64,000 nt of DNA from an uncultured Eubacteriales bacterium (GCA_900314525.1 OMVN01000008.1:2721-66720), one strand, 5' to 3'. Shown: positions 1-64,000, counted from the stretch's first letter. Numbers and translations are program-made. Notes: generated from the sequence alone by a model not told the origin.

Positions 1-522
1 ATATCTGTTACACAGAAACAGTCAGTAAGAGATGCCATAAATCTGGCTAATCAGGGCAAGAGTGCCATAGAGATAAGAGATATACTTGAGAAGAATAAAT
101 TGCATTCGTCAATATATATTATGGTTGATACACTCACTTATCTTAAGAGAGGTGGAAGACTTACTCCTGCAGTTGCAATGATTGGCAATCTTCTAAAGAT
201 TAAACCAGTACTTCAGATTCAGGGGGAGAAATTAGATACATTCCAGAAAGCCAGAACTTTAAAGCAGGCTAAGTCAATAATGATAAAAGCTATACAGAAT
301 GATATAAATACTAGATTCGCAGAATATCCTAAGGAGAAATTTGTAGTTGCAATTGCCCATACAGATAATTATGAGGCAGCATTAGAATTTAGAAAAGAAA
401 TTGCAGAGCAGCTTGCAGGTATTGTAAGGGAAGAGGATATAGAGATAGATAATCTTTCACTCAGTGTGTCCTGTCATATAGGACCAGGTTCACTTGCAGC
501 TACATGTACTATAAAAGAATAA
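1..522 (+). CDS. DegV family fatty-acid-binding protein (5' end outside window)
   Basis: Frame is open from base 1. Motifs VDTLTYLKRGGR, LKIKPVL, IAHT and SCHIGPG are typical of DegV. Confidence 0.9.
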   Translation: MSVTQKQSVRDAINLANQGKSAIEIRDILEKNKLHSSIYIMVDTLTYLKRGGRLTPAVAMIGNLLKIKPVLQIQGEKLDTFQKARTLKQAKSIMIKAIQNDINTRFAEYPKEKFVVAIAHTDNYEAALEFRKEIAEQLAGIVREEDIEIDNLSLSVSCHIGPGSLAATCTIKE

Positions 523-555
523 TTTTTATATTTTAACTATTTTTAATCTTTAAAT

Positions 556-590
556 AAAAAAGCTATAGTCTTGGGACTATAGCTTTTTTT
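556..590. terminator. Bidirectional intrinsic terminator between DegV gene and asnA
   Basis: AAAAAAGCTATAGTC-TTGG-GACTATAGCTTTTTT perfect inverted repeat with A/T tracts, between convergent genes. Confidence 0.85.
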
Positions 591-626
591 AGAGTAGTTT
601 AAAAAACAATTAATTTATTATAAATA

Positions 627-1637
627 CTATAATAATACGATTCCGTTGTTATATGCTTCTTCAACAATATCCTCAGGCCAAATTGATGCCTGAACTTCAC
701 CGATATGTGCTTTTCTCAAATAGAACATGCAGATTCTCGACTGACCAATTCCTCCACCGATTGTATATGGAAGTTCTTTGTCAAGAATTGCTTTCTGGAA
801 TGGAAGAGATGATCTTTCAGGACAGCCAGCTTTGTCAAGCTGCTCTTTAAGAGAATCTTCATCAACACGTACACCCATTGAAGATAACTCAAGCGCAATG
901 TCTAATACAGGATAATACACAATAATATCACCGTTTAATTTCCAGTCATCATAATCAGGAGCTCTTCCGTCGTGTTTTTCACCGGATTTTAATTTATCAC
1001 CAATCTGCATAATGAAAACAGCGCCTTTTAATTTGACAATCTTATATTCTCTTTCCTTAGGAGTGCAGTCTGGATACATATCCTCGAGTTCCTGTGAAGT
1101 GATAAAGTAAATATCTTCTGGTAAAAACTCTTCTATGTAGTTATACTGCATAGCGATAAATTTCTCTGTTTCTTTTAAGGCTCTGTATACTTTTAATACA
1201 GTATGTTTAAGTGTTTCTGTATTTCTTTCTTCTTTTGAAATGATTTTTTCCCAGTCCCACTGATCTACAAAAATTGAATGAATGTTGTCAGTATCTTCAT
1301 CACGTCTTATAGCATTCATATCAGTGTATAAACCCTCACCTGAGTGGAAACAATATCTCTTGAGAGCCTGACGTTTCCATTTTGCAAGAGAGTGTACAAT
1401 CTCAACTTCTCTATCATCTTGCTCTTTTATTCCGAAACTTACTGGTCTTTCAACTCCGTTTAAGTTATCGTTAAGACCGCTTTCGGGTGTTACAAATAAA
1501 GGTGCTGAAACTCTTGTTAAGTTAAGTTCTTTTGCAAGTGAACGCTCAAAAAAATCTTTTACAAGCTTAATTCCAATTTCTGTCTCACGAATAGACAGTG
1601 CGGATTTATATCCTTCTGGTGTGATTATTTTATCCAT
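627..1637 (-). CDS. asnA: Aspartate-ammonia ligase
   Basis: Motifs [38 protein letters not shown] and [10 protein letters not shown]. Confidence 0.96.
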
Positions 1638-1730
1638 TTATTTATGTCCTTTCGAAAAAAACTATATCCGCTATTATATCACACCAGTTTGAAAAATAAA
1701 GTAAAAATTTTTCTATTTTTATAATAATAT

Positions 1731-1759
1731 TTGCGATTTAATTCATATTCAGTTATAAT
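1731..1759 (+). promoter_or_regulatory. SigA-type promoter of hflX operon
   Basis: TTGCGA-17 bp-TATAAT. Confidence 0.65.
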
Positions 1760-1804
1760 AAAATGCAGGTAAGTGTATCGTTACATGAATTGAGGTATTA
1801 TTGA

Positions 1805-3100
1805 ATGGACAAAATGTATGATATTTCGGAGATACAAGAAAGAGTAATATTAGTAGGTGTTTCCGTAAATGAAAATGATGACACAGAGAAGTCATTGGAG
1901 GAATTAAGCGAACTAGTCAAAACTGCAGGAGCTGTTAGCATTGCCAAAGTTATTCAGAATAGAGAGGCAAGGGATAATGCCACTTATGTAGGAAAAGGCA
2001 AGGTTGAAGAAATCAGATTGCTGATTGACGAACTTGATGCAACAGGTATTGTATGTGATGATGAGCTCACCCCTGCACAACTTAAGAATTTAAAAGATGA
2101 ACTTCAGACTAAGGTGATGGACAGAACTCTTGTGATACTAGATATTTTTGCTAAAAGGGCCAGAACCAGAGAAGGTAAGATACAGGTTGAAATGGCTCAG
2201 CTCAAATACAGACAGCAGAGACTTGCTGGTTCTTCTGATTATCTCTCAAGGCTTGGTGGAGGAATTGGTACGAGAGGTCCAGGTGAGAAGAAATTAGAGG
2301 TAGACAGGAGACTTATCAGGGACAGAATTTCAACGCTGAGGCAGGAAATAGAATCTCTTAAGAAACACAGAGAACTTGGAAGAAGTCTGAGACAGAAGAA
2401 TCATACCAAGGTAATATCAATTGTTGGATACACAAATGCGGGAAAGTCAACGTTGTTAAACCATCTTACAGGGGCAGATGTATTTGAAGAAAATGAGTTG
2501 TTTGCAACTCTTGATCCTACTACGAGAAGTTATAAGATGCAGAGTGGACAGGAAGTACTGTTTACTGACACAGTTGGATTTATAAGAAAACTGCCACATA
2601 ATCTTATTGATGCATTTAAGAGTACCTTGGAAGAAGCAAAATACGCAGATATTCTGGTACATGTGGTTGATGCGTCAAATGAAAATATGGACACTCAGAT
2701 GCACATTGTATATGAGACATTAGAACAACTTGGAGTTACAGATAAGCCTGTGATAACTGTATTTAACAAGATGGATATTCTTAAGGAAAAGAAACTGACT
2801 GAGGAAGAAAATCCATACGATATGCCTATTCTCAGAGATTTTAAGGCGGATTATACACTTATGGCCTCTATAAAAAATAATCAGGGAATTGATGAACTTA
2901 TTGCAGACATTGAGTCAGTTTTAAGAGAACAGAAGGTTTATATCGCACGCACACTTAAATATGAAAGTGCAGGTATAATTCAGAAAATCCGAAAATATGG
3001 AGAACTATTAAAAGAAGAATATACTGAGGAAGGTATTGAAATAGAATGTTATGTGCCAGTAGAAATTGCAGGCATGATAGAAAAAGAACAGAGAAAGTAA
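1805..3100 (+). CDS. hflX: GTPase HflX
   Basis: GGGIGTRGPGE, G1 GYTNAGKS, LFATLDPT, DTVGF and NKMD. Confidence 0.96.
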   Translation: MDKMYDISEIQERVILVGVSVNENDDTEKSLEELSELVKTAGAVSIAKVIQNREARDNATYVGKGKVEEIRLLIDELDATGIVCDDELTPAQLKNLKDELQTKVMDRTLVILDIFAKRARTREGKIQVEMAQLKYRQQRLAGSSDYLSRLGGGIGTRGPGEKKLEVDRRLIRDRISTLRQEIESLKKHRELGRSLRQKNHTKVISIVGYTNAGKSTLLNHLTGADVFEENELFATLDPTTRSYKMQSGQEVLFTDTVGFIRKLPHNLIDAFKSTLEEAKYADILVHVVDASNENMDTQMHIVYETLEQLGVTDKPVITVFNKMDILKEKKLTEEENPYDMPILRDFKADYTLMASIKNNQGIDELIADIESVLREQKVYIARTLKYESAGIIQKIRKYGELLKEEYTEEGIEIECYVPVEIAGMIEKEQRK

Positions 3101-3110
3101 GAGGAAAGAA

Positions 3111-3941
3111 ATGAGTTACGCAGATAAATTATTTGTGAATATGTGCAATGATATTTTGGAAAACGGATTTTCCACAGAGGGAGAAAAGGTAAGACCAAAG
3201 TGGGAGGACGGAAGTTTTGCATACACTATAAAGAAATTCGGTGTTGTTAACAGATATGATCTGTCAAAAGAATTCCCAGCTATGACTCTCAGAAAAACAG
3301 CATTTAAAAGCGCAGTAGATGAAATATTGTGGATATGGCAGAAGAAATCAAATAATGTAAATGAACTTAAAAGTCATATATGGGACAGCTGGGCTGATGA
3401 AAATGGCTCAATAGGAAAAGCATATGGATATCAGTTAGGAGTCAAACACCAATATAAAGAAGGTGAAATGGATCAGGTAGACAGAGTTTTGTTTGATCTT
3501 AAAAATAATCCATACAGCAGAAGAATAATGACAAACATTTATGTTCACCAGGATCTGCATGAAATGAATCTTTATCCTTGTGCATATTCCATGACATTTA
3601 ATGTTACAGGAAATAAATTAAATGCAATTTTAAACCAGAGGTCACAGGATATATTAACTGCAAATAACTGGAATGTTGTTCAATACGCAGTTCTTCTGCA
3701 TATGATAGCTCAGGTAAGTGGTCTTGAAGCAGGAGAGTTAGTACATGTAATCGCAGATGCTCATATTTATGACAAACATGTTCCACTAGTTAAGGAATTG
3801 ATTTCAAGAGAACAGTATGATGCACCTATATTCCATATTAATAAAGATATAAAGAATTTTTATGATTTTACAACAGATGATGTGTGGCTTGAAAATTATG
3901 TAACAGGCCCTCAGATAAAAAATATTCCGGTAGCGGTATAG
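3111..3941 (+). CDS. thyA: Thymidylate synthase
   Basis: Catalytic PC motif (LYPCAY), QRSQD, HVIADAHIYDKH; directly upstream of folA. Confidence 0.95.
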   Translation: MSYADKLFVNMCNDILENGFSTEGEKVRPKWEDGSFAYTIKKFGVVNRYDLSKEFPAMTLRKTAFKSAVDEILWIWQKKSNNVNELKSHIWDSWADENGSIGKAYGYQLGVKHQYKEGEMDQVDRVLFDLKNNPYSRRIMTNIYVHQDLHEMNLYPCAYSMTFNVTGNKLNAILNQRSQDILTANNWNVVQYAVLLHMIAQVSGLEAGELVHVIADAHIYDKHVPLVKELISREQYDAPIFHINKDIKNFYDFTTDDVWLENYVTGPQIKNIPVAV

Positions 3942-3953
3942 AAGGAGAAAAGA

Positions 3954-4442
3954 ATGAAATTAATTGTAGCAGTTGATAAGAATTGGGCAATTGGGAACAA
4001 GGGAGATTTACTCACAAGCATTCCTGAGGACAAGAAATTTTTCAGAGAGACAACTACTGGAAATGTAGTGGTAATGGGTAAGAAAACACTTTTAAGTTTC
4101 CCTAATGGACTTCCCCTTAAAAACAGAATAAATATTGTACTCACAACAGATGTGAATTTTACAGCAAAAGATGCAATAATTGTTCATTCACTTGAAGAAT
4201 TGGATGAAGAATTAAAGAAATACAATACAGACTCTGTATATGTTATTGGAGGAGCAATCGTTTATGATGAGCTTTTAGATAAATGTAACGAGGCATATGT
4301 TACATATATTGATTATCAGTATGATGCTGACTGCTATTTCCCTAATCTGGAAAAAAAGGATGAATGGGTAATGACAGAGGAAAGCGAAGAACACACATAT
4401 TTTGATGTGGAGTATTATTTCAGAAAGTATGAAAAGAAATAA
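3954..4442 (+). CDS. folA: Dihydrofolate reductase
   Basis: IVAVDKNWAIG, VVMGKKT, PLKNRINIV, VIGGA and DCYFP. Confidence 0.94.
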   Translation: MKLIVAVDKNWAIGNKGDLLTSIPEDKKFFRETTTGNVVVMGKKTLLSFPNGLPLKNRINIVLTTDVNFTAKDAIIVHSLEELDEELKKYNTDSVYVIGGAIVYDELLDKCNEAYVTYIDYQYDADCYFPNLEKKDEWVMTEESEEHTYFDVEYYFRKYEKK

Positions 4443-4444
4443 TT

Positions 4445-4472
4445 AACAGTTTATAATATTGTGCATAGTATA
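4445..4472 (+). promoter_or_regulatory. Possible SigK (mother-cell) promoter upstream of sleC
   Basis: AC(4446-47)-16 bp-CATA-GTA-TA matches the SigK consensus AC-16-CATAnnnTA. Confidence 0.45.
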
Positions 4473-4491
4473 ATATAAAACAATTAAACGG

Positions 4492-5727
4492 ATGACTATG
4501 CATATTTTAGAAAATAATCTTATCGATAGTGGTACATTAAAGCTAAATGTTACGACATTAAATAACATACCAATAAAAGATGTAAAGATTTCCATATATT
4601 ATGAGGGTGCACCTGAAAATAAGATTGATGAACTTAATACCAACTCTCAGGGTACTACTGAGGAGATTACATTGGATGCACCACCAGTTGAGTTGAGCCT
4701 TGATAAAGAAAATATTATTCAGCCCTATTCCCAGTACAGCGTGTTATTTGAGGCAGAGGGATTTAAAACTGTCAATGTGGATGGGGTGGAAATTTTGTCA
4801 GGACAAAGGGCAGTTCAGAACATAAAATTACTTCCTGGGGAAAATGGTGAAGATTTTGATATTCCTGCACATACACTGTATGGCGAATACCCTCCAAAGA
4901 TTGCCGAAGAGGAAATAAAACCTGTAAATAATCCCGGGGAAATTGTTCTGAGCAAAGTAGTAGTCCCAGAATATGTTGTGGTTCATGATGGACCTCCATC
5001 AGACAGAGGGGCAAATGATTATTATGTGCTCTATAAGGATTATATAAAGAATGTGGCCTGCTCAGAAATATATGCAACATGGCCCGAAGAGACAATTAAG
5101 GCAAATGTTCTAGCGATTATGTCATTTACTCTAAACAGAGTGTATACAGAGTGGTACAGAAATAAAGGATATGATTTTACAATTACATCCTCTACGGCTT
5201 ACGATCATAAGTGGATAAATAATAGAAATATTTTTGATTCTATTTCACTTATTGTAGATGAGATATTTAATTCCTATCTTTCAAGGCCAAATGTCAAACA
5301 GCCAATACTTACACAGTATTGTGATGGAAAGAATGTAACCTGTCCTGGATGGCTGTCACAGTGGGGCTCAAAGAGTTTGGGGGATAGTGGTAACAGCGCA
5401 ATAGACATACTTAGAAGTTACTATGGCAATTCAATTTATGTTAATACCGCTAACACAATATCAGGTGTGCCAATTTCGTATCCTGGATATGAACTGGATA
5501 TAGGATCAAGCGGAAGCAAAGTTATGCAGGTTCAGGAGCAGTTAGATAAGATTGCCACCGTATATTCCAATATTCCAAGAATTACTGCTGATGGAATATA
5601 TGGAGAACAAACTAAAGCAGCAGTAAGGGAGTTTCAGAAAACATTTGATCTTCCACAGACCGGTATCATAGATTTCAGAACATGGTACAAGATTTCACAA
5701 ATATATGTGGGAGTTACAAGAATATAG
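4492..5727 (+). CDS. sleC: Spore cortex-lytic enzyme SleC-like (SpoIID-like catalytic domain plus C-terminal peptidoglycan-binding domain)
   Basis: VVVHDGPP, YIKNVACSEIYATWP, NRVYTEWY, ITSSTAYDHKW, C-terminal ADGIYGEQTKAAVREFQ. Confidence 0.8.
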   Translation: MTMHILENNLIDSGTLKLNVTTLNNIPIKDVKISIYYEGAPENKIDELNTNSQGTTEEITLDAPPVELSLDKENIIQPYSQYSVLFEAEGFKTVNVDGVEILSGQRAVQNIKLLPGENGEDFDIPAHTLYGEYPPKIAEEEIKPVNNPGEIVLSKVVVPEYVVVHDGPPSDRGANDYYVLYKDYIKNVACSEIYATWPEETIKANVLAIMSFTLNRVYTEWYRNKGYDFTITSSTAYDHKWINNRNIFDSISLIVDEIFNSYLSRPNVKQPILTQYCDGKNVTCPGWLSQWGSKSLGDSGNSAIDILRSYYGNSIYVNTANTISGVPISYPGYELDIGSSGSKVMQVQEQLDKIATVYSNIPRITADGIYGEQTKAAVREFQKTFDLPQTGIIDFRTWYKISQIYVGVTRI

Positions 5728-5764
5728 AAACTTTAGCACCAGATTTACGAGAGAAGAATAAGAT

Positions 5765-7045
5765 ATGAATGATACACAAAATAAAACACAATATGCTGAC
5801 ATAATACTTGTATCAGTTCTTGTATTGATTTTTATGATTTTCTATTCAACGATGGGTCATGCAACCCAGGATATTTCTCAGATGGAAAGTCAGAAACAGC
5901 AGAATGCAAGTCAGGCTTCATCATTGCAGGAAGATGCATCCCAGATGATGGAGTCTAAGACTTCGTTAGAAGGACTTGTTACTGATTTGAATAATCAGCT
6001 GGCAGAAATTTCAGGTAAAATATCAGATCTTGAGGGACAGATAACACAGAAATCACAAGAACTGGAAGTTAAGACTGCTGAATATGAGTCAGCAAAGGCA
6101 GATTGTGAAGACCAGTATGACAGTATGAAATTAAGAATCAGATATATGTATGAATCGGGAAATAATCAATATCTGGATATTATTTTCAATGGCTCCTTAT
6201 CTGACATTTTGAATAAGATAGAGTATGTGTCAAAACTTGTTAAATATGACAGGGACATGCTTGACAGGTATAAAGCCACAAAACAGACTATGGATAGCGC
6301 CAAGACACAGTGCGAAAAAGAAAATAAGGAATTGAAAAAATTAAAATCTGATCTTGATGTACAGCAGAAACTGTTGAACGAAAAAATCAATTCATCAAAT
6401 CAGCAGATTCTCCAGTATTCATCACAGATTTCTGAGGCGGAGTCAAAGGCACTTGAATATGAGAAACTTGTTGAACAGCAACAACTTGCTATTAATGATG
6501 AGTCCAGAAGAATTCAGGAATCAAGTATCTATGAGGCAGAGTCAATTGCCAGAGAAAAAATACAAAAAGAAAAAGAGAGCAGAGCAAAGCAGGAAAGCAT
6601 AGATGAATCAATAAGAATAGCAGAGGGAAGGGCACCAGAAGAACAGACAACAAGTCCAGACGGCAGCAAATATTTAGATTATACATATGATGGAAATTAC
6701 AATGCCACTCAGACAGAACTTGATATGTTAGCTGCATTAATAGAATGTGAGGCTGCGAACCAGCCATATTTTGGACAGCTTGCTGTGGGAACTGTGGTTA
6801 TGAACAGAATATACAGCAGAAGTTTTCCAAATACCCTAACAGAAGTCATATATCAGCCATATCAGTTCTCACCAGTACTAAGCGGAAGATTTGCAATTGT
6901 TTATGCAAGAGGAGCAAATGCTCAGTGCTATCAGGCAGCAAGAGAAGTTTTACAGGATCACCTGCTTGTTGGAAGCTGGCTTTTCTTTAGAGTTAATGAT
7001 GGCTCTAGAACGGGAAATGTAATCGGCGACCATGTGTTTTATTAA
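5765..7045 (+). CDS. Membrane-anchored coiled-coil protein with C-terminal SleB/Hydrolase_2 cell-wall hydrolase domain
   Basis: N-terminal hydrophobic segment, long CwlO/PcsB-like coiled coil, then LAALIECEA, VGTVVMNR, FPNTLTEVIYQPYQFSPV and IGDHVFY. Confidence 0.8.
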   Translation: MNDTQNKTQYADIILVSVLVLIFMIFYSTMGHATQDISQMESQKQQNASQASSLQEDASQMMESKTSLEGLVTDLNNQLAEISGKISDLEGQITQKSQELEVKTAEYESAKADCEDQYDSMKLRIRYMYESGNNQYLDIIFNGSLSDILNKIEYVSKLVKYDRDMLDRYKATKQTMDSAKTQCEKENKELKKLKSDLDVQQKLLNEKINSSNQQILQYSSQISEAESKALEYEKLVEQQQLAINDESRRIQESSIYEAESIAREKIQKEKESRAKQESIDESIRIAEGRAPEEQTTSPDGSKYLDYTYDGNYNATQTELDMLAALIECEAANQPYFGQLAVGTVVMNRIYSRSFPNTLTEVIYQPYQFSPVLSGRFAIVYARGANAQCYQAAREVLQDHLLVGSWLFFRVNDGSRTGNVIGDHVFY

Positions 7046-7052
7046 AAAGAGG

Positions 7053-7081
7053 TTGAAAATAAAACGATAATATTGTATAAT
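7053..7081 (+). promoter_or_regulatory. SigA promoter of carAB
   Basis: TTGAAA-17 bp-TATAAT, overlapped by the inverted repeat ATTGTATA-ATC-TATACAAT. Confidence 0.7.
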
Positions 7082-7198
7082 CTATACAATTTGAGAAAAA
7101 ATCTTGCTTACATTGGGCGCCAGGACTGCAAAAGAGTAGTTTTGACGCTTTAACTAAGATAAATACACACACAAATTATTGAGAAAGGACGTACTACT

Positions 7199-8278
7199 AT
7201 GAAAGCTTTTCTAATATTGGAAGATGGAACCGTATTTGAAGGTACATCTATTGGAGCAGACAAAGAAGTTATCAGCGAAATCGTTTTTAACACATCAATG
7301 ACAGGATATTTAGAAGTACTTACTGACCCTTCTTATGCAGGACAGGCAGTAACTATGACATATCCTCTTATCGGAAATTATGGAATTTGCAAGGCAGATA
7401 TGGAGTCTTTGAAAATATGGCCAGATGCATATATTGTCAGAGAATTATCAAGAATACCTAGCAACTTCAGAAGTGAAGCAACAATTCAGGATATGTTAAA
7501 ACTTTATGATATTCCTGGAATAGCAGGAATAGATACAAGAGCCCTTACAAAAATCCTGAGAGAAAAAGGTACAATGAACGGTATGATTACAACAAACGAA
7601 AATATAAACGTAGATGAAATCATTCCTAAATTAAAAGAGTATTCTCCAAGAGGAGTTGTAGCTAAAGTTACATGTGAGGAGAAAAAGGTATTAGAGGGTA
7701 ATGGCAAGAAAGTTGCATTGCTTGATTTTGGAGCAAAGAACAATATTGCTAGATCACTTAATGAGAGAGGATGCGAAGTTACAATTTATCCAGCATTTAC
7801 AAGTGCTGAAGAGATAATTGAGTCAAATCCTGACGGTATTATGCTTTCAAATGGACCTGGAGATCCAAAAGAGTGTGTGTCTATTATAGAAGAATTAAAG
7901 AAATTATATAATACAGAAATCCCAATTTTTGCAATTTGTCTCGGACATCAGCTTATGGCACTTGCAACAGGTGCAGATACACATAAGATGAAATATGGTC
8001 ACAGGGGAGGAAATCATCCTGTTAAAGATCTCAAGACTGGAAGAGTATATATTTCATCACAGAACCATGGATATGTTGTTGATGAAAATACAATAAACAG
8101 TGATATAGCAGAGGTTGGTTTTATCAATGTAAATGATAATACTGTAGAGGGATTAAGATATAAGAATAAGAATATTTTCACAGTTCAGTTCCATCCTGAA
8201 GCATGTCCAGGACCAAAGGACTCAGGACTTCTGTTTGATGAATTCATGAATATGATGGGAGGTAACAAAAATGCCTAA
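7199..8278 (+). CDS. carA: Carbamoyl-phosphate synthase small subunit
   Basis: EIVFNTSMTGY, LSNGPGDP, catalytic ICLGHQ, QNHGY and QFHPE. Confidence 0.97.
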   Translation: MKAFLILEDGTVFEGTSIGADKEVISEIVFNTSMTGYLEVLTDPSYAGQAVTMTYPLIGNYGICKADMESLKIWPDAYIVRELSRIPSNFRSEATIQDMLKLYDIPGIAGIDTRALTKILREKGTMNGMITTNENINVDEIIPKLKEYSPRGVVAKVTCEEKKVLEGNGKKVALLDFGAKNNIARSLNERGCEVTIYPAFTSAEEIIESNPDGIMLSNGPGDPKECVSIIEELKKLYNTEIPIFAICLGHQLMALATGADTHKMKYGHRGGNHPVKDLKTGRVYISSQNHGYVVDENTINSDIAEVGFINVNDNTVEGLRYKNKNIFTVQFHPEACPGPKDSGLLFDEFMNMMGGNKNA

Positions 8279-11200
8279 GAATCCTAATATAAAGAAAGTT
8301 TTAGTAATCGGATCAGGACCTATTGTAATTGGACAGGCAGCAGAGTTTGACTATGCTGGTACTCAGGCTTGCCGTTCTTTAAAAGAAGAGGGCGTAGAAG
8401 TTGTACTCCTCAACTCAAACCCTGCAACTATCATGACAGATAAAGATATTGCAGACGAGGTATACATTGAGCCATTAACAGTAAAAGTATTAGAAAAATT
8501 AATAGAAAAAGAGAAACCAGATAGCATTCTTCCTACACTTGGAGGACAGGCAGGACTTAACCTTGCTATGGAATTAGCTGAGACAGATTTCCTTGAAAAA
8601 CATAATTGTAGATTAATAGGTACAACACCAGAAACAATAAAAAAGGCTGAAGATCGTCTTGAATTCAAAGAGACAATGGAGAAAATTAATGAGCCTGTAG
8701 CACCTTCTCTTGTAGTAGAAAATGTAGAAGACGGTGTTGCATTTACAAATAAAATTGGATATCCAGTTGTACTCAGACCTGCTTACACACTTGGTGGAAG
8801 CGGCGGTGGTATCGCTCATAATCATCAGGAATTAGTTGATATTCTTGAAAACGGACTCAGACTTAGCCGTGTTGGACAGGTTTTAGTTGAGAGATGTATC
8901 GCGGGATGGAAAGAAATAGAGTACGAAGTTATGAGAGATGGTGCAGGAAACTGCATTACAGTATGTAACATGGAAAATATTGATCCTGTAGGAGTTCATA
9001 CAGGTGACAGTATCGTTGTTGCTCCTTCACAGACTTTAGGAGATAAAGAGTATCAGATGCTCCGTAGCTCAGCTCTTAATATTATCAGCGAATTAAATAT
9101 TACAGGTGGATGTAATGTTCAGTATGCATTAAATCCAGATAGTTTTGAATATTGTGTTATCGAAGTTAATCCTCGAGTAAGCCGTTCATCAGCACTTGCA
9201 TCAAAAGCTACAGGTTATCCTATTGCCAAGGTTGCAGCCAAGATTGCTCTTGGATATACACTTGATGAAATCAAGAATGCAATCACAGGAAAAACATATG
9301 CAAGTTTTGAGCCTACACTTGATTACTGCGTAGTTAAGATCCCAAGACTTCCATTTGATAAATTTATTACTGCAAAGAGAACACTTACAACACAGATGAA
9401 AGCAACTGGAGAAGTTATGGCAATCTGCAATAACTTTGAAGGCGCACTTATGAAAGCAATAAGATCATTAGAGCAGCATGTTGAAAATCTTATGGATTAT
9501 GATTTCACAGAACTTAGTGATGATGAACTTAAAGATCAGTTAGCTGTTGTAGATGACAGAAGAATCTGGGTTATTGCAGAGGCAGTAAGAAGAAACTTTG
9601 ATTATGAGCTTATTCATGAAATTACAAAGATAGATATATGGTTCATTGATAAAATCGCTATCATCACAGAGATGGAAGCAAGACTTAAGAATGAAGAACT
9701 TACAGTTGAATTACTTAAGGAAGCAAAGAGAATTGAATTCCCAGATAAATTTATTGCTAAATTAAATGGAAAGATGACAGAGGAAGATGTACATCAGTTA
9801 AGACTTGAAAATGGAATAACAGCAGCATTCAAGATGGTTGATACATGTGCAGCTGAATTTGAGGCAACAACTCCATATTATTATTCAAGCTTTGGAAACA
9901 CAAATGAAGCCATTGAGACAAAACCAGATAAGAAGATTTTAGTTCTTGGTTCAGGTCCAATAAGAATCGGACAGGGTATCGAATTCGATTTCTGTTCTGT
10001 TCACTCAACATGGGCTTTCAGAGAAGAAGGATACGAGACAATTATTATAAACAACAACCCTGAGACAGTAAGTACTGACTTTGATATAGCTGATAAGCTG
10101 TATTTTGAGCCACTTACACCAGAGGATGTACAGAATGTTGTAGACATCGAGAAACCAGATGGAGCAGTTGTTCAGTTCGGTGGACAGACAGCTATTAAAC
10201 TTACAGAGAGTCTTATGAAAATGGGAGTTCCAATCCTTGGTACAAAAGCAGAGGATGTAGATGCAGCAGAGGATAGAGAATTATTTGATGAGATTCTTGA
10301 AAAATGTGGAATTCCAAGACCTTCAGGCGGAACAGTATTTACATGTGAAGAGGCTAAACAGGTGGCTAATAAGTTAGGATATCCTGTGCTTGTAAGACCT
10401 TCTTATGTACTTGGTGGTCAGGGAATGCAGATAGCAACATCGGATGAAGAAATAGAAGAATTTATGAATATTATCAATCGTATTGCACAGGATCACCCAA
10501 TTCTTGTAGATAAATACTTAGTTGGTAAAGAAATAGAAGTTGATGCAGTATGTGATGGTACTGATATTCTTATTCCAGGAATCATGGAACATATTGAGAG
10601 AGCCGGAGTTCACTCTGGTGATAGTATTTCAGTATATCCAGCACAGACATTATCAGATGCAGCAATATTGAAAATAGAGAAATACACAGAATTACTTGCT
10701 AAATCACTTCATGTAAAGGGAATGATTAACATTCAGTTCATAGTATGTGGAGACAGTGATGTATATGTTATCGAGGTAAATCCTCGTTCAAGCCGTACTG
10801 TGCCATATATCAGTAAGGTAACAGGAATTCCAATTGTAAAGATTGCAACAAAGTGTATAATCGGACATTCATTAAAAGAATTAGGATATACTCCTGGCCT
10901 TCAGAAAAAAGCAGATTATATTGCTATTAAGATGCCTGTATTTTCATTTGAGAAGATCAGAGGAGCTGAGATAAGCCTTGGACCAGAGATGAAATCTACT
11001 GGTGAGTGTCTTGGTATTGCAGAGACATTTGAGGAAGCATTATATAAAGCATTCCTTGGAGCAGGTGTAGACTTACCAAAACACAAAAAGGTTATCATCA
11101 CAGTTAATGATGCAGATAAGAAAGATGCAATCTCAATAGGAAGAAGATTTGAAGCCTTAGGATATGAAGTATACGCTACAAGAAGTACTGCAAAGGTATT

Positions 11201-11483
11201 AAAAGAAAATGGCGTAAACGCAATCAAAGTAAATAAACTTAATCAGGAGGCACCAACAGTTATTGACTTAATATTAGAGCATAAGATTGATATTGTAGTT
11301 GATACACCAACACAGGGAAGAGATAAGACAAGAGATGGATTCTTAATCAGACGTATCTCGATTGAAACTGGTGTAAACTGTTTCACAGCCCTTGATACTG
11401 TAAATGCTCTTCTCACAAGTTTAGAGAGCAATGTAAAAGATAATCTTAAACTCATTGATATTGCAAAAGTAACAACAAGATAA
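8271..11483 (+). CDS. carB: Carbamoyl-phosphate synthase large subunit
   Basis: GSGPIVIGQAAEFDY, duplicated ATP-grasp domains (EVNPRVSRSS, EVNPRSSRT), C-terminal MGS domain. Confidence 0.98.
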   Translation: MPKNPNIKKVLVIGSGPIVIGQAAEFDYAGTQACRSLKEEGVEVVLLNSNPATIMTDKDIADEVYIEPLTVKVLEKLIEKEKPDSILPTLGGQAGLNLAMELAETDFLEKHNCRLIGTTPETIKKAEDRLEFKETMEKINEPVAPSLVVENVEDGVAFTNKIGYPVVLRPAYTLGGSGGGIAHNHQELVDILENGLRLSRVGQVLVERCIAGWKEIEYEVMRDGAGNCITVCNMENIDPVGVHTGDSIVVAPSQTLGDKEYQMLRSSALNIISELNITGGCNVQYALNPDSFEYCVIEVNPRVSRSSALASKATGYPIAKVAAKIALGYTLDEIKNAITGKTYASFEPTLDYCVVKIPRLPFDKFITAKRTLTTQMKATGEVMAICNNFEGALMKAIRSLEQHVENLMDYDFTELSDDELKDQLAVVDDRRIWVIAEAVRRNFDYELIHEITKIDIWFIDKIAIITEMEARLKNEELTVELLKEAKRIEFPDKFIAKLNGKMTEEDVHQLRLENGITAAFKMVDTCAAEFEATTPYYYSSFGNTNEAIETKPDKKILVLGSGPIRIGQGIEFDFCSVHSTWAFREEGYETIIINNNPETVSTDFDIADKLYFEPLTPEDVQNVVDIEKPDGAVVQFGGQTAIKLTESLMKMGVPILGTKAEDVDAAEDRELFDEILEKCGIPRPSGGTVFTCEEAKQVANKLGYPVLVRPSYVLGGQGMQIATSDEEIEEFMNIINRIAQDHPILVDKYLVGKEIEVDAVCDGTDILIPGIMEHIERAGVHSGDSISVYPAQTLSDAAILKIEKYTELLAKSLHVKGMINIQFIVCGDSDVYVIEVNPRSSRTVPYISKVTGIPIVKIATKCIIGHSLKELGYTPGLQKKADYIAIKMPVFSFEKIRGAEISLGPEMKSTGECLGIAETFEEALYKAFLGAGVDLPKHKKVIITVNDADKKDAISIGRRFEALGYEVYATRSTAKVLKENGVNAIKVNKLNQEAPTVIDLILEHKIDIVVDTPTQGRDKTRDGFLIRRISIETGVNCFTALDTVNALLTSLESNVKDNLKLIDIAKVTTR

Positions 11484-11522
11484 TTTAACTCAGTCTTGAC
11501 AGAGATATCTATAAATCAAAAA

Positions 11523-11560
11523 ATATCCGGCAGAATAAATCTGTCGGATATAAATTTTTA
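11523..11560 (+). terminator. Intrinsic terminator after carB
   Basis: ATATCCGGCAGA-ATAAA-TCTGTCGGATAT hairpin followed by a T-rich tail. Confidence 0.7.
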
Positions 11561-11590
11561 CAGAATAAACTGTATGGAAGGTAACAAATA

Positions 11591-12007
11591 ATGATTACAA
11601 TTAAAGAAAACAGTCTTGATACAGATACATATCTGGGACTCAGAGCATCAGTAAAATGGAAGCTACTTGGCAGAGAACAGGCTGATACTGCATTGAAAAA
11701 CAGTCTGTTTACAGTATGTGTATATGATAATGACAAACCTGTTGGAATGGGAAGAATAGTTGGAGATGGTGTCGTGATAGATTATATACAGGATCTTGTT
11801 GTGACGCCAGACATGCAGGGCAGAGGAATTGGCAGAATCGTTATTGATAGACTGATAAAATATGTAAGGGAGACAAAACTTCCAGATACCGAAATAATGT
11901 TATGCCTAATGTGTGCCAAGGGGCGTGAAGAATTTTATAAGAAATTTGATTTTATAGCGAGACCTACTGAGAATCTAGGTCCAGGAATGATACAGTATAT
12001 TAGATAA
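11591..12007 (+). CDS. GNAT family N-acetyltransferase
   Basis: VGMGRIVGDG, IQDLVVTPDMQGRGIG (motif A), FYKKFDF. Confidence 0.88.
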   Translation: MITIKENSLDTDTYLGLRASVKWKLLGREQADTALKNSLFTVCVYDNDKPVGMGRIVGDGVVIDYIQDLVVTPDMQGRGIGRIVIDRLIKYVRETKLPDTEIMLCLMCAKGREEFYKKFDFIARPTENLGPGMIQYIR

Positions 12008-12019
12008 TTTGGAGGATTT

Positions 12020-12697
12020 ATGTCTGATTACATAACAATATATTTAATACGCCATGCAAGACAGAGCAGCTCCTTGTGCAATGTTAACGTAGAGTTGTCT
12101 AAGGAAGGCATTATGCAGAGTGAACTGCTGGCAGAAAGATTACAAAAATGTAATATAAAAAAAGTCTATAGTTCAGATTTGATAAGGGCAGTTGAGACTG
12201 CAGATATTATAAGAAAATATAACAATCTGGAAAATGACATAGATGACACTGCATTTCAGTATGCTGATTTAGAGGAGACTGATTTTGGAGAACTTACAGG
12301 ACTTGAAGATGAACTTTTAAGAGTAAAATATGCGGATTATTATAAGGCAAGGTATGAGGACAGATTGGACCTTAGAATTCCTGGCGGAGAGAATGGTGAA
12401 GAAGTCTGTATCAGAATGCAGCGAGCAATTAATAAAATAATTGATGAGGCAATAGAGAATAATTATGATGATATTGCAGTTGTATCCCACGGGGGAGCAA
12501 TTAGATGTTTTTTGGCAGGAGTACTTGGGATGAGTCAGGGAAAGCGATTTCTTATTAGTAAAAATATGGAAAATACTGCAATTACAGAATTAAGAGTATA
12601 TAAGAATGAAAAAATAATGACAGTGGAGAGAATAAATGATTACTCTCATCTGTATGGACATGAGAAACTTTTAAGAAAATTTTTTAAGAATATTTGA
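12020..12697 (+). CDS. Histidine phosphatase family protein
   Basis: LIRHA (RHG-like), YSSDLIRAVETA, LEETDFG, PGGE and VVSHGGAIR. Confidence 0.88.
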   Translation: MSDYITIYLIRHARQSSSLCNVNVELSKEGIMQSELLAERLQKCNIKKVYSSDLIRAVETADIIRKYNNLENDIDDTAFQYADLEETDFGELTGLEDELLRVKYADYYKARYEDRLDLRIPGGENGEEVCIRMQRAINKIIDEAIENNYDDIAVVSHGGAIRCFLAGVLGMSQGKRFLISKNMENTAITELRVYKNEKIMTVERINDYSHLYGHEKLLRKFFKNI

Positions 12698-12715
12698 CAG
12701 ATAGGAAGGTAGTTT

Positions 12716-14635
12716 ATGTCATCAAAAGTAACAAAGAAATATGATGCGAACAGTATAGCTGTACTGGAAGGGTTAGAGGCGGTTAGAAAAAGACCGGGAA
12801 TGTATATTGGAAGTGTTTCTACAAAAGGTCTCAATCATCTGATTTATGAGATAGTTGACAACTCTGTTGATGAACATTTAGCAGGTTACTGCAATGAGAT
12901 TACAGTAACACTTGAAAAAGATGGTACCGCAGTAATAAGGGATAACGGACGAGGAATTCCTGTAGGAATAAATAAGAAGACAGGAATGCCTGCAGTAGAA
13001 GTGGTATTTACAATGCTTCATGCAGGTGGAAAATTTGGAGACGGAGGATATAAGATTTCAGGAGGACTTCATGGTGTTGGAGCGTCAGTAGTTAATGCGC
13101 TCTCTAAGTGGCTTGAAGTAGAAATAAGAGTTGACGGAAAGGTTTATAAACAGAGATACGAGAGGGGAAAGGTAATGTATCCTCTCAAAGAAATTGGAAC
13201 ATGTAGAAAAAATGATACAGGAACAAAGGTTACATTCCTTCCTGATGATGATATTTTTGAAAAAACATATTTCAAGGCGGAGTCAATTAAAAACAGACTT
13301 CACGAGACTGCATACCTAAATCCCAATCTTAAGATAATATTTGAAAACAAGAGATTTTCTGAGGAAGAGACAGCTGAGTTTCATGAGGAAGAGGGAATCA
13401 AAGCCTTTGTAAAGAAACTTAATGAGGGCAAAGACGTTGTCCATGATGTTATTTATTTTAAGAGGGAATCTGATGGGATTGAAGTAGAAGTGGCATTTCA
13501 GTTCGTAGATGAATTTCAGGAAAATATAATGGGATTCTGTAATAATATATATACCCAGGAGGGTGGAACTCATATTACAGGATTTAAGACCAAATTTACT
13601 ACAGTTATAAATCAGTATGCAAGAGAACTTGGAATACTTAAAGAAAAGGATTCTAATTTTAATGGCTCAGATGTGCGAAATGGAATGACTGCGGTAATCG
13701 CAGTAAAACATCCAGATCCTAGATTTGAGGGACAGACAAAAACAAAACTAGATAATCCAGATGCAGGAAAAGTAGTTGCTGATGTTGCAGGGGAAGAAGT
13801 AGTTCTTTACTTTGACAAAAACATAGAAGATCTGAAAAATGTAATAGGTTGTGCAGAAAAGTCAGCAAAGATAAGAAAAGCTGAAGAAAAGGCCAAAACT
13901 AATCTTCTTGTAAAACAGAAATTTTCCACAGGAGGAAATGGCAAGCTTGCAAACTGTGAGAGCAGAAAAGCCAGTGAATGTGAAGTATTTATAGTAGAGG
14001 GAGATTCTGCCGGAGGCTCAGCTAAGATGGCAAGAAACAGAAAAACTCAGGCAATAATGCCAATAAGAGGTAAGATTTTAAATGTCGAAAAAGCAACTAT
14101 GGACAAGGTACTTGCAAATGCAGAAATAAAGGAAATGATAAACGCGTTTGGATGCGGATTTTCAGAAGGTTATGGTAATGATTTTGACATTGAAAAATTA
14201 AGATATAATAAGATTATTATTATGACTGATGCTGATGTTGATGGTGCTCATATAGATACTCTTTTGCTTACATTTTTCTATAGATTTATGCCTGACCTGA
14301 TTAATGAAGGTCATGTTTATATAGCCATGCCTCCACTTTACAAGGTGGTTCCTAAAAAGGGTGAGGGGATGTATCTTTATGATGATAAGGCACTTGAGAA
14401 GTACAGAAAAAATCATACAGGATTTACTCTTCAGAGATATAAAGGTTTAGGTGAAATGGATGCAGACCAGCTATGGGAGACAACACTTAATCCTGAGACT
14501 AGAATTTTAAAACAGGTGGAAATAGAAGATGCATTTATGGCCTCAGAAGTAACTAATATGCTGATGGGAAATGATGTACCACCTAGAAGAAAATTTATTC
14601 ATGACCATGCTCATGATGCAGAGATAGATGTATAG
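12716..14635 (+). CDS. parE: Type IIA topoisomerase B subunit (ParE/GyrB-like)
   Basis: EAVRKRPGMYIG, DNGRGIP, SGGLHGVG, EGDSAGG, PIRGK, IMTDADVDG and QRYKGLGEM. Not in a dnaA-recF context. Confidence 0.8.
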   Translation: MSSKVTKKYDANSIAVLEGLEAVRKRPGMYIGSVSTKGLNHLIYEIVDNSVDEHLAGYCNEITVTLEKDGTAVIRDNGRGIPVGINKKTGMPAVEVVFTMLHAGGKFGDGGYKISGGLHGVGASVVNALSKWLEVEIRVDGKVYKQRYERGKVMYPLKEIGTCRKNDTGTKVTFLPDDDIFEKTYFKAESIKNRLHETAYLNPNLKIIFENKRFSEEETAEFHEEEGIKAFVKKLNEGKDVVHDVIYFKRESDGIEVEVAFQFVDEFQENIMGFCNNIYTQEGGTHITGFKTKFTTVINQYARELGILKEKDSNFNGSDVRNGMTAVIAVKHPDPRFEGQTKTKLDNPDAGKVVADVAGEEVVLYFDKNIEDLKNVIGCAEKSAKIRKAEEKAKTNLLVKQKFSTGGNGKLANCESRKASECEVFIVEGDSAGGSAKMARNRKTQAIMPIRGKILNVEKATMDKVLANAEIKEMINAFGCGFSEGYGNDFDIEKLRYNKIIIMTDADVDGAHIDTLLLTFFYRFMPDLINEGHVYIAMPPLYKVVPKKGEGMYLYDDKALEKYRKNHTGFTLQRYKGLGEMDADQLWETTLNPETRILKQVEIEDAFMASEVTNMLMGNDVPPRRKFIHDHAHDAEIDV

Positions 14636-14653
14636 AATTAAGGAAGGTAGAAT

Positions 14654-17023
14654 ATGGCAGAACAGATAATAAAGACTGAGTACTCTGATGTTATGCAGAA
14701 GTCATACATAGATTATGCAATGAGCGTAATCTGTCAGAGAGCTCTGCCTGATATAAGAGATGGATTAAAACCAGTTCAGAGACGTGTATTATACGCCATG
14801 GATCAGCTTGGACTAAATTATGACAAGCCTCACAGAAAGTCAGCCCGTATAGTTGGTGATACAATGGGTAAGTTTCACCCACATGGAGACAGCTCTATTT
14901 ATGATTCGTTAGTAGTACTGTCACAGGATTTTAAAAAGGGAATGGCACTTGTTGACGGACATGGAAACTTCGGATCAATTGAGGGAGACGGAGCGGCTGC
15001 AATGCGTTATACTGAGGCTAAATTAAAGAAATTTACACAGGAAGTATATCTTGCAGATCTTGACAAAGATGTAGTAGATTTCGTTCCAAACTTCGATGAG
15101 ACAGAAAAGGAACCAGAGGTATTACCTGTAAGAATACCTAATGTACTTGTTAATGGATCGGAAGGTATTGCGGTAGGTATGACAACTAGCATACCAACAC
15201 ATAACTTATCAGAAGTCATAGATGCAGAGATTGCATATATGGACAATAATAACATTACAAATAAGGAATTAATGGAATATGTAAAGGGTCCTGATTTTCC
15301 AACTGGTGGAATAGTAATAAATAAAAGTGAACTTTTATCAATATATGAGACAGGTCAGGGAAAAATAAAAATTCGTGGTAAAGTAGAACTAGAACAGGCA
15401 AAAAACAAATCCGACAAAGATAAGCTTGTAATCAGTGAAATACCATATACAATGATTGGTGCTAATATTCCCAAATTTATTTCTGATATATGTGATCTGA
15501 TTGAAACAAAGAAGACACAGGATATAGTTGACGTTTCAAATGAATCATCAAAAGAGGGAATCAGAATTGTATTAGAACTTAAAAAAAATGCAGATGTAGA
15601 ACAGTTAAAGAATCTTCTATACAAAAAGACAAAGTTAGATGATACTTTTGGTGTAAATATGCTTGCAATTGTGGATGGAAGACCTGAAGTATTGAGCCTT
15701 AAGGGGATAATTGAAAATAGTATCAAGTTCCAGTATGAAATTCAGACTAGAAAATACAACACATTACTGAAGAAGGAATATGAACAGAAAGAGATAAAGG
15801 AAGGACTTATAAGGGCCTGCGATATAATAGATCTGATAATTGAAATTTTAAGGGGTAGCAAGAGCATAAAGGATGCTAAAGCATGTCTCACAAGCGGGGA
15901 TACTTCGAAAATCACTTTTAAAAATAAGGAATCAGAAATATATGCATCAAACCTTAATTTTACTGAGAAGCAGGCACAGGCCATATTAGACCTCAGACTA
16001 TATAAATTAATAGGTCTTGAAATCCTTGCACTCAAAAAAGATTATGAAAACATTCTTGAAAGGATAGCAAATTATGAAGAAATTCTTGGCAGCAGAAAAG
16101 CCATGGTAAAGGTAATAAAAAAGGAATTGCTCCAGATTAAGAAGGAATATGCAGTTGAGAGAAGAACAGTAATAGAAGATGGAAAAGAAGCAGTACTTGA
16201 AGAGGTTAAATTTGTTCCACAGGAAGTAGTATTTTTGATGGACAGATTTGGCTATGTAAAGACTATCGAAACATCCATATACGAGAAAAATATGGAGGCT
16301 GCAAATAAGGAAAATAAATATGTAATAACATGTATGAATACAGACAAAATCCAGCTGTTTACAGACAGTGGAAATCTTCATCAGGTTAAAGTTAACGACA
16401 TACCTTTAGTGAGATTTAAAGACAAGGGTACACCGATTGATAATCTGAGTAATTATGACAGCAAAAACGAGAGTATAATTTATGTCACAGATACAATGAG
16501 TACAGCTGGAAAGAAACTATTATTTACTACAAAACTTGGAATGATGAAACTAGTGGACTCAAGTGAGTTTAACGTGTTAAAGAAAACAGTGGCTGCAACA
16601 AAATTGTCAGATGATGACAAGGTATTAGATATAAAAATTACAGATTGTGGCATGGCTATGATGGATGATTTTATGGACACAGGAATCGAAGGCGGATTTG
16701 ATGATTCTCTCATGTTAGATGGTGGAATGGACAGCAGTATTATATCTATGGACTCAGGTATGATGGACTCTAGTCGGATAGTAGTATTGCAGACTGAGAA
16801 TGGAATTTTCCTCAGGTTCCCATTAAATGAAATTCCAGAAAAGAAGAAAAATGCAATTGGTGTTATTGGAATCAGATTAAATGAGGGTGATTACCTCACA
16901 AACGTATATCTCCTAGATGCAGGTGATAATATGGAAGTAGATTACAAAGGAAAAACTGTAGAACTTCGCAAACTCAAGACAGCAAAGCGAAGCCAGAAAG
17001 GTACAAAAGTACGAATTAAATAA
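14654..17023 (+). CDS. parC: Type IIA topoisomerase A subunit (ParC/GyrA-like)
   Basis: DGLKPVQRR, HPHGDSS, catalytic AAMRY, GPDFPTGG. No GyrA-box (QRRGGKG) seen in the CTD. Confidence 0.8.
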   Translation: MAEQIIKTEYSDVMQKSYIDYAMSVICQRALPDIRDGLKPVQRRVLYAMDQLGLNYDKPHRKSARIVGDTMGKFHPHGDSSIYDSLVVLSQDFKKGMALVDGHGNFGSIEGDGAAAMRYTEAKLKKFTQEVYLADLDKDVVDFVPNFDETEKEPEVLPVRIPNVLVNGSEGIAVGMTTSIPTHNLSEVIDAEIAYMDNNNITNKELMEYVKGPDFPTGGIVINKSELLSIYETGQGKIKIRGKVELEQAKNKSDKDKLVISEIPYTMIGANIPKFISDICDLIETKKTQDIVDVSNESSKEGIRIVLELKKNADVEQLKNLLYKKTKLDDTFGVNMLAIVDGRPEVLSLKGIIENSIKFQYEIQTRKYNTLLKKEYEQKEIKEGLIRACDIIDLIIEILRGSKSIKDAKACLTSGDTSKITFKNKESEIYASNLNFTEKQAQAILDLRLYKLIGLEILALKKDYENILERIANYEEILGSRKAMVKVIKKELLQIKKEYAVERRTVIEDGKEAVLEEVKFVPQEVVFLMDRFGYVKTIETSIYEKNMEAANKENKYVITCMNTDKIQLFTDSGNLHQVKVNDIPLVRFKDKGTPIDNLSNYDSKNESIIYVTDTMSTAGKKLLFTTKLGMMKLVDSSEFNVLKKTVAATKLSDDDKVLDIKITDCGMAMMDDFMDTGIEGGFDDSLMLDGGMDSSIISMDSGMMDSSRIVVLQTENGIFLRFPLNEIPEKKKNAIGVIGIRLNEGDYLTNVYLLDAGDNMEVDYKGKTVELRKLKTAKRSQKGTKVRIK

Positions 17024-17042
17024 AATAGAAAATTGTACAAGA

Positions 17043-17068
17043 ACTGCGGGATTAATTTATCCCGCAGT
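17043..17068. terminator. Hairpin between convergent parC and transporter gene
   Basis: ACTGCGGGAT-TAATTT-ATCCCGCAGT; overlaps the transporter stop codon. Confidence 0.55.
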
Positions 17069-18239
17069 GTAAAAACAAAAGAATAATGAGAGTCATAATA
17101 TTAACAATAGTAAAGTAAAGCAGATAGTGGTCACTTATATCATTATCTGCTTTATATTTTGCATAAAATCTATAAGTTATTAAGCTTGCCATTGATGCAA
17201 TAAGAGTTCCTAGTCCACCCAAATTAGTACCAATTAACAAATCTCTTCCATTATCAGTAAATGCAGACAGAAGCATTGCAGCAGGTACATTGCTAATAAA
17301 TTGTGAGGAAATAATACCAGTAAATACTACATTTTTATTTAAGATTCCAGTTATTAAATTAGTAAATGCAGAAATATTTCCAAGATTCCCAGTAAGTACA
17401 AAGAAGAAAACAAATGTAACAAGCAGGGAATAATCAACTTCTTTAAATGCTTTGCAATCAAGAATAAGAATAGAAAGTGAAACTATAATAAACATTAATT
17501 TATAATTGATAACATTAAGTACGCACAAGACTGCAAGAATAAATAAAATTATCGTTATAGATAGATTTATATAAAATCTCTTATCACCTGGTGCTTGGCT
17601 ATATTTTTTTGAATTATTATCTTTGCCAAAATCAGATATACTACCTGTTGGCTCCCCAAATTTGTCTAGTGAAATAATTACATATAAGGTAATTAGAATG
17701 AAAGAGACCAGTGAAAATGGAAACATCACTGAAATGAATTTTCCAATGGAATATCCATATTTTGTATATAGATAAAGATTTTGTGGATTTCCTATTGGGG
17801 TCAGCATGCTTCCAAGATTAGCTGAAATTGTCATGAAAATCATTGTCAGACACATAATCTTACATTTATCTGATTTACTTATCTTAAATCCAGATATCAC
17901 CATAATTCCAAAAGGAATCAGGGTAACAAGGGCTACATCATTTGTAATCAGCATGCTTAGAAAGAAAGCAAGAAAGCACAAAAATAATGAAATATATTTT
18001 GGACATTTAATTCTCTTAAACAGGGCAGCTGACAGAGAATAAAATACCCCTAGTCTCACCAATTCTGCCACGATAAGCATTAGGGAAAATAGTATTGCAA
18101 GTACCCTGAAATTGATGTAGTTAATGTAGTCCATGGATGGGGCCACAAAAAAGCAGGAAATAAATGCAAGGATACCAGAAATAATCAGTACTGCGTTAGA
18201 TTTAAATAATGACATAAATTTATTTGTTGTATTTTTCAT
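17052..18239 (-). CDS. ArsB/NhaD/CitMHS (SLC13-like) anion permease
   Basis: Multi-TM protein with SMLITNDVAL, SANLGSMLTPIGNPQNLY, ISNVPAA and NLGGLGTLIASMA. Confidence 0.8.
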   Translation of the reverse strand: MKNTTNKFMSLFKSNAVLIISGILAFISCFFVAPSMDYINYINFRVLAILFSLMLIVAELVRLGVFYSLSAALFKRIKCPKYISLFLCFLAFFLSMLITNDVALVTLIPFGIMVISGFKISKSDKCKIMCLTMIFMTISANLGSMLTPIGNPQNLYLYTKYGYSIGKFISVMFPFSLVSFILITLYVIISLDKFGEPTGSISDFGKDNNSKKYSQAPGDKRFYINLSITIILFILAVLCVLNVINYKLMFIIVSLSILILDCKAFKEVDYSLLVTFVFFFVLTGNLGNISAFTNLITGILNKNVVFTGIISSQFISNVPAAMLLSAFTDNGRDLLIGTNLGGLGTLIASMASLITYRFYAKYKADNDISDHYLLYFTIVNIMTLIILLFLHCGIN

Positions 18240-18455
18240 AATTATATAGTCTCATTTCTAAATAGTTAGTATATTTATTGTACAATCTATGTTAAAAATT
18301 TCAAGTGAATATTTATACTTGTTTTTGTATATTAAGAATTAAAATATGTAATAATATTGACTTTTTATAATATAAAATATATATTTTTTGCGTGTAAAAA
18401 CAAGCATACTTAGGGGAATTTGAAAAAAGATTTAGTTCTTATATGAAAGAACTAT

Positions 18456-20694
18456 ATGGATATGACAGCACTTTCTAGTGGATCATCAGATAATGTTTTG
18501 AAGAAGATTGATGATGTAATTAATAAACTTGATGGAATGCCAAAGACAAAGGATACAGAGAAGGCGTTATCTGATTTGAAAATCGCAGCGGAAATTATAA
18601 ATCAAAATAAGGATGCATATGAATTTTGCAAAGATGAGATGAATGGACATGATAAATATGTTGTTGAAAAGGGTTCTGACTGCATTGATAAATTGGCAAC
18701 AATTGTTTCTTCTGTTGATACAATGGTAAATTCAATTAATTCTGATAATGCCAGCTATGCTATTGCATCATCAGAATTAACTCGTGCAGTAATTGGGGAA
18801 ATGAAAAATGGAGAGTATATATATGCAATTTCAAAAAATCCTCAGATGAGTGATGATGAATTTGAAAAATCTAATGTTAAATTTGAAATAGATTATAAAT
18901 ATGCATATGTAGAATCAGGATTATATGCATTTTATGCTAGTGCAAACTTATATGGATTTTTAAGGGAGAACTTAATTCTCTTAAGGATAGAATTTCTAAG
19001 GGAGCAGATGCTCTTGATGTAGCTACCAGTGAAGTTTCACTAATTGTAGACATTTATGACGGTGTTAAAAATGGCTGGAGTATAGAAAAGGCAGGACAGC
19101 TAGTAAAAGATGGAGTATCTTTCGGCAACAGTGTAGTTAAGTTTGCAGGAAAAGAGGGATTGTCATCGACTGCAATAGGTAATATTGAAAGTATAATTGA
19201 TGGATCATGTGACATGATAAATGGGTTGAAGCAGAAAAAGCTGTGAGAAAGGTAGATCCTGTAATATTTGATCTTAACAGTGCTGGAAAATATGCTTCAA
19301 ATATTGCTGATGGAGTATATTTTGATTACGATGGTGATGGATTTAGGGAGAAAACAGCATGGGCAGATAAAGAAGACGGTATTCTTGTTAGGGATATTAA
19401 TGAAAATGGATTCATAGATGACGGAAAAGAACTGTTTGGGGATAAAACTGTACTAAAATCAGGTGAATATGCAAAATCTGGATTTGAAGCATTAAGTGAA
19501 CTTGATACAAATAGTGATGGTAAGATAACAAATGATGATGAAGCATTTAAAGAATTAAAAATTTGGATTGACAGAAATAATGATGGAATTTCCCAAAGTG
19601 ATGAGTTATATACACTTGATGATAAAAACATTGCAGAGATTGATTTAAATTTTAAATCGTCTAATAGGAATGATCAGAATGGAAATATTATAAAAAACAC
19701 GTCAAATTATGTAAATAAAGATGGAATAGTCGGAAATGTTGCTGAAATGAACTTTACAATTGATTCAATGGATACTGTATATCAGGAAAATACAGAAATT
19801 GAAGATGAACTTGTGAAAGATATTCCAAATATTAAAGCTAGTGGAGAGATGATTTCACTGAGAGAAGCTGTTTATAATAATCCAAAATTAGGTGAGAGCG
19901 TAAGAAAATACATATCTTCTACAAATGAAGCTGAAAGAAATGAATATTTAAATAAAATTATAATTCAGTGGACTGGTTGCGAAAATATTGAAGATGGAAG
20001 TAGAGGAGACAATTTTAATGCAACAAAACTTGCTATTTTAGAGAAATTCTACGGAAGATATTTTGAAGGTGTTGCTGGAAGAAATCCAAATGCAGAAGCT
20101 GCACCTATTTTGGAAAATATGTATGCAAAACTTTTAAATAATTTAGGAAACGCCCTGCTAATAGATGATACAATTTTAAATAATCTATTAGCACTTACAA
20201 TTACTACAGAGATTGATGGAAAGAAACAGATAAATTACAATATGGTATGCAGTTATCTGAATATGAATAATGCGTCAGATGCAAGTAAGGCATTTTCAAA
20301 AAATCGTGACTTTGTTAACGTGATTGAAATGATGAAATTAAATAAAATTTATGGATTTAACGAAAATGACACTCTTAATGGAAGTTCGAGAGACGAACTA
20401 GTATTTGGTGGTAGAGGAGATGATATATTAAACGGAGGAACCGGAAATGATCTTGTTATAAGCGATGGTAAAGATGGAAATTTAGTTATAAAAGAGTGGT
20501 ATTAATCTGATGATAATAAAATTGAAACTATAAATACAGCTGATGGATATTCAATCACTAATGCCCAGTTACAGCTTATGATTGATAGCATGGCAAGTTT
20601 TGGAACTGATGATGCCATGTCACAGGATATAGCTGCTAATTCACAAACAATGCAAAAGAGTGAGTTGATGTCTCAGTTCTGGACAAAAAAATAG
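18456..20694 (+). pseudogene. Disrupted RTX-type Ca-binding protein with FrpC-like self-processing module
   Basis: Three consecutive pieces in different frames: 18456-19022; about 18959-19246; and 19213-20505 plus an in-frame tail to 20694 after TAA at 20503-05. Contains DP-x-IFDL, YFDYDGDG, DINENGFIDDGKELFG, EF-hand-like DTNSDGKI and DRNNDGIS, GGRGDDILNGGTGND nonapeptides and a C-terminal IDSMASF. Confidence 0.75.
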
Positions 20695-20748
20695 TTTAGG
20701 GAAGTATTAATAAAAAATTATAATAGAAAAATTATAGATACGAAACTA

Positions 20749-20778
20749 TTGACCCAAAACAATATTAGGTAGTAAAAT
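20749..20778 (+). promoter_or_regulatory. Possible SigA promoter of the 143-aa hypothetical gene
   Basis: TTGACC-18 bp-TAAAAT, with RBS AGGAGG before the ORF. Confidence 0.45.
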
Positions 20779-20809
20779 AACATTTGGAAAACAAATACAC
20801 ATCAGGAGG

Positions 20810-21241
20810 ATGGTTATGGGATTTTTTGGAGATTTATTTAAAAAAGAAGCAGGTAAAATGGTTTCTGATTTTGTAGGAGATATTACAAATGTCAATAAGA
20901 CTGAAAAATTTAATCCTGCAAAACAGTCAAGACAAGATGTAATAGACAGAACAAAGAAAGTTTTGGAAGAAAATTTTTCTGAATATATAGTTTACAATAA
21001 TATTGAACCGGGTCAGTTTGGTAATTTCTATGGTGGCAGAAATTACGATTTTGTATTATATGATGGCAGTGCAAAGAAGTTAGCTATATTGGTGCTTTCA
21101 GGACATAATGATTATGGATGTAAAGCTGTTAGAATTTCAAAAGAAGCTGCAACGGAAGAGGGAATTAAATGCATTAATATTATGTCATATCTTCCAAGTA
21201 CATATGATTATATAAAAGCAAGAATACAAGAAAATCTGTAA
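20810..21241 (+). CDS. Hypothetical protein (possible restriction-endonuclease-like/DUF2726-like alpha/beta fold)
   Basis: Strong RBS, 143 aa. YDFVL...KLAILVL pattern and a C-terminal YDYIKARI helix; the fold assignment is inference only. Confidence 0.65.
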   Translation: MVMGFFGDLFKKEAGKMVSDFVGDITNVNKTEKFNPAKQSRQDVIDRTKKVLEENFSEYIVYNNIEPGQFGNFYGGRNYDFVLYDGSAKKLAILVLSGHNDYGCKAVRISKEAATEEGIKCINIMSYLPSTYDYIKARIQENL

Positions 21242-21259
21242 TATTCTGACATATATTTG

Positions 21260-21450
21260 ATAAAACAGAAAGCGGAATGTGACAAATGTTACGCCTGCTA
21301 AGGACGAAGCATATTATTTTTTAAGCTTTGCAGGTTGGCTATAATATGTAAAGTCTAGTGTGATAAGCATAGCTTTATCACTTCAAAGCGTTTCCGAATT
21401 CTTTTTATAACTATAAGGCTGTCTTCTGTCTTAACAGGAGATAGCCTTTT
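21260..21450 (+). ncRNA. Putative structured non-coding RNA upstream of the RT
   Basis: Hairpins at 21278-93, 21294-334 and 21360-81, enclosed by long-range pairing 21260-77 with 21392-408, then a 14-bp hairpin at 21415-48 plus TT. No family recognised. Confidence 0.45.
21415..21450 (+). terminator. Terminator-like hairpin immediately upstream of the RT gene
   Basis: AAGGCTGTCTTCTG-TCTTAA-CAGGAGATAGCCTT, ending in a TTTT run. Confidence 0.6.
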
Positions 21451-21495
21451 AGAATATAAAGGTTAATTAGAAATGAAATTTAGAACAAGAAAATT

Positions 21496-22713
21496 TTGGG
21501 AGAAATTATGAAAATAATAGATTCAATTACAGATAAAAATGAGTGGCTAATGTATTTACAACATAAAATAGATGGGGAAAATATAAGGCGAGAAGAAAGA
21601 AAAAAACTGGAGAGATATATAAAAGAAGAGAAATATACATATCTTAAAGATAAAATTACAGAGGGTGAATTTTTCTCAGCACTACCGGTTAAAAAGATGG
21701 TTAATAAAGAAGGGTCAAAAAAGAGCAGGGTGGTTTATTCATTTGAAGATGAGATAAGTATTCCGCTTAAATTTATAGCTTTTAAACTCCACAAATATGA
21801 CAATAGACTTTCAGATAATTGCTATTCTTTCAGACAGGGTTATGGCGTTAAAAATGCAATCAATAAGATAAAGAGGAATAACAAAATAAAAAGTATGTTC
21901 TGCTACAAGATTGACATAAGCAATTATTTTAACTCTATTGACCCAGATACCTTGTTAGATAGAATTAGTTTTCTAAAGGAAGAAGATGAAGAAATATATA
22001 GATTATTTAGATCTATGCTTTTAAATAATAATGTTGTAGTTAACGGTAGTATTATATCAGAAAATCATGGAGCGATGGCAGGAATACCTGTGTCACCTTT
22101 TTTTGCCAATTTTTATTTGGCAGAATCGGATAGGAAATTTCAGGATGCATTATATTTCAGGTATTCTGATGACATTATTATTTTTGCTGAGAGTGAAGAG
22201 GAATTAGACAAATATAGAAAAATTCTTAGTGAAGTAATATATGAATCAAAGCTTAAATTTAATTACGATAAAGAAATAATTGCTAATCCACTAGATAAAT
22301 GGGAATTCCTGGGATTTTCATATGATGATGGTATTATAGATATTTCAGAAAATACAAAGAGAAAAATAAAATCTAAGATAAAGAGGAAAGCGGATGCACT
22401 AAGAAGATGGCAGAGAAAGAAAAATCTTACAGAGGACAAGGCAGCAATTGGATTTATTAGATCTATGAATTATAAGTTTTTTGGAGGTGGTGAAGAAGAT
22501 GAATTTACTTGGAGCAGATGGTTTTTTGGAAACATCAATACAGATAAGAGTTTAAGGGAAATTGATTCATATATGCAGGAGTATATAAGATACATAATTA
22601 CGGGAAGACATTATAAAGGTAATTATAGAATCAAGTATGAGACGATGAAAAAATGGGGATATTTAAGTCTTGTGAATGAATACTATAAAAGGCAGAAAAA
22701 CTCTGTATTTTAG
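21496..22713 (+). CDS. Orphan group-II-like reverse transcriptase
   Basis: KxxGxKxR (RT1/2), YSFRQG, KIDISNYFNSID (RT3), GAMAGIPVSPFFANFYL (RT4), RYSDD (RT5), EFLGF (RT7), thumb/X-like C-terminus. Likely start is ATG 21508 after GGGAG. Confidence 0.9.
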   Translation: MGEIMKIIDSITDKNEWLMYLQHKIDGENIRREERKKLERYIKEEKYTYLKDKITEGEFFSALPVKKMVNKEGSKKSRVVYSFEDEISIPLKFIAFKLHKYDNRLSDNCYSFRQGYGVKNAINKIKRNNKIKSMFCYKIDISNYFNSIDPDTLLDRISFLKEEDEEIYRLFRSMLLNNNVVVNGSIISENHGAMAGIPVSPFFANFYLAESDRKFQDALYFRYSDDIIIFAESEEELDKYRKILSEVIYESKLKFNYDKEIIANPLDKWEFLGFSYDDGIIDISENTKRKIKSKIKRKADALRRWQRKKNLTEDKAAIGFIRSMNYKFFGGGEEDEFTWSRWFFGNINTDKSLREIDSYMQEYIRYIITGRHYKGNYRIKYETMKKWGYLSLVNEYYKRQKNSVF

Positions 22714-22807
22714 GGTGCTATTATGGTATAATTTCTGTATACTTTTTTGGCATAAAAGCTAGATAACAGTACTAAATTAGTCGAATTTAATTCGGAAAGG
22801 AATCAAA

Positions 22808-24217
22808 ATGAAAAAGAAATTAAAGAGAGTAATATGCGGAGTGATTGCGGCAGCTATGCTTGCATCTATGACAGCATGTTTTTCGGATAACAAGAAGGAA
22901 ACATTTACAGAGGACAAGGTTGTAAGTGATAACAGAACACAGGCAGACTGGATAAAAGATGCAGTTATTTATGAGGTGAATGTAAGACAGTACACTGATG
23001 AGGGAACTTTTAATGCTTTTTCAGAGCATTTACAGAGATTAAAAGATATGGGGGTAAATACACTTTGGTTTATGCCAATTTACAGTATTTCTCAGGTTAA
23101 CAAAAAAGGAACACTAGGTTCTTATTATTCAATAAGCGACTATATGAGTGTAAACAGTGAATTTGGTACAATGGAAGATTTCAAAAATCTTGTAGACAAA
23201 GCACATGAAATGGGATTTCATGTAATGCTTGACTGGGTTGCAAATCACACAGGATGGGATCATGTATGGATTAATGAGCATCCGGAATATTATAAAAAAG
23301 ACGATAGTGGAAATATTATTTCTCCTCTTGGAACAGACTGGAATGATGTGGCGCAGCTTGATTACAATAATAACGATATGAGACAGGCTATGATTGATGC
23401 AATGTCGTATTGGGTTAAGGATTTTGAAATTGACGGATTCAGATGTGATTATGCACAGGGTGTTCCAGTGGATTTCTGGGAGAGTGCAAGAACAGAACTT
23501 GATAAGATAAAACCGATTTATATGCTTGCAGAGGATGGAACAAATGCAACATCACTTTTAGAAAATGCATTTGACAGCGACTATAATTTTGCGTTGTATG
23601 ATTCACTAAAAACAGCTTCAAAGATGCCAGCTCAGGCCGGAAATGTAATGAAGGCAATTAAGTCAGATAATCTACCATATGCATCGTTTAAAATGAATTT
23701 CCTTGATAATCATGATAAGAACACATATGATAAGGAAATGAAGGAGAGATTTGGAGATGAGTCACTTGGAGCACTCTACACAGTTGCATTTACAGCTTAC
23801 GGAGTTCCGCTTATTTATTCAGGAAATGAAGAGGATTCAGACATTGCTCTTGAATTCTTTGAAAAAGATAATATAGGCTTTGGCGATTATAAATATCAGG
23901 ATCTTCTCACAAAACTCTGCCACATAAAGGAAGATAATGAGCCATTATTTAATGGAATATATGGAGGCCTTATTAGAGAAATTAAGAGTGATAACAAGAG
24001 TGTTGTTTCATATGAGAGAGTGAAAAATGGTAAGAAGATTACAGTTGTTGTAAACCTTTCAAAGAGCGAACAGAAAGTAAAATATGATAAAAAGATTTCC
24101 GATGGAAAAATACTTATTCATGGTGATTCCAAGGGAATGGATGATATATCTGGTAAATTAAATGTAAAAGATTTAAATAAATTATCACCATGGGAGTATT
24201 ACATTATTGCTTCATAA
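22808..24217 (+). CDS. GH13 alpha-amylase family lipoprotein
   Basis: Signal peptide with lipobox-like MTAC; DWVANH, catalytic GFRCD, AE and NHD. Extended -10 TGGTATAAT at 22724-32. Confidence 0.88.
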   Translation: MKKKLKRVICGVIAAAMLASMTACFSDNKKETFTEDKVVSDNRTQADWIKDAVIYEVNVRQYTDEGTFNAFSEHLQRLKDMGVNTLWFMPIYSISQVNKKGTLGSYYSISDYMSVNSEFGTMEDFKNLVDKAHEMGFHVMLDWVANHTGWDHVWINEHPEYYKKDDSGNIISPLGTDWNDVAQLDYNNNDMRQAMIDAMSYWVKDFEIDGFRCDYAQGVPVDFWESARTELDKIKPIYMLAEDGTNATSLLENAFDSDYNFALYDSLKTASKMPAQAGNVMKAIKSDNLPYASFKMNFLDNHDKNTYDKEMKERFGDESLGALYTVAFTAYGVPLIYSGNEEDSDIALEFFEKDNIGFGDYKYQDLLTKLCHIKEDNEPLFNGIYGGLIREIKSDNKSVVSYERVKNGKKITVVVNLSKSEQKVKYDKKISDGKILIHGDSKGMDDISGKLNVKDLNKLSPWEYYIIAS

Positions 24218-24233
24218 TGAAAGGACAGAGAAT

Positions 24234-25517
24234 ATGGACTATCAGACAGCGAGAGAATTTATAAATAATGTTTCAAAAAAAGGAAGTATATTAGGACTTG
24301 AATCAATAAAGAGATTAATGGATAAATTAGGCAATGTGCAGGATGAACTTAAAGTCGTGCACATTGCCGGAACTAACGGCAAGGGCTCAACACTGGCATA
24401 TATGCTCAGTGTTTTAAAAGTTGCCGGATATAAAACCGGCAGGTATAACTCACCTGCCGTTTTTGATTGTCTTGAGGTATTTTCCATAAATGGGGAAAAT
24501 ATTTCAAGAGATGATTATGCGAAGTATATGACTATTATTAAAGAAAAATGTGATGAAATAGTAAATGAAGGATTCGAAATGCCCACATATTTTGAGGTGG
24601 AAACAGCATTTGCATATAAATATTTTTATGATAAGAAATGTGATGTGGTATTAATAGAGACAGGAATGGGAGGAGATTATGATGCCACAAATGTGGTAAA
24701 TAATACTATTCTTTCAATATTATCAAGTATAAGCATGGATCACATGCAGTTTTTGGGAAATACCATAGAAGAAATAGCATATCATAAATCAGGAATTATT
24801 AAGAATGGAAGCAGAGTTATCACAGCCATTCAGGATGAAAGAGCAATGAATGTGATTAGGAAAACTGCAGAGGAAAAAAATGCAGAAATTTACGTAATGA
24901 AAGAGCCTTATAATATAAGATATGAGGAGAACAGAACGTTATTTGATTATGATGAAATGAAGGATTTGGAAACTCCCCTTCGTGGTACTTTTCAAGTTAT
25001 AAATGCAGGACTTGCAATTTCTGCGCTCAGGATTTTGGGTAAAACATCATTTAATATTACAGATAATAATATAAGAACAGGAATTAAGAATACAATATGG
25101 CATGGAAGATTTGAGAAACTCTCGGATGCTCCCCTTATCTATTTAGATGGGGGACATAATCCAGGAGCTGCAGAATATATAAGGAAAAGCATAGAAATAT
25201 ATTTTACAAACAGAAAAATAGTATATATAATAGGAGTATTAGCAGACAAAGACTATGATACGGTTTTAAGAAAAACAGCCGATCTTGCAAGCAGTATTAT
25301 AACTGTAACACCTCCCAAAAACTCAAGGGCTCTATCAGGTGATGATTTAAGAAAAACAGCACTTAAGTATAATTCCAATGTTTTATATGAGGAGAATATA
25401 ACTGATGCAGTAAAAACCGCTGTTAAAACAGCAGGAAATGATGGAGGAATAATGATATTTGGTTCACTTTCATATTTGTCAGAAATAGAGAAAACGTTAA
25501 GAGGAGATTTATTATGA
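24234..25517 (+). CDS. folC: Folylpolyglutamate/dihydrofolate synthase
   Basis: HIAGTNGKGS, ETGMGG, DHMQFLG, GRFE and LDGGHNP. Start moved to ATG 24234 after RBS AAGGA. Confidence 0.93.
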   Translation: MDYQTAREFINNVSKKGSILGLESIKRLMDKLGNVQDELKVVHIAGTNGKGSTLAYMLSVLKVAGYKTGRYNSPAVFDCLEVFSINGENISRDDYAKYMTIIKEKCDEIVNEGFEMPTYFEVETAFAYKYFYDKKCDVVLIETGMGGDYDATNVVNNTILSILSSISMDHMQFLGNTIEEIAYHKSGIIKNGSRVITAIQDERAMNVIRKTAEEKNAEIYVMKEPYNIRYEENRTLFDYDEMKDLETPLRGTFQVINAGLAISALRILGKTSFNITDNNIRTGIKNTIWHGRFEKLSDAPLIYLDGGHNPGAAEYIRKSIEIYFTNRKIVYIIGVLADKDYDTVLRKTADLASSIITVTPPKNSRALSGDDLRKTALKYNSNVLYEENITDAVKTAVKTAGNDGGIMIFGSLSYLSEIEKTLRGDLL

Positions 25518-26335
25518 TAATAGGAAATAAAAACTTTGATACTGAAAATAATACCTACATTATGGGAATTTTGAATGTAACACCAGATTCTTTTTCAGAT
25601 GGAGGTAAATATAATTTAACTGAAAATGCAATAGCTCATACAGAGCAGATGTTAAAAGAAGGTGCAGATATCATAGATGTAGGCGGAGAATCTACAAGAC
25701 CAGGATATATCAAAGTCACAGTAGAAGAGGAAATAGACAGGGTAACAAGTATCATTGAGAAAATAAGAAAAAATTTTGATACAATTATTTCAATTGATAC
25801 ATACAAACCAGATGTGGCAAAGGCAGCTATTGAAGCAGGTGCAGATCTTGTAAATGATATCTGGGGTCTTAAATATGATGAGAGAATGGCACATATTATT
25901 GCTGATAATAAGGTTGCATGCTGTCTCATGCATAACAGAAAACCAGATGCAATTCCTTATCCTGATGATGTGACAGGAACAGTTATAAATGAGTTAAAAG
26001 AAACAGTAGATATTGCATTAAAGGCAGGAATAGAAAAGAACCGAATTATGCTTGATCCAGGAATTGGTTTTGCAAAAACTCTTGAAGATAATTTGAAAAT
26101 TATGAATGGATTAGAGAGATTACAGGAGCTCTCATATCCTGTACTTCTTGGAACATCCAAGAAATCCATGATAGGACTTACATTAGACCTAGATATTAAT
26201 AACAGGGGAGAAGGAACAATTGCAACTTCTGTTATAGGTGTTATGAAAGGATGCAGCTTCTTCAGAGTACATGACGTAAAAGAAAATAAGAGAGCAATTG
26301 ATATGACAAGAGCTATATTGAATTCATGTAACTAA
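25514..26335 (+). CDS. folP: Dihydropteroate synthase
   Basis: MGILNVTPDSFSDGG, GGESTRPG, DPGIGF, GTSKKS and RVHDV. Confidence 0.96.
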   Translation: MIIGNKNFDTENNTYIMGILNVTPDSFSDGGKYNLTENAIAHTEQMLKEGADIIDVGGESTRPGYIKVTVEEEIDRVTSIIEKIRKNFDTIISIDTYKPDVAKAAIEAGADLVNDIWGLKYDERMAHIIADNKVACCLMHNRKPDAIPYPDDVTGTVINELKETVDIALKAGIEKNRIMLDPGIGFAKTLEDNLKIMNGLERLQELSYPVLLGTSKKSMIGLTLDLDINNRGEGTIATSVIGVMKGCSFFRVHDVKENKRAIDMTRAILNSCN

Positions 26336-26354
26336 TAAATCGGAGGATAGGTAA

Positions 26355-27170
26355 ATGGAAAAGACAAATGATAAAATAATTATCAAAGATCTGTGTGTGT
26401 TTGCAAAACACGGAGTATTCAAAGAAGAAAAGATAATGGGACAGAAGTTCTTGGTAAGTGTCGAACTTGAAGTGAATACAAGAAAAGCCGGAGTATCAGA
26501 TAACATAGAATTGTCTGTAAATTATGCAGATGTTTGTGAAGTTATTGAAGGCTTTATGAAAGAGTATACATTTAATCTTATAGAGGCAGCAGCAGAGAAC
26601 CTGGCACTTGTATTATTTGCAAATTTCGAGCAGCTAAAGGGTGTTAAGATTACAATAAAGAAACCATGGGCACCAATTGGAATGGATGTGGACTATGTAG
26701 CCGTTTCTATTGAAAGAAGATGGCATAGAGCATATATTGCTCTTGGCTCTAATATGGGTGACAAACTTTTATATCTTGAAAATGCAGTTGGTTCAATCAA
26801 GAATGATGTTAATTGCAAGATTTTAAAGATTTCAGATATTATTCTTACAGAGCCATATGGACCTGTTGAACAGGATGATTTCTTAAACGGATGTATTATG
26901 ATTGATACTTTATATACACCACATGAACTTCTCAGATTTCTCCAGAAATTAGAGAATGATGCAAATAGAAAACGTGATGTGCACTGGGGACCTAGAACAT
27001 TAGATCTTGATATCTTATTATATGATGATCTTGTATTATGTGATGACGAACTGGTTATACCACACCCTGAGATGCACAAGAGAGCATTTGTGTTAGAACC
27101 ACTTAAGCAGATTGCACCAGATGCAGTTCATCCTCTGTTACATCAGAGAATAAGGGATATGGTTCAGTAA
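26355..27170 (+). CDS. folK: Bifunctional dihydroneopterin aldolase / HPPK (FolB-FolK fusion)
   Basis: N-terminal FAKHGVFKEE...VNYA (FolB); C-terminal IALGSNMG and WGPRTLDLDIL (FolK). Confidence 0.93.
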   Translation: MEKTNDKIIIKDLCVFAKHGVFKEEKIMGQKFLVSVELEVNTRKAGVSDNIELSVNYADVCEVIEGFMKEYTFNLIEAAAENLALVLFANFEQLKGVKITIKKPWAPIGMDVDYVAVSIERRWHRAYIALGSNMGDKLLYLENAVGSIKNDVNCKILKISDIILTEPYGPVEQDDFLNGCIMIDTLYTPHELLRFLQKLENDANRKRDVHWGPRTLDLDILLYDDLVLCDDELVIPHPEMHKRAFVLEPLKQIAPDAVHPLLHQRIRDMVQ

Positions 27171-27193
27171 AATTTTTGAGAGAGGTACATACA

Positions 27194-28327
27194 TTGAATT
27201 TAGATTTAGGCAAAATAAGAGATGAAATCGACGCGGTCGATGAAAATATAGTAAATGAATTTCAGAAGAGAATGAAACTGTGTAAGGACGTTGCTACTTA
27301 CAAGATTGAAAATGGCAAGAAAGTTTTTGACAAGCAGAGAGAAGAAGAGAAAATAAAAAAAGTTGTTGATCTTGCAGATGGAGAATTCAATAAAAAAAGT
27401 GTAAATGAACTTTTTTCACAGATAATGTCTATGAGCAGAAAACTTCAGTATCAGATTTTGACAGAGAATGGAATGAGTGAAAAATTTGATTTTAAGAAGA
27501 TTAAAGACATCAAGATGGAAGGAAAAAAAGTTGTATATCAGGGTGTACCTGGGGCATATTCGCAGCAGGCAATGATAAAATTTTTTGGAGAAGATATTGA
27601 GAATTTCAATGTAAAAACATTTAAGGATGCATTTGTTGCTGTTGATGAGGGAAGAGCAGATTATGCTGTACTTCCAATTGAGAATTCTACAGCTGGAACA
27701 ATAAATGATGTATATGATCTTCTATTTTCATATGACTGCTATATAGTTGCAGAGACGGACGTATTGGTAAGACATGCACTTCTTGGAACAAAGGACTCCA
27801 CTTTAGAAGATATCAAGGTGGTTTATTCTCATCCACAGGGTCTTATGCAGTGTAACGAGTACCTGGAGGAACACGAAGACTGGCAGAGAATTGCTAAAGA
27901 AAATACTGCAGGCAGTGCAATGAAAGTAATGAAAGAAAATGATAAGTCACATGCGGCAATTGCCAGCACAATGGCAGCAAAGATTTATGGACTGAAAGTA
28001 TTAGAGGAAAATATCAACAGAAATAATGAAAATACCACAAGATTTGTAATTGTGAGCAGAAAGAGAGTTTTCAGAGAAGATGCAAATAAAGTGCTTGTTT
28101 CATTTGAGACAGCCCATAAAACAGGTAGTCTTTATAATATTCTCTCCCATTTTATTTTCAATGGAATTAATATGACAAGTATTGAATCTAGACCAATTAG
28201 AGAGAAAAACTGGGAATACAGATTCTTTGTTGAGGCAGAGGGAAATATCTTAGACGAAGGCATGCAGAATGCACTTATAGGAATAAAAAATGAGGCAAGT
28301 TATTTAAAGGTAATAGGAAGCTACTAG
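27194..28327 (+). CDS. pheA: Chorismate mutase / prephenate dehydratase
   Basis: IRDEIDAVD (CM domain), YQGVPGAYS, LPIENS, SHPQ, NTTRF and ACT-domain IESRP. TTG start after GAGAGG; the track starts it at 27176. Confidence 0.92.
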   Translation: MNLDLGKIRDEIDAVDENIVNEFQKRMKLCKDVATYKIENGKKVFDKQREEEKIKKVVDLADGEFNKKSVNELFSQIMSMSRKLQYQILTENGMSEKFDFKKIKDIKMEGKKVVYQGVPGAYSQQAMIKFFGEDIENFNVKTFKDAFVAVDEGRADYAVLPIENSTAGTINDVYDLLFSYDCYIVAETDVLVRHALLGTKDSTLEDIKVVYSHPQGLMQCNEYLEEHEDWQRIAKENTAGSAMKVMKENDKSHAAIASTMAAKIYGLKVLEENINRNNENTTRFVIVSRKRVFREDANKVLVSFETAHKTGSLYNILSHFIFNGINMTSIESRPIREKNWEYRFFVEAEGNILDEGMQNALIGIKNEASYLKVIGSY

Positions 28328-28352
28328 GATTTAAACAGTATGGAGGCGCATT

Positions 28353-29660
28353 ATGAACGATATTATTGATACAAGAAAATTAATGGTTTACAGAAATTTC
28401 AAACATCAGAAATTATTTGATGATTTTGAGTGGCTTATAGTTCATGCAGATGATGATTATTTTAACAAAGAGGACAAAATCGCGCTCTTATATGAGAGTG
28501 TAAATGAACTTTTAAATCTGGCGGATACATATGGATTTGAGGGAAATTTATATCACAATTTCTTAGGATTTATACTGGCAAATAATGAGAACGTATTTAC
28601 AAAGGCATCTGAGATATTAGGTGCACCACAGGGAAGTATAAATCAGATTGCAATGCATGATTTTGAAATTTTTAAGTCACTTATGGACTACGATATTACA
28701 AAGATTGATAAGACACTTCATACAGATGCTATATCTATGGTGATAGAGTACAAAAATGGTGGAAGAACAAGCAAAGTGTTCAATAAGAGGATAAGAGACA
28801 GAATCTGTGAACTAACTAAAGAATTAGAGAACAGTATTGAACTTTCAGATTATTACAGACATGTAACTGATTTTTATGAAAGCTATGGCGTAGGAAAATT
28901 TGGACTAAATAAGGCATTCAGACTTATATGCAATGAGGGAGAAGATACAAAAATTGTCCCTGTTACAAGTATAGAACATGTATATTTGGATGACCTGGTT
29001 GGTTATGAACTCCAGAAGAAAAAACTTATAGATAATACTGAAGCATTTATATCAGGAAAGAAAGCCAATAACTGTCTGTTATTTGGAGATGCAGGTACAG
29101 GAAAGTCTTCAAGCATTAAAGCAATTTTAAATGAGTATTACGGACAAGGTCTCAGAATGATTGAGGTATATAAACATCAGTTTAACAGATTATCTGATGT
29201 AATAGAGACTATTAAAGACAGAAATTATAAATTTATTATTTTTATGGATGATTTATCTTTCGAAGAATTTGAGATTGAATATAAGTATTTGAAGGCAATA
29301 ATTGAGGGTGGCCTGGGCAAAAAGCCAAATAATGTGCTCATTTATGCAACTTCTAACAGAAGACATTTAATCAGAGAGACATTTAAGGACAAGGAAGACA
29401 GAGCAGAAGATGTACATACATCAGATACAGTTCAGGAGAAGCTTTCACTTGCAGCAAGATTTGGAGTTCAGATTTATTACGGTGCGCCAGATAAGAAGGA
29501 ATTTGAAAATATCGTAAAAGTTCTTGCTGAAAAGTACGGTATAAAAGTTAATGAAAAAGATCTTTATCTTGAAGCTAATAAATGGGAAATAAGTCATGGG
29601 GGACTTTCTGGCAGAACAGCCACACAGTTTATTAACTACATGCTTGGCAAGGAGAGCTAA
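28353..29660 (+). CDS. DUF815-type AAA+ ATPase
   Basis: ANNCLLFGDAGTGKSS (Walker A), FMDDLSFE, YATSNRRHL and SGRTATQF. Confidence 0.85.
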   Translation: MNDIIDTRKLMVYRNFKHQKLFDDFEWLIVHADDDYFNKEDKIALLYESVNELLNLADTYGFEGNLYHNFLGFILANNENVFTKASEILGAPQGSINQIAMHDFEIFKSLMDYDITKIDKTLHTDAISMVIEYKNGGRTSKVFNKRIRDRICELTKELENSIELSDYYRHVTDFYESYGVGKFGLNKAFRLICNEGEDTKIVPVTSIEHVYLDDLVGYELQKKKLIDNTEAFISGKKANNCLLFGDAGTGKSSSIKAILNEYYGQGLRMIEVYKHQFNRLSDVIETIKDRNYKFIIFMDDLSFEEFEIEYKYLKAIIEGGLGKKPNNVLIYATSNRRHLIRETFKDKEDRAEDVHTSDTVQEKLSLAARFGVQIYYGAPDKKEFENIVKVLAEKYGIKVNEKDLYLEANKWEISHGGLSGRTATQFINYMLGKES

Positions 29661-29683
29661 AGGCATTAAAGAGGAGGTATTAT

Positions 29684-31213
29684 ATGGTCTGTAAAACTCT
29701 GGCAGCTATAGATGTGGGGTCATATGAGCTGCAATTGAAGATATTTGAGGTGTCACAAAAAAAAGGTATAGTAATGGTTAACCATGTCAGAAAGGTAATA
29801 GAGCTTGGAAGGGATACTTATGTCTATGGGAGAGTTGATTTCAGACATATTGATATGCTGTGCGAGACACTTTTTGACTTTACAAGAATAATGAGGGAGT
29901 ACAGGGTAGATGATTATATAGCATATGCTACTAGCTCCATAAGAGAAGCAGAAAACAGGGAAATTATTATAGACAGAATAAAGGTAAAAACTGGACTGGA
30001 TGTGTCAGTAATTAGCAACTCCCAGCAGAGATTTCTTGTTTATAAGGCACTGGCAGTTAAACAGGAAGTCTCTAAGGTTGCAAATGAGGGTACAGCCATT
30101 GTCGATGTAGGCGCTGGAAGTCTGCAGATTTCCCTTTTTAATGAAGGAGTGTTAATAACTACACAGAACATTAAACTTGGATCACTCAGAATAAGGGAAC
30201 TTCTTTATAAATTAAGTGACGACAGACAGCATTTCAATCTGCTTATTGACGAACTTATCAACAATGATATAGCCACATTCAAAAAGATGTATTTAAAAGA
30301 TATAGTCATAAAAAATATAATTGCAATTGGTGATTATGTGGACTATTTTGCATATAAAAATGGAAAATTTATAGACTATATGACAAGAGAGCAGTTTAAC
30401 ATAAGATTTGATGCACTACTTGGAAAAGATGCATATAAGCTTTCTAAAAAGATGGATATTACTGAAGAGGAAGCACTTCTTATGATGCCATGCATAAAGG
30501 TATATAAGCATGTGTTAGATGAAACAGATGCAGAGAATATCTGGTTTCCAAGGGTTGATCTGTGTGATGGAATAGCAGCAGAATATGTTGTGGAAAATAA
30601 AATTATCAAAATAAATCATGACTTTGACCGTGATATTATAAATGCGGCAAAAGTAATTTCTAAAAAGTACAAAGCAAATATCACTCACATTAATACTCTT
30701 GAGGGAAATGTGCTTATGATATTTGATGCGATGAAAAAAATTCACGGACTGTCCGACAGAGAGAGAACGTTGATACAAATCTGTGCCATTCTTCATGACT
30801 GTGGAAAGTTTATTACCATTAGTCATCCAGGGGAGGCTTCATATAATATTATCATGTCAACCGAAATAATAGGATTATCTCACAAAGAAAGAGAAATAGT
30901 AGCTAATGTAGTGAAATTTAATACAGTAGACTACTTTGATGAGAGAGTAAATATTCACCACGGAAATCAGAAAGACTATCTTTTAGTTGCCAAATTAGTG
31001 GCGATTCTCAGAGTTGCAAATGCTATGGACAGAAGTCATTTGCAGAAATTTAAGAATTCAAAAGCAGTAATAAAAGACGATAATACATTGGTCATTACTA
31101 CATATTGCAGGGAGGATATTACTTTAGAGAGAGGTCTGTTTAACAGTAAAGCAGATTTTTTTGAAGAGGTATATGGAATAAAGCCAGTATTGAGGCAGAA
31201 AAAGGAGGTTTAG
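29684..31213 (+). CDS. ppx: Exopolyphosphatase Ppx/GppA with C-terminal HD domain
   Basis: AIDVGS, ATSSIREA, DVGAGS, DLCDG and LHDCG; adjacent to ppk. Confidence 0.88.
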   Translation: MVCKTLAAIDVGSYELQLKIFEVSQKKGIVMVNHVRKVIELGRDTYVYGRVDFRHIDMLCETLFDFTRIMREYRVDDYIAYATSSIREAENREIIIDRIKVKTGLDVSVISNSQQRFLVYKALAVKQEVSKVANEGTAIVDVGAGSLQISLFNEGVLITTQNIKLGSLRIRELLYKLSDDRQHFNLLIDELINNDIATFKKMYLKDIVIKNIIAIGDYVDYFAYKNGKFIDYMTREQFNIRFDALLGKDAYKLSKKMDITEEEALLMMPCIKVYKHVLDETDAENIWFPRVDLCDGIAAEYVVENKIIKINHDFDRDIINAAKVISKKYKANITHINTLEGNVLMIFDAMKKIHGLSDRERTLIQICAILHDCGKFITISHPGEASYNIIMSTEIIGLSHKEREIVANVVKFNTVDYFDERVNIHHGNQKDYLLVAKLVAILRVANAMDRSHLQKFKNSKAVIKDDNTLVITTYCREDITLERGLFNSKADFFEEVYGIKPVLRQKKEV

Positions 31214-31216
31214 TCT

Positions 31217-33319
31217 ATGGATGAAAAAATTGATTATTTAAATACCAATTACTATGTAAACAGAGAGCTTAGCTGGCTTATGTTTAATGAGAGAATATTA
31301 CTAGAGGCAAAGGATAAGACAAACAAGTTGTTTGAAAGACTTAAATTCTTAAGTATTACTGCCTCAAATCTTGATGAGTTTTTTATGGTAAGAGTAGCTT
31401 CTCTCCAGGATATGGTTGATGCAAAATATACTAAACCTGATCTAGCTGGAATGAAACCAAAGGAACAGCTCCATGCAATTATAGAGAAAACACATGAATT
31501 TATGAATAGACAGTATTCTGCCTATACAAGATCATTGTTGCCTCTGCTTAATGCAGAAAATATAAGGATTTGCCAGAAACATGAGAAACTGACAAAAGAG
31601 CAGATGAAATTTGTTGACGAATATTTTGACGAGACAATTTATCCAGTGCTTACACCTATGGCAGTAGATCAGTCTAGGCCTTTTCCACTCATAAGAAATA
31701 AATCCCTAAATATCTGTGTTCTTCTAAAGAACAAAGAGGGTGAAAATTTTGCAACGGTACAGGTTCCAGATGTACTTGGCAGAGTTGTGAAAATACCTTC
31801 TGCCGAGGGAAGAAGTTATATACTTTTAGAGCAGATAATAGAGAGAAATATATATAAACTTTTCAGTAGTCACGAGGTAATCGGGGCATATCCTTACAGA
31901 ATAACCAGAAATGCGGACCTTTCAATAGATGAAGAGGAGGCTGCAGATCTTTTAGAGGAAATTCAGAAACAGATAAAAAAGAGAAAATGGGGATCTGTTA
32001 TCAGGCTTGAAATAGAGGAAAAGGCTGATAAAAAAGTGATAAAATTCCTGAAAGAAGAATTAAATGTTGAACAGCAGAGCATATATAACATTAATGGTCC
32101 AATTGATCTGACATTTCTTATGAAAATGTATGGAATGGATGATTTCAGAGAATACAGGGATGAACCATATATTCCTGCCCATTATGCAGTCTCCAATGAT
32201 GAAGACATTTTTACTCAGATTAGCAGAAAAGATATTCTGCTCCACCACCCATATGAATCATTTGATCCTGTCGTGGATTTTATAAGACAGGCTGCAACAG
32301 ACAAAGATGTGCTGGCAATCAAGCAGACATTATACAGAGTAAGTGGAAATTCCCCAATAATTGCGTCATTATCAAAAGCAGCAGAAAATGGAAAGCAGGT
32401 AACAGTTCTTGTAGAATTGAAAGCAAGATTTGATGAGGAAAATAATATTGCATGGGCTAAGAAATTGGAGAAATCAGGATGCCATGTAATATATGGGCTG
32501 GTTGGATTAAAAACTCACAGTAAAATAACACTTGTAGTCAGGAGAGAGGAAGAGGGAATAAAAAGGTATATACATCTGGGTACCGGAAATTACAATGATG
32601 CAACTGCAAAACTTTATACAGATCTAGGATTACTTACATGTAACCAGGCCATTGGAGAAGATGCGACTGCGGTATTTAACATGATTTCTGGTTATAGTGA
32701 GCCAAAACAGTGGAATAAACTGGCAGTTGCCCCATATTGGCTTAGAAAAAGATTTCTTTACCTGATAAAACGTGAGATTAAATATGCAGAGGAAGGAAAA
32801 GAGGCATTTATTAAGGCTAAGATGAATTCCCTCTGTGACAGAGAAATAATTGCAGCTTTATATGAGGCATCTAATTCGGGTGTCAAAATTGATCTTGTAG
32901 TCAGAGGAATATGCTGTCTGAAGACGGGGATAAAGGGAATAAGTGATAATATTACTGTCAGATCAATTGTCGGTACATTCTTAGAGCATAGCAGAATCTT
33001 TTATTTTGCAAACGGCGGAAACACTGAAGTGTATATGGCATCAGCAGACTGGATGCCTAGAAATCTCGACAGACGAGTAGAAATAATGTTTCCGGTAGAA
33101 GATAAGGATGCCAAGGAGAGGGTAATAGATATTTTGGAAATACAGCTTGCAGATACATTGAAAGCCCATATATTGAATGGGGATGTATATGAACCAGTGG
33201 ACAAAAGAGGCAAGAAAATACTAGGATCACAGGCATATTTCTGTCAGGAAGCAAAGAAGAAAGAAAATATAAATAAAAATGAAAATGAAAAAATATTCAT
33301 ACCAAGGGAGCGATTATAA
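31217..33319 (+). CDS. ppk1: Polyphosphate kinase 1
   Basis: NRELSWL, NLDEFFMVRVA, HHPYESF, ELKARFDEENN, LKTHSK, LEHSRI and SADWMPRN. Confidence 0.96.
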   Translation: MDEKIDYLNTNYYVNRELSWLMFNERILLEAKDKTNKLFERLKFLSITASNLDEFFMVRVASLQDMVDAKYTKPDLAGMKPKEQLHAIIEKTHEFMNRQYSAYTRSLLPLLNAENIRICQKHEKLTKEQMKFVDEYFDETIYPVLTPMAVDQSRPFPLIRNKSLNICVLLKNKEGENFATVQVPDVLGRVVKIPSAEGRSYILLEQIIERNIYKLFSSHEVIGAYPYRITRNADLSIDEEEAADLLEEIQKQIKKRKWGSVIRLEIEEKADKKVIKFLKEELNVEQQSIYNINGPIDLTFLMKMYGMDDFREYRDEPYIPAHYAVSNDEDIFTQISRKDILLHHPYESFDPVVDFIRQAATDKDVLAIKQTLYRVSGNSPIIASLSKAAENGKQVTVLVELKARFDEENNIAWAKKLEKSGCHVIYGLVGLKTHSKITLVVRREEEGIKRYIHLGTGNYNDATAKLYTDLGLLTCNQAIGEDATAVFNMISGYSEPKQWNKLAVAPYWLRKRFLYLIKREIKYAEEGKEAFIKAKMNSLCDREIIAALYEASNSGVKIDLVVRGICCLKTGIKGISDNITVRSIVGTFLEHSRIFYFANGGNTEVYMASADWMPRNLDRRVEIMFPVEDKDAKERVIDILEIQLADTLKAHILNGDVYEPVDKRGKKILGSQAYFCQEAKKKENINKNENEKIFIPRERL

Positions 33320-33654
33320 TGAGCAAAGAAGTGTGCATTTTAATAGTTTCATTGCTTATGGTCGTTTACTCCATAGCAAAACTATTAGAAATGTATATTG
33401 ATAAAAGTTCTGTGGATTTTGAAGATATTGACAATTACAGGGCTTATAACAAAACGAAAATTTTTATATATTTGTGTGAGACCTGTAGTATGATACTGTT
33501 ACTAGTAGTACTTCTATACAGGAGACTTTCACTTGTAGGATTACCAGTGGAAAATTCATTCAGGATTGCCAGTGCGGCATTATATGGAGTATCAGCAGTA
33601 CTGGGTGCGATTAGTATCAGCAAACTATATAAAATGCTGAAAAAGCGCAAGTAA
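33319..33654 (+). CDS. Small hypothetical membrane protein
   Basis: Three hydrophobic segments; start overlaps the ppk stop codon. Confidence 0.6.
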   Translation: MSKEVCILIVSLLMVVYSIAKLLEMYIDKSSVDFEDIDNYRAYNKTKIFIYLCETCSMILLLVVLLYRRLSLVGLPVENSFRIASAALYGVSAVLGAISISKLYKMLKKRK

Positions 33655-33661
33655 AAACAAG

Positions 33662-33690
33662 TTGATTTTTGTTGTAAAACTAATTATAAT
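33662..33690 (+). promoter_or_regulatory. SigA promoter of the rel operon
   Basis: TTGATT-17 bp-TATAAT. Confidence 0.6.
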
Positions 33691-33746
33691 TATAATTTAT
33701 TAGAAAAGTTAGAGAATACTGTAATTATAAGGAAAGAGGCGAGATT

Positions 33747-36113
33747 ATGAGTGATAAGATAAATAATATAAAATCTGAAACAGACAATTCCACAAAAACT
33801 GTAACTGAGACTGTAAGTGGCAGTGTGGAAAGGGCGCCTCTCTGGACAGAAAATACAGATTATGTTGTAGACGGAAAGGTATTGAAGGAAAAGGAAGATT
33901 TTGAAGATCCAGATAAGTTATACAATACACTTATCAATTTGATCTATAAATATCATCCATCTACTGACATAAGTATGATAGAAAAGGCATATAGGATTGC
34001 ATATAATGCACACAAAGATCAAAAGAGAAAATCAGGTGAACCATATATTATTCATCCGGTTTCAGTTGCCATTATTCTTGCAGAATTAGAGTTAGATAAA
34101 GAGACAATTGTATCTGGCCTTTTACATGATGTTGTGGAAGATACAATTATGACCACAGAGGATATCACAGAACAGTTTGGAGAAGAAGTAGCACTTCTTG
34201 TTGATGGAGTTACAAAACTTACCAGACTCTCGTATGAGCAGGACAAGGTTGAGCTTCAGGCAGAAAATCTCAGGAAGATGTTTCTTGCAATGGCAAAAGA
34301 TATAAGAGTAATACTTATTAAACTTGCCGACAGACTTCATAATATGCGAACAATGCAGTATCAGACTCCTGCAAAACAGATAGAGAAGTCGAGAGAGACA
34401 ATGGAGATATATTCTCCAATCGCAAACAGGTTAGGTATTTCAAAGATTAAAATTGAACTTGATGATTTATCTATGAAATATTTAAAACCAGATGTTTACA
34501 CAGACCTCTATGAAAAGATAGAACAAAAGAAGGCACTTCGCCATGACTTCATCGAAGAAATCAAGAGTGAAGTGGGTAAAAAGATCAAAGAAGCAGGAAT
34601 TGATGCTAAGATAGATGGACGTATAAAACATATTTTCAGTGTATATAGAAAAATGCTGAATAAGAAGAAGACATTTGACCAGATATATGATTTGTTTGCA
34701 ATAAGAATTATGGTCAGATCAGTAAGGGAATGTTATGCATCTCTTGGAGTGATTCATGAAATGTATAAACCTATTCCTGGAAGATTTAAAGACTATATTG
34801 CAATGCCAAAGCAGAACATGTATCAGTCGCTGCACACAACACTTATTGGACCACAGGGAATACCTTTTGAAATACAGATAAGAACATTTGATATGCATAA
34901 GACTGCAGAATATGGTATCGCTGCACACTGGAAATATAAGGAAAATGCAGATGGAAAGAATTCAGCCGAAACAGAGGAGGCTAAATTAAGCTGGCTCAGA
35001 CAAATTCTTGAATGGCAGACAGATATGTCTGACAACAGAGAATTTATGACTATGTTAAAGAGTGACCTTGATTTGTATTCAGAGAGCATATTCTGTTTTA
35101 CACCACAGGGAGATGTTAAGAACCTTCCAAGAGGTTCAACACCAATTGACTTTGCATATTCTATTCACAGTGCTGTTGGTAACAAAATGGTAGGTGCCAG
35201 GGTTAACGGAAAAATGGTTCCTATAGATTATAAGATTCAGAACGGTGACAGAATTGAGGTAATCACATCACAGAATTCAAAAGGACCAAGCAGAGACTGG
35301 TTGAGTATTGTTAAGAGCACACAGGCTAAGAACAAGATTAATCAGTGGTTCAGGACTGAATTAAAAGATGATAACATTGCACGAGGTAAGGAACTTATTG
35401 AAAAATACTGCAAGTCTAAATCAATTGTTCTAAGTGATTTATTAAAGGCTGAGTTTACAGAGACTGTAATGAGAAAATATGGTTTCAGGGACTGGAATTC
35501 AGTTCTTGCAGCAGTGGGACATGGCGGATTAAAAGAAGGCCAGGTGATGAACCGTCTCATTGAAGAATACCAGAAGAAGCATGAAAAAGAAGTTACAGAT
35601 GAAGAAATATTAGAATCAGTTAAAGAGAATAAAGACAAACCGGTAGTATGCAAGACAAAAGGCGGTAACATTATTGTAAAGGGAATAGATGATGTTGCTG
35701 TCAGATTTGCAAGGTGCTGTAATCCGGTTCCAGGTGATGAGATAATTGGATATATCACAAGAGGAAGGGGTATTTCAATTCACAGAACTGACTGTCAGAA
35801 TATTCTAAGCATGGGAGAGGCAGACAGATTCAGACTTACTGAGGCAGAGTGGCAGAAACAGCCTGCAAACAAGGCAGAGAAATACATGGCTGAGATTAAT
35901 ATATACGCTCACAACAGAACAGGTATTTTAGCAGACTTGTCTAATATTACAACTGAGAGAGAAATTGACGTTACAAGTATGAATGTCAGAACTAACAAGC
36001 AGGGACTTGCCACTATTTCCATGACATTTGAGATTGGAAGTACTGAGGAATTGAATAAACTCATTGCTAAGATGAGAAGTGTTGAAAGTATAATTGATAT
36101 AGAAAGAAATTAA
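33747..36113 (+). CDS. relA: Bifunctional (p)ppGpp synthetase/hydrolase Rel
   Basis: RKSGEPYIIHP, LHDVVED, KLADRLHNMRT, synthetase YQSLHT and EIQIRT, then TGS and ACT domains. Confidence 0.96.
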   Translation: MSDKINNIKSETDNSTKTVTETVSGSVERAPLWTENTDYVVDGKVLKEKEDFEDPDKLYNTLINLIYKYHPSTDISMIEKAYRIAYNAHKDQKRKSGEPYIIHPVSVAIILAELELDKETIVSGLLHDVVEDTIMTTEDITEQFGEEVALLVDGVTKLTRLSYEQDKVELQAENLRKMFLAMAKDIRVILIKLADRLHNMRTMQYQTPAKQIEKSRETMEIYSPIANRLGISKIKIELDDLSMKYLKPDVYTDLYEKIEQKKALRHDFIEEIKSEVGKKIKEAGIDAKIDGRIKHIFSVYRKMLNKKKTFDQIYDLFAIRIMVRSVRECYASLGVIHEMYKPIPGRFKDYIAMPKQNMYQSLHTTLIGPQGIPFEIQIRTFDMHKTAEYGIAAHWKYKENADGKNSAETEEAKLSWLRQILEWQTDMSDNREFMTMLKSDLDLYSESIFCFTPQGDVKNLPRGSTPIDFAYSIHSAVGNKMVGARVNGKMVPIDYKIQNGDRIEVITSQNSKGPSRDWLSIVKSTQAKNKINQWFRTELKDDNIARGKELIEKYCKSKSIVLSDLLKAEFTETVMRKYGFRDWNSVLAAVGHGGLKEGQVMNRLIEEYQKKHEKEVTDEEILESVKENKDKPVVCKTKGGNIIVKGIDDVAVRFARCCNPVPGDEIIGYITRGRGISIHRTDCQNILSMGEADRFRLTEAEWQKQPANKAEKYMAEINIYAHNRTGILADLSNITTEREIDVTSMNVRTNKQGLATISMTFEIGSTEELNKLIAKMRSVESIIDIERN

Positions 36114-36115
36114 TT

Positions 36116-36742
36116 ATGGATATTTGTATAAAAAAAATTATTGTCGGACCTGTCAGAACAAACTGTTATGTTGTGTACAGAAAAGAAAACAAAAATGCAG
36201 TTATAGTAGATCCAGGAGATGATGCATTTGAGATAGAGAGATTAATAACAGTAAATAACCTTAAACCACAGGCTATTTTGCTCACTCATGGTCATTGTGA
36301 TCACATAATGGCAGTGTCATCGCTTAGAGACAGATATGGAATAAAGGTGTATATACATGAAGAGGAAAAAAAGATTCTTGATTCCTGGTATAATCTGTCA
36401 CAAATGATTGCTGGTGAAAAAGTGAGTTTAAAGGCAGATGTTTACTGCAAGGATAATCAGGTTATTAACTTAGGAGATATGTCATTTAAACTTATATATA
36501 CTCCGGGACATACGATTGGTAGCTGCTGTTATTATATGGAAGATGATAAAGTGTTATTCAGCGGAGACACATTATTTTATCACTCTCACGGAAGAACAGA
36601 TTTTCCAACAGGAAGTCAGAGTTCTATTATTAGATCAATTACAGAAAAACTCTTAAAACTTCCTGATGATGTTACTGTATATCCGGGACACGAGGAGGAA
36701 ACTACTATAGGTAGTGAAAAGACAATTTATGATATTTATTAG
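36116..36742 (+). CDS. MBL-fold metallo-hydrolase
   Basis: THGHCDH, TPGHT, SGDTLF and PGH. Confidence 0.9.
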   Translation: MDICIKKIIVGPVRTNCYVVYRKENKNAVIVDPGDDAFEIERLITVNNLKPQAILLTHGHCDHIMAVSSLRDRYGIKVYIHEEEKKILDSWYNLSQMIAGEKVSLKADVYCKDNQVINLGDMSFKLIYTPGHTIGSCCYYMEDDKVLFSGDTLFYHSHGRTDFPTGSQSSIIRSITEKLLKLPDDVTVYPGHEEETTIGSEKTIYDIY

Positions 36743-38195
36743 ATTTAACAGGCAGTTTGATTTTGAGTACGATATTCAGGGAATAATTAGATCATTTTAT
36801 CCTGGGATGGAATTAAAGAGCCAGACTGAAGGGGAAAAAGAGGATGGGTACGATTTTCTTCTGGAATGTGATTTTGATGATACTGATATGAAACTGTCAT
36901 TCTATGATAAAGAGAAATTAATTGATTCGGAGTCATTTAAACGTATATACACAGATTCTTTATATGACAGAAAAGAAACAAAGAATGAACTAAAGAGAAA
37001 ACTTTATAAGATATTATCAGGATTTACTGGCAGTGAACTTCCATGGGGAACACTTTCAGGCATACGCCCAACCAAGATAACCTCAAAATTAGTTGAAGAT
37101 GGACTTGATGATGATAAGATATCTGAAATTATGAAGAATGAATATTTCTTGTCTGATAAAAAGACAGAGACAAGTATAGATATTTCTAAGAGAGAGCATA
37201 AGATTCTTGATAAAGTGGATTATAAAAATGGATATAGCCTCTATATTGGAATTCCGTTTTGTCCAAGTACATGCCTATATTGTTCATTTACATCAAATCC
37301 GATTGGAGTTTTTAAAAAGCGAATTGACGATTACATAGATGCTCTGATTAAAGAAATTGAGTTTTGCAGTGAAGCATACAAAGACAGGAAACTTTGCAGC
37401 ATATATATTGGAGGGGGAACACCTACATCACTTTCAGCAGAACAATTAGACAGACTGCTTTGTAATATAAGCAGATTATATGATACAAAAAGTGTGTATG
37501 AGTTTACGGTGGAAGCAGGCAGACCTGACAGCATCACAATGGATAAATTAAAGGCAATAAAGAAGTATGATGTTACCAGAATTTCCATTAATCCACAGAC
37601 TATGAAAGATGATACACTTAAACTTATTGGAAGAAATCATAATACAGAAGAGTTTTTAAGTGCATATAATATGGCAAGAGAATGTGGATTTGATAACATA
37701 AATATGGATTTTATTTTAGGACTCCCAAATGAAACGATTGATGATGTGAAATATAACATGAAATATGTTGAAAAATTAAAACCAAATAGCCTCACAATTC
37801 ATTCTCTAGCTGTGAAAAGGGCTGCAAGATTAAATCTTGAACAGAGAATGGGAAAAAAATATGAAATAACAAATACCAGCGAAATGATGGATGTAACTGA
37901 GGAGACAGCAAAGAAATTAGGCCTTCATCCATATTATCTTTACAGGCAGAAAAATATGGCAGGGAATCTTGAAAATGTTGGTTATGCTTCAGAGGGAAAA
38001 GAAGGTATATACAACATTCTGATAATGGAAGAGAAGCAGACAATACTTGCATGTGGAGCAGGCGGATCTTCAAAAATGGTATCAGCTGATCTAAACAGAA
38101 TAGACAGAATTGAAAACGTTAAGGATGTTAATATGTATATTGATAATATTGATGATATGATAGACAGAAAGAGAAGATACATCTATGGGAAATAG
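36714..38195 (+). CDS. hemZ: Radical SAM coproporphyrinogen dehydrogenase-like protein HemZ
   Basis: PWGTLSGIRP, CPSTCLYC (CxxxCxxC), GGGTPT and YYLYRQKN; usual position before hisS. Confidence 0.85.
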   Translation: MKRQFMIFIRFNRQFDFEYDIQGIIRSFYPGMELKSQTEGEKEDGYDFLLECDFDDTDMKLSFYDKEKLIDSESFKRIYTDSLYDRKETKNELKRKLYKILSGFTGSELPWGTLSGIRPTKITSKLVEDGLDDDKISEIMKNEYFLSDKKTETSIDISKREHKILDKVDYKNGYSLYIGIPFCPSTCLYCSFTSNPIGVFKKRIDDYIDALIKEIEFCSEAYKDRKLCSIYIGGGTPTSLSAEQLDRLLCNISRLYDTKSVYEFTVEAGRPDSITMDKLKAIKKYDVTRISINPQTMKDDTLKLIGRNHNTEEFLSAYNMARECGFDNINMDFILGLPNETIDDVKYNMKYVEKLKPNSLTIHSLAVKRAARLNLEQRMGKKYEITNTSEMMDVTEETAKKLGLHPYYLYRQKNMAGNLENVGYASEGKEGIYNILIMEEKQTILACGAGGSSKMVSADLNRIDRIENVKDVNMYIDNIDDMIDRKRRYIYGK

Positions 38196-38793
38196 TACAG
38201 ATAAAATTAATATGTATGACATGGGTATCAGACCATATAAAGCAGAAGAACTGCTTATGCATGGGATTTTTGTCAGCAATCTAGCCTACAGAATATCGAG
38301 AGAAATGGGAATGAATGATGAGTTCTGTGAAAAGATTGCAATGGCCGGGGTGCTTCATGATATTGGAAAACTGAGAATATACCGATATATCTATGGTGAA
38401 AATAATGAAGATCAGATGGAAATAGAAAAAAACAGATATATAAGGATGCATTCTCAGATTGGATATGATATACTTTCAACGAAAGATTTTGATAAAGATA
38501 TATTAGAAGCAATACTTTATCATCATGAGAACTATGACGGTTCAGGATACCCCAGCAATCTGTCAGGGGAAGATATACCTATTTCCGCAAGAATACTCAG
38601 GGTATGTGATGTATTTGCGGCACTGACATCAGACAGACCGTACAGGGATGCATTTGATGAAGAAATCGCAATAGAATTAATGATAGATGAAGTAAAGAAT
38701 TTTGATATGAAGATTTTTTTGACTTTTTTAAGTGTCATTCATTCTGTAACTATGAATGAACTGATGGGAGAAAAGAAAGGAAAGGAAGAATAA
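38185..38793 (+). CDS. Stand-alone HD-GYP domain protein
   Basis: [25 protein letters not shown] and RPYR. Confidence 0.88.
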
Positions 38794-38794
38794 G

Positions 38795-40051
38795 ATGATT
38801 ACACAGGCACCAAGAGGAACACAGGACTGGTATGGGGACACTATGCATAATCGTACTGTCATCGAAAAGATATGCAGAGATGAAGCAGAAAAATATAATA
38901 TTAAAGAGATTATCACACCTGTTTTTGAACACACTGTTCTTTTTCAGAGAGGTGTAGGAGAGACAACTGATGTAGTACAGAAAGAAATGTACACATTTAA
39001 TGACAGAGGAGATAGAAGCATTACATTAAAACCTGAAGGTACAGCAGGTGCAATAAGAGCATATCTTGAGCACAACATGTATGCTGATCCAGCTCCAAAG
39101 AAACTTTTCTATGTTACACCAGCATTTAGATATGAAAAACCACAGAGTGGAAGATTAAGACAACATCACCAGTTTGGAGTAGAAATAGTAGGTTCTAAGA
39201 GTCCGATGGTAGAGGTAGAGCTTATTTCGCTTATTTCCACAATAATCAAAAAATTAGGACTTAAAGATGCAAAACTTCACATCAACAGTATTGGATGTGC
39301 AAACTGCAGAAAGACATATAATGAAGCACTTCTCAAGTATTTAAGTTCACATGAAGATGAACTTTGTGAGACATGTAGGGAAAGAATGAACAAAAATCCT
39401 TTAAGAATTCTCGATTGTAAAGTAGATGCAGATAAAGATGTAATCAAAAATGCACCAAGAACAATTGAATATCTTGATGATGAGTGTAGAGAACATTTCG
39501 AAGAATTGAAGAGTATTTTAACAGAACTTGGTATTCCATTTGAAGTGGATACAGGAATTGTTAGAGGACTTGACTATTATACAAAGACAGTATTCGAGTT
39601 TGTTAATTCAGAAGGATTCACTCTTTGTGGAGGCGGAAGATATGACGGACTTGTACATGAGATAGATGAAAAACAGGATATTCCTTCAGCTGGATTTGGT
39701 ATGGGACTTGAGAGAATCCTATATTTTCTTGACAAGGAAGGTGTCGAATTAGAACCAGAAAAACCAGTATCATTATATGTGGGAATTCTTGGTAAAGAAG
39801 CTAAAGCCAAGGCATACAGCATAGTAAAGAATTTAAGAGACAGCGGTGTTGTAGTTGAAACTGACTACATGGACAGAAGTGTAAAAGCACAGATGAAATA
39901 TGCAAATAAAATAAATGCAGCCTATACAGTTATCATTGGAGAAAATGAGATTAACGATGGCGAGGCAAATGTAAAAAATATGGAGACCGGAGAACAGGTT
40001 AAACTTAGTTTAGACAAAATTGTTGATTATATAAACGGAAAGGAAGAGTAG
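38795..40051 (+). CDS. hisS: Histidyl-tRNA synthetase
   Basis: [34 protein letters not shown] and GGGRYD. Confidence 0.96.
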
Positions 40052-40054
40052 GAA

Positions 40055-41872
40055 ATGGCAGAGTCAATGAAGGGACTTAAGAGAACACACAGATGTACTG
40101 AGGTCTCTAACAAAAATATTGGAGAAAAAGTAGTTGTTATGGGATGGGCTGCAAAGAGAAGAAATCTTGGAAGTCTTATATTCGTAGATTTAAGAGATCG
40201 TTCAGGCATCCTTCAGATAGTATTTGATGTAAATGATGTTGGAGAAGAAGGATTTAAGAAAGCTTCTACAATCAGAAATGAATTTGTAATTGCCATTGAG
40301 GGTACAGTAGAGAAAAGAGGAGGAGCAGTTAATGAGAACCTTCTCACAGGTGATATAGAGATCAGAGCTACTACTTTAAGAATTCTTGCAGAAGCAGATA
40401 CTCCTCCTATCCCAATTGATGATGAAGCTCAGACAAAAGATGAAGTAAGATTAAAATATAGATATTTAGACCTCAGAAAACCTCGTATTCAGAAAAACTT
40501 AATTACAAGAAGTAAAATTACAACACTTGTTCGCCAGTTTATGACAGAAGAAGGATTTCTTGAGATAGAGACACCAATGCTTACAAAGAGTACACCTGAA
40601 GGAGCAAGAGATTATCTTGTACCTAGCCGTGTTCATCCAGGCAATTTCTACGCACTTCCACAGTCACCACAGTTATTCAAACAGTTACTTATGTGTGCAG
40701 GATATGACAGATATATTCAGATAGTAAAATGTTTTAGAGATGAGGATTTGAGAGCAGACAGACAGCCTGAATTTACACAGATTGATATGGAATTATCATT
40801 TGTTGATATTGACGACGTAATTGATGTAAATGAGAGACTTTTAAAAACTATCTGGAAAGAAGTTTTAGATGTAGATATACAGATTCCATTTAAGAGAATG
40901 ACATGGCAGGAAGCAATGGACAGATTTGGTTCAGATAAACCAGATACACGTTTTGGATTCGAGTTACAAGACATTTCAGATTTAGTTAAGGACTGTGGAT
41001 TCTCAGTATTTTCAGGAGCAATCGCCAATGGTGGAACTGTTAGAGGTATTAATATTACAGGACAGGGTTCTATGCCAAGAAAGAAAATCGATGCATTAGT
41101 AGATTTTGCGAAGGGCTATGGAGCAAAGGGACTTGCTTATATTGCAATTAATGAAGATGGATCATTTAAATCATCATTTGCAAAATTTATGACAGAAGAT
41201 GAAATGAAGAACATAACAGATAGATTAGAGGGAAAACCTGGAGATCTTCTCTTATTTGCAGCAGACAGAGCAAAGATTGTATATGCAGTACTTGGCGCTT
41301 TAAGATGTGAGATGGCAGAAAGACTTGGTCTTCTTGATAAAAATACATTTAATTTCTTATGGATTACAGAATTCCCATTATTTGAGTATTCTGATGAAGA
41401 GCAGAGATTTGTTGCTATGCATCATCCATTCACAATGCCTATGGAAGAAGATGTTGAATATATAGAATCAGATCCAGGCAGATGTAGAGCAAAAGCATAT
41501 GATATCGTTCTTAACGGTACTGAGATTGGTGGAGGAAGCGTAAGAATTCACCAGAATGATATACAGCAGAAGATGTTCAGGGCTCTTGGATTTACAGATG
41601 AAGAGGCTAATGAGAAATTTGGATTCCTCCTCAACGCATTCAAATATGGAGTACCTCCTCACGCAGGACTTGCATATGGCCTTGACAGACTTGTAATGCA
41701 CATTGTTGGAGAAGACAATATTCGTGACGTAATCGCATTCCCTAAAGTTAAGGATGCATCTTGTCTTATGTCAGAAGCTCCAAATGTAGTTGATAAAAAA
41801 CAGCTTGATGAATTATTCATTACATCGACATATGATCCAGAGCAAGAATCTGAGGAAGAAGTAACAGAATAA
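40055..41872 (+). CDS. aspS: Aspartyl-tRNA synthetase
   Basis: FVDLRD, EGARDYLVP, ALPQSPQ, FRDEDLRADRQPEF and GLDR. Confidence 0.96.
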   Translation: MAESMKGLKRTHRCTEVSNKNIGEKVVVMGWAAKRRNLGSLIFVDLRDRSGILQIVFDVNDVGEEGFKKASTIRNEFVIAIEGTVEKRGGAVNENLLTGDIEIRATTLRILAEADTPPIPIDDEAQTKDEVRLKYRYLDLRKPRIQKNLITRSKITTLVRQFMTEEGFLEIETPMLTKSTPEGARDYLVPSRVHPGNFYALPQSPQLFKQLLMCAGYDRYIQIVKCFRDEDLRADRQPEFTQIDMELSFVDIDDVIDVNERLLKTIWKEVLDVDIQIPFKRMTWQEAMDRFGSDKPDTRFGFELQDISDLVKDCGFSVFSGAIANGGTVRGINITGQGSMPRKKIDALVDFAKGYGAKGLAYIAINEDGSFKSSFAKFMTEDEMKNITDRLEGKPGDLLLFAADRAKIVYAVLGALRCEMAERLGLLDKNTFNFLWITEFPLFEYSDEEQRFVAMHHPFTMPMEEDVEYIESDPGRCRAKAYDIVLNGTEIGGGSVRIHQNDIQQKMFRALGFTDEEANEKFGFLLNAFKYGVPPHAGLAYGLDRLVMHIVGEDNIRDVIAFPKVKDASCLMSEAPNVVDKKQLDELFITSTYDPEQESEEEVTE

Positions 41873-41883
41873 AAAGCATAAAC

Positions 41884-41923
41884 AAAAGACTGTCCCCGCT
41901 ATTTTGTGGGACAGTCTTTTTTT
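41884..41923. terminator. Terminator after aspS (likely bidirectional)
   Basis: AAAAGACTGTCCC...GGGACAGTCTTTT plus a T tract. Confidence 0.8.
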
Positions 41924-42270
41924 AATATAAGTTCATAAATTAATCCGGTGGCAAACCACACAGGAGTGTAATCAAGTCTAATCAGCCCAAGGATATTGTA
42001 TTTACATTTGCTGTAATCCCAGGGACAGATATCAATCTGTTTTAAGAAAGCACCAGATAGAAATTCCCCAGTAAAAATGGTAATAGTATAGATGAATCCT
42101 CTTAGTATAATGTTAGTATCAGATAGCCTTGCATACATAGGTCCGATGAGAAAGGCCATACCATATATAGGAAACATGATTATGGAACTTTTTCCCATAA
42201 GGTTTTTCTTATGACTTATTAATCCGGTCCATATGATTTCTAGGCAAACTCCGGTACTTCCACATTTCAT
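41899..42270 (-). CDS. Small membrane protein, putative ABC-transporter type IV/TMEM229-like
   Basis: G-x-CLEIIWT, WDYS and IRLDYTPVWF pattern. Confidence 0.65.
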   Translation of the reverse strand: MKCGSTGVCLEIIWTGLISHKKNLMGKSSIIMFPIYGMAFLIGPMYARLSDTNIILRGFIYTITIFTGEFLSGAFLKQIDICPWDYSKCKYNILGLIRLDYTPVWFATGLIYELILKKDCPTK

Positions 42271-42362
42271 GAAATTACTGATATGATTCTTGTTAATCTT
42301 CTCACACCTCTTTTTTAATATTACTAGTATTAGTATTTCGGTTTTACAGAAAAATATTCGTT

Positions 42363-43088
42363 TTAATTCATGGATATATTTTTTGACAAAGCAGATTTTA
42401 AAATTTCCCTATATTTTCTGCTGACTGATAAAGATAATCCATCTTTTAATATTAAATGATTTTCAGTATATGATTTTACATAAAAAATATTGATAATGTA
42501 GGTATTGTTAATTCGGATAAAAAAACTGTAATCATTGCAAAGTGTCTTTTCTGCAGATTTTAGGGTAATATTAATACAGTTTGAGCTGTCAGCCTCATAA
42601 AATAATGTTTTTCTTCCTGTGGATCTGACAAATATTAAATCTCTTGGATCGATTGCAAGATAAGTCTTAGAATTGTTGAAACAAATTAAATCCTGGGATT
42701 TTAAATTGTGCAATGCAGAAGCAGTTATACTGTCAAAGAGATCATATGAGAATGGTTTTTTTAGAAAATAATAGGGATATGATGAGGTAATTTCCTCGGC
42801 ATATACATCATAGATACTCATAAATATTATTAGAGGATATTTTGAATTGCTGAATTTTCTGATATACATGGCTGTTTCTATTCCATTTAAAACAGGCATA
42901 TGGATATCCATGTATATCAGATCAAAATTCATCTGAAAAAGAGTGATATCATTAATAAGTTGACGTCCATTATTGTATAATTTTACAACTTCAATTTTGA
43001 AGTTGTAATTATTCATAAGATGTTTTTTTAATTCCGTGCATATTCCGTTATTATCGTCACAAATAGCTATATTTACCCCTCTGTTCAT
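42363..43088 (-). CDS. LytTR family response regulator (AgrA-like 2)
   Basis: Receiver ICDD...YMDIHMP...LKKP; LytTR FIRINNTYIIN and VSRKY. Confidence 0.9.
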   Translation of the reverse strand: MNRGVNIAICDDNNGICTELKKHLMNNYNFKIEVVKLYNNGRQLINDITLFQMNFDLIYMDIHMPVLNGIETAMYIRKFSNSKYPLIIFMSIYDVYAEEITSSYPYYFLKKPFSYDLFDSITASALHNLKSQDLICFNNSKTYLAIDPRDLIFVRSTGRKTLFYEADSSNCINITLKSAEKTLCNDYSFFIRINNTYIINIFYVKSYTENHLILKDGLSLSVSRKYREILKSALSKNISMN

Positions 43089-43111
43089 AATTTTTCCTCC
43101 ACAGTAAAAAA

Positions 43112-44377
43112 TTATATTGTTAATTTAAAAATCATCCAGTATTTACTGTTGTGATTTATACATGTTGCAAGTATAGAACCTTTGTATATTGAAACCTGTT
43201 TGTTTAGATAATATAATCCAAAGCCATGAGTCTCGTTATCGTCAGCTTTATTTTTAGTCGAATATGAATTGCTAAAAAATAATGAAATTTCTGAGTCGCT
43301 AATCTGATGATCTACAAGATTTCTTACTTCAATAGTTGTTTTATTATCTGAAGAATTAATTGAAATATAAATATTATTCCCAGAAACAGAGGCTTCAATT
43401 GCATTCTGAACCAAAATAGCTGAAAGATCTGTTATGGTAATTTCGGAAGCAGAGCTTTCCAGCTTGCCACATGTTACATCATAGTTTATTGAAATTTCCT
43501 TGGCTTGGGCATCCAAGTAAAGACTATACATTGATGCTACAAACAGAGGATTTTTAAGTGTAAGCAAAGGATAAGCATGCAGTGGTTTTGTGTATGTGGC
43601 AGTGTAGTTCTTAATCAGGTTTGAAAATTCATCATCTGTATTATGAGAATCACATAAAAGCTGTAGTGACTGTATTCTATTAGTAAACTCATGTTGACTC
43701 GCTCGTATATCATTTATAAGATTCTCGTAAACAGGTAAATATTTTTTATAATATTTAAGTTTTGCATTCTTTGAAGATATTATTTTCTCGTAATACAGAA
43801 GGAGAGCATTACTGGTAATTATAATGATGATTATTATGATAAATAACAATATATTGGAATATAGATAATGAACATTTTGCTGACAAATAATTAACAGTGA
43901 AATAAGCACTATATAAAATGATATCAATGCAACTTTGTAGGCAAATGAGGTAGAAATAACCATATTATATAATTTGCGCACTGAAGTTGACATAAGAATG
44001 ATAATTACTGCCAGAGTCATTAGATTGCCAATAAGTCCGAGAATGTGTGGCTCCTTTATAAATATGCTGCAAAACGCAACTGGAATTGTAGCAATAATCT
44101 CTGAAATAAAAAGTGTAATATAGACTAACATTGCCATATATACACTGTCTAAAAGTTTTTTCGCATTTACATAGCATATTAGAAAAATAAACACCTGACC
44201 TAGAATCAATGTGAAAATTTTAGTGTCACGAACTGCAAAATTTGCTAGCAGCACATTCGAAATTAATATAATAACATCCCAGACATATGGTTTTGTAGCT
44301 TTATCCAGGTATTTTTTACAAGTATAAATAACACATATTGATTCTATCAAAGTAAATAGACAATCAAATACTAGCAT
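43112..44377 (-). CDS. agrC: AgrC-like membrane histidine kinase (GHKL)
   Basis: About 6 TM segments, H-box QHEFTNRI, N-box ILVQNAIEA, G-box STK...HGFGL. Confidence 0.82.
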   Translation of the reverse strand: MLVFDCLFTLIESICVIYTCKKYLDKATKPYVWDVIILISNVLLANFAVRDTKIFTLILGQVFIFLICYVNAKKLLDSVYMAMLVYITLFISEIIATIPVAFCSIFIKEPHILGLIGNLMTLAVIIILMSTSVRKLYNMVISTSFAYKVALISFYIVLISLLIICQQNVHYLYSNILLFIIIIIIIITSNALLLYYEKIISSKNAKLKYYKKYLPVYENLINDIRASQHEFTNRIQSLQLLCDSHNTDDEFSNLIKNYTATYTKPLHAYPLLTLKNPLFVASMYSLYLDAQAKEISINYDVTCGKLESSASEITITDLSAILVQNAIEASVSGNNIYISINSSDNKTTIEVRNLVDHQISDSEISLFFSNSYSTKNKADDNETHGFGLYYLNKQVSIYKGSILATCINHNSKYWMIFKLTI

Positions 44378-44426
44378 TTTAAATTTTTTCCTTTTGTTCT
44401 TTTGTTTTGAATTTATACCAAGTAGA

Positions 44427-45137
44427 TTAGATATAGTTTCCCATTATATCTTTGTACTTTTTTCCAATTGGTATAGATACTCCATCTATTATAACAGAAT
44501 TTGTCACTTTATCAAAACTTGAAATACAGTCAGGATTAACTAAATAGCTTTTCTGACACATTACGAGTTTTCCATCAGACATTGTCTGAAGTTCATCTAG
44601 AGAATATTCCCTTGTATCTATATGGCAGTTATTCAAAAAAACAGTCTTAAGGTGACGGGATGCATGAACATATCTTATATCTGCAATTTTTATTTTATGT
44701 ACGATTCTGTCGGTATCTCTAACTGTAAAATATTTTTCAAGATATCCGGTAATTACCATTTGCTCTAACTGATTTAGTATATCATCACCTGAATAAGGTT
44801 TTGTAATATAGTTATAGCAGTGAAAATTAGAAAGGGCGTAAACTCCTTCGTCGATTACTCCGGTGAGAAAAAGTATAGAAGTTCGGTAATATACAGGCAT
44901 TTTTCGAATTTCCTGTGCAAGCTGAAAGCCACCACGATCAGTTAGATGCTTAGTGAGTTGAACATCTAGCAAAAACAGAGTGTATGGATTAGATGAAACA
45001 GAGTTTTTAATTAGACTCATGGCATCATTATAACTATAACACGAGTCAACTTCCCATGACGGATACTCGCCCTTGATTGTATCAGTTAGCATACTAAGCT
45101 GATTTTGGTTGTCTTCTACAATTAATATATGCTGCAT
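44427..45137 (-). CDS. agrA: LytTR family response regulator (AgrA-like 1)
   Basis: IVEDN...LLDVQL...TKPY; LytTR CQKSYLVNP and IPIGKKY. Confidence 0.88.
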   Translation of the reverse strand: MQHILIVEDNQNQLSMLTDTIKGEYPSWEVDSCYSYNDAMSLIKNSVSSNPYTLFLLDVQLTKHLTDRGGFQLAQEIRKMPVYYRTSILFLTGVIDEGVYALSNFHCYNYITKPYSGDDILNQLEQMVITGYLEKYFTVRDTDRIVHKIKIADIRYVHASRHLKTVFLNNCHIDTREYSLDELQTMSDGKLVMCQKSYLVNPDCISSFDKVTNSVIIDGVSIPIGKKYKDIMGNYI

Positions 45138-45239
45138 ATAATACCCCCGGAAATTACAATTTATTTAGTTTGATTTATTATTATTTTATCAGAGAAATGG
45201 AGCATGATAAAGTGAAAAAATGGGTTGCAAATGAATTTC

Positions 45240-45267
45240 GTGTCGTAAAACGGTCATTTGGTGTCGT
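45240..45267 (+). promoter_or_regulatory. Direct repeat, candidate LytTR binding site
   Basis: GTGTCGT at 45240-46 and 45261-67 (21-bp period), upstream of TTGAAA at 45283 and of agrB. Confidence 0.5.
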
Positions 45268-45337
45268 GTTAATCAGATTGGCTTGAAAATTGAGGAGGAA
45301 TTGTATTAAATAGAGATATAGGAGACAAAAGTGAATA

Positions 45338-45925
45338 ATGAAATGGTACTTATACTGGGATGAATTTAATAAAAAGATTTCGTACAAATTGGCAAATCAA
45401 ATTTGTGGAGAAACAAATGAAATTGTCAGATATGGCATTAACGTTTTAATTAACGGATTGGAAAAGATGACTATACTGATTTTAATATTTTATTTATTGG
45501 GCTACATAAAGACATTTATCATTTCGGCATGTATTATGTGTATTCTTCGCATCTGGATGGGTGGAACACATAGGAACTCAATATTTGGGTGTCTTATGCA
45601 GTCATTCATCATATTTTTGATGATAAATATAATATGTAATTATATAAATCCAGAATCGTTGGAAATTACCATATCCATGATATCAATTATTTCACTTGTT
45701 ATATGTTATTGTCCTATCATAAATTCAAAGAGGGGGCTATATAATGAGAGAATAAAAACTAAATTTAAAATTAAAAGTATAATATGTATTTTGTTAATTA
45801 ATTTAGTTGCTTTTTATTGTAATAGTTATGAAAATGTGGTTGTGACATGCGAACTAGTAGAAATATTAGATGTCGTTTTCGCAAAAATTATTAATTGTAA
45901 GGAGAATATGATAAATGAAGATTAG
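45338..45925 (+). CDS. agrB: Accessory gene regulator AgrB
   Basis: VRYGINV, LRIWMGGTH, then C, and YCPI; hydrophobic; divergent from the two-component genes. Confidence 0.88.
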   Translation: MKWYLYWDEFNKKISYKLANQICGETNEIVRYGINVLINGLEKMTILILIFYLLGYIKTFIISACIMCILRIWMGGTHRNSIFGCLMQSFIIFLMINIICNYINPESLEITISMISIISLVICYCPIINSKRGLYNERIKTKFKIKSIICILLINLVAFYCNSYENVVVTCELVEILDVVFAKIINCKENMINED

Positions 45926-46067
45926 CGAAAAGATTAGCAAGTTATTGGAGAATACCACAATTGACATTTTTTCATCATCAGCAAGTGAATTTATATGGGG
46001 TGAAGTTGAAGCACCTAAGGAACTTAAAGATATGGTGAAACCAGAAGAGGAAAAGACTGAAATATAG
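45915..46067 (+). CDS. agrD: AgrD cyclic-peptide autoinducer precursor (50 aa, absent from the ORF track)
   Basis: MKISEKISKLLENTTIDIFSSSASEFIWGEVEAPKELKDMVKPEEEKTEI; RBS GGAG at 45901; overlaps agrB stop; has the AgrD-like E-x-P-x-E-L tail. Confidence 0.8.
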   Translation: MKISEKISKLLENTTIDIFSSSASEFIWGEVEAPKELKDMVKPEEEKTEI

Positions 46068-46182
46068 TACTGTATATTGAATTATTAAAGGGATTAAGTA
46101 AGGGAAAACAAAATAAGGGTTATTTATTGGAGCGTGAATTTTGCAGGCAACTGCATAGTAATTGGGTTGTGAACACTCATGG

Positions 46183-46228
46183 AAAACAGATTTGGATTGA
46201 CTAAAATCAATGCAGGTCTGTTTTTTTT
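46183..46228 (+). terminator. Intrinsic terminator of agrBD
   Basis: AAAACAGATTTG-G-ATTGA loop TCAAT-G-CAGGTCTGTTTT, with a T8 run at 46221-28. Confidence 0.75.
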
Positions 46229-46380
46229 GTCTTCCCAGATCAAAAATCTATAAATGGAGGTAAAAGAGTCCATTAAAATGATATATGTAATATTGGTGTT
46301 TAAACCTTGTACCTACGATGGATAAAATAATTTGTTTTACATAGAATAATAGGAAATATTAAAGGAAAACGTGACAACCT

Positions 46381-47136
46381 ATGAAGGATAGAAGTGCACA
46401 GATTAATATTTCCTCGGACAGCGATTTTTGCAAGTTCAGGAATAGATTAACTGATTATATGGGAAAACTGAATATTTCAGATGCTAAACTTGCCGAGATG
46501 ACAGGTGTCAGTAAGGATATTGTGTACAATATTCGAAAGGACAGATCAGACCCTGGTATAGCATTTATGTCAAAACTTCCAGATGTAACGGGGCATCCAG
46601 TTGATTATTTTTTTGACAATGAATATAAGATAAAAATTGACTACGATGAGAAGAGAATGCTTGACGATATAGATGATAATGATAAGTTTAGAATTCTGAT
46701 TTTATGTGAATTATTTAAGTATAATAGCGTGGCTGAATTTAATAATGATAAGATTAATAGTGTATTAAAGCCAGATCGTGATATAAAAAAAATAGGGTAT
46801 TTAATAAGGTTACAGAGAATTATGCATAATATGAGTGTGGATGAATTTGGAACAGTTTTTGGATACCAGGGGGCTAGTGTCGCAAATCTTGAGAGTGACA
46901 ATAGTGTGATTTCAAATTCTTCACTTTGCAGACTGTGTATGGAATTAGAAATTCCATTTGATTTTTTCCTTATGGGAAGATTGAAGGATAATAATTATAT
47001 TATTGATTATCTATTAAATGACCTGTTAAGTAATCTTGATGAAAAAGGCAGGGATATTATGAAGAAAATTCTATATTATAACATAGAATGGATTAAGCAT
47101 TTGTCTTGCCAAAGACAGCTAAATAAGTTATACTAA
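46381..47136 (+). CDS. XRE-family regulator with two HTH domains
   Basis: Two Cro/C1-like HTH segments: LAEMTGVSKDIVYNI...PVDYFF and FGTVFGYQGASVANLES...PFDFFL. Confidence 0.75.
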   Translation: MKDRSAQINISSDSDFCKFRNRLTDYMGKLNISDAKLAEMTGVSKDIVYNIRKDRSDPGIAFMSKLPDVTGHPVDYFFDNEYKIKIDYDEKRMLDDIDDNDKFRILILCELFKYNSVAEFNNDKINSVLKPDRDIKKIGYLIRLQRIMHNMSVDEFGTVFGYQGASVANLESDNSVISNSSLCRLCMELEIPFDFFLMGRLKDNNYIIDYLLNDLLSNLDEKGRDIMKKILYYNIEWIKHLSCQRQLNKLY

Positions 47137-47170
47137 AAGCCGGATTATGGATTTATAGAAAGGCTATTTT

Positions 47171-48313
47171 ATGAGTAAAAATTATAAGCTGATTAAAACA
47201 TGTGGAAAGGCTAAAAGAGGTGAATTTACCACCGTTCATGGAGTAATACAGACACCAGTATTTATGAATGTTGGCACAGTAGCAGCTATTAAAGGAGCAG
47301 TTTCCACAGATGATTTAAGACAGATTAAAACACAGGTTGAATTATCTAATACATATCATTTACATGTAAGACCAGGGGATGATGTAATCAAAAAACTTGG
47401 AGGTTTACATGAATTCATGAACTGGGACAAGCCAATTCTCACAGATTCAGGCGGGTTTCAGGTGTTTTCGCTTGCAAAACTTAGAAAAATAAAAGAAGAG
47501 GGAGTTTATTTTAATTCTCACATAGATGGAAGAAAGATTTTCATGGGACCAGAGCAGAGTATGCAGATTCAGTCTAATCTTGCTTCGACGATTGCTATGG
47601 CGTTTGACGAGTGCCCATCAAGTATAGCTGACGAGAAGTATATTAGAAATTCAGTTGAGAGAACAACAAGATGGCTCAGAAGATGTAAAGATGAGATGAG
47701 CAGGCTGAACAGTCTCGAAGATACAATTAATAAGAATCAGATGTTGTTTGGAATCAATCAGGGAGGCGTGTTTGAAGAGATTAGAAAAGAACACGCAGAT
47801 ATTATTTCTGAAATGGATTTGGACGGATATGCAATCGGTGGTCTTGCTGTTGGTGAGAGTCATGAGGAGATGTATCGAATTATTGATGAGACAGTTCCAC
47901 ATCTTCCACAGGACAAGCCTACATACCTTATGGGTGTTGGAACACCAGCCAATATACTAGAGGCAGTTGACAGAGGTGTTGATTTCTTTGACTGTGTGTA
48001 TCCAAGCAGAAATGGACGACACGGAAATGTATATACCAATCAGGGTAAGCTGAATTTATTTAATGCAAAATATGAACTTGATAAGAAACCAATAGAGGAA
48101 GGATGTAACTGTCCTGCCTGCAGAAGTTATTCGAGGGCATACATAAGACATCTCTTAAAAGCAAAAGAAATGCTAGGAATGAGATTATGTGTCTTGCATA
48201 ATTTGTATTTTTATAATACAATGATGGAGGAAATCCGTGATGCAATCGAAAATGACAGATATAGCGAGTACAAGAAACAAAAATTAGACGGATTTAATGC
48301 AAATTCAAATTAG
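47171..48313 (+). CDS. tgt: Queuine tRNA-ribosyltransferase
   Basis: TPVFMNVGT, NTYHL, LTDSGGFQVFSL, FDCVYP and Zn site CNCPAC. Confidence 0.96.
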   Translation: MSKNYKLIKTCGKAKRGEFTTVHGVIQTPVFMNVGTVAAIKGAVSTDDLRQIKTQVELSNTYHLHVRPGDDVIKKLGGLHEFMNWDKPILTDSGGFQVFSLAKLRKIKEEGVYFNSHIDGRKIFMGPEQSMQIQSNLASTIAMAFDECPSSIADEKYIRNSVERTTRWLRRCKDEMSRLNSLEDTINKNQMLFGINQGGVFEEIRKEHADIISEMDLDGYAIGGLAVGESHEEMYRIIDETVPHLPQDKPTYLMGVGTPANILEAVDRGVDFFDCVYPSRNGRHGNVYTNQGKLNLFNAKYELDKKPIEEGCNCPACRSYSRAYIRHLLKAKEMLGMRLCVLHNLYFYNTMMEEIRDAIENDRYSEYKKQKLDGFNANSN

Positions 48314-48324
48314 GAGGATTTTTA

Positions 48325-48603
48325 ATGAATAGCGGAGCATTAGTAATGGTATTATATATTGCAATATTCGCAATATTTTTCTATTTCTTTTTATTAAGAC
48401 CACAGAAGAAACAGCAGGCAGCACATGATTCACTTGTAAATGAATTAAAGCCTGGTGATTCAATACTTACATCAAGTGGATTTTATGGAGTAGTTATCAA
48501 TATATCAGATGATGTTGTAATTGTAGAGTTTGGTAACAACAAGAACTGCAGAATTCCAATGCAGAAAAACGCAATTGTTGATGTAGAAAAACAGGACGAA
48601 TAA
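48325..48603 (+). CDS. yajC: Preprotein translocase subunit YajC
   Basis: Single TM segment then LLRPQKKQ and LKPGDSILTSSGFYG; follows tgt. Confidence 0.9.
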   Translation: MNSGALVMVLYIAIFAIFFYFFLLRPQKKQQAAHDSLVNELKPGDSILTSSGFYGVVINISDDVVIVEFGNNKNCRIPMQKNAIVDVEKQDE

Positions 48604-48611
48604 AAAATACG

Positions 48612-48720
48612 ATAAGTCTTCAGGGCATGGTGAAATTCCATACCGGCGGTAAAGCCCGCGAGCATATGCATGATTCGGTGAAATTCCGAGGCCGACAGTA
48701 AAGTCTGGATGAGAGAAGCG
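48612..48720 (+). ncRNA. FMN riboswitch (RFN element)
   Basis: AGTCTTCAGGGCATGGTGAAATTCCATACCGGCGGTAAAGCCCGCG...GGTGAAATTCC...GCCGACAGTAAAGTCTGGATGAGAGAAG, upstream of ribD. Confidence 0.95.
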
Positions 48721-48747
48721 CTATCTATATTAGAAGTAGTATAAGAT

Positions 48748-48780
48748 AAAATCCCTGATAAGCATTTATCAGGGATTTTT
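48748..48780 (+). terminator. Expression-platform terminator of the FMN riboswitch
   Basis: AAAATCCCTGATAA-GCAT-TTATCAGGGATTTTT. Confidence 0.8.
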
Positions 48781-48833
48781 GTTATAATAATCGGATGGAA
48801 GTAATTCCAACTGATTGTGGCTGGAGGTGACAT

Positions 48834-49955
48834 ATGACAATACATGAAGAATATATGAGACAGGCATTAAAAATAGCGGAAACGGCAATGGGCCACACAA
48901 ATCCTAATCCTATGGTGGGCTGTGTGGTTGTAAAGGATGGCAGAATTATTAGTATTGCCTGCCATGAGAAATGCGGAGAATATCACGCAGAGAGAAATGC
49001 ACTTACAAGATGTAAAGAAGATACTAAGGGTGCTGACTTATATGTGACATTAGAGCCTTGCTGTCATTATGGGAAGACACCACCATGTACAGAGATTATT
49101 ATTGAAAAAGGAATAAAGAGAGTTTTTGTAGGAAGCATGGATCCAAATCCACTTGTAGCAGGTCATGGAGTTGAAATCTTAAGAAACCATGGAATTGAAG
49201 TTATACCTGGGGTTTTATCAGAAGAGTGTGATAAGTTAAATGAGATATTTATGCATTATATTACCAATAAAATTCCATTTGTTGCGATGAAATACGCAAT
49301 GACTCTTGATGGAAAAATTGCTGCATACACCGGAGATTCTAAATGGATTACAGGAGAAAAATCAAGAGAGCATGTAATGTATCTCAGAAATAAATATTCA
49401 TCAATTCTTGTTGGTATTAACACCGTAGAGGCAGATAATCCAATGCTTAACTGCAGAATGGAAGGTGGGACGGACCCTGTCAGGGTAATAATTGATTCAA
49501 TGCTTCGAATCAGTACTGACTGTCAGATAGCTGCCACTGCAAACCAGATACGAACAATAGTTTATTATGCAGGTGAGAATGAAAATAACGAAATTGAGGC
49601 TAAAAAGTTAGAACTACAAAAACTTGGTTTAGAAGTTATCAAGATTTCAGGAAAAGCAAATCGTGGCGGACATTTCCTTGTAGATATGGAAAAAGTTATA
49701 AAAGATCTTGGACAAAAGGGGATTGACTCAGTTCTTGTTGAAGGAGGAGGAGAGATAAATGCCTCACTTCTTGAAACTGGTCTTGTTAATAAGGTTTATG
49801 CATATATTGCAGGAAAACTCATAATGGGAAGAAACGCAAAAAGTCCAGTTATGGGTGATGGGATACCGCTCATGAATGATGCAGTTACACTAAAAGACAT
49901 AAAAGTACAGCAGTTAGATAATATAGATATTTTATTGGAAGGAAATGTAAATTAA
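48834..49955 (+). CDS. ribD: Riboflavin deaminase/reductase
   Basis: NPNPMVG, HAE, TLEPCCH, TLDGKIA, DNPML and EGGG. Confidence 0.95.
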   Translation: MTIHEEYMRQALKIAETAMGHTNPNPMVGCVVVKDGRIISIACHEKCGEYHAERNALTRCKEDTKGADLYVTLEPCCHYGKTPPCTEIIIEKGIKRVFVGSMDPNPLVAGHGVEILRNHGIEVIPGVLSEECDKLNEIFMHYITNKIPFVAMKYAMTLDGKIAAYTGDSKWITGEKSREHVMYLRNKYSSILVGINTVEADNPMLNCRMEGGTDPVRVIIDSMLRISTDCQIAATANQIRTIVYYAGENENNEIEAKKLELQKLGLEVIKISGKANRGGHFLVDMEKVIKDLGQKGIDSVLVEGGGEINASLLETGLVNKVYAYIAGKLIMGRNAKSPVMGDGIPLMNDAVTLKDIKVQQLDNIDILLEGNVN

Positions 49956-50629
49956 TGTTTACAGGATTAGTAGAAGAGATTGGAACAATCTCAAAAATAA
50001 ATATGGGTGCCAAAAGCGGAACAATTTTCATAGATGCTGATAAGATACTAAAAGGAACCAAGGTTGGCGACAGTATATGTGTAAATGGTGTCTGCCTCAC
50101 TGCAACTTCAGTAAACAACGGAATGTTCAGCGCAGATGTAATGGCAGAGACATTCAGAAGAAGTTCGCTTGGAAGTCTAAATAGAGGATCCCATGTCAAT
50201 CTTGAGAGGGCAATGGCAGCAGATGGAAGATTTGGCGGACATATAGTATCAGGACATATAGACGGAACAGGAACAATTGAAAGTGTTAAGCCAGAAGAAA
50301 ATGCCATATGGTATACCATAAAGGCGCCAAAAGAAATACTTGATTTTATAGTTATGAAGGGCTCCATTGCAATAGATGGAATAAGTCTTACAGTTGCATA
50401 TATTGATGATAGTGTTTTTAAGGTGTCGATAATTCCGCACACAGCAAAAGAGACAATTCTACAGTTTAAGAAGGCTGGGGATATAGTAAATCTCGAAAAT
50501 GATGTGGTTGGAAAATATGTTGAAAAACTGTTATTTAACAGAGAGCGGGATGACAGAAGTAACTCAGGCAGAATAAAAGATAAAAAGTCCGGAATTACTA
50601 TGGAATTTCTGGCAAAGAATGGATTTTAG
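49955..50629 (+). CDS. ribE: Riboflavin synthase
   Basis: N-terminal MFTGLVEE, NGVCLT, GGHIVSGH and DGISLT. Confidence 0.95.
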   Translation: MFTGLVEEIGTISKINMGAKSGTIFIDADKILKGTKVGDSICVNGVCLTATSVNNGMFSADVMAETFRRSSLGSLNRGSHVNLERAMAADGRFGGHIVSGHIDGTGTIESVKPEENAIWYTIKAPKEILDFIVMKGSIAIDGISLTVAYIDDSVFKVSIIPHTAKETILQFKKAGDIVNLENDVVGKYVEKLLFNRERDDRSNSGRIKDKKSGITMEFLAKNGF

Positions 50630-50656
50630 AAATAAAAATATGTAGGAGGATATCCA

Positions 50657-51856
50657 ATGAAAGAGATAGGAACAATAGATCAGGCATTAGAAGATTTAAG
50701 AAATGGAAAAGTAATACTTGTAATCGATGACCCTGACAGAGAAAATGAGGGAGATTTAATCTGTGCAGCAGAATATGCAACACAGGAAAATGTTAACTTT
50801 ATGGCAAGTGACGCAAAAGGATTAATCTGTATGCCTATGAGCAAGGAATGGACAAAGAAACTTGAATTAAACCAGATGGTAGATGTAAATACAGACAATC
50901 ACTCAACTGCCTTTACAGTTTCAATTGACCATATAGATACAACTACAGGTATTTCTGCAAAAGAGCGTTCGCTCACAGCAATGAAAACAGTAGAAGAAGG
51001 GGCAAAACCTTCAGATTTCAGAAGACCTGGACATATGTTTCCACTTGAGGCCAGAGAGGGCGGTGTACTTAAGAGAGCAGGACACACAGAGGCAACAGTA
51101 GATCTTATGGTTCTTGCAGGACTTAAACCAGTTGGACTTTGCTGTGAAATTATGAGAGAAGACGGAACAATGATGAGAACAACAGAACTTCTCGGATTTG
51201 CAGAAGAACGCAACCTCACAGTAATTACAATTGCAGATCTTATCAAGTACAGACTTCAGAGTGAGAGTCTTGTAAAGAAAGAGGCAGAAGCAAAACTACC
51301 AACTAAATACGGTGATTTCACAATCCATGGATATGTAAATGTATTAAATGGAGAGCATCATGTAGCCCTCACAATGGGAGATGTAAATGATGGAAATCCT
51401 GTACTTTGCAGAGTTCACTCTGAATGTCTAACAGGTGATGTGTTTGGCTCAGCAAGATGCGACTGTGGAGAGCAGCTTGAAGAGGCAATGAAAGCTATTG
51501 CAAAAGAAGGAAGAGGAATCCTGCTCTACATGAGACAGGAAGGAAGAGGAATTGGTCTCATTAATAAAATTAAAGCTTACAAACTTCAGGAAGAGGGTTA
51601 TGACACAGTTGAAGCGAATATTAAACTTGGCTTCCCTGCAGATTTGAGAGATTATGGAATTGGTGCCCAGATTCTCTATGATCTTGGAGCAAAGAAATTA
51701 AGATTGTTAACAAATAATCCAACTAAGATAAGTGGTCTCTCTGGATATGGAATAACTATTGAAGAGAGAGTTCCTATTCAGATAGCAGCAGGAAAATATG
51801 ACCTGTTTTACTTAAAGACAAAGCAGGAAAAAATGGATCATATGACAGATTACTAA
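50657..51856 (+). CDS. ribBA: Bifunctional DHBP synthase / GTP cyclohydrolase II
   Basis: [33 protein letters not shown] and QEGRGIGL. Confidence 0.96.
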
Positions 51857-51929
51857 AATCTGCAATAATATCTCAGAGAAAAATAATACATTTTTACAAT
51901 AATATATTGAAAAGAAAGGAAATAGAAAG

Positions 51930-52391
51930 ATGAAAGTATTAGAAGGAAAATTAGTAGCGGATGGGGCAAGAATCGGAATTGTAGCAGCAAGATTTAATGA
52001 GTTTATCGTATCAAAACTTGTTAGCGGAGCAGAAGATGGTCTTGTGAGACATGGAGTAAATGAAAATGATATTACACTTGCATGGGTACCAGGAGCATTT
52101 GAAATACCTGTTATTGCAAAGAAGATGGCTGAGAGTGGAAGATATGATGCAGTAATCTGTCTCGGTGCAGTAATAAGAGGAGCAACAAGCCATTATGATT
52201 ATGTTTGTTCAGAGGTTAGCAAAGGTGTAGCAGCAGTTGGTATGGAAACAGGAGTTCCAACACTCTTTGGCATTCTTACAACAGACAATATAGAACAGGC
52301 AGTTGAGAGAGCTGGTACAAAAGCTGGAAATAAAGGATATGACTGTGCATGTTCTGCAATTGAGATAATCAATTTAGCCAAGAATTTTTAA
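51930..52391 (+). CDS. ribH: Lumazine synthase
   Basis: [23 protein letters not shown] and AGTKAGNKG. Confidence 0.96.
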
Positions 52392-52421
52392 GAAATTAAA
52401 TGCAGAACTTTTTAAAATAAA

Positions 52422-52461
52422 CAGAGCAGGTGTTCCGTAAAGGGGCACCTGCTCTGCTTTT
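52422..52461 (+). terminator. Terminator of the rib operon
   Basis: CAGAGCAGGTGTTCC loop GGGGCACCTGCTCTG followed by CTTTT. Confidence 0.85.
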
Positions 52462-52565
52462 ATGACGGAAAATATTTTGGTCACGAATTCCGGCATAATA
52501 ATTTATAGAAATATAAAAAGAAAAAGGGGGATTAAAATTGTGAAGATTCTAATTAGAATCTAATA

Positions 52566-53027
52566 TTAGCTAGCCATCTGATTGGCTGTTTTATATTTGT
52601 AAATCATCTCTGCGTGATTCTGTTCTTCTGTTTGGATGTGATTAAACAAATCTCTTGCATTCTCGTCACCAAACTGGAATAAATCGTCATTGTACGCTGT
52701 AGATACATACTTTTCTGTTGTAATGCAGTCAGTACAAAGGTACTTGTCGTATTCCTTGTCTTCCTCGTTGAAATTACCGGTATACGTAGGCATCGGATTA
52801 TAATCTTTTGCCATAGTTACTTTACCGCCGACAACAGGACACTGACCATTCATTAACTGAGACAGTGAATCGTAATGAGTCTGTTCGTCATCCTTTAAAA
52901 TTCCAAACAATCTTTTCAACTCTGGATCTCTTGCCTGTTTTTCGTATTCGCCATATTTCTGAATACAAAGCTGTTCCTGTGCCTGTAAATCCTGAATAAC
53001 AGTCTTCTGCTTTTCTGATAAAATCAT
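52566..53027 (-). CDS. Ferritin-like (spore coat-associated) protein
   Basis: Two ExxH helices (DEQTH, EEQNH); SigG-like promoter upstream. Confidence 0.65.
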   Translation of the reverse strand: MILSEKQKTVIQDLQAQEQLCIQKYGEYEKQARDPELKRLFGILKDDEQTHYDSLSQLMNGQCPVVGGKVTMAKDYNPMPTYTGNFNEEDKEYDKYLCTDCITTEKYVSTAYNDDLFQFGDENARDLFNHIQTEEQNHAEMIYKYKTANQMAS

Positions 53028-53069
53028 ATAATTTCCTTTCCTGCTAATGCAATATTTTTGGTACGGAAA

Positions 53070-53098
53070 TAGTATGTGCGGGAAATGAAGAAATATAC
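53070..53098 (-). promoter_or_regulatory. Possible SigG (forespore) promoter
   Basis: On the minus strand GTATA-17 bp-CATACTA matches the SigG consensus. Confidence 0.5.
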
Positions 53099-53169
53099 GA
53101 ACTATTTGTAAATTAATTCATATATTTTGAGTGAATTATGATTATATATAAATTAAAAAAATAAGTTCA

Positions 53170-54549
53170 TTATAGTTTCTTTCTCAGTCCCTTAGGATAA
53201 TGGTTTTTAACAATACCTTTTGTGACTTTTCCAAGACCAATACTGAGGTTATCTATGCAGATAAGGCACCAGCCGTCAGATGTGTCATATTCAAAAGTTT
53301 CGCCGTTGATGTATTTATATACGTTTTCATCATTAATTGACAGATTAATTACATTTTTAACATCATCAGGAGAGAGGGAAAGTGCAAGAGAGTGTGAGGG
53401 GATGAATCTACCTTTTGTCACTGTACCAAGATTTAATCCTGCTCGAAGAACTCTGATTTTATCCAGCTTTGGGCATGTTTCTGGAACAAGATTTATGTTG
53501 TCGCCAAACATTATGTATTTTCCAGTAGGCGGATTTTTGAAGAATTTAATTGCAAATTCATTGTACTCCTTAAGGGATTTTTCTTTTAACCCTTTTAATT
53601 CCCTGTAATCATTTTCAACATCTATATTACCATCTTTGGTCAGAACACAGGCAAAGTGGCCCTCTCCATTAAATTTGTGAGGAAATATTCTGAAACAGTT
53701 ATCTGAAATAGATGATGTATCTATTTCGCCAAAATTTTTTATTCCAGAAGATATACCGTCAAATATTTCTGATTTTCTGTCTATTTTTTCAATATGAAAA
53801 TCACTATGTCTCTTAAGAAAGTTAATAATGCTTATTTCATTTTCTTCTGGAGAGAAGGTGCAGGTAGAGTATACAATTCTACCTCCAGGCTTAAGCATAA
53901 TTGCTGCATTGTCTAAAATTTCAGCCTGTCTGTCGGCACATAGTTTTACATTATTAAGACTCCACTCATCCTGGGCCTGTTCGTTTTTTCTAAACATTCC
54001 CTCGCCAGAACAAGGAGCATCTACCATTATTCTGTGGAAAAATTCAGGAAAAAATGATGCAAGTTTATCTGAAGATTCGTTTGTGACTATGGCATTTCTA
54101 ATACCCATACGTTCTATGTTTTCGGACAGGATTTTGGCACGGGCTGGCATAATTTCATTGCTTATTAGCAGACCTTTCTGGTTCATCATGGCTGCAATCT
54201 GAGTACTTTTTCCTCCAGGGGCAGCACATAAATCAAGAATAGTTTCACCTGGCTTTGCATCAATTAGAGTGCCTGGCAGCATTGCACTTGGCTCCTGGAT
54301 ATAATATGCACCTGCCTCATGGTATGGATGTTTGCCAGGCCTTATATGATTGTCATAGTAATATCCAGTGTGGCAGAAAGGAACCGGGCTTAAATGTCCG
54401 TCAAAATATTTATCTATAATATTGTCTTTTACTTTCAGGTGGTTTATTCTTAAGGCATGGAATTCGGGATTGTCATAACTGTTCATAAATGAATCAAATT
54501 CATCACCAAGAATAATTTTCATTCTTTTTTTGAAGTCATCTTTTATCAT
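53170..54549 (-). CDS. RsmF/RsmB (NOL1/NOP2) RNA m5C methyltransferase
   Basis: YIQEPSAM, DLCAAPGGKS, DAPCSGEG, YSTCT, C-terminal KNHYPKGLR. Confidence 0.9.
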   Translation of the reverse strand: MIKDDFKKRMKIILGDEFDSFMNSYDNPEFHALRINHLKVKDNIIDKYFDGHLSPVPFCHTGYYYDNHIRPGKHPYHEAGAYYIQEPSAMLPGTLIDAKPGETILDLCAAPGGKSTQIAAMMNQKGLLISNEIMPARAKILSENIERMGIRNAIVTNESSDKLASFFPEFFHRIMVDAPCSGEGMFRKNEQAQDEWSLNNVKLCADRQAEILDNAAIMLKPGGRIVYSTCTFSPEENEISIINFLKRHSDFHIEKIDRKSEIFDGISSGIKNFGEIDTSSISDNCFRIFPHKFNGEGHFACVLTKDGNIDVENDYRELKGLKEKSLKEYNEFAIKFFKNPPTGKYIMFGDNINLVPETCPKLDKIRVLRAGLNLGTVTKGRFIPSHSLALSLSPDDVKNVINLSINDENVYKYINGETFEYDTSDGWCLICIDNLSIGLGKVTKGIVKNHYPKGLRKKL

Positions 54550-54725
54550 AAAAATCTCCTGATTATATCAAATTTTTATTAATTATATCATTTAAAGGGT
54601 ATGATTTCTATAAAATAATGGGTAAAAATCAAAAAAAATAAAAAAATATTATGCCCTGGAGACCGCATAAATACAGGGTTTTTGAAAAAAATACAAAAAA
54701 AATCAAAAAAAATTCAAAAAAGTAC

Positions 54726-54754
54726 TTGCCAAAACCCTTCATGTGCTATATAAT
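54726..54754 (+). promoter_or_regulatory. Strong SigA promoter with A-tract UP element for the tRNA
   Basis: TTGCCA-17 bp-TATAAT, preceded by phased A tracts. Confidence 0.75.
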
Positions 54755-54761
54755 CATACAT

Positions 54762-54833
54762 GGCTCGTTGGTCAAGCGGCTAAGACGTCGCCCTCTCACG
54801 GCGAAATCAGGGGTTCGATTCCCCTACGAGCTG
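54762..54833 (+). tRNA. tRNA-Glu (anticodon CTC), CCA not encoded
   Basis: Acceptor stem GGCTCGT/ACGAGCT, anticodon arm TCGCC-CT CTC AC-GGCGA, T-arm GGTTCGATTCC. Confidence 0.93.
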
Positions 54834-54882
54834 CTAATGAAATCCGAGGTTCGGATTAATTAAAGGAACTATACTTGATTTA

Positions 54883-54916
54883 CAGTAAAGAGTGGACGAA
54901 AGTCCACTCTTTACTG
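54883..54916 (+). promoter_or_regulatory. rimP leader hairpin
   Basis: Perfect 15-bp stem CAGTAAAGAGTGGAC-GAAA-GTCCACTCTTTACTG. GAGTGG/CCACTC hairpins are commonly seen ahead of rimP in Firmicutes. Confidence 0.6.
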
Positions 54917-54946
54917 TTAGTTCAGAAAAATTTAAGGAGGATGGCA

Positions 54947-55411
54947 ATGACAAAGAGAGAACAATACGTTGCTAAGACAGAAGAATTAATTATGCCGGTT
55001 ATTGAAGCGAATAACTTTGAACTGGTGGATGTTGAGTACGTAAAGGAAGGGTCCACATGGTATTTAAGACTCTACATTGACAAAGAAGGCGGGATTAATA
55101 TTGATGACTGTGAACTTGTGAGCCGTGCGTTATCAGATATGCTTGACGAAAATGATTATATAGAAGATGCTTATATTCTTGAAGTCAGCTCCCCAGGACT
55201 TGGCCGTCCACTTAAAAAAGATAAGGATTTTAATAGATCCATAGGTGAGGAAGTAGAAATTAAGTTATATAAGGCAATTGAAAAAAGAAAAGATTTTAAG
55301 GGAATATTGAAATCTTTTGATGCAGATACAGTTACTATTGATGAAGAAGGAAACGAAATTTCATTTAATAGAAAAGATATTGCAATTATCAGACTTGCGT
55401 TTGATTTCTAA
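54947..55411 (+). CDS. rimP: Ribosome maturation factor RimP
   Basis: LVDVEYVKEG, LRLYIDK, DDCE and LEVSSPG. Start moved to the ATG spaced from RBS AAGGAGG; the track starts it at 54875. Confidence 0.94.
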   Translation: MTKREQYVAKTEELIMPVIEANNFELVDVEYVKEGSTWYLRLYIDKEGGINIDDCELVSRALSDMLDENDYIEDAYILEVSSPGLGRPLKKDKDFNRSIGEEVEIKLYKAIEKRKDFKGILKSFDADTVTIDEEGNEISFNRKDIAIIRLAFDF

Positions 55412-55500
55412 ATATATATAAATTGATAATGCTTTAAATTTTGACAAATCATAAATTTACATTTTATACAATATTATTATAGAAAAGGAGAATTTTTAAA

Positions 55501-56595
55501 ATGAACAGGGAACTTATTGAGAGTTTGAATATTCTTGAGAAAGAAAAGGATATTAACAAAGAAGTAATATTAGAGGCTATTGAGAATTCTTTAGTAACAG
55601 CATACAAGAATCACTATAACTCAAAAGCTGACAATGTTGTTGCTACAGTTGATAGAGAAACAGGTGATTTTAAAATCATAGCAGATAAAACAGTAGTAGA
55701 TGTTGTTGAAGACCCTGCAACAGAGATTCAGATTGAGAAGGCAAAGGAAATTGACAGACACGCTGAAATTGGCGATAACGTAAAGGTTGATGTAAATTCT
55801 AAGACTTTTGGACGTATAGTGGCACAGAATGCAAAAAATATTATTTTGCAGAAGATTAGAGAAGAAGAGAGAAAAGTTGTTTATGAACAGTACTATGCCA
55901 AAGAAAAAGATATTGTAACAGGTATTGTACAGAGAATAAATGGCAAGAATATCAGCATAAATCTTGGAAAGGCAGATGCCGTTCTTGGAGAATCAGAACA
56001 GGTTAAGGGAGAAGTGTTTACACCAACAGAACGTATTAAATTATATGTTACGGAAGTTAAAGATACACCAAAGGGACCAAAAATCTGTGTATCAAGATCT
56101 CATCCTGAACTTGTTAAACGTTTATTTGAGGCAGAAGTACCAGAAGTAAGAGATGGTACAGTTGAGATTATTAATGTTGCAAGAGAAGCAGGAATCAGAA
56201 GTAAGATTACTGTTAAATCTAATAACAAAGATGTAGATCCTCTTGGAGCATGTGTAGGTATTAACGGATCAAGAGTAAACGCTATTGTTAATGAACTTCG
56301 CGGAGAAAAAATTGATATTGTTCCTTATTCAGAAAATTCAGCAATATTTGTGGAAAATGCATTGAGCCCAGCAAAAGTTGTTTCAGTTATAGCTGATGAT
56401 GATGAGAAAACAGCTAAGGTTGTAGTTCCTGATTATCAGTTATCGCTTGCAATTGGTAAAGAGGGAATAAATGCAAGACTTGCAGCAAAACTTACTGGAT
56501 TCAAGATTGATATCAAGAGTGAAACACAGGCTAAGAGCCAGAATGAAGAAGAGAATATTGAAATTGATGATGAGATAAATCTTTCAGAAGATTAA
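55501..56595 (+). CDS. nusA: Transcription factor NusA
   Basis: FGRIVAQNAK, S1 and KH domains, AREAG, GACVG and LAIGKEG. Confidence 0.96.
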   Translation: MNRELIESLNILEKEKDINKEVILEAIENSLVTAYKNHYNSKADNVVATVDRETGDFKIIADKTVVDVVEDPATEIQIEKAKEIDRHAEIGDNVKVDVNSKTFGRIVAQNAKNIILQKIREEERKVVYEQYYAKEKDIVTGIVQRINGKNISINLGKADAVLGESEQVKGEVFTPTERIKLYVTEVKDTPKGPKICVSRSHPELVKRLFEAEVPEVRDGTVEIINVAREAGIRSKITVKSNNKDVDPLGACVGINGSRVNAIVNELRGEKIDIVPYSENSAIFVENALSPAKVVSVIADDDEKTAKVVVPDYQLSLAIGKEGINARLAAKLTGFKIDIKSETQAKSQNEEENIEIDDEINLSED

Positions 56596-56620
56596 TACCT
56601 TAAGGAAATCGGGTGATTGA

Positions 56621-56881
56621 ATGAGTACAGCTAAAAAGATTCCAGTTCGTTTGTGTGTGGGATGTGGCGAAATGAAGCCTAAGAAAGAAATGATAAGAGT
56701 GCTTAAAATTTCTGATGATGAATTTATCATCGACAAGACAGGCAGAAAGAATGGCAGAGGAGCGTATATCTGCTCATCTAAGGAATGTCTTGAAAAGGCA
56801 ATAAGTAATCATGGACTCGAGAGGTCTTTCAAAATGAAAATTGATAAAGAAGTTTATGACAGACTCAGAGAGTCTTTATAA
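56621..56881 (+). CDS. ylxR: YlxR/RnpM family protein
   Basis: PVRLCVGC, GRGAYIC; position after nusA. Confidence 0.9.
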   Translation: MSTAKKIPVRLCVGCGEMKPKKEMIRVLKISDDEFIIDKTGRKNGRGAYICSSKECLEKAISNHGLERSFKMKIDKEVYDRLRESL

Positions 56882-56896
56882 TAAATAAAAAAGGAT

Positions 56897-57208
56897 GTGT
56901 TTGCAAAAATGACAGATAGAGTTTTATCTATGATTTCCATTGCGGGAAAAGCAGGGAAAGTATTAAGTGGCGAGTTTTCAGTGGAAAAGGCAGTCAAAAG
57001 CAGAAAGGCATATTTGGTTATTGTTGCAGGTGATGCATCCGATAATACCAAGAAACTGTTTAATAACGCATGTGCTTTTTACAAAGTTCCAATAATCATA
57101 TATTCAGACAAAGAGAATCTGGGACGGAGCATAGGAAAAGAAAACAGGGCTTCAATTTGTATAACAGATGAGGGACTTGGCAATGCAATATTAAAGAAAA
57201 TAAATTAG
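56897..57208 (+). CDS. L7Ae/YlxQ family RNA-binding protein
   Basis: AGKVLSG, AGDASDNT and LGRSIGK; precedes infB. Confidence 0.88.
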   Translation: MFAKMTDRVLSMISIAGKAGKVLSGEFSVEKAVKSRKAYLVIVAGDASDNTKKLFNNACAFYKVPIIIYSDKENLGRSIGKENRASICITDEGLGNAILKKIN

Positions 57209-57245
57209 AACGATCGTAAACAAGATTAGAAGTGGAGGATAAAGA

Positions 57246-59666
57246 ATGGCAAATTTAAGAGTATATGAGCTGGCAAAACAATATAACGTAGACAATAAAA
57301 TAGTAAAACAGATCCTTTTGGATAATGGTGTTGAAGTTAAGAGCCATATGAGTTCTATTTCAGAAGAAGCTGCTGATATCGTAAGAAAAGAATTAAGCAA
57401 AGATAGTAAAACAGCAGACAGTCAGGGAAAAAAAGAAACACCAGAAAAGAAACAGGATAAGAAACCAGCTGATAAAAAAGCTGATGAAAGAAAATCAGAC
57501 AAGAAACCAGCTGATAAAAAAGACGACAATAAGAAGTCTCATATCACACAGGTATTTAATCCAGAAAACAGTAATAATGTTAAAAACGGAAATAAAAAAC
57601 CTGTAAATAATCAGAACGGAAACAAAAAGAACGACCAGAATAATAATCGAAATAATAACAATAATAATGGCAACAATAATGCCAATAAAAACAGAAACAA
57701 CAACGGAAACAACAACGGAAATAACAGAAACAATAACAATAATAACAACAACGGAAATAACAGAAATAATAAAAATAATAACAGAAATAATAATTTTAAT
57801 AATAACAATTTCAATAATAATGGCAAAAACAAGAAAAACAAAAAGAATAATCAGAATAACCAGAACAATCAGCAGGTTCAGGAACAGCCAAAACCAGTAG
57901 AAGAAGAGATTAAGGAAATTATTATTCCAGAGTCACTCACAATTAAAGAACTTGCAGATAAGATGAAGATTAAACCTTCTGATATTGTTAAGAAACTTTT
58001 CCTTCAGGGACAGATAGTTACAATTAATCAGGAAATTGATTTTGACATGGCACAGGAAATTGCTCTTGAATATGATATCATTGCCGAGATGGAAGAAAAA
58101 GTTGATATCATCGAAGAACTTCTCCGTGAGGATGAAGAAGATGAGTCAAAGATGGTAAAACGTCCACCTGTTGTATGTGTAATGGGACACGTTGATCATG
58201 GTAAAACATCACTTCTTGATGCAATCAGACAGACTCATGTAACAGATAGAGAAGCAGGCGGAATTACACAGCATATAGGTGCTTATACAGTAGAAGTTGA
58301 AGGAGAGCAGATTACTTTCCTTGATACACCTGGACACGAAGCGTTCACAGCAATGAGAATGAGAGGAGCACAGTCTACTGATATTGCTATCCTTGTTGTT
58401 GCCGCTGATGATGGTGTTATGCCACAGACAGTAGAAGCTATCAACCACGCTAAGGCTGCTAATATTCCTATCATTGTTGCTGTAAACAAGATTGATAAAC
58501 CAAGTGCAAATATTGATAAAGTTAAACAGGAACTTGCAGAGTATGAATTAGTTGCAGAAGACTGGGGCGGAAGTACAATCTTTGTTCCTGTATCAGCACA
58601 TACTAAAGAGGGTATTGAGTCATTACTTGAGATGATTCTCCTTGAAGCTGAGGTTTGTGAGTTGAAATCTAATCCAAACAGAAAAGCAAGAGGACTTGTA
58701 CTTGAGGCAAAACTTGATAAAGGACGTGGTTCCGTTGCAACTGTACTTGTACAGAAGGGTACATTAAGAGTTGGAGACCCAATTGCAGCAGGTTCTAATT
58801 ATGGTAAAGTAAGAGCCATGATTAATGATAAGGGAGAGAGAGTTGAAACAGCAGGACCATCTACACCAGTAGAAATTCTTGGATTAAATGGTGTTCCAAA
58901 TGCAGGTGAAGTATTTGTTTCTACAGGTAATGAGAAAGAGGCAAGAAACTTTGCTGAGACATTCATCAAGGACGGAAGAGAAAAACTTATCGATGCATCT
59001 AAGGCAAAATCAAAGATGTCTCTTGAAGATTTATTTAACCAGATTCAGGAAGGTGAGTTGAAAGAACTTGATATTATCGTAAAGGCAGATGTTCAGGGTT
59101 CGGTAGAGGCTGTAAAACAAAGTCTTGTAAAACTTTCTAACGACGAAGTTGTAGTAAAAGTAATTCATGCTGGTGTTGGTGCTATCAATGAATCAGATGT
59201 TATTCTGGCATCTGCATCAAATGCAATTATTATCGGATTTAATGTAAGACCTGATAACACAGCAAAAGATATTGCAGATAGAGAAAAAGTTGATTTAAGA
59301 CTTTACAGAGTTATTTACCAGGCAATTGCTGATGTTGAAGCAGCTATGAAGGGAATGTTAGACCCTGTATATGAAGAGAAGATTATCGGTCATGCAGAAA
59401 TCAGACAGTTATTCAAAGCATCAGGTATTGGTACAATCGCAGGTTCTTATGTTCTTGATGGAATGTTCCAGAGAGGATGCAGCGTAAGAATTACAAGAGA
59501 AGGACAGCAGATATTTGAAGGACCTCTTGCATCACTTAAACGTTTCAAAGATGATGTTAAGGAAGTTAAATCTGGATATGAATGCGGTCTTGTATTTGAA
59601 AAGTTCAATGATATTGTAGAAGGTGATATTGTAGAAGCATACATTATGGTGGAAGTAGCCAGATAA
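57246..59666 (+). CDS. infB: Translation initiation factor IF-2
   Basis: [30 protein letters not shown] and NKID; Asn-rich N-terminal linker. Confidence 0.97.
57570..57875 (+). repeat. AAT/AAC-rich low-complexity coding repeat (poly-Asn) within infB
   Basis: Repeated AACAACGGAAA(C/T) and AATAAC units. Confidence 0.85.
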
Positions 59667-59703
59667 TAATATGCTTAATAACATCTTCAGAATGGAGAAG
59701 TAG

Positions 59704-60075
59704 ATGAGAAAGAACAGCATAAAGAATATTCGTATAAATCAGGAAGTGTTAAGAGAATTAAGCAGTATTATCAGGGGAGAAATTAAAGATCCGAGAATTA
59801 ACCCAATGACAAGTGTGGTTGAGGTTATTGTGGCACCAGATTTAAAGACTTGCAAGGCATATATTAGTGTGCTCGGAGATGAAGAGTCACAGAAAGACAC
59901 ATTGGAAGGTCTTAGAAGTGCAGAAGGATATATAAGAAGACAACTTGCTAAAACTATAAATTTGAGAAATACACCTGAAATAAAGTTTATACTTGATCAG
60001 TCTATTGAATATGGAGTGAACATGTCACATCATATCGATGAGATTAACAAGGAAATAGATGAGAAAGAAGATTAA
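59704..60075 (+). CDS. rbfA: Ribosome-binding factor A
   Basis: IKDPR, APDLKTCKAYIS and LRNTPEIKF. Confidence 0.95.
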   Translation: MRKNSIKNIRINQEVLRELSSIIRGEIKDPRINPMTSVVEVIVAPDLKTCKAYISVLGDEESQKDTLEGLRSAEGYIRRQLAKTINLRNTPEIKFILDQSIEYGVNMSHHIDEINKEIDEKED

Positions 60076-60102
60076 CTTTGGTATATAGACCGGAGGTATA
60101 TT

Positions 60103-61074
60103 ATGCAGGAATATAATATAAACAATTATCTGGATGGAGTAAAGAAAATAGGTATGTGCGGACATATAAGACCAGATGGGGACTGTGTAGGTTCCTGTCT
60201 GGGTCTCTATACATACCTCAAGAATAATTACAGTGAAATAGATGTAGATTTGTACTTAGAACCAATAGCTGACAAATTTAAGTTTCTTAAATATAGTGAT
60301 GAAATTATCAATAATGCAGATGCTGATAAAGAATATGACTTGTTTATAGTTCTTGACTGCAGTGCTATTGATAGAATTGGCGAATTTGCTAAGTATTTTA
60401 ACAGTGCATCGAAAACTCTATGTATAGACCATCATGTCAGCAATACTGAATTTGCTGATGTAAATATCGTTTATCCTGATTACAGTTCAGCAAGTGAAGT
60501 TGTATTTACATTGCTTGACAGGGAAATCTCGTATGATACTGCCTGTGCGTTGTATCTTGGAATTATCCATGATACCGGAGTGCTTAAATATCAGAGTACT
60601 TCGGCACAGACTATGGAAATTGCCGGAAAACTTATGAGCAAAGGAATTCCGTTTACAGATATAATAGATGACACATTTTATTCAAAGACATATGTTCAAA
60701 ACCAGATTCTTGGAAGAGCACTGCTAGAGTCTGTATTATTCTATGATGGAAAATGCATTTTTTCAGTAGTAAAGAAAGATGAGTTTGAATTCTATAATAT
60801 CTCATCATCTGATTTAGATGGAATAGTTGAACAGCTTAGAATTACAAAGGGTGTTGAGTGTGCAATATTTCTATATGAGACAGCTCCACTTGAATATAAA
60901 GTAAGTTTAAGATCTAAGGATTTAATTGATGTAAGTAAAATTGCGACATATTTCGGTGGAGGCGGACATAAGAGAGCTGCCGGATTTTGCGCAAAGGGAA
61001 CTGTTTATGATGTAATAAATAATATTTCAGAACAGATAGAATTACAGTTTGAAAAAGAACAGGATAATATTTAA
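60103..61074 (+). CDS. nrnA: DHH/DHHA1 phosphoesterase (NanoRNase NrnA-like)
   Basis: HIRPDGDC, IDHH, HDTG, SLRS and GGGHKRAAG. Confidence 0.88.
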   Translation: MQEYNINNYLDGVKKIGMCGHIRPDGDCVGSCLGLYTYLKNNYSEIDVDLYLEPIADKFKFLKYSDEIINNADADKEYDLFIVLDCSAIDRIGEFAKYFNSASKTLCIDHHVSNTEFADVNIVYPDYSSASEVVFTLLDREISYDTACALYLGIIHDTGVLKYQSTSAQTMEIAGKLMSKGIPFTDIIDDTFYSKTYVQNQILGRALLESVLFYDGKCIFSVVKKDEFEFYNISSSDLDGIVEQLRITKGVECAIFLYETAPLEYKVSLRSKDLIDVSKIATYFGGGGHKRAAGFCAKGTVYDVINNISEQIELQFEKEQDNI

Positions 61075-61095
61075 AAATCAGAGCTGGAGGATAAC

Positions 61096-62001
61096 ATGCA
61101 AGATGTAAATGGCATTATTAATGTATATAAGGAAAAAGGCTATACATCATTTGACGTTGTTGCAAAACTCAGAGGAATTTTAAAAATTAAAAAGATTGGA
61201 CATACAGGCACACTTGATCCGGATGCGGAGGGTGTGCTTCCTGTATGTATAGGGAATGCAACAAAATTATGTGATTTCCTTATGGAAAAACAAAAAGAAT
61301 ATGAGGCTGAACTAATCCTTGGGAAATCAACAGATACACAGGATATGTCCGGTGAGGTTTTGAATGAATCGGATAATTATAAAAATCTTACAGAAGATGT
61401 TGTTAGAGATACAATCAGGAGTTTTGTGGGTGAAATTTATCAGACACCTCCAATGTATTCTGCACTGAAAGTAAATGGACAGAAATTATGTGATCTTGCG
61501 AGAAAAGGTATAACTGTAGAGAGAAAAAAGAGAAAAATTACGATTTTTGATATAGAAATTTTGAAGATAGACCTCCCTAAAGTCAATATTAGAGTAAAAT
61601 GTAGCAAGGGCACATATATTAGGACACTTTGCAATGATATTGGGGAAAAACTTGGAACATATGGATGTATGGGATATCTTTTGAGAACAGGTTCAGGACA
61701 ATTTCTTCTTGAGGATAGTGTTAAATTAATGGAAATTGAAAAAATGAGAGATGAGAACAGTCTTGATAAAATAATTATAAAAACAGAGAATGTTCTGGAT
61801 TATAAAAAAATAACAGTAAAGATGGAATTTGATAAAATGCTGTTAAACGGAAATGTGCTGACATATAATATGGCAGTTTGCGAGCAGGAGGTAAATAAAT
61901 CTGAACTTGTAAAAGTATATACAAGTCAAGGCAAATTCGCGGCTATATATAAGAAAACGGAAAATGATTTATTTAAACCTGAAAAGATGTTTTTGGTATA
62001 A
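61096..62001 (+). CDS. truB: tRNA pseudouridine(55) synthase
   Basis: KIGHTGTLDP, QTPPMYSA and CSKGTYIR. Confidence 0.96.
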   Translation: MQDVNGIINVYKEKGYTSFDVVAKLRGILKIKKIGHTGTLDPDAEGVLPVCIGNATKLCDFLMEKQKEYEAELILGKSTDTQDMSGEVLNESDNYKNLTEDVVRDTIRSFVGEIYQTPPMYSALKVNGQKLCDLARKGITVERKKRKITIFDIEILKIDLPKVNIRVKCSKGTYIRTLCNDIGEKLGTYGCMGYLLRTGSGQFLLEDSVKLMEIEKMRDENSLDKIIIKTENVLDYKKITVKMEFDKMLLNGNVLTYNMAVCEQEVNKSELVKVYTSQGKFAAIYKKTENDLFKPEKMFLV

Positions 62002-62017
62002 TTCTTGATAATACAGA

Positions 62018-62944
62018 ATGATAACAAGACACATAAGAGGATTGGTAAAAATGACAGTTTATGACGAAAAAACAGATTTTAAATTTAATAAAAGCGCAGT
62101 TACCCTGGGAAAATTTGACGGACTGCATCTTGGACATCAGGAACTTATATGTGAAGTGGTAAATGAGAGCAGAGAGAATGGATATGAAAGTGTATTATTT
62201 TCATTTGATACATCAAGAATTAGCAGTCAGCCATCTATAACGACAAGAGATGAGAGGTGCTATTTGGCGGGAAAATATGGGATTGACAATGTGATTTTCT
62301 ATCCTGTGAACAGGGATACGATGTCAATGGAACCTGAAACTTTTATCAGGGAAATTTTATATAAAAAACTTGGGGCAAAATTAATAGTTACTGGAATAGA
62401 TTTCAGATTTGGAAAAGACAGAAAAGGTGATATTGAAACACTAAAGAAATATTCAGAAGAGTATGGTTATGAAGTTCGTGTGAAAGACAATGTTATGGTT
62501 GATGGGGAAAAAGTCAGCAGCACAGCAATTAAAAAATATATTCTTGACGGAAATGTCAGCCAGGCAGGTAAAATGCTAGGTTTGGATTTCTTCTATATGG
62601 GTGAAATAGTAAAAGGAAACCAGATAGGAAGAACGATTGATTCAAGAACAGCTAATTTGATTCCAGCTGAAGAAAAAATAATTCCAAAATACGGGGTATA
62701 TAAATCAGAAACTGTAATTGATGGGGTGGGGTACAAATCGATTACAAACATAGGATTGAGTCCTACAATAAGGAGTGAAAGCTATGTTACAGTGGAAACT
62801 CATATTCTGAATTTTGACCATAATGTATATGGAAAGGGCATTGTAGTGAAACTGAAAAATTTCATAAGAGAAGAGAGAAAATTCGCCAATATTGATGAGC
62901 TAAAACGCCAGATATTGCTTGACATATCACAGGCAAATTTATAA
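62018..62944 (+). CDS. ribF: Bifunctional FAD synthetase / riboflavin kinase
   Basis: GKFDGLHLGHQ, DFRFG, VSST; kinase GRT...TAN, TNIG and VETH. The true start may be ATG 62051. Confidence 0.9.
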   Translation: MITRHIRGLVKMTVYDEKTDFKFNKSAVTLGKFDGLHLGHQELICEVVNESRENGYESVLFSFDTSRISSQPSITTRDERCYLAGKYGIDNVIFYPVNRDTMSMEPETFIREILYKKLGAKLIVTGIDFRFGKDRKGDIETLKKYSEEYGYEVRVKDNVMVDGEKVSSTAIKKYILDGNVSQAGKMLGLDFFYMGEIVKGNQIGRTIDSRTANLIPAEEKIIPKYGVYKSETVIDGVGYKSITNIGLSPTIRSESYVTVETHILNFDHNVYGKGIVVKLKNFIREERKFANIDELKRQILLDISQANL

Positions 62945-63052
62945 AATATAAGTAAGGTTTTTTACGATAAAGATGGAAGAAAATACTAGAAAAGAAAGGA
63001 AGACTGCTTGATTATTCTTTCACTTAAAAAAGCAGTACGAGAAGGTAATTTT

Positions 63053-64000
63053 ATGAAAATTAATGTGGCACTTTTAGAGCAGGATTTAAACTACCAGAAC
63101 AGACTGGTGGTTGCATTTCGCGAAAAATTTTCAGAACACATTGAGATTTTTCAGTGTAATGCACACAATGTAACGGGGATTATTGAAGAACATGACATCA
63201 AAGTCTTAGCTATGTCTCAGGGATACGATGTTGATTTATCAGCTGTTCCAGAACAGTGTGGAATTGTTGTCTTAACAGATAATAAGACAGATGAATTTGT
63301 TGGCGATTATATGGCATTGTGCAAATATCAGAAGGTATCGGATATTGGTAAACAGTTATATTACATTGGCACAAATTATGATAAGATTCTTGCTGAGAGA
63401 AAAGAAAAGCAAAGAATAGAAGAAGAGGAACGCAAAGAGAGAGAGAGAATCGCTGAAGAAGAGAGACTTCGAAAGGAAGAGGAAGAGCGTAAAGAGAGAG
63501 AACGTCTTGAAAAGGAACGCTTAGAGAGAGAAAAGAAGGAAGAAGAAGAGCGTATAGCTGCTGAGAAAGCTAGACAGGAAGAAGAGAGAAAGAGACTTCT
63601 CGAAGAACAGAAGGCAAGAGAAGAGAGAATCAGAGCCAGAAGAAGCAATCCTGATTTATACTTATTCATACCTGCAACAGATGGTGAGGGAAGTTCGGTT
63701 GTCAGCGTTGCTGCAGCAATGGTAACTCCTAAGGATAACATAAATGTCCTCTATATTGATTTTAAGCAGATTGGTAAAATGGACAGATATTTCCAGACAA
63801 ATTCTGTTGGAATTGGATTTGATGAAATATTAAAACAGGCAATAGAAGAAAAACTTACACCTGAGGAACTCAGCAATGTTATTTCTACAGATAACCATAT
63901 TGGGGTAGACTTTATTTATAACAGCGAGTGTATGTTTGAAGTTGGATTTCTAGGAGCAAAGGGATTTGAGAATTTAATGGATGCCATTGGCAAACTTGAG
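63053..64000 (+). CDS. CpaE/TadZ-like protein (receiver-like domain, charged helical linker, degenerate ParA/MinD domain); truncated by window end
   Basis: Open frame from ATG 63053 (RBS GAAGG) to the window end, absent from the track. MKINVALLEQD...CKYQKVSDI, an E/R/K-rich linker, then FIPATDGEGSSVVSVA and VLYIDF. Confidence 0.6.
   Translation, partial: MKINVALLEQDLNYQNRLVVAFREKFSEHIEIFQCNAHNVTGIIEEHDIKVLAMSQGYDVDLSAVPEQCGIVVLTDNKTDEFVGDYMALCKYQKVSDIGKQLYYIGTNYDKILAERKEKQRIEEEERKERERIAEEERLRKEEEERKERERLEKERLEREKKEEEERIAAEKARQEEERKRLLEEQKAREERIRARRSNPDLYLFIPATDGEGSSVVSVAAAMVTPKDNINVLYIDFKQIGKMDRYFQTNSVGIGFDEILKQAIEEKLTPEELSNVISTDNHIGVDFIYNSECMFEVGFLGAKGFENLMDAIGKLE
63395..63643 (+). repeat. 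GAA/AGA-rich coding repeat encoding an E4K/R4-type charged helix
   Basis: ERKEKQRIEEEERKERERIAEEERLRKEEEERKERERLEKERLEREKKEEEERIAAEKARQEEERKRLLEEQKAREERIRARR. Confidence 0.8.

Follow-up and report, generated by a model that had tools for sequence, protein, structure and literature searches.

A conserved, pseudoknotted RT-5 RNA and its candidate role beside a UG26-type reverse transcriptase

The spacer between a small gene and a reverse transcriptase (RT) gene in a 64,000-nt stretch of DNA from an uncultured Eubacteriales bacterium holds a real, conserved and pseudoknotted RNA of the RT-5 family on the + strand at about 21260-21408 (positions refer throughout to the whole stretch, which we call the window). 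The locus is a typical RT-5/UG26 cassette of a kind that is already catalogued, and the function we propose for it is a candidate one. Both the RNA family and the RT group were known before, and the UG26 RT most likely binds the RNA and copies it. We add here the helix coordinates, the pair counts on 78 homologues including the pseudoknot, an extra tertiary pair and the variability of the spacer and terminator, together with a template prediction that we infer from position. UG26 is a Class 2 UG/Abi group for which the literature searched holds no published RNA, product or function, and its relatives DRT2, DRT9 and DRT10 each brought a new way of making DNA. That literature, DRT11-14 included, contains no characterisation of either UG26 or RT-5. 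By itself the window is one more ordinary member of the UG26/RT-5 system; with its 77 relatives it provides a parts list consisting of a partner protein, a 149-nt pseudoknotted RNA, a 401-aa RT and a template prediction. At about 1.9 kb the cassette is small, and it is common among gut and rumen Lachnospiraceae, which makes it a practical choice for heterologous testing.

Identification of the RT-5 RNA

Window 21289-21394 on the + strand matches Rfam RT-5 (RF03026) over the entire model (positions 1-104 of 104) with 59.5 bits and an E value of 2.6e-10. This score exceeds the RT-5 gathering score of 45.7 bits and corrects the earlier note on this DNA, which had recognised no known riboswitch or 6S pattern in the spacer. 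A covariance search of the whole 2.36-Mb genome located RT-5 as a single copy, with the same score as in the scan of the window. Our own covariance model of the extended RNA, R1, matched window 21252-21417 with 142.5 bits (E 4e-28). The RNA lies between the small partner gene and the RT gene, both of which are also on the + strand. The same arrangement of RNA and RT, with RT-5 upstream of the RT gene and on its strand, was found in the window and at 77 of the 80 other loci. The cassette has three parts, a small protein, the RNA and the RT, and the protein precedes the RNA in most loci. The features of the locus are as follows.

20749..20778, + strand: promoter-like site before the small gene (TTGACC, 18 nt, TAAAAT), from a consensus scan only
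20816..21241, + strand: small partner protein, 141 aa from the second ATG, with an earlier start at 20810
21260..21408, + strand: complete conserved ncRNA, about 149 nt, made of the RT-5 core, the outer helix and the 5' hairpin
21415..21448, + strand: local 15-bp hairpin (21415-29 with 21434-48) with a poor U tail
21508..22713, + strand: UG26 RT, 401 aa, with YSDD and a GGGAG ribosome-binding site at 21498-21502

Comparative evidence for the RNA structure

We assembled 80 genomic loci of Lachnospiraceae type, which together with the window gave 81 sources. Rfam detected RT-5 upstream of the RT gene in 19 of the first 20 loci, and reading the sequences of these first loci revealed conserved flanks that extend beyond the Rfam model. 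R1 was built from 17 aligned sequences (alignment A2) and a written structure, and was used to search all 81 sources. It matched at E <= 1e-15, on the + strand and just upstream of the RT gene, in 78 of them; two of the three sources lacking a match contain no upstream sequence. The proposal in the earlier note of a discrete structured ncRNA tied to the RT is borne out, and covariation was observed in every helix.

The complementary segments listed in the earlier note are all present in the window, and covariation across homologues, which that note had named as a check, was abundant. In the 78-sequence alignment, 97.3% of the cells are paired, as compared with 47-56% when the partners are slid against each other; 41 of the 51 pairs carry compensatory changes, and none of 500 shuffles reached the observed values. 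Because this alignment had been fitted to the nested helices, the count was repeated on an unfitted MAFFT alignment of 17 sequences, where 94.9% of the cells are paired (46-55% for slid partners) and 27 of the 51 pairs are compensatory. A mutual-information scan recovered every helix, and one isolated pair in addition. All eight helices, the pseudoknot included, therefore covary.

Folding energies gave more modest support. For the 153-nt core (21258-21410) the folding energy is -37.7 kcal/mol and the z score -2.35; 3 of 200 shuffles were as good. The opposite strand of the core reached -28.7 (z = -1.62). A longer segment, 21242-21508, has a z score of -5.46, which it owes mostly to the 15-bp hairpin at 21415-48. 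The minimum-energy fold of the single sequence recovered the outer helix P0 and hairpin P2; the conserved form of the middle part was not recovered. Thermodynamics alone thus lends modest support to the structure, and the comparative evidence is decisive.

Anatomy of the RNA

The elements of the RNA in the window are listed below, with pairing percentages from the 78-sequence alignment.

21260..21277, + strand: 5' strand of P0, purine-rich, paired with 21392-21408
21279..21292, + strand: hairpin Pa, GUGAC-AAAU-GUUAC, with 5/5 pairs compensatory and 99.5% paired
21293..21298, + strand: 5' strand of the pseudoknot, GCCUGC, paired with 21330-35
U21299-A21351, + strand: tertiary pair, isolated and covarying, with A21351 in the 3' internal loop of P1
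21302..21356, + strand: P1, a long hairpin of three segments, the first hairpin of the Rfam consensus
21302-05 with 21353-56, + strand: P1a, 100% paired
21309-16 with 21342-49, + strand: P1b, 98.4% paired
21324-27 with 21337-40, + strand: P1c, 93.5% paired
21317..21323, + strand: asymmetric internal loop of P1, UUUUUUA, on the 5' side; second template candidate
21330..21335, + strand: 3' strand of the pseudoknot, GCAGGU, in the apical loop of P1
21360..21381, + strand: hairpin P2, strands GTGATAAGC / GC(T)TTATCAC, with a bulged U at 21374 and the loop AUA
21382..21391, + strand: single-stranded junction from P2 to the 3' strand of P0, UUCAAAGCGU; best template candidate by position
21392..21408, + strand: 3' strand of P0, pyrimidine-rich with a U run at the end; helix 1 of the covariation analysis

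The long-range helix P0, which the earlier note had drawn between 21260-77 and 21392-408, is real. It has 15-16 bp, of which 15 were scored; 96.4% of the cells are paired and 11 of the 15 pairs changed on both sides among the homologues. The window contributes G-C/C-G variants of its own at 21273-75 with 21394-96. The first hairpin of that note, GTGAC/GTTAC (21279-83/21288-92), likewise covaries in all five pairs and corresponds to Pa, with whose 3' half the Rfam RT-5 model begins.

The next element had been read as a plain hairpin closed by CCTGC (21294-98) and GCAGG (21330-34). The pairing itself stands and covaries; the plain hairpin does not: nucleotides in the apical loop of P1 bind the segment immediately 3' of Pa and form an H-type pseudoknot. 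The proposed AAG/CTT extension is not conserved and clashes with the conserved P1a and P1c. The pseudoknot is 99.5% paired in the 78 sequences, with compensatory changes at four of its six pairs, even though it was absent from the model used to build the alignment; one position, for example, occurs as G-C in 36, A-U in 24 and G-U in 4 sequences. The strict motif GCCTGC...TTGCAGG matches only one of the 80 homologues because the pseudoknot covaries. The isolated pair from the mutual-information scan (columns 54/205) is GC in 66, CG in 7, AU in 2, UA in 2 and something else in 1 of the sequences. At this tertiary pair the window, like one other sequence, carries UA and so is a compensated variant.

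Within P1, 12 of the 16 pairs of the three segments are compensatory. The third hairpin of the earlier note (21360-68/21372-81) was recovered as P2 (helices 7-8), whose nine pairs are all compensatory and whose two helices are 94.6% and 97.1% paired. The consensus hairpins P1 and P2 taken together are 93-100% paired with 21 of 25 pairs compensatory, and the unfitted MAFFT alignment agrees. The internal loop of P1 varies in both sequence and length (6-13 nt in most homologues of alignment A4), and in some homologues (e.g. L009, L045, L056 and L069) its place is taken by an additional hairpin, which can reach about 40 nt. About 12 homologues have an insert of 20-40 nt with its own hairpin between P1b and P1c, carriers being L009, L007, L045, L056, L066, L069, L079 and L080; the apical region of P1 thus accommodates large expansions without loss of the pseudoknot strand.

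The junction between P2 and the 3' strand of P0 is the most conserved unpaired stretch, with the consensus cTTCAAAGc, and reads UUCAAAGC. The loop UUUGCGGG is also very highly conserved. In six or seven homologues the apical G-C pair of P2 is replaced by A-U, and in all but one of these the G of AAAGC in the junction has changed to U. This site comprises columns 230/237/258 of alignment A4 (G21367, C21373 and G21388 in the window) and could reflect either a base triple or the shared ancestry of one clade. Two further pairings were considered and dropped, one between the 3' strand of P2 and AAAGC of the junction and the other between CAAAG and the loop YUUUG. In both cases the partners are near-invariant, and the few variant clades compensate inconsistently.

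Spacer, downstream hairpin and promoter signals

At the homologous loci the stop codon of the small gene usually lies 10-30 nt before P0, and the distance from the RNA to the RT gene ranges from 15 to 526 nt (median 56). In about 30 loci this spacer is shorter than 40 nt, with a ribosome-binding site directly after P0 and no room for a hairpin. A minority of loci have a strong hairpin or a clear intrinsic terminator there (e.g. L016, L047 and L034). The terminator-like hairpin of the earlier note is indeed present in the window, with 15 bp at 21415-48, and a terminator scan of the window did not call it. Since the spacer varies so widely and the short-spacer loci lack a hairpin, this hairpin is a local feature outside the conserved element. 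Two spacers were unusual. The 526-nt spacer at L038:1357-1871 contains several strong hairpins and possibly an extra small ORF, and the spacer at L010:2862-3000 (Acetatifactor muris DSM 23669) has three near-tandem copies of a GC-rich sequence (CCGTTTTCGGCG...) that is not found in the other loci.

The promoter-like site at 20749..20778 is a possible candidate for an operon promoter, as judged from its match to the consensus; such sites are no commoner in the window than expected from shuffled sequence. In the homologous upstream regions, P0 is preceded at a distance of 5-12 nt by a weak A/T-rich signal resembling TAtaaT (0.3-0.6 bits per position); a -35 element was not found there.

The reverse transcriptase and the partner protein

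The downstream gene is, by profile comparison, a full-length UG26 RT of Class 2 UG/Abi. It matched the PADLOC model RT_UG26 with 514.3 bits (E 4.6e-155) over model positions 1-397 of 398, far ahead of the next-best PADLOC RT profiles, the generic PDLC01136 (107.9 bits) and UG4 (107.6 bits). Among the PADLOC models of RT groups with a described mechanism, UG17 (DRT10) was the best after UG26 with 98 bits; DRT9 (UG28) scored 78 bits and DRT2 (UG2) 53 bits. Pfam found RVT_1 only and no fused known domain. In the RT alignment S220, D221 and D222 of YSDD are invariant. Relatives of the RT number 1836 proteins at E <= 1e-20, mostly from Lachnospiraceae and with about 55% identity. The motif-4 region (window 22069-22100) has GAMAGxP where a PQG-type motif is usual; G188, A189, M190, A191, G192 and P194 are invariant in 25 of 25 aligned UG26 RTs (alignment A1), and a search with the GAMAGxP peptide as a pattern retrieved 196 relatives. 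Two other kinds of RT-bearing element were dismissed. No group II intron family appeared among the Rfam matches even at E <= 10, with RVT_1 as the sole Pfam match, and the 12 kb around the RT held only short chance repeats of 67-76% identity, which does not fit a diversity-generating retroelement.

In the 78 RNA-bearing sources, 70 ORFs were found immediately upstream of the RNA, and 67 of these 70 belong to the family of the small partner protein. The protein consists of an N-terminal helix with MGFF..KKEA (MGFL-D-LLKKEA in the family), a variable linker and a C-terminal alpha/beta domain. No sequence match was found in Pfam or the PDB. The AF2 model has a pLDDT of 83, exceeding 90 for residues 39-141, and its top Foldseek matches are of PD-(D/E)XK type, all of them weak (E >= 0.055): VRR_NUC 4qbl (E 0.055, probability 0.91), a tRNA-splicing endonuclease and EcoT38I. 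The PADLOC model RTasCOG2852 matched 15 of 52 family members weakly, with 1.7e-5 at best; the protein in the window matched with its N terminus only (E 0.0045). The family alignment contains no invariant D, E or K, and what is conserved are tyrosines and hydrophobic residues. We read the protein as a putative nuclease-derived binding module rather than an active nuclease.

Genomic setting and distribution

RT-5 was found in 18 of the 150 sampled genera of the family, with one copy each, a patchy distribution that fits an accessory cassette of the defence type. The neighbours in the window are housekeeping genes, namely carB, a GNAT gene, a parE/parC-type topoisomerase, a transporter, an amylase, and fol and phe genes. 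The cassette is accordingly not in a defence island, which counts against the mechanism proposed below. A tblastn search with the RT in phage and plasmid collections returned no match.

Some neighbourhoods recur or are peculiar. At two Acetatifactor loci (L020:43-402 and L021:4271-4659) no more than about 1.3 kb separates the cassette from the RNase P RNA gene, and at L013 (2079-2152) it adjoins a tRNA gene, so the vicinity of these RNA genes may be a recurrent insertion neighbourhood. In the window, an upstream gene for an RTX-repeat protein (19243-20697) is broken by an in-frame TAA at 20503-05, after which the frame continues for 63 codons (SDDNKIETINTADGYSIT...); either the gene is a pseudogene, or the stop is a sequencing error or is read through.

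A candidate mechanism and its alternatives

The identity of the RNA and of the RT, the structure, its covariation, the gene order and the patchy distribution were observed. We propose, with moderate confidence, that the RT-5 RNA is a dedicated ncRNA partner of the UG26 RT, serving as both its scaffold and its template for the synthesis of tandem-repeat cDNA against phage. That the RT binds the RNA and copies it, which stretch it copies, what product results and that this product serves defence are drawn by analogy with DRT2, DRT3, DRT9 and DRT10. In all characterised Class 2 systems (DRT2, 3a, 9 and 10), a cis-encoded RNA templates iterative reverse transcription. According to this proposal, the UG26 RT would bind the RT-5 fold as a ribonucleoprotein and copy over and over a short unpaired template between two stems, for which the P2-P0 junction at 21382-91 is the most likely site. 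UUC opens the junction and recurs at 21392-94, which resembles an A-B-A' arrangement; once a round is complete, GAA at the end of the cDNA would re-anneal to this next UUC. The product would be a tandem-repeat cDNA with a 10-nt unit in the window, which might act against phage together with the small partner protein.

The junction is the best template candidate because its position matches that of the DRT10 template and because the templates of DRT2, 3, 9 and 10 are strands between anchored stems. In DRT10 the RNA has 137 nt and forms a large stem decorated with smaller stem-loops, the template comes right after the last stem-loop near the 3' end, and the cDNA is reset on a second copy, further downstream, of the bases that open the template (A-B-A') (bioRxiv 10.1101/2025.10.16.682844). 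More generally, DRT2, 3, 9 and 10 copy a short unpaired strand that lies between two stems anchored on the RT (10.64898/2026.06.29.735271). That UUCAAAGCGU in particular is copied into a 10-nt unit is nevertheless a tentative prediction, rather more apt to fail than to hold, because the microhomology is nearly unavoidable, the conservation could mean recognition and the P1 loop is also legal. The A-B-A' microhomology has no power to tell the template candidates apart, since the U/C-rich strand of P0 makes repeats of 2-3 nt almost inevitable. The junction is far more conserved than the DRT10 templates and could instead be a motif for protein recognition or tertiary contact. The variable internal loop of P1, for its part, is an equally legal single strand between two stems.

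We also looked for the predicted product in sequence collections. Tandem copies of the predicted cDNA unit gave at least 120 matches in metagenome contigs, all of which were generic short tandem repeats within ordinary contigs (soil, marine and other samples) unconnected with the RT-5 system. The genome of the window itself contains no tandem copies of the unit. A 10-nt complement of the 3' strand of P0 downstream of the RT gene (repeat I3) was dismissed, about 70 such chance matches being expected in 12 kb.

A bolder form of the proposal, which is speculative and which we hold to be rather unlikely, is that UG26 and RT-5 constitute a telomerase-like defence system copying the junction, UUCAAAGC plus 1-3 nt, into a tandem repeat that would be near-identical across hundreds of gut Lachnospiraceae. 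The pseudoknot and the tertiary pair would then act as the template-positioning core, in which they would resemble that of telomerase RNA, and the tyrosine-rich, catalytically stripped nuclease-fold protein might read, bind or prime the repeat.

Two alternatives accept the RNA as an RT partner and differ from our proposal in the template. The RNA might be a scaffold, sensor or regulator rather than a template, for example one that keeps the RT or the small protein in check until infection occurs, with the DNA being untemplated or templated otherwise. The conservation of UUCAAAGC and of the loop UUUGCGGG would fit motifs for recognition or tertiary contact, Class 1 UG/Abi RTs synthesise DNA without a template, and the small protein has conserved tyrosines without catalytic acidic residues; however, UG26 groups with Class 2, whose characterised members all template on their cis-encoded RNA, and we consider this alternative unlikely. 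A template in the internal loop of P1 (UUUUUUA, 21317-23) would yield lineage-specific repeats and, in the window, an A-rich product. This loop is single-stranded, framed by P1b and P1c and as variable as the DRT10 template loops, and its U run recalls the poly-U template of DRT9. Such an assignment sits badly with the hairpin inserts of 20-40 nt in about 12 homologues, given a fixed template window, and the position differs from that of the DRT10 template; we regard it as more improbable still.

The other two alternatives give the element a different identity. The earlier note had offered an attenuator reading. In a broader form of it, the element would be a leader, attenuator or processing signal that governs expression of the RT gene in cis, with the 21415-48 hairpin as its terminator, and the RNA would lack a function of its own. 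The RNA does end 15-30 nt before the RT start in many loci and is part of the 5' UTR of the RT there, and the window has a strong hairpin in between. Attenuation, however, needs a conserved terminator, and neither a conserved terminator nor an antiterminator pairing was found among the loci with their variable spacers, of which about 30 leave less than 40 nt between RNA and RT. The fold of 149 nt, with its tertiary pair and a pseudoknot that covaries, also goes far beyond what an attenuator needs, and TATAAT at 21340-45, previously taken as the start of such a leader, belongs to the 3' strand of the covarying helix P1b and is not a promoter. This makes a leader very unlikely. A retron msr/msd, for which the earlier note saw a resemblance of P0 to the a1/a2 arms, would require a branching G that primes 2'-5'-linked msDNA and copying of P1. 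Terminal inverted repeats do close a multi-hairpin RNA directly upstream of the RT gene, and Weinberg 2017 speculated that many RT motifs are retrons. The resemblance turned out to be geometric only, as the RT scores 514 bits on UG26 and at most 61 bits on the retron-type PADLOC models. In structural comparison, group II intron RTs come out ahead of retron RTs, whose matches lie at 1e-9 to 1e-19. No retron type has this gene order or this partner protein, and the loop of the would-be msd hairpin is sequestered by the pseudoknot, so that we consider a retron exceedingly improbable. Our preferred reading thus remains an RNA that would both scaffold and template the UG26 RT.

Comparison with known systems

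RT-5 was reported by Weinberg et al. 2017 (PMC5737381), who remarked only that it accompanies RT genes and surmised that many motifs of this kind might be retrons; Rfam assigns no function to RT-5 (RF03026). The RNA in the window has the same nested hairpins P1 and P2 and the same place beside an RT gene as the Rfam family. It is longer than the Rfam model by the covarying 15-bp P0 and by a full Pa, of which the model contains the 3' half only, and its pseudoknot and tertiary pair lie outside the nested consensus as shown by cmscan.

UG26 was described by Mestre et al. 2022 (PMC9226505) as a Class 2 UG/Abi group of 35 members, nine of them next to a COG2852-like gene, and that study reports no ncRNA and no functional test for UG26. 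The RT in the window matches this group from end to end, sharing the stand-alone RT domain, and the small partner may correspond to the group's occasional COG2852-like neighbour, whose model 15 of the 52 partner proteins match weakly. In contrast to those 35 members, nine with a partner, more than 1800 proteins were found here, and hardly any locus of our Lachnospiraceae set lacks the partner or the RNA; conserved catalytic residues are missing from the partner.

The likeness to a retron msr/msd is confined to geometry, with terminal inverted repeats (the covarying P0) closing a multi-hairpin RNA upstream of the RT gene; the RT clade, the partner protein and the pseudoknotted RNA fold all differ. 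DRT9 (UG28) and DRT2 (UG2) are, like the UG26 system, Class 2 RTs with an upstream structured ncRNA. The RNA of DRT2 is pseudoknotted as well, and the template of DRT9 is conserved in sequence like the RT-5 junction. These two systems belong to other RT groups, and the RT-5 family has no long poly-U tract in common.

DRT10 (UG17), in which an ncRNA, a SLATT protein and an RT carry out telomerase-like synthesis of tandem-repeat cDNA (bioRxiv 10.1101/2025.10.16.682844 and 10.64898/2026.06.29.735271), offers both likenesses and differences. The RT group is not the same (98 bits on UG17 versus 514 on UG26), the gene order here is protein-RNA-RT instead of RNA-SLATT-RT, and the partner here is predicted to be a soluble nuclease-fold protein, whereas SLATT is a membrane protein. 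RT-5 is pseudoknotted, while no pseudoknot of the DRT10 RNA is described in the text searched, and the candidate template of RT-5 is highly conserved in contrast to the variable DRT10 templates. Common to both are a three-part cassette and a cis-encoded RNA of about 140-150 nt with a closing stem that bears smaller stem-loops, and RT-5 has a single-stranded stretch after its last stem-loop, precisely where the template of DRT10 sits.
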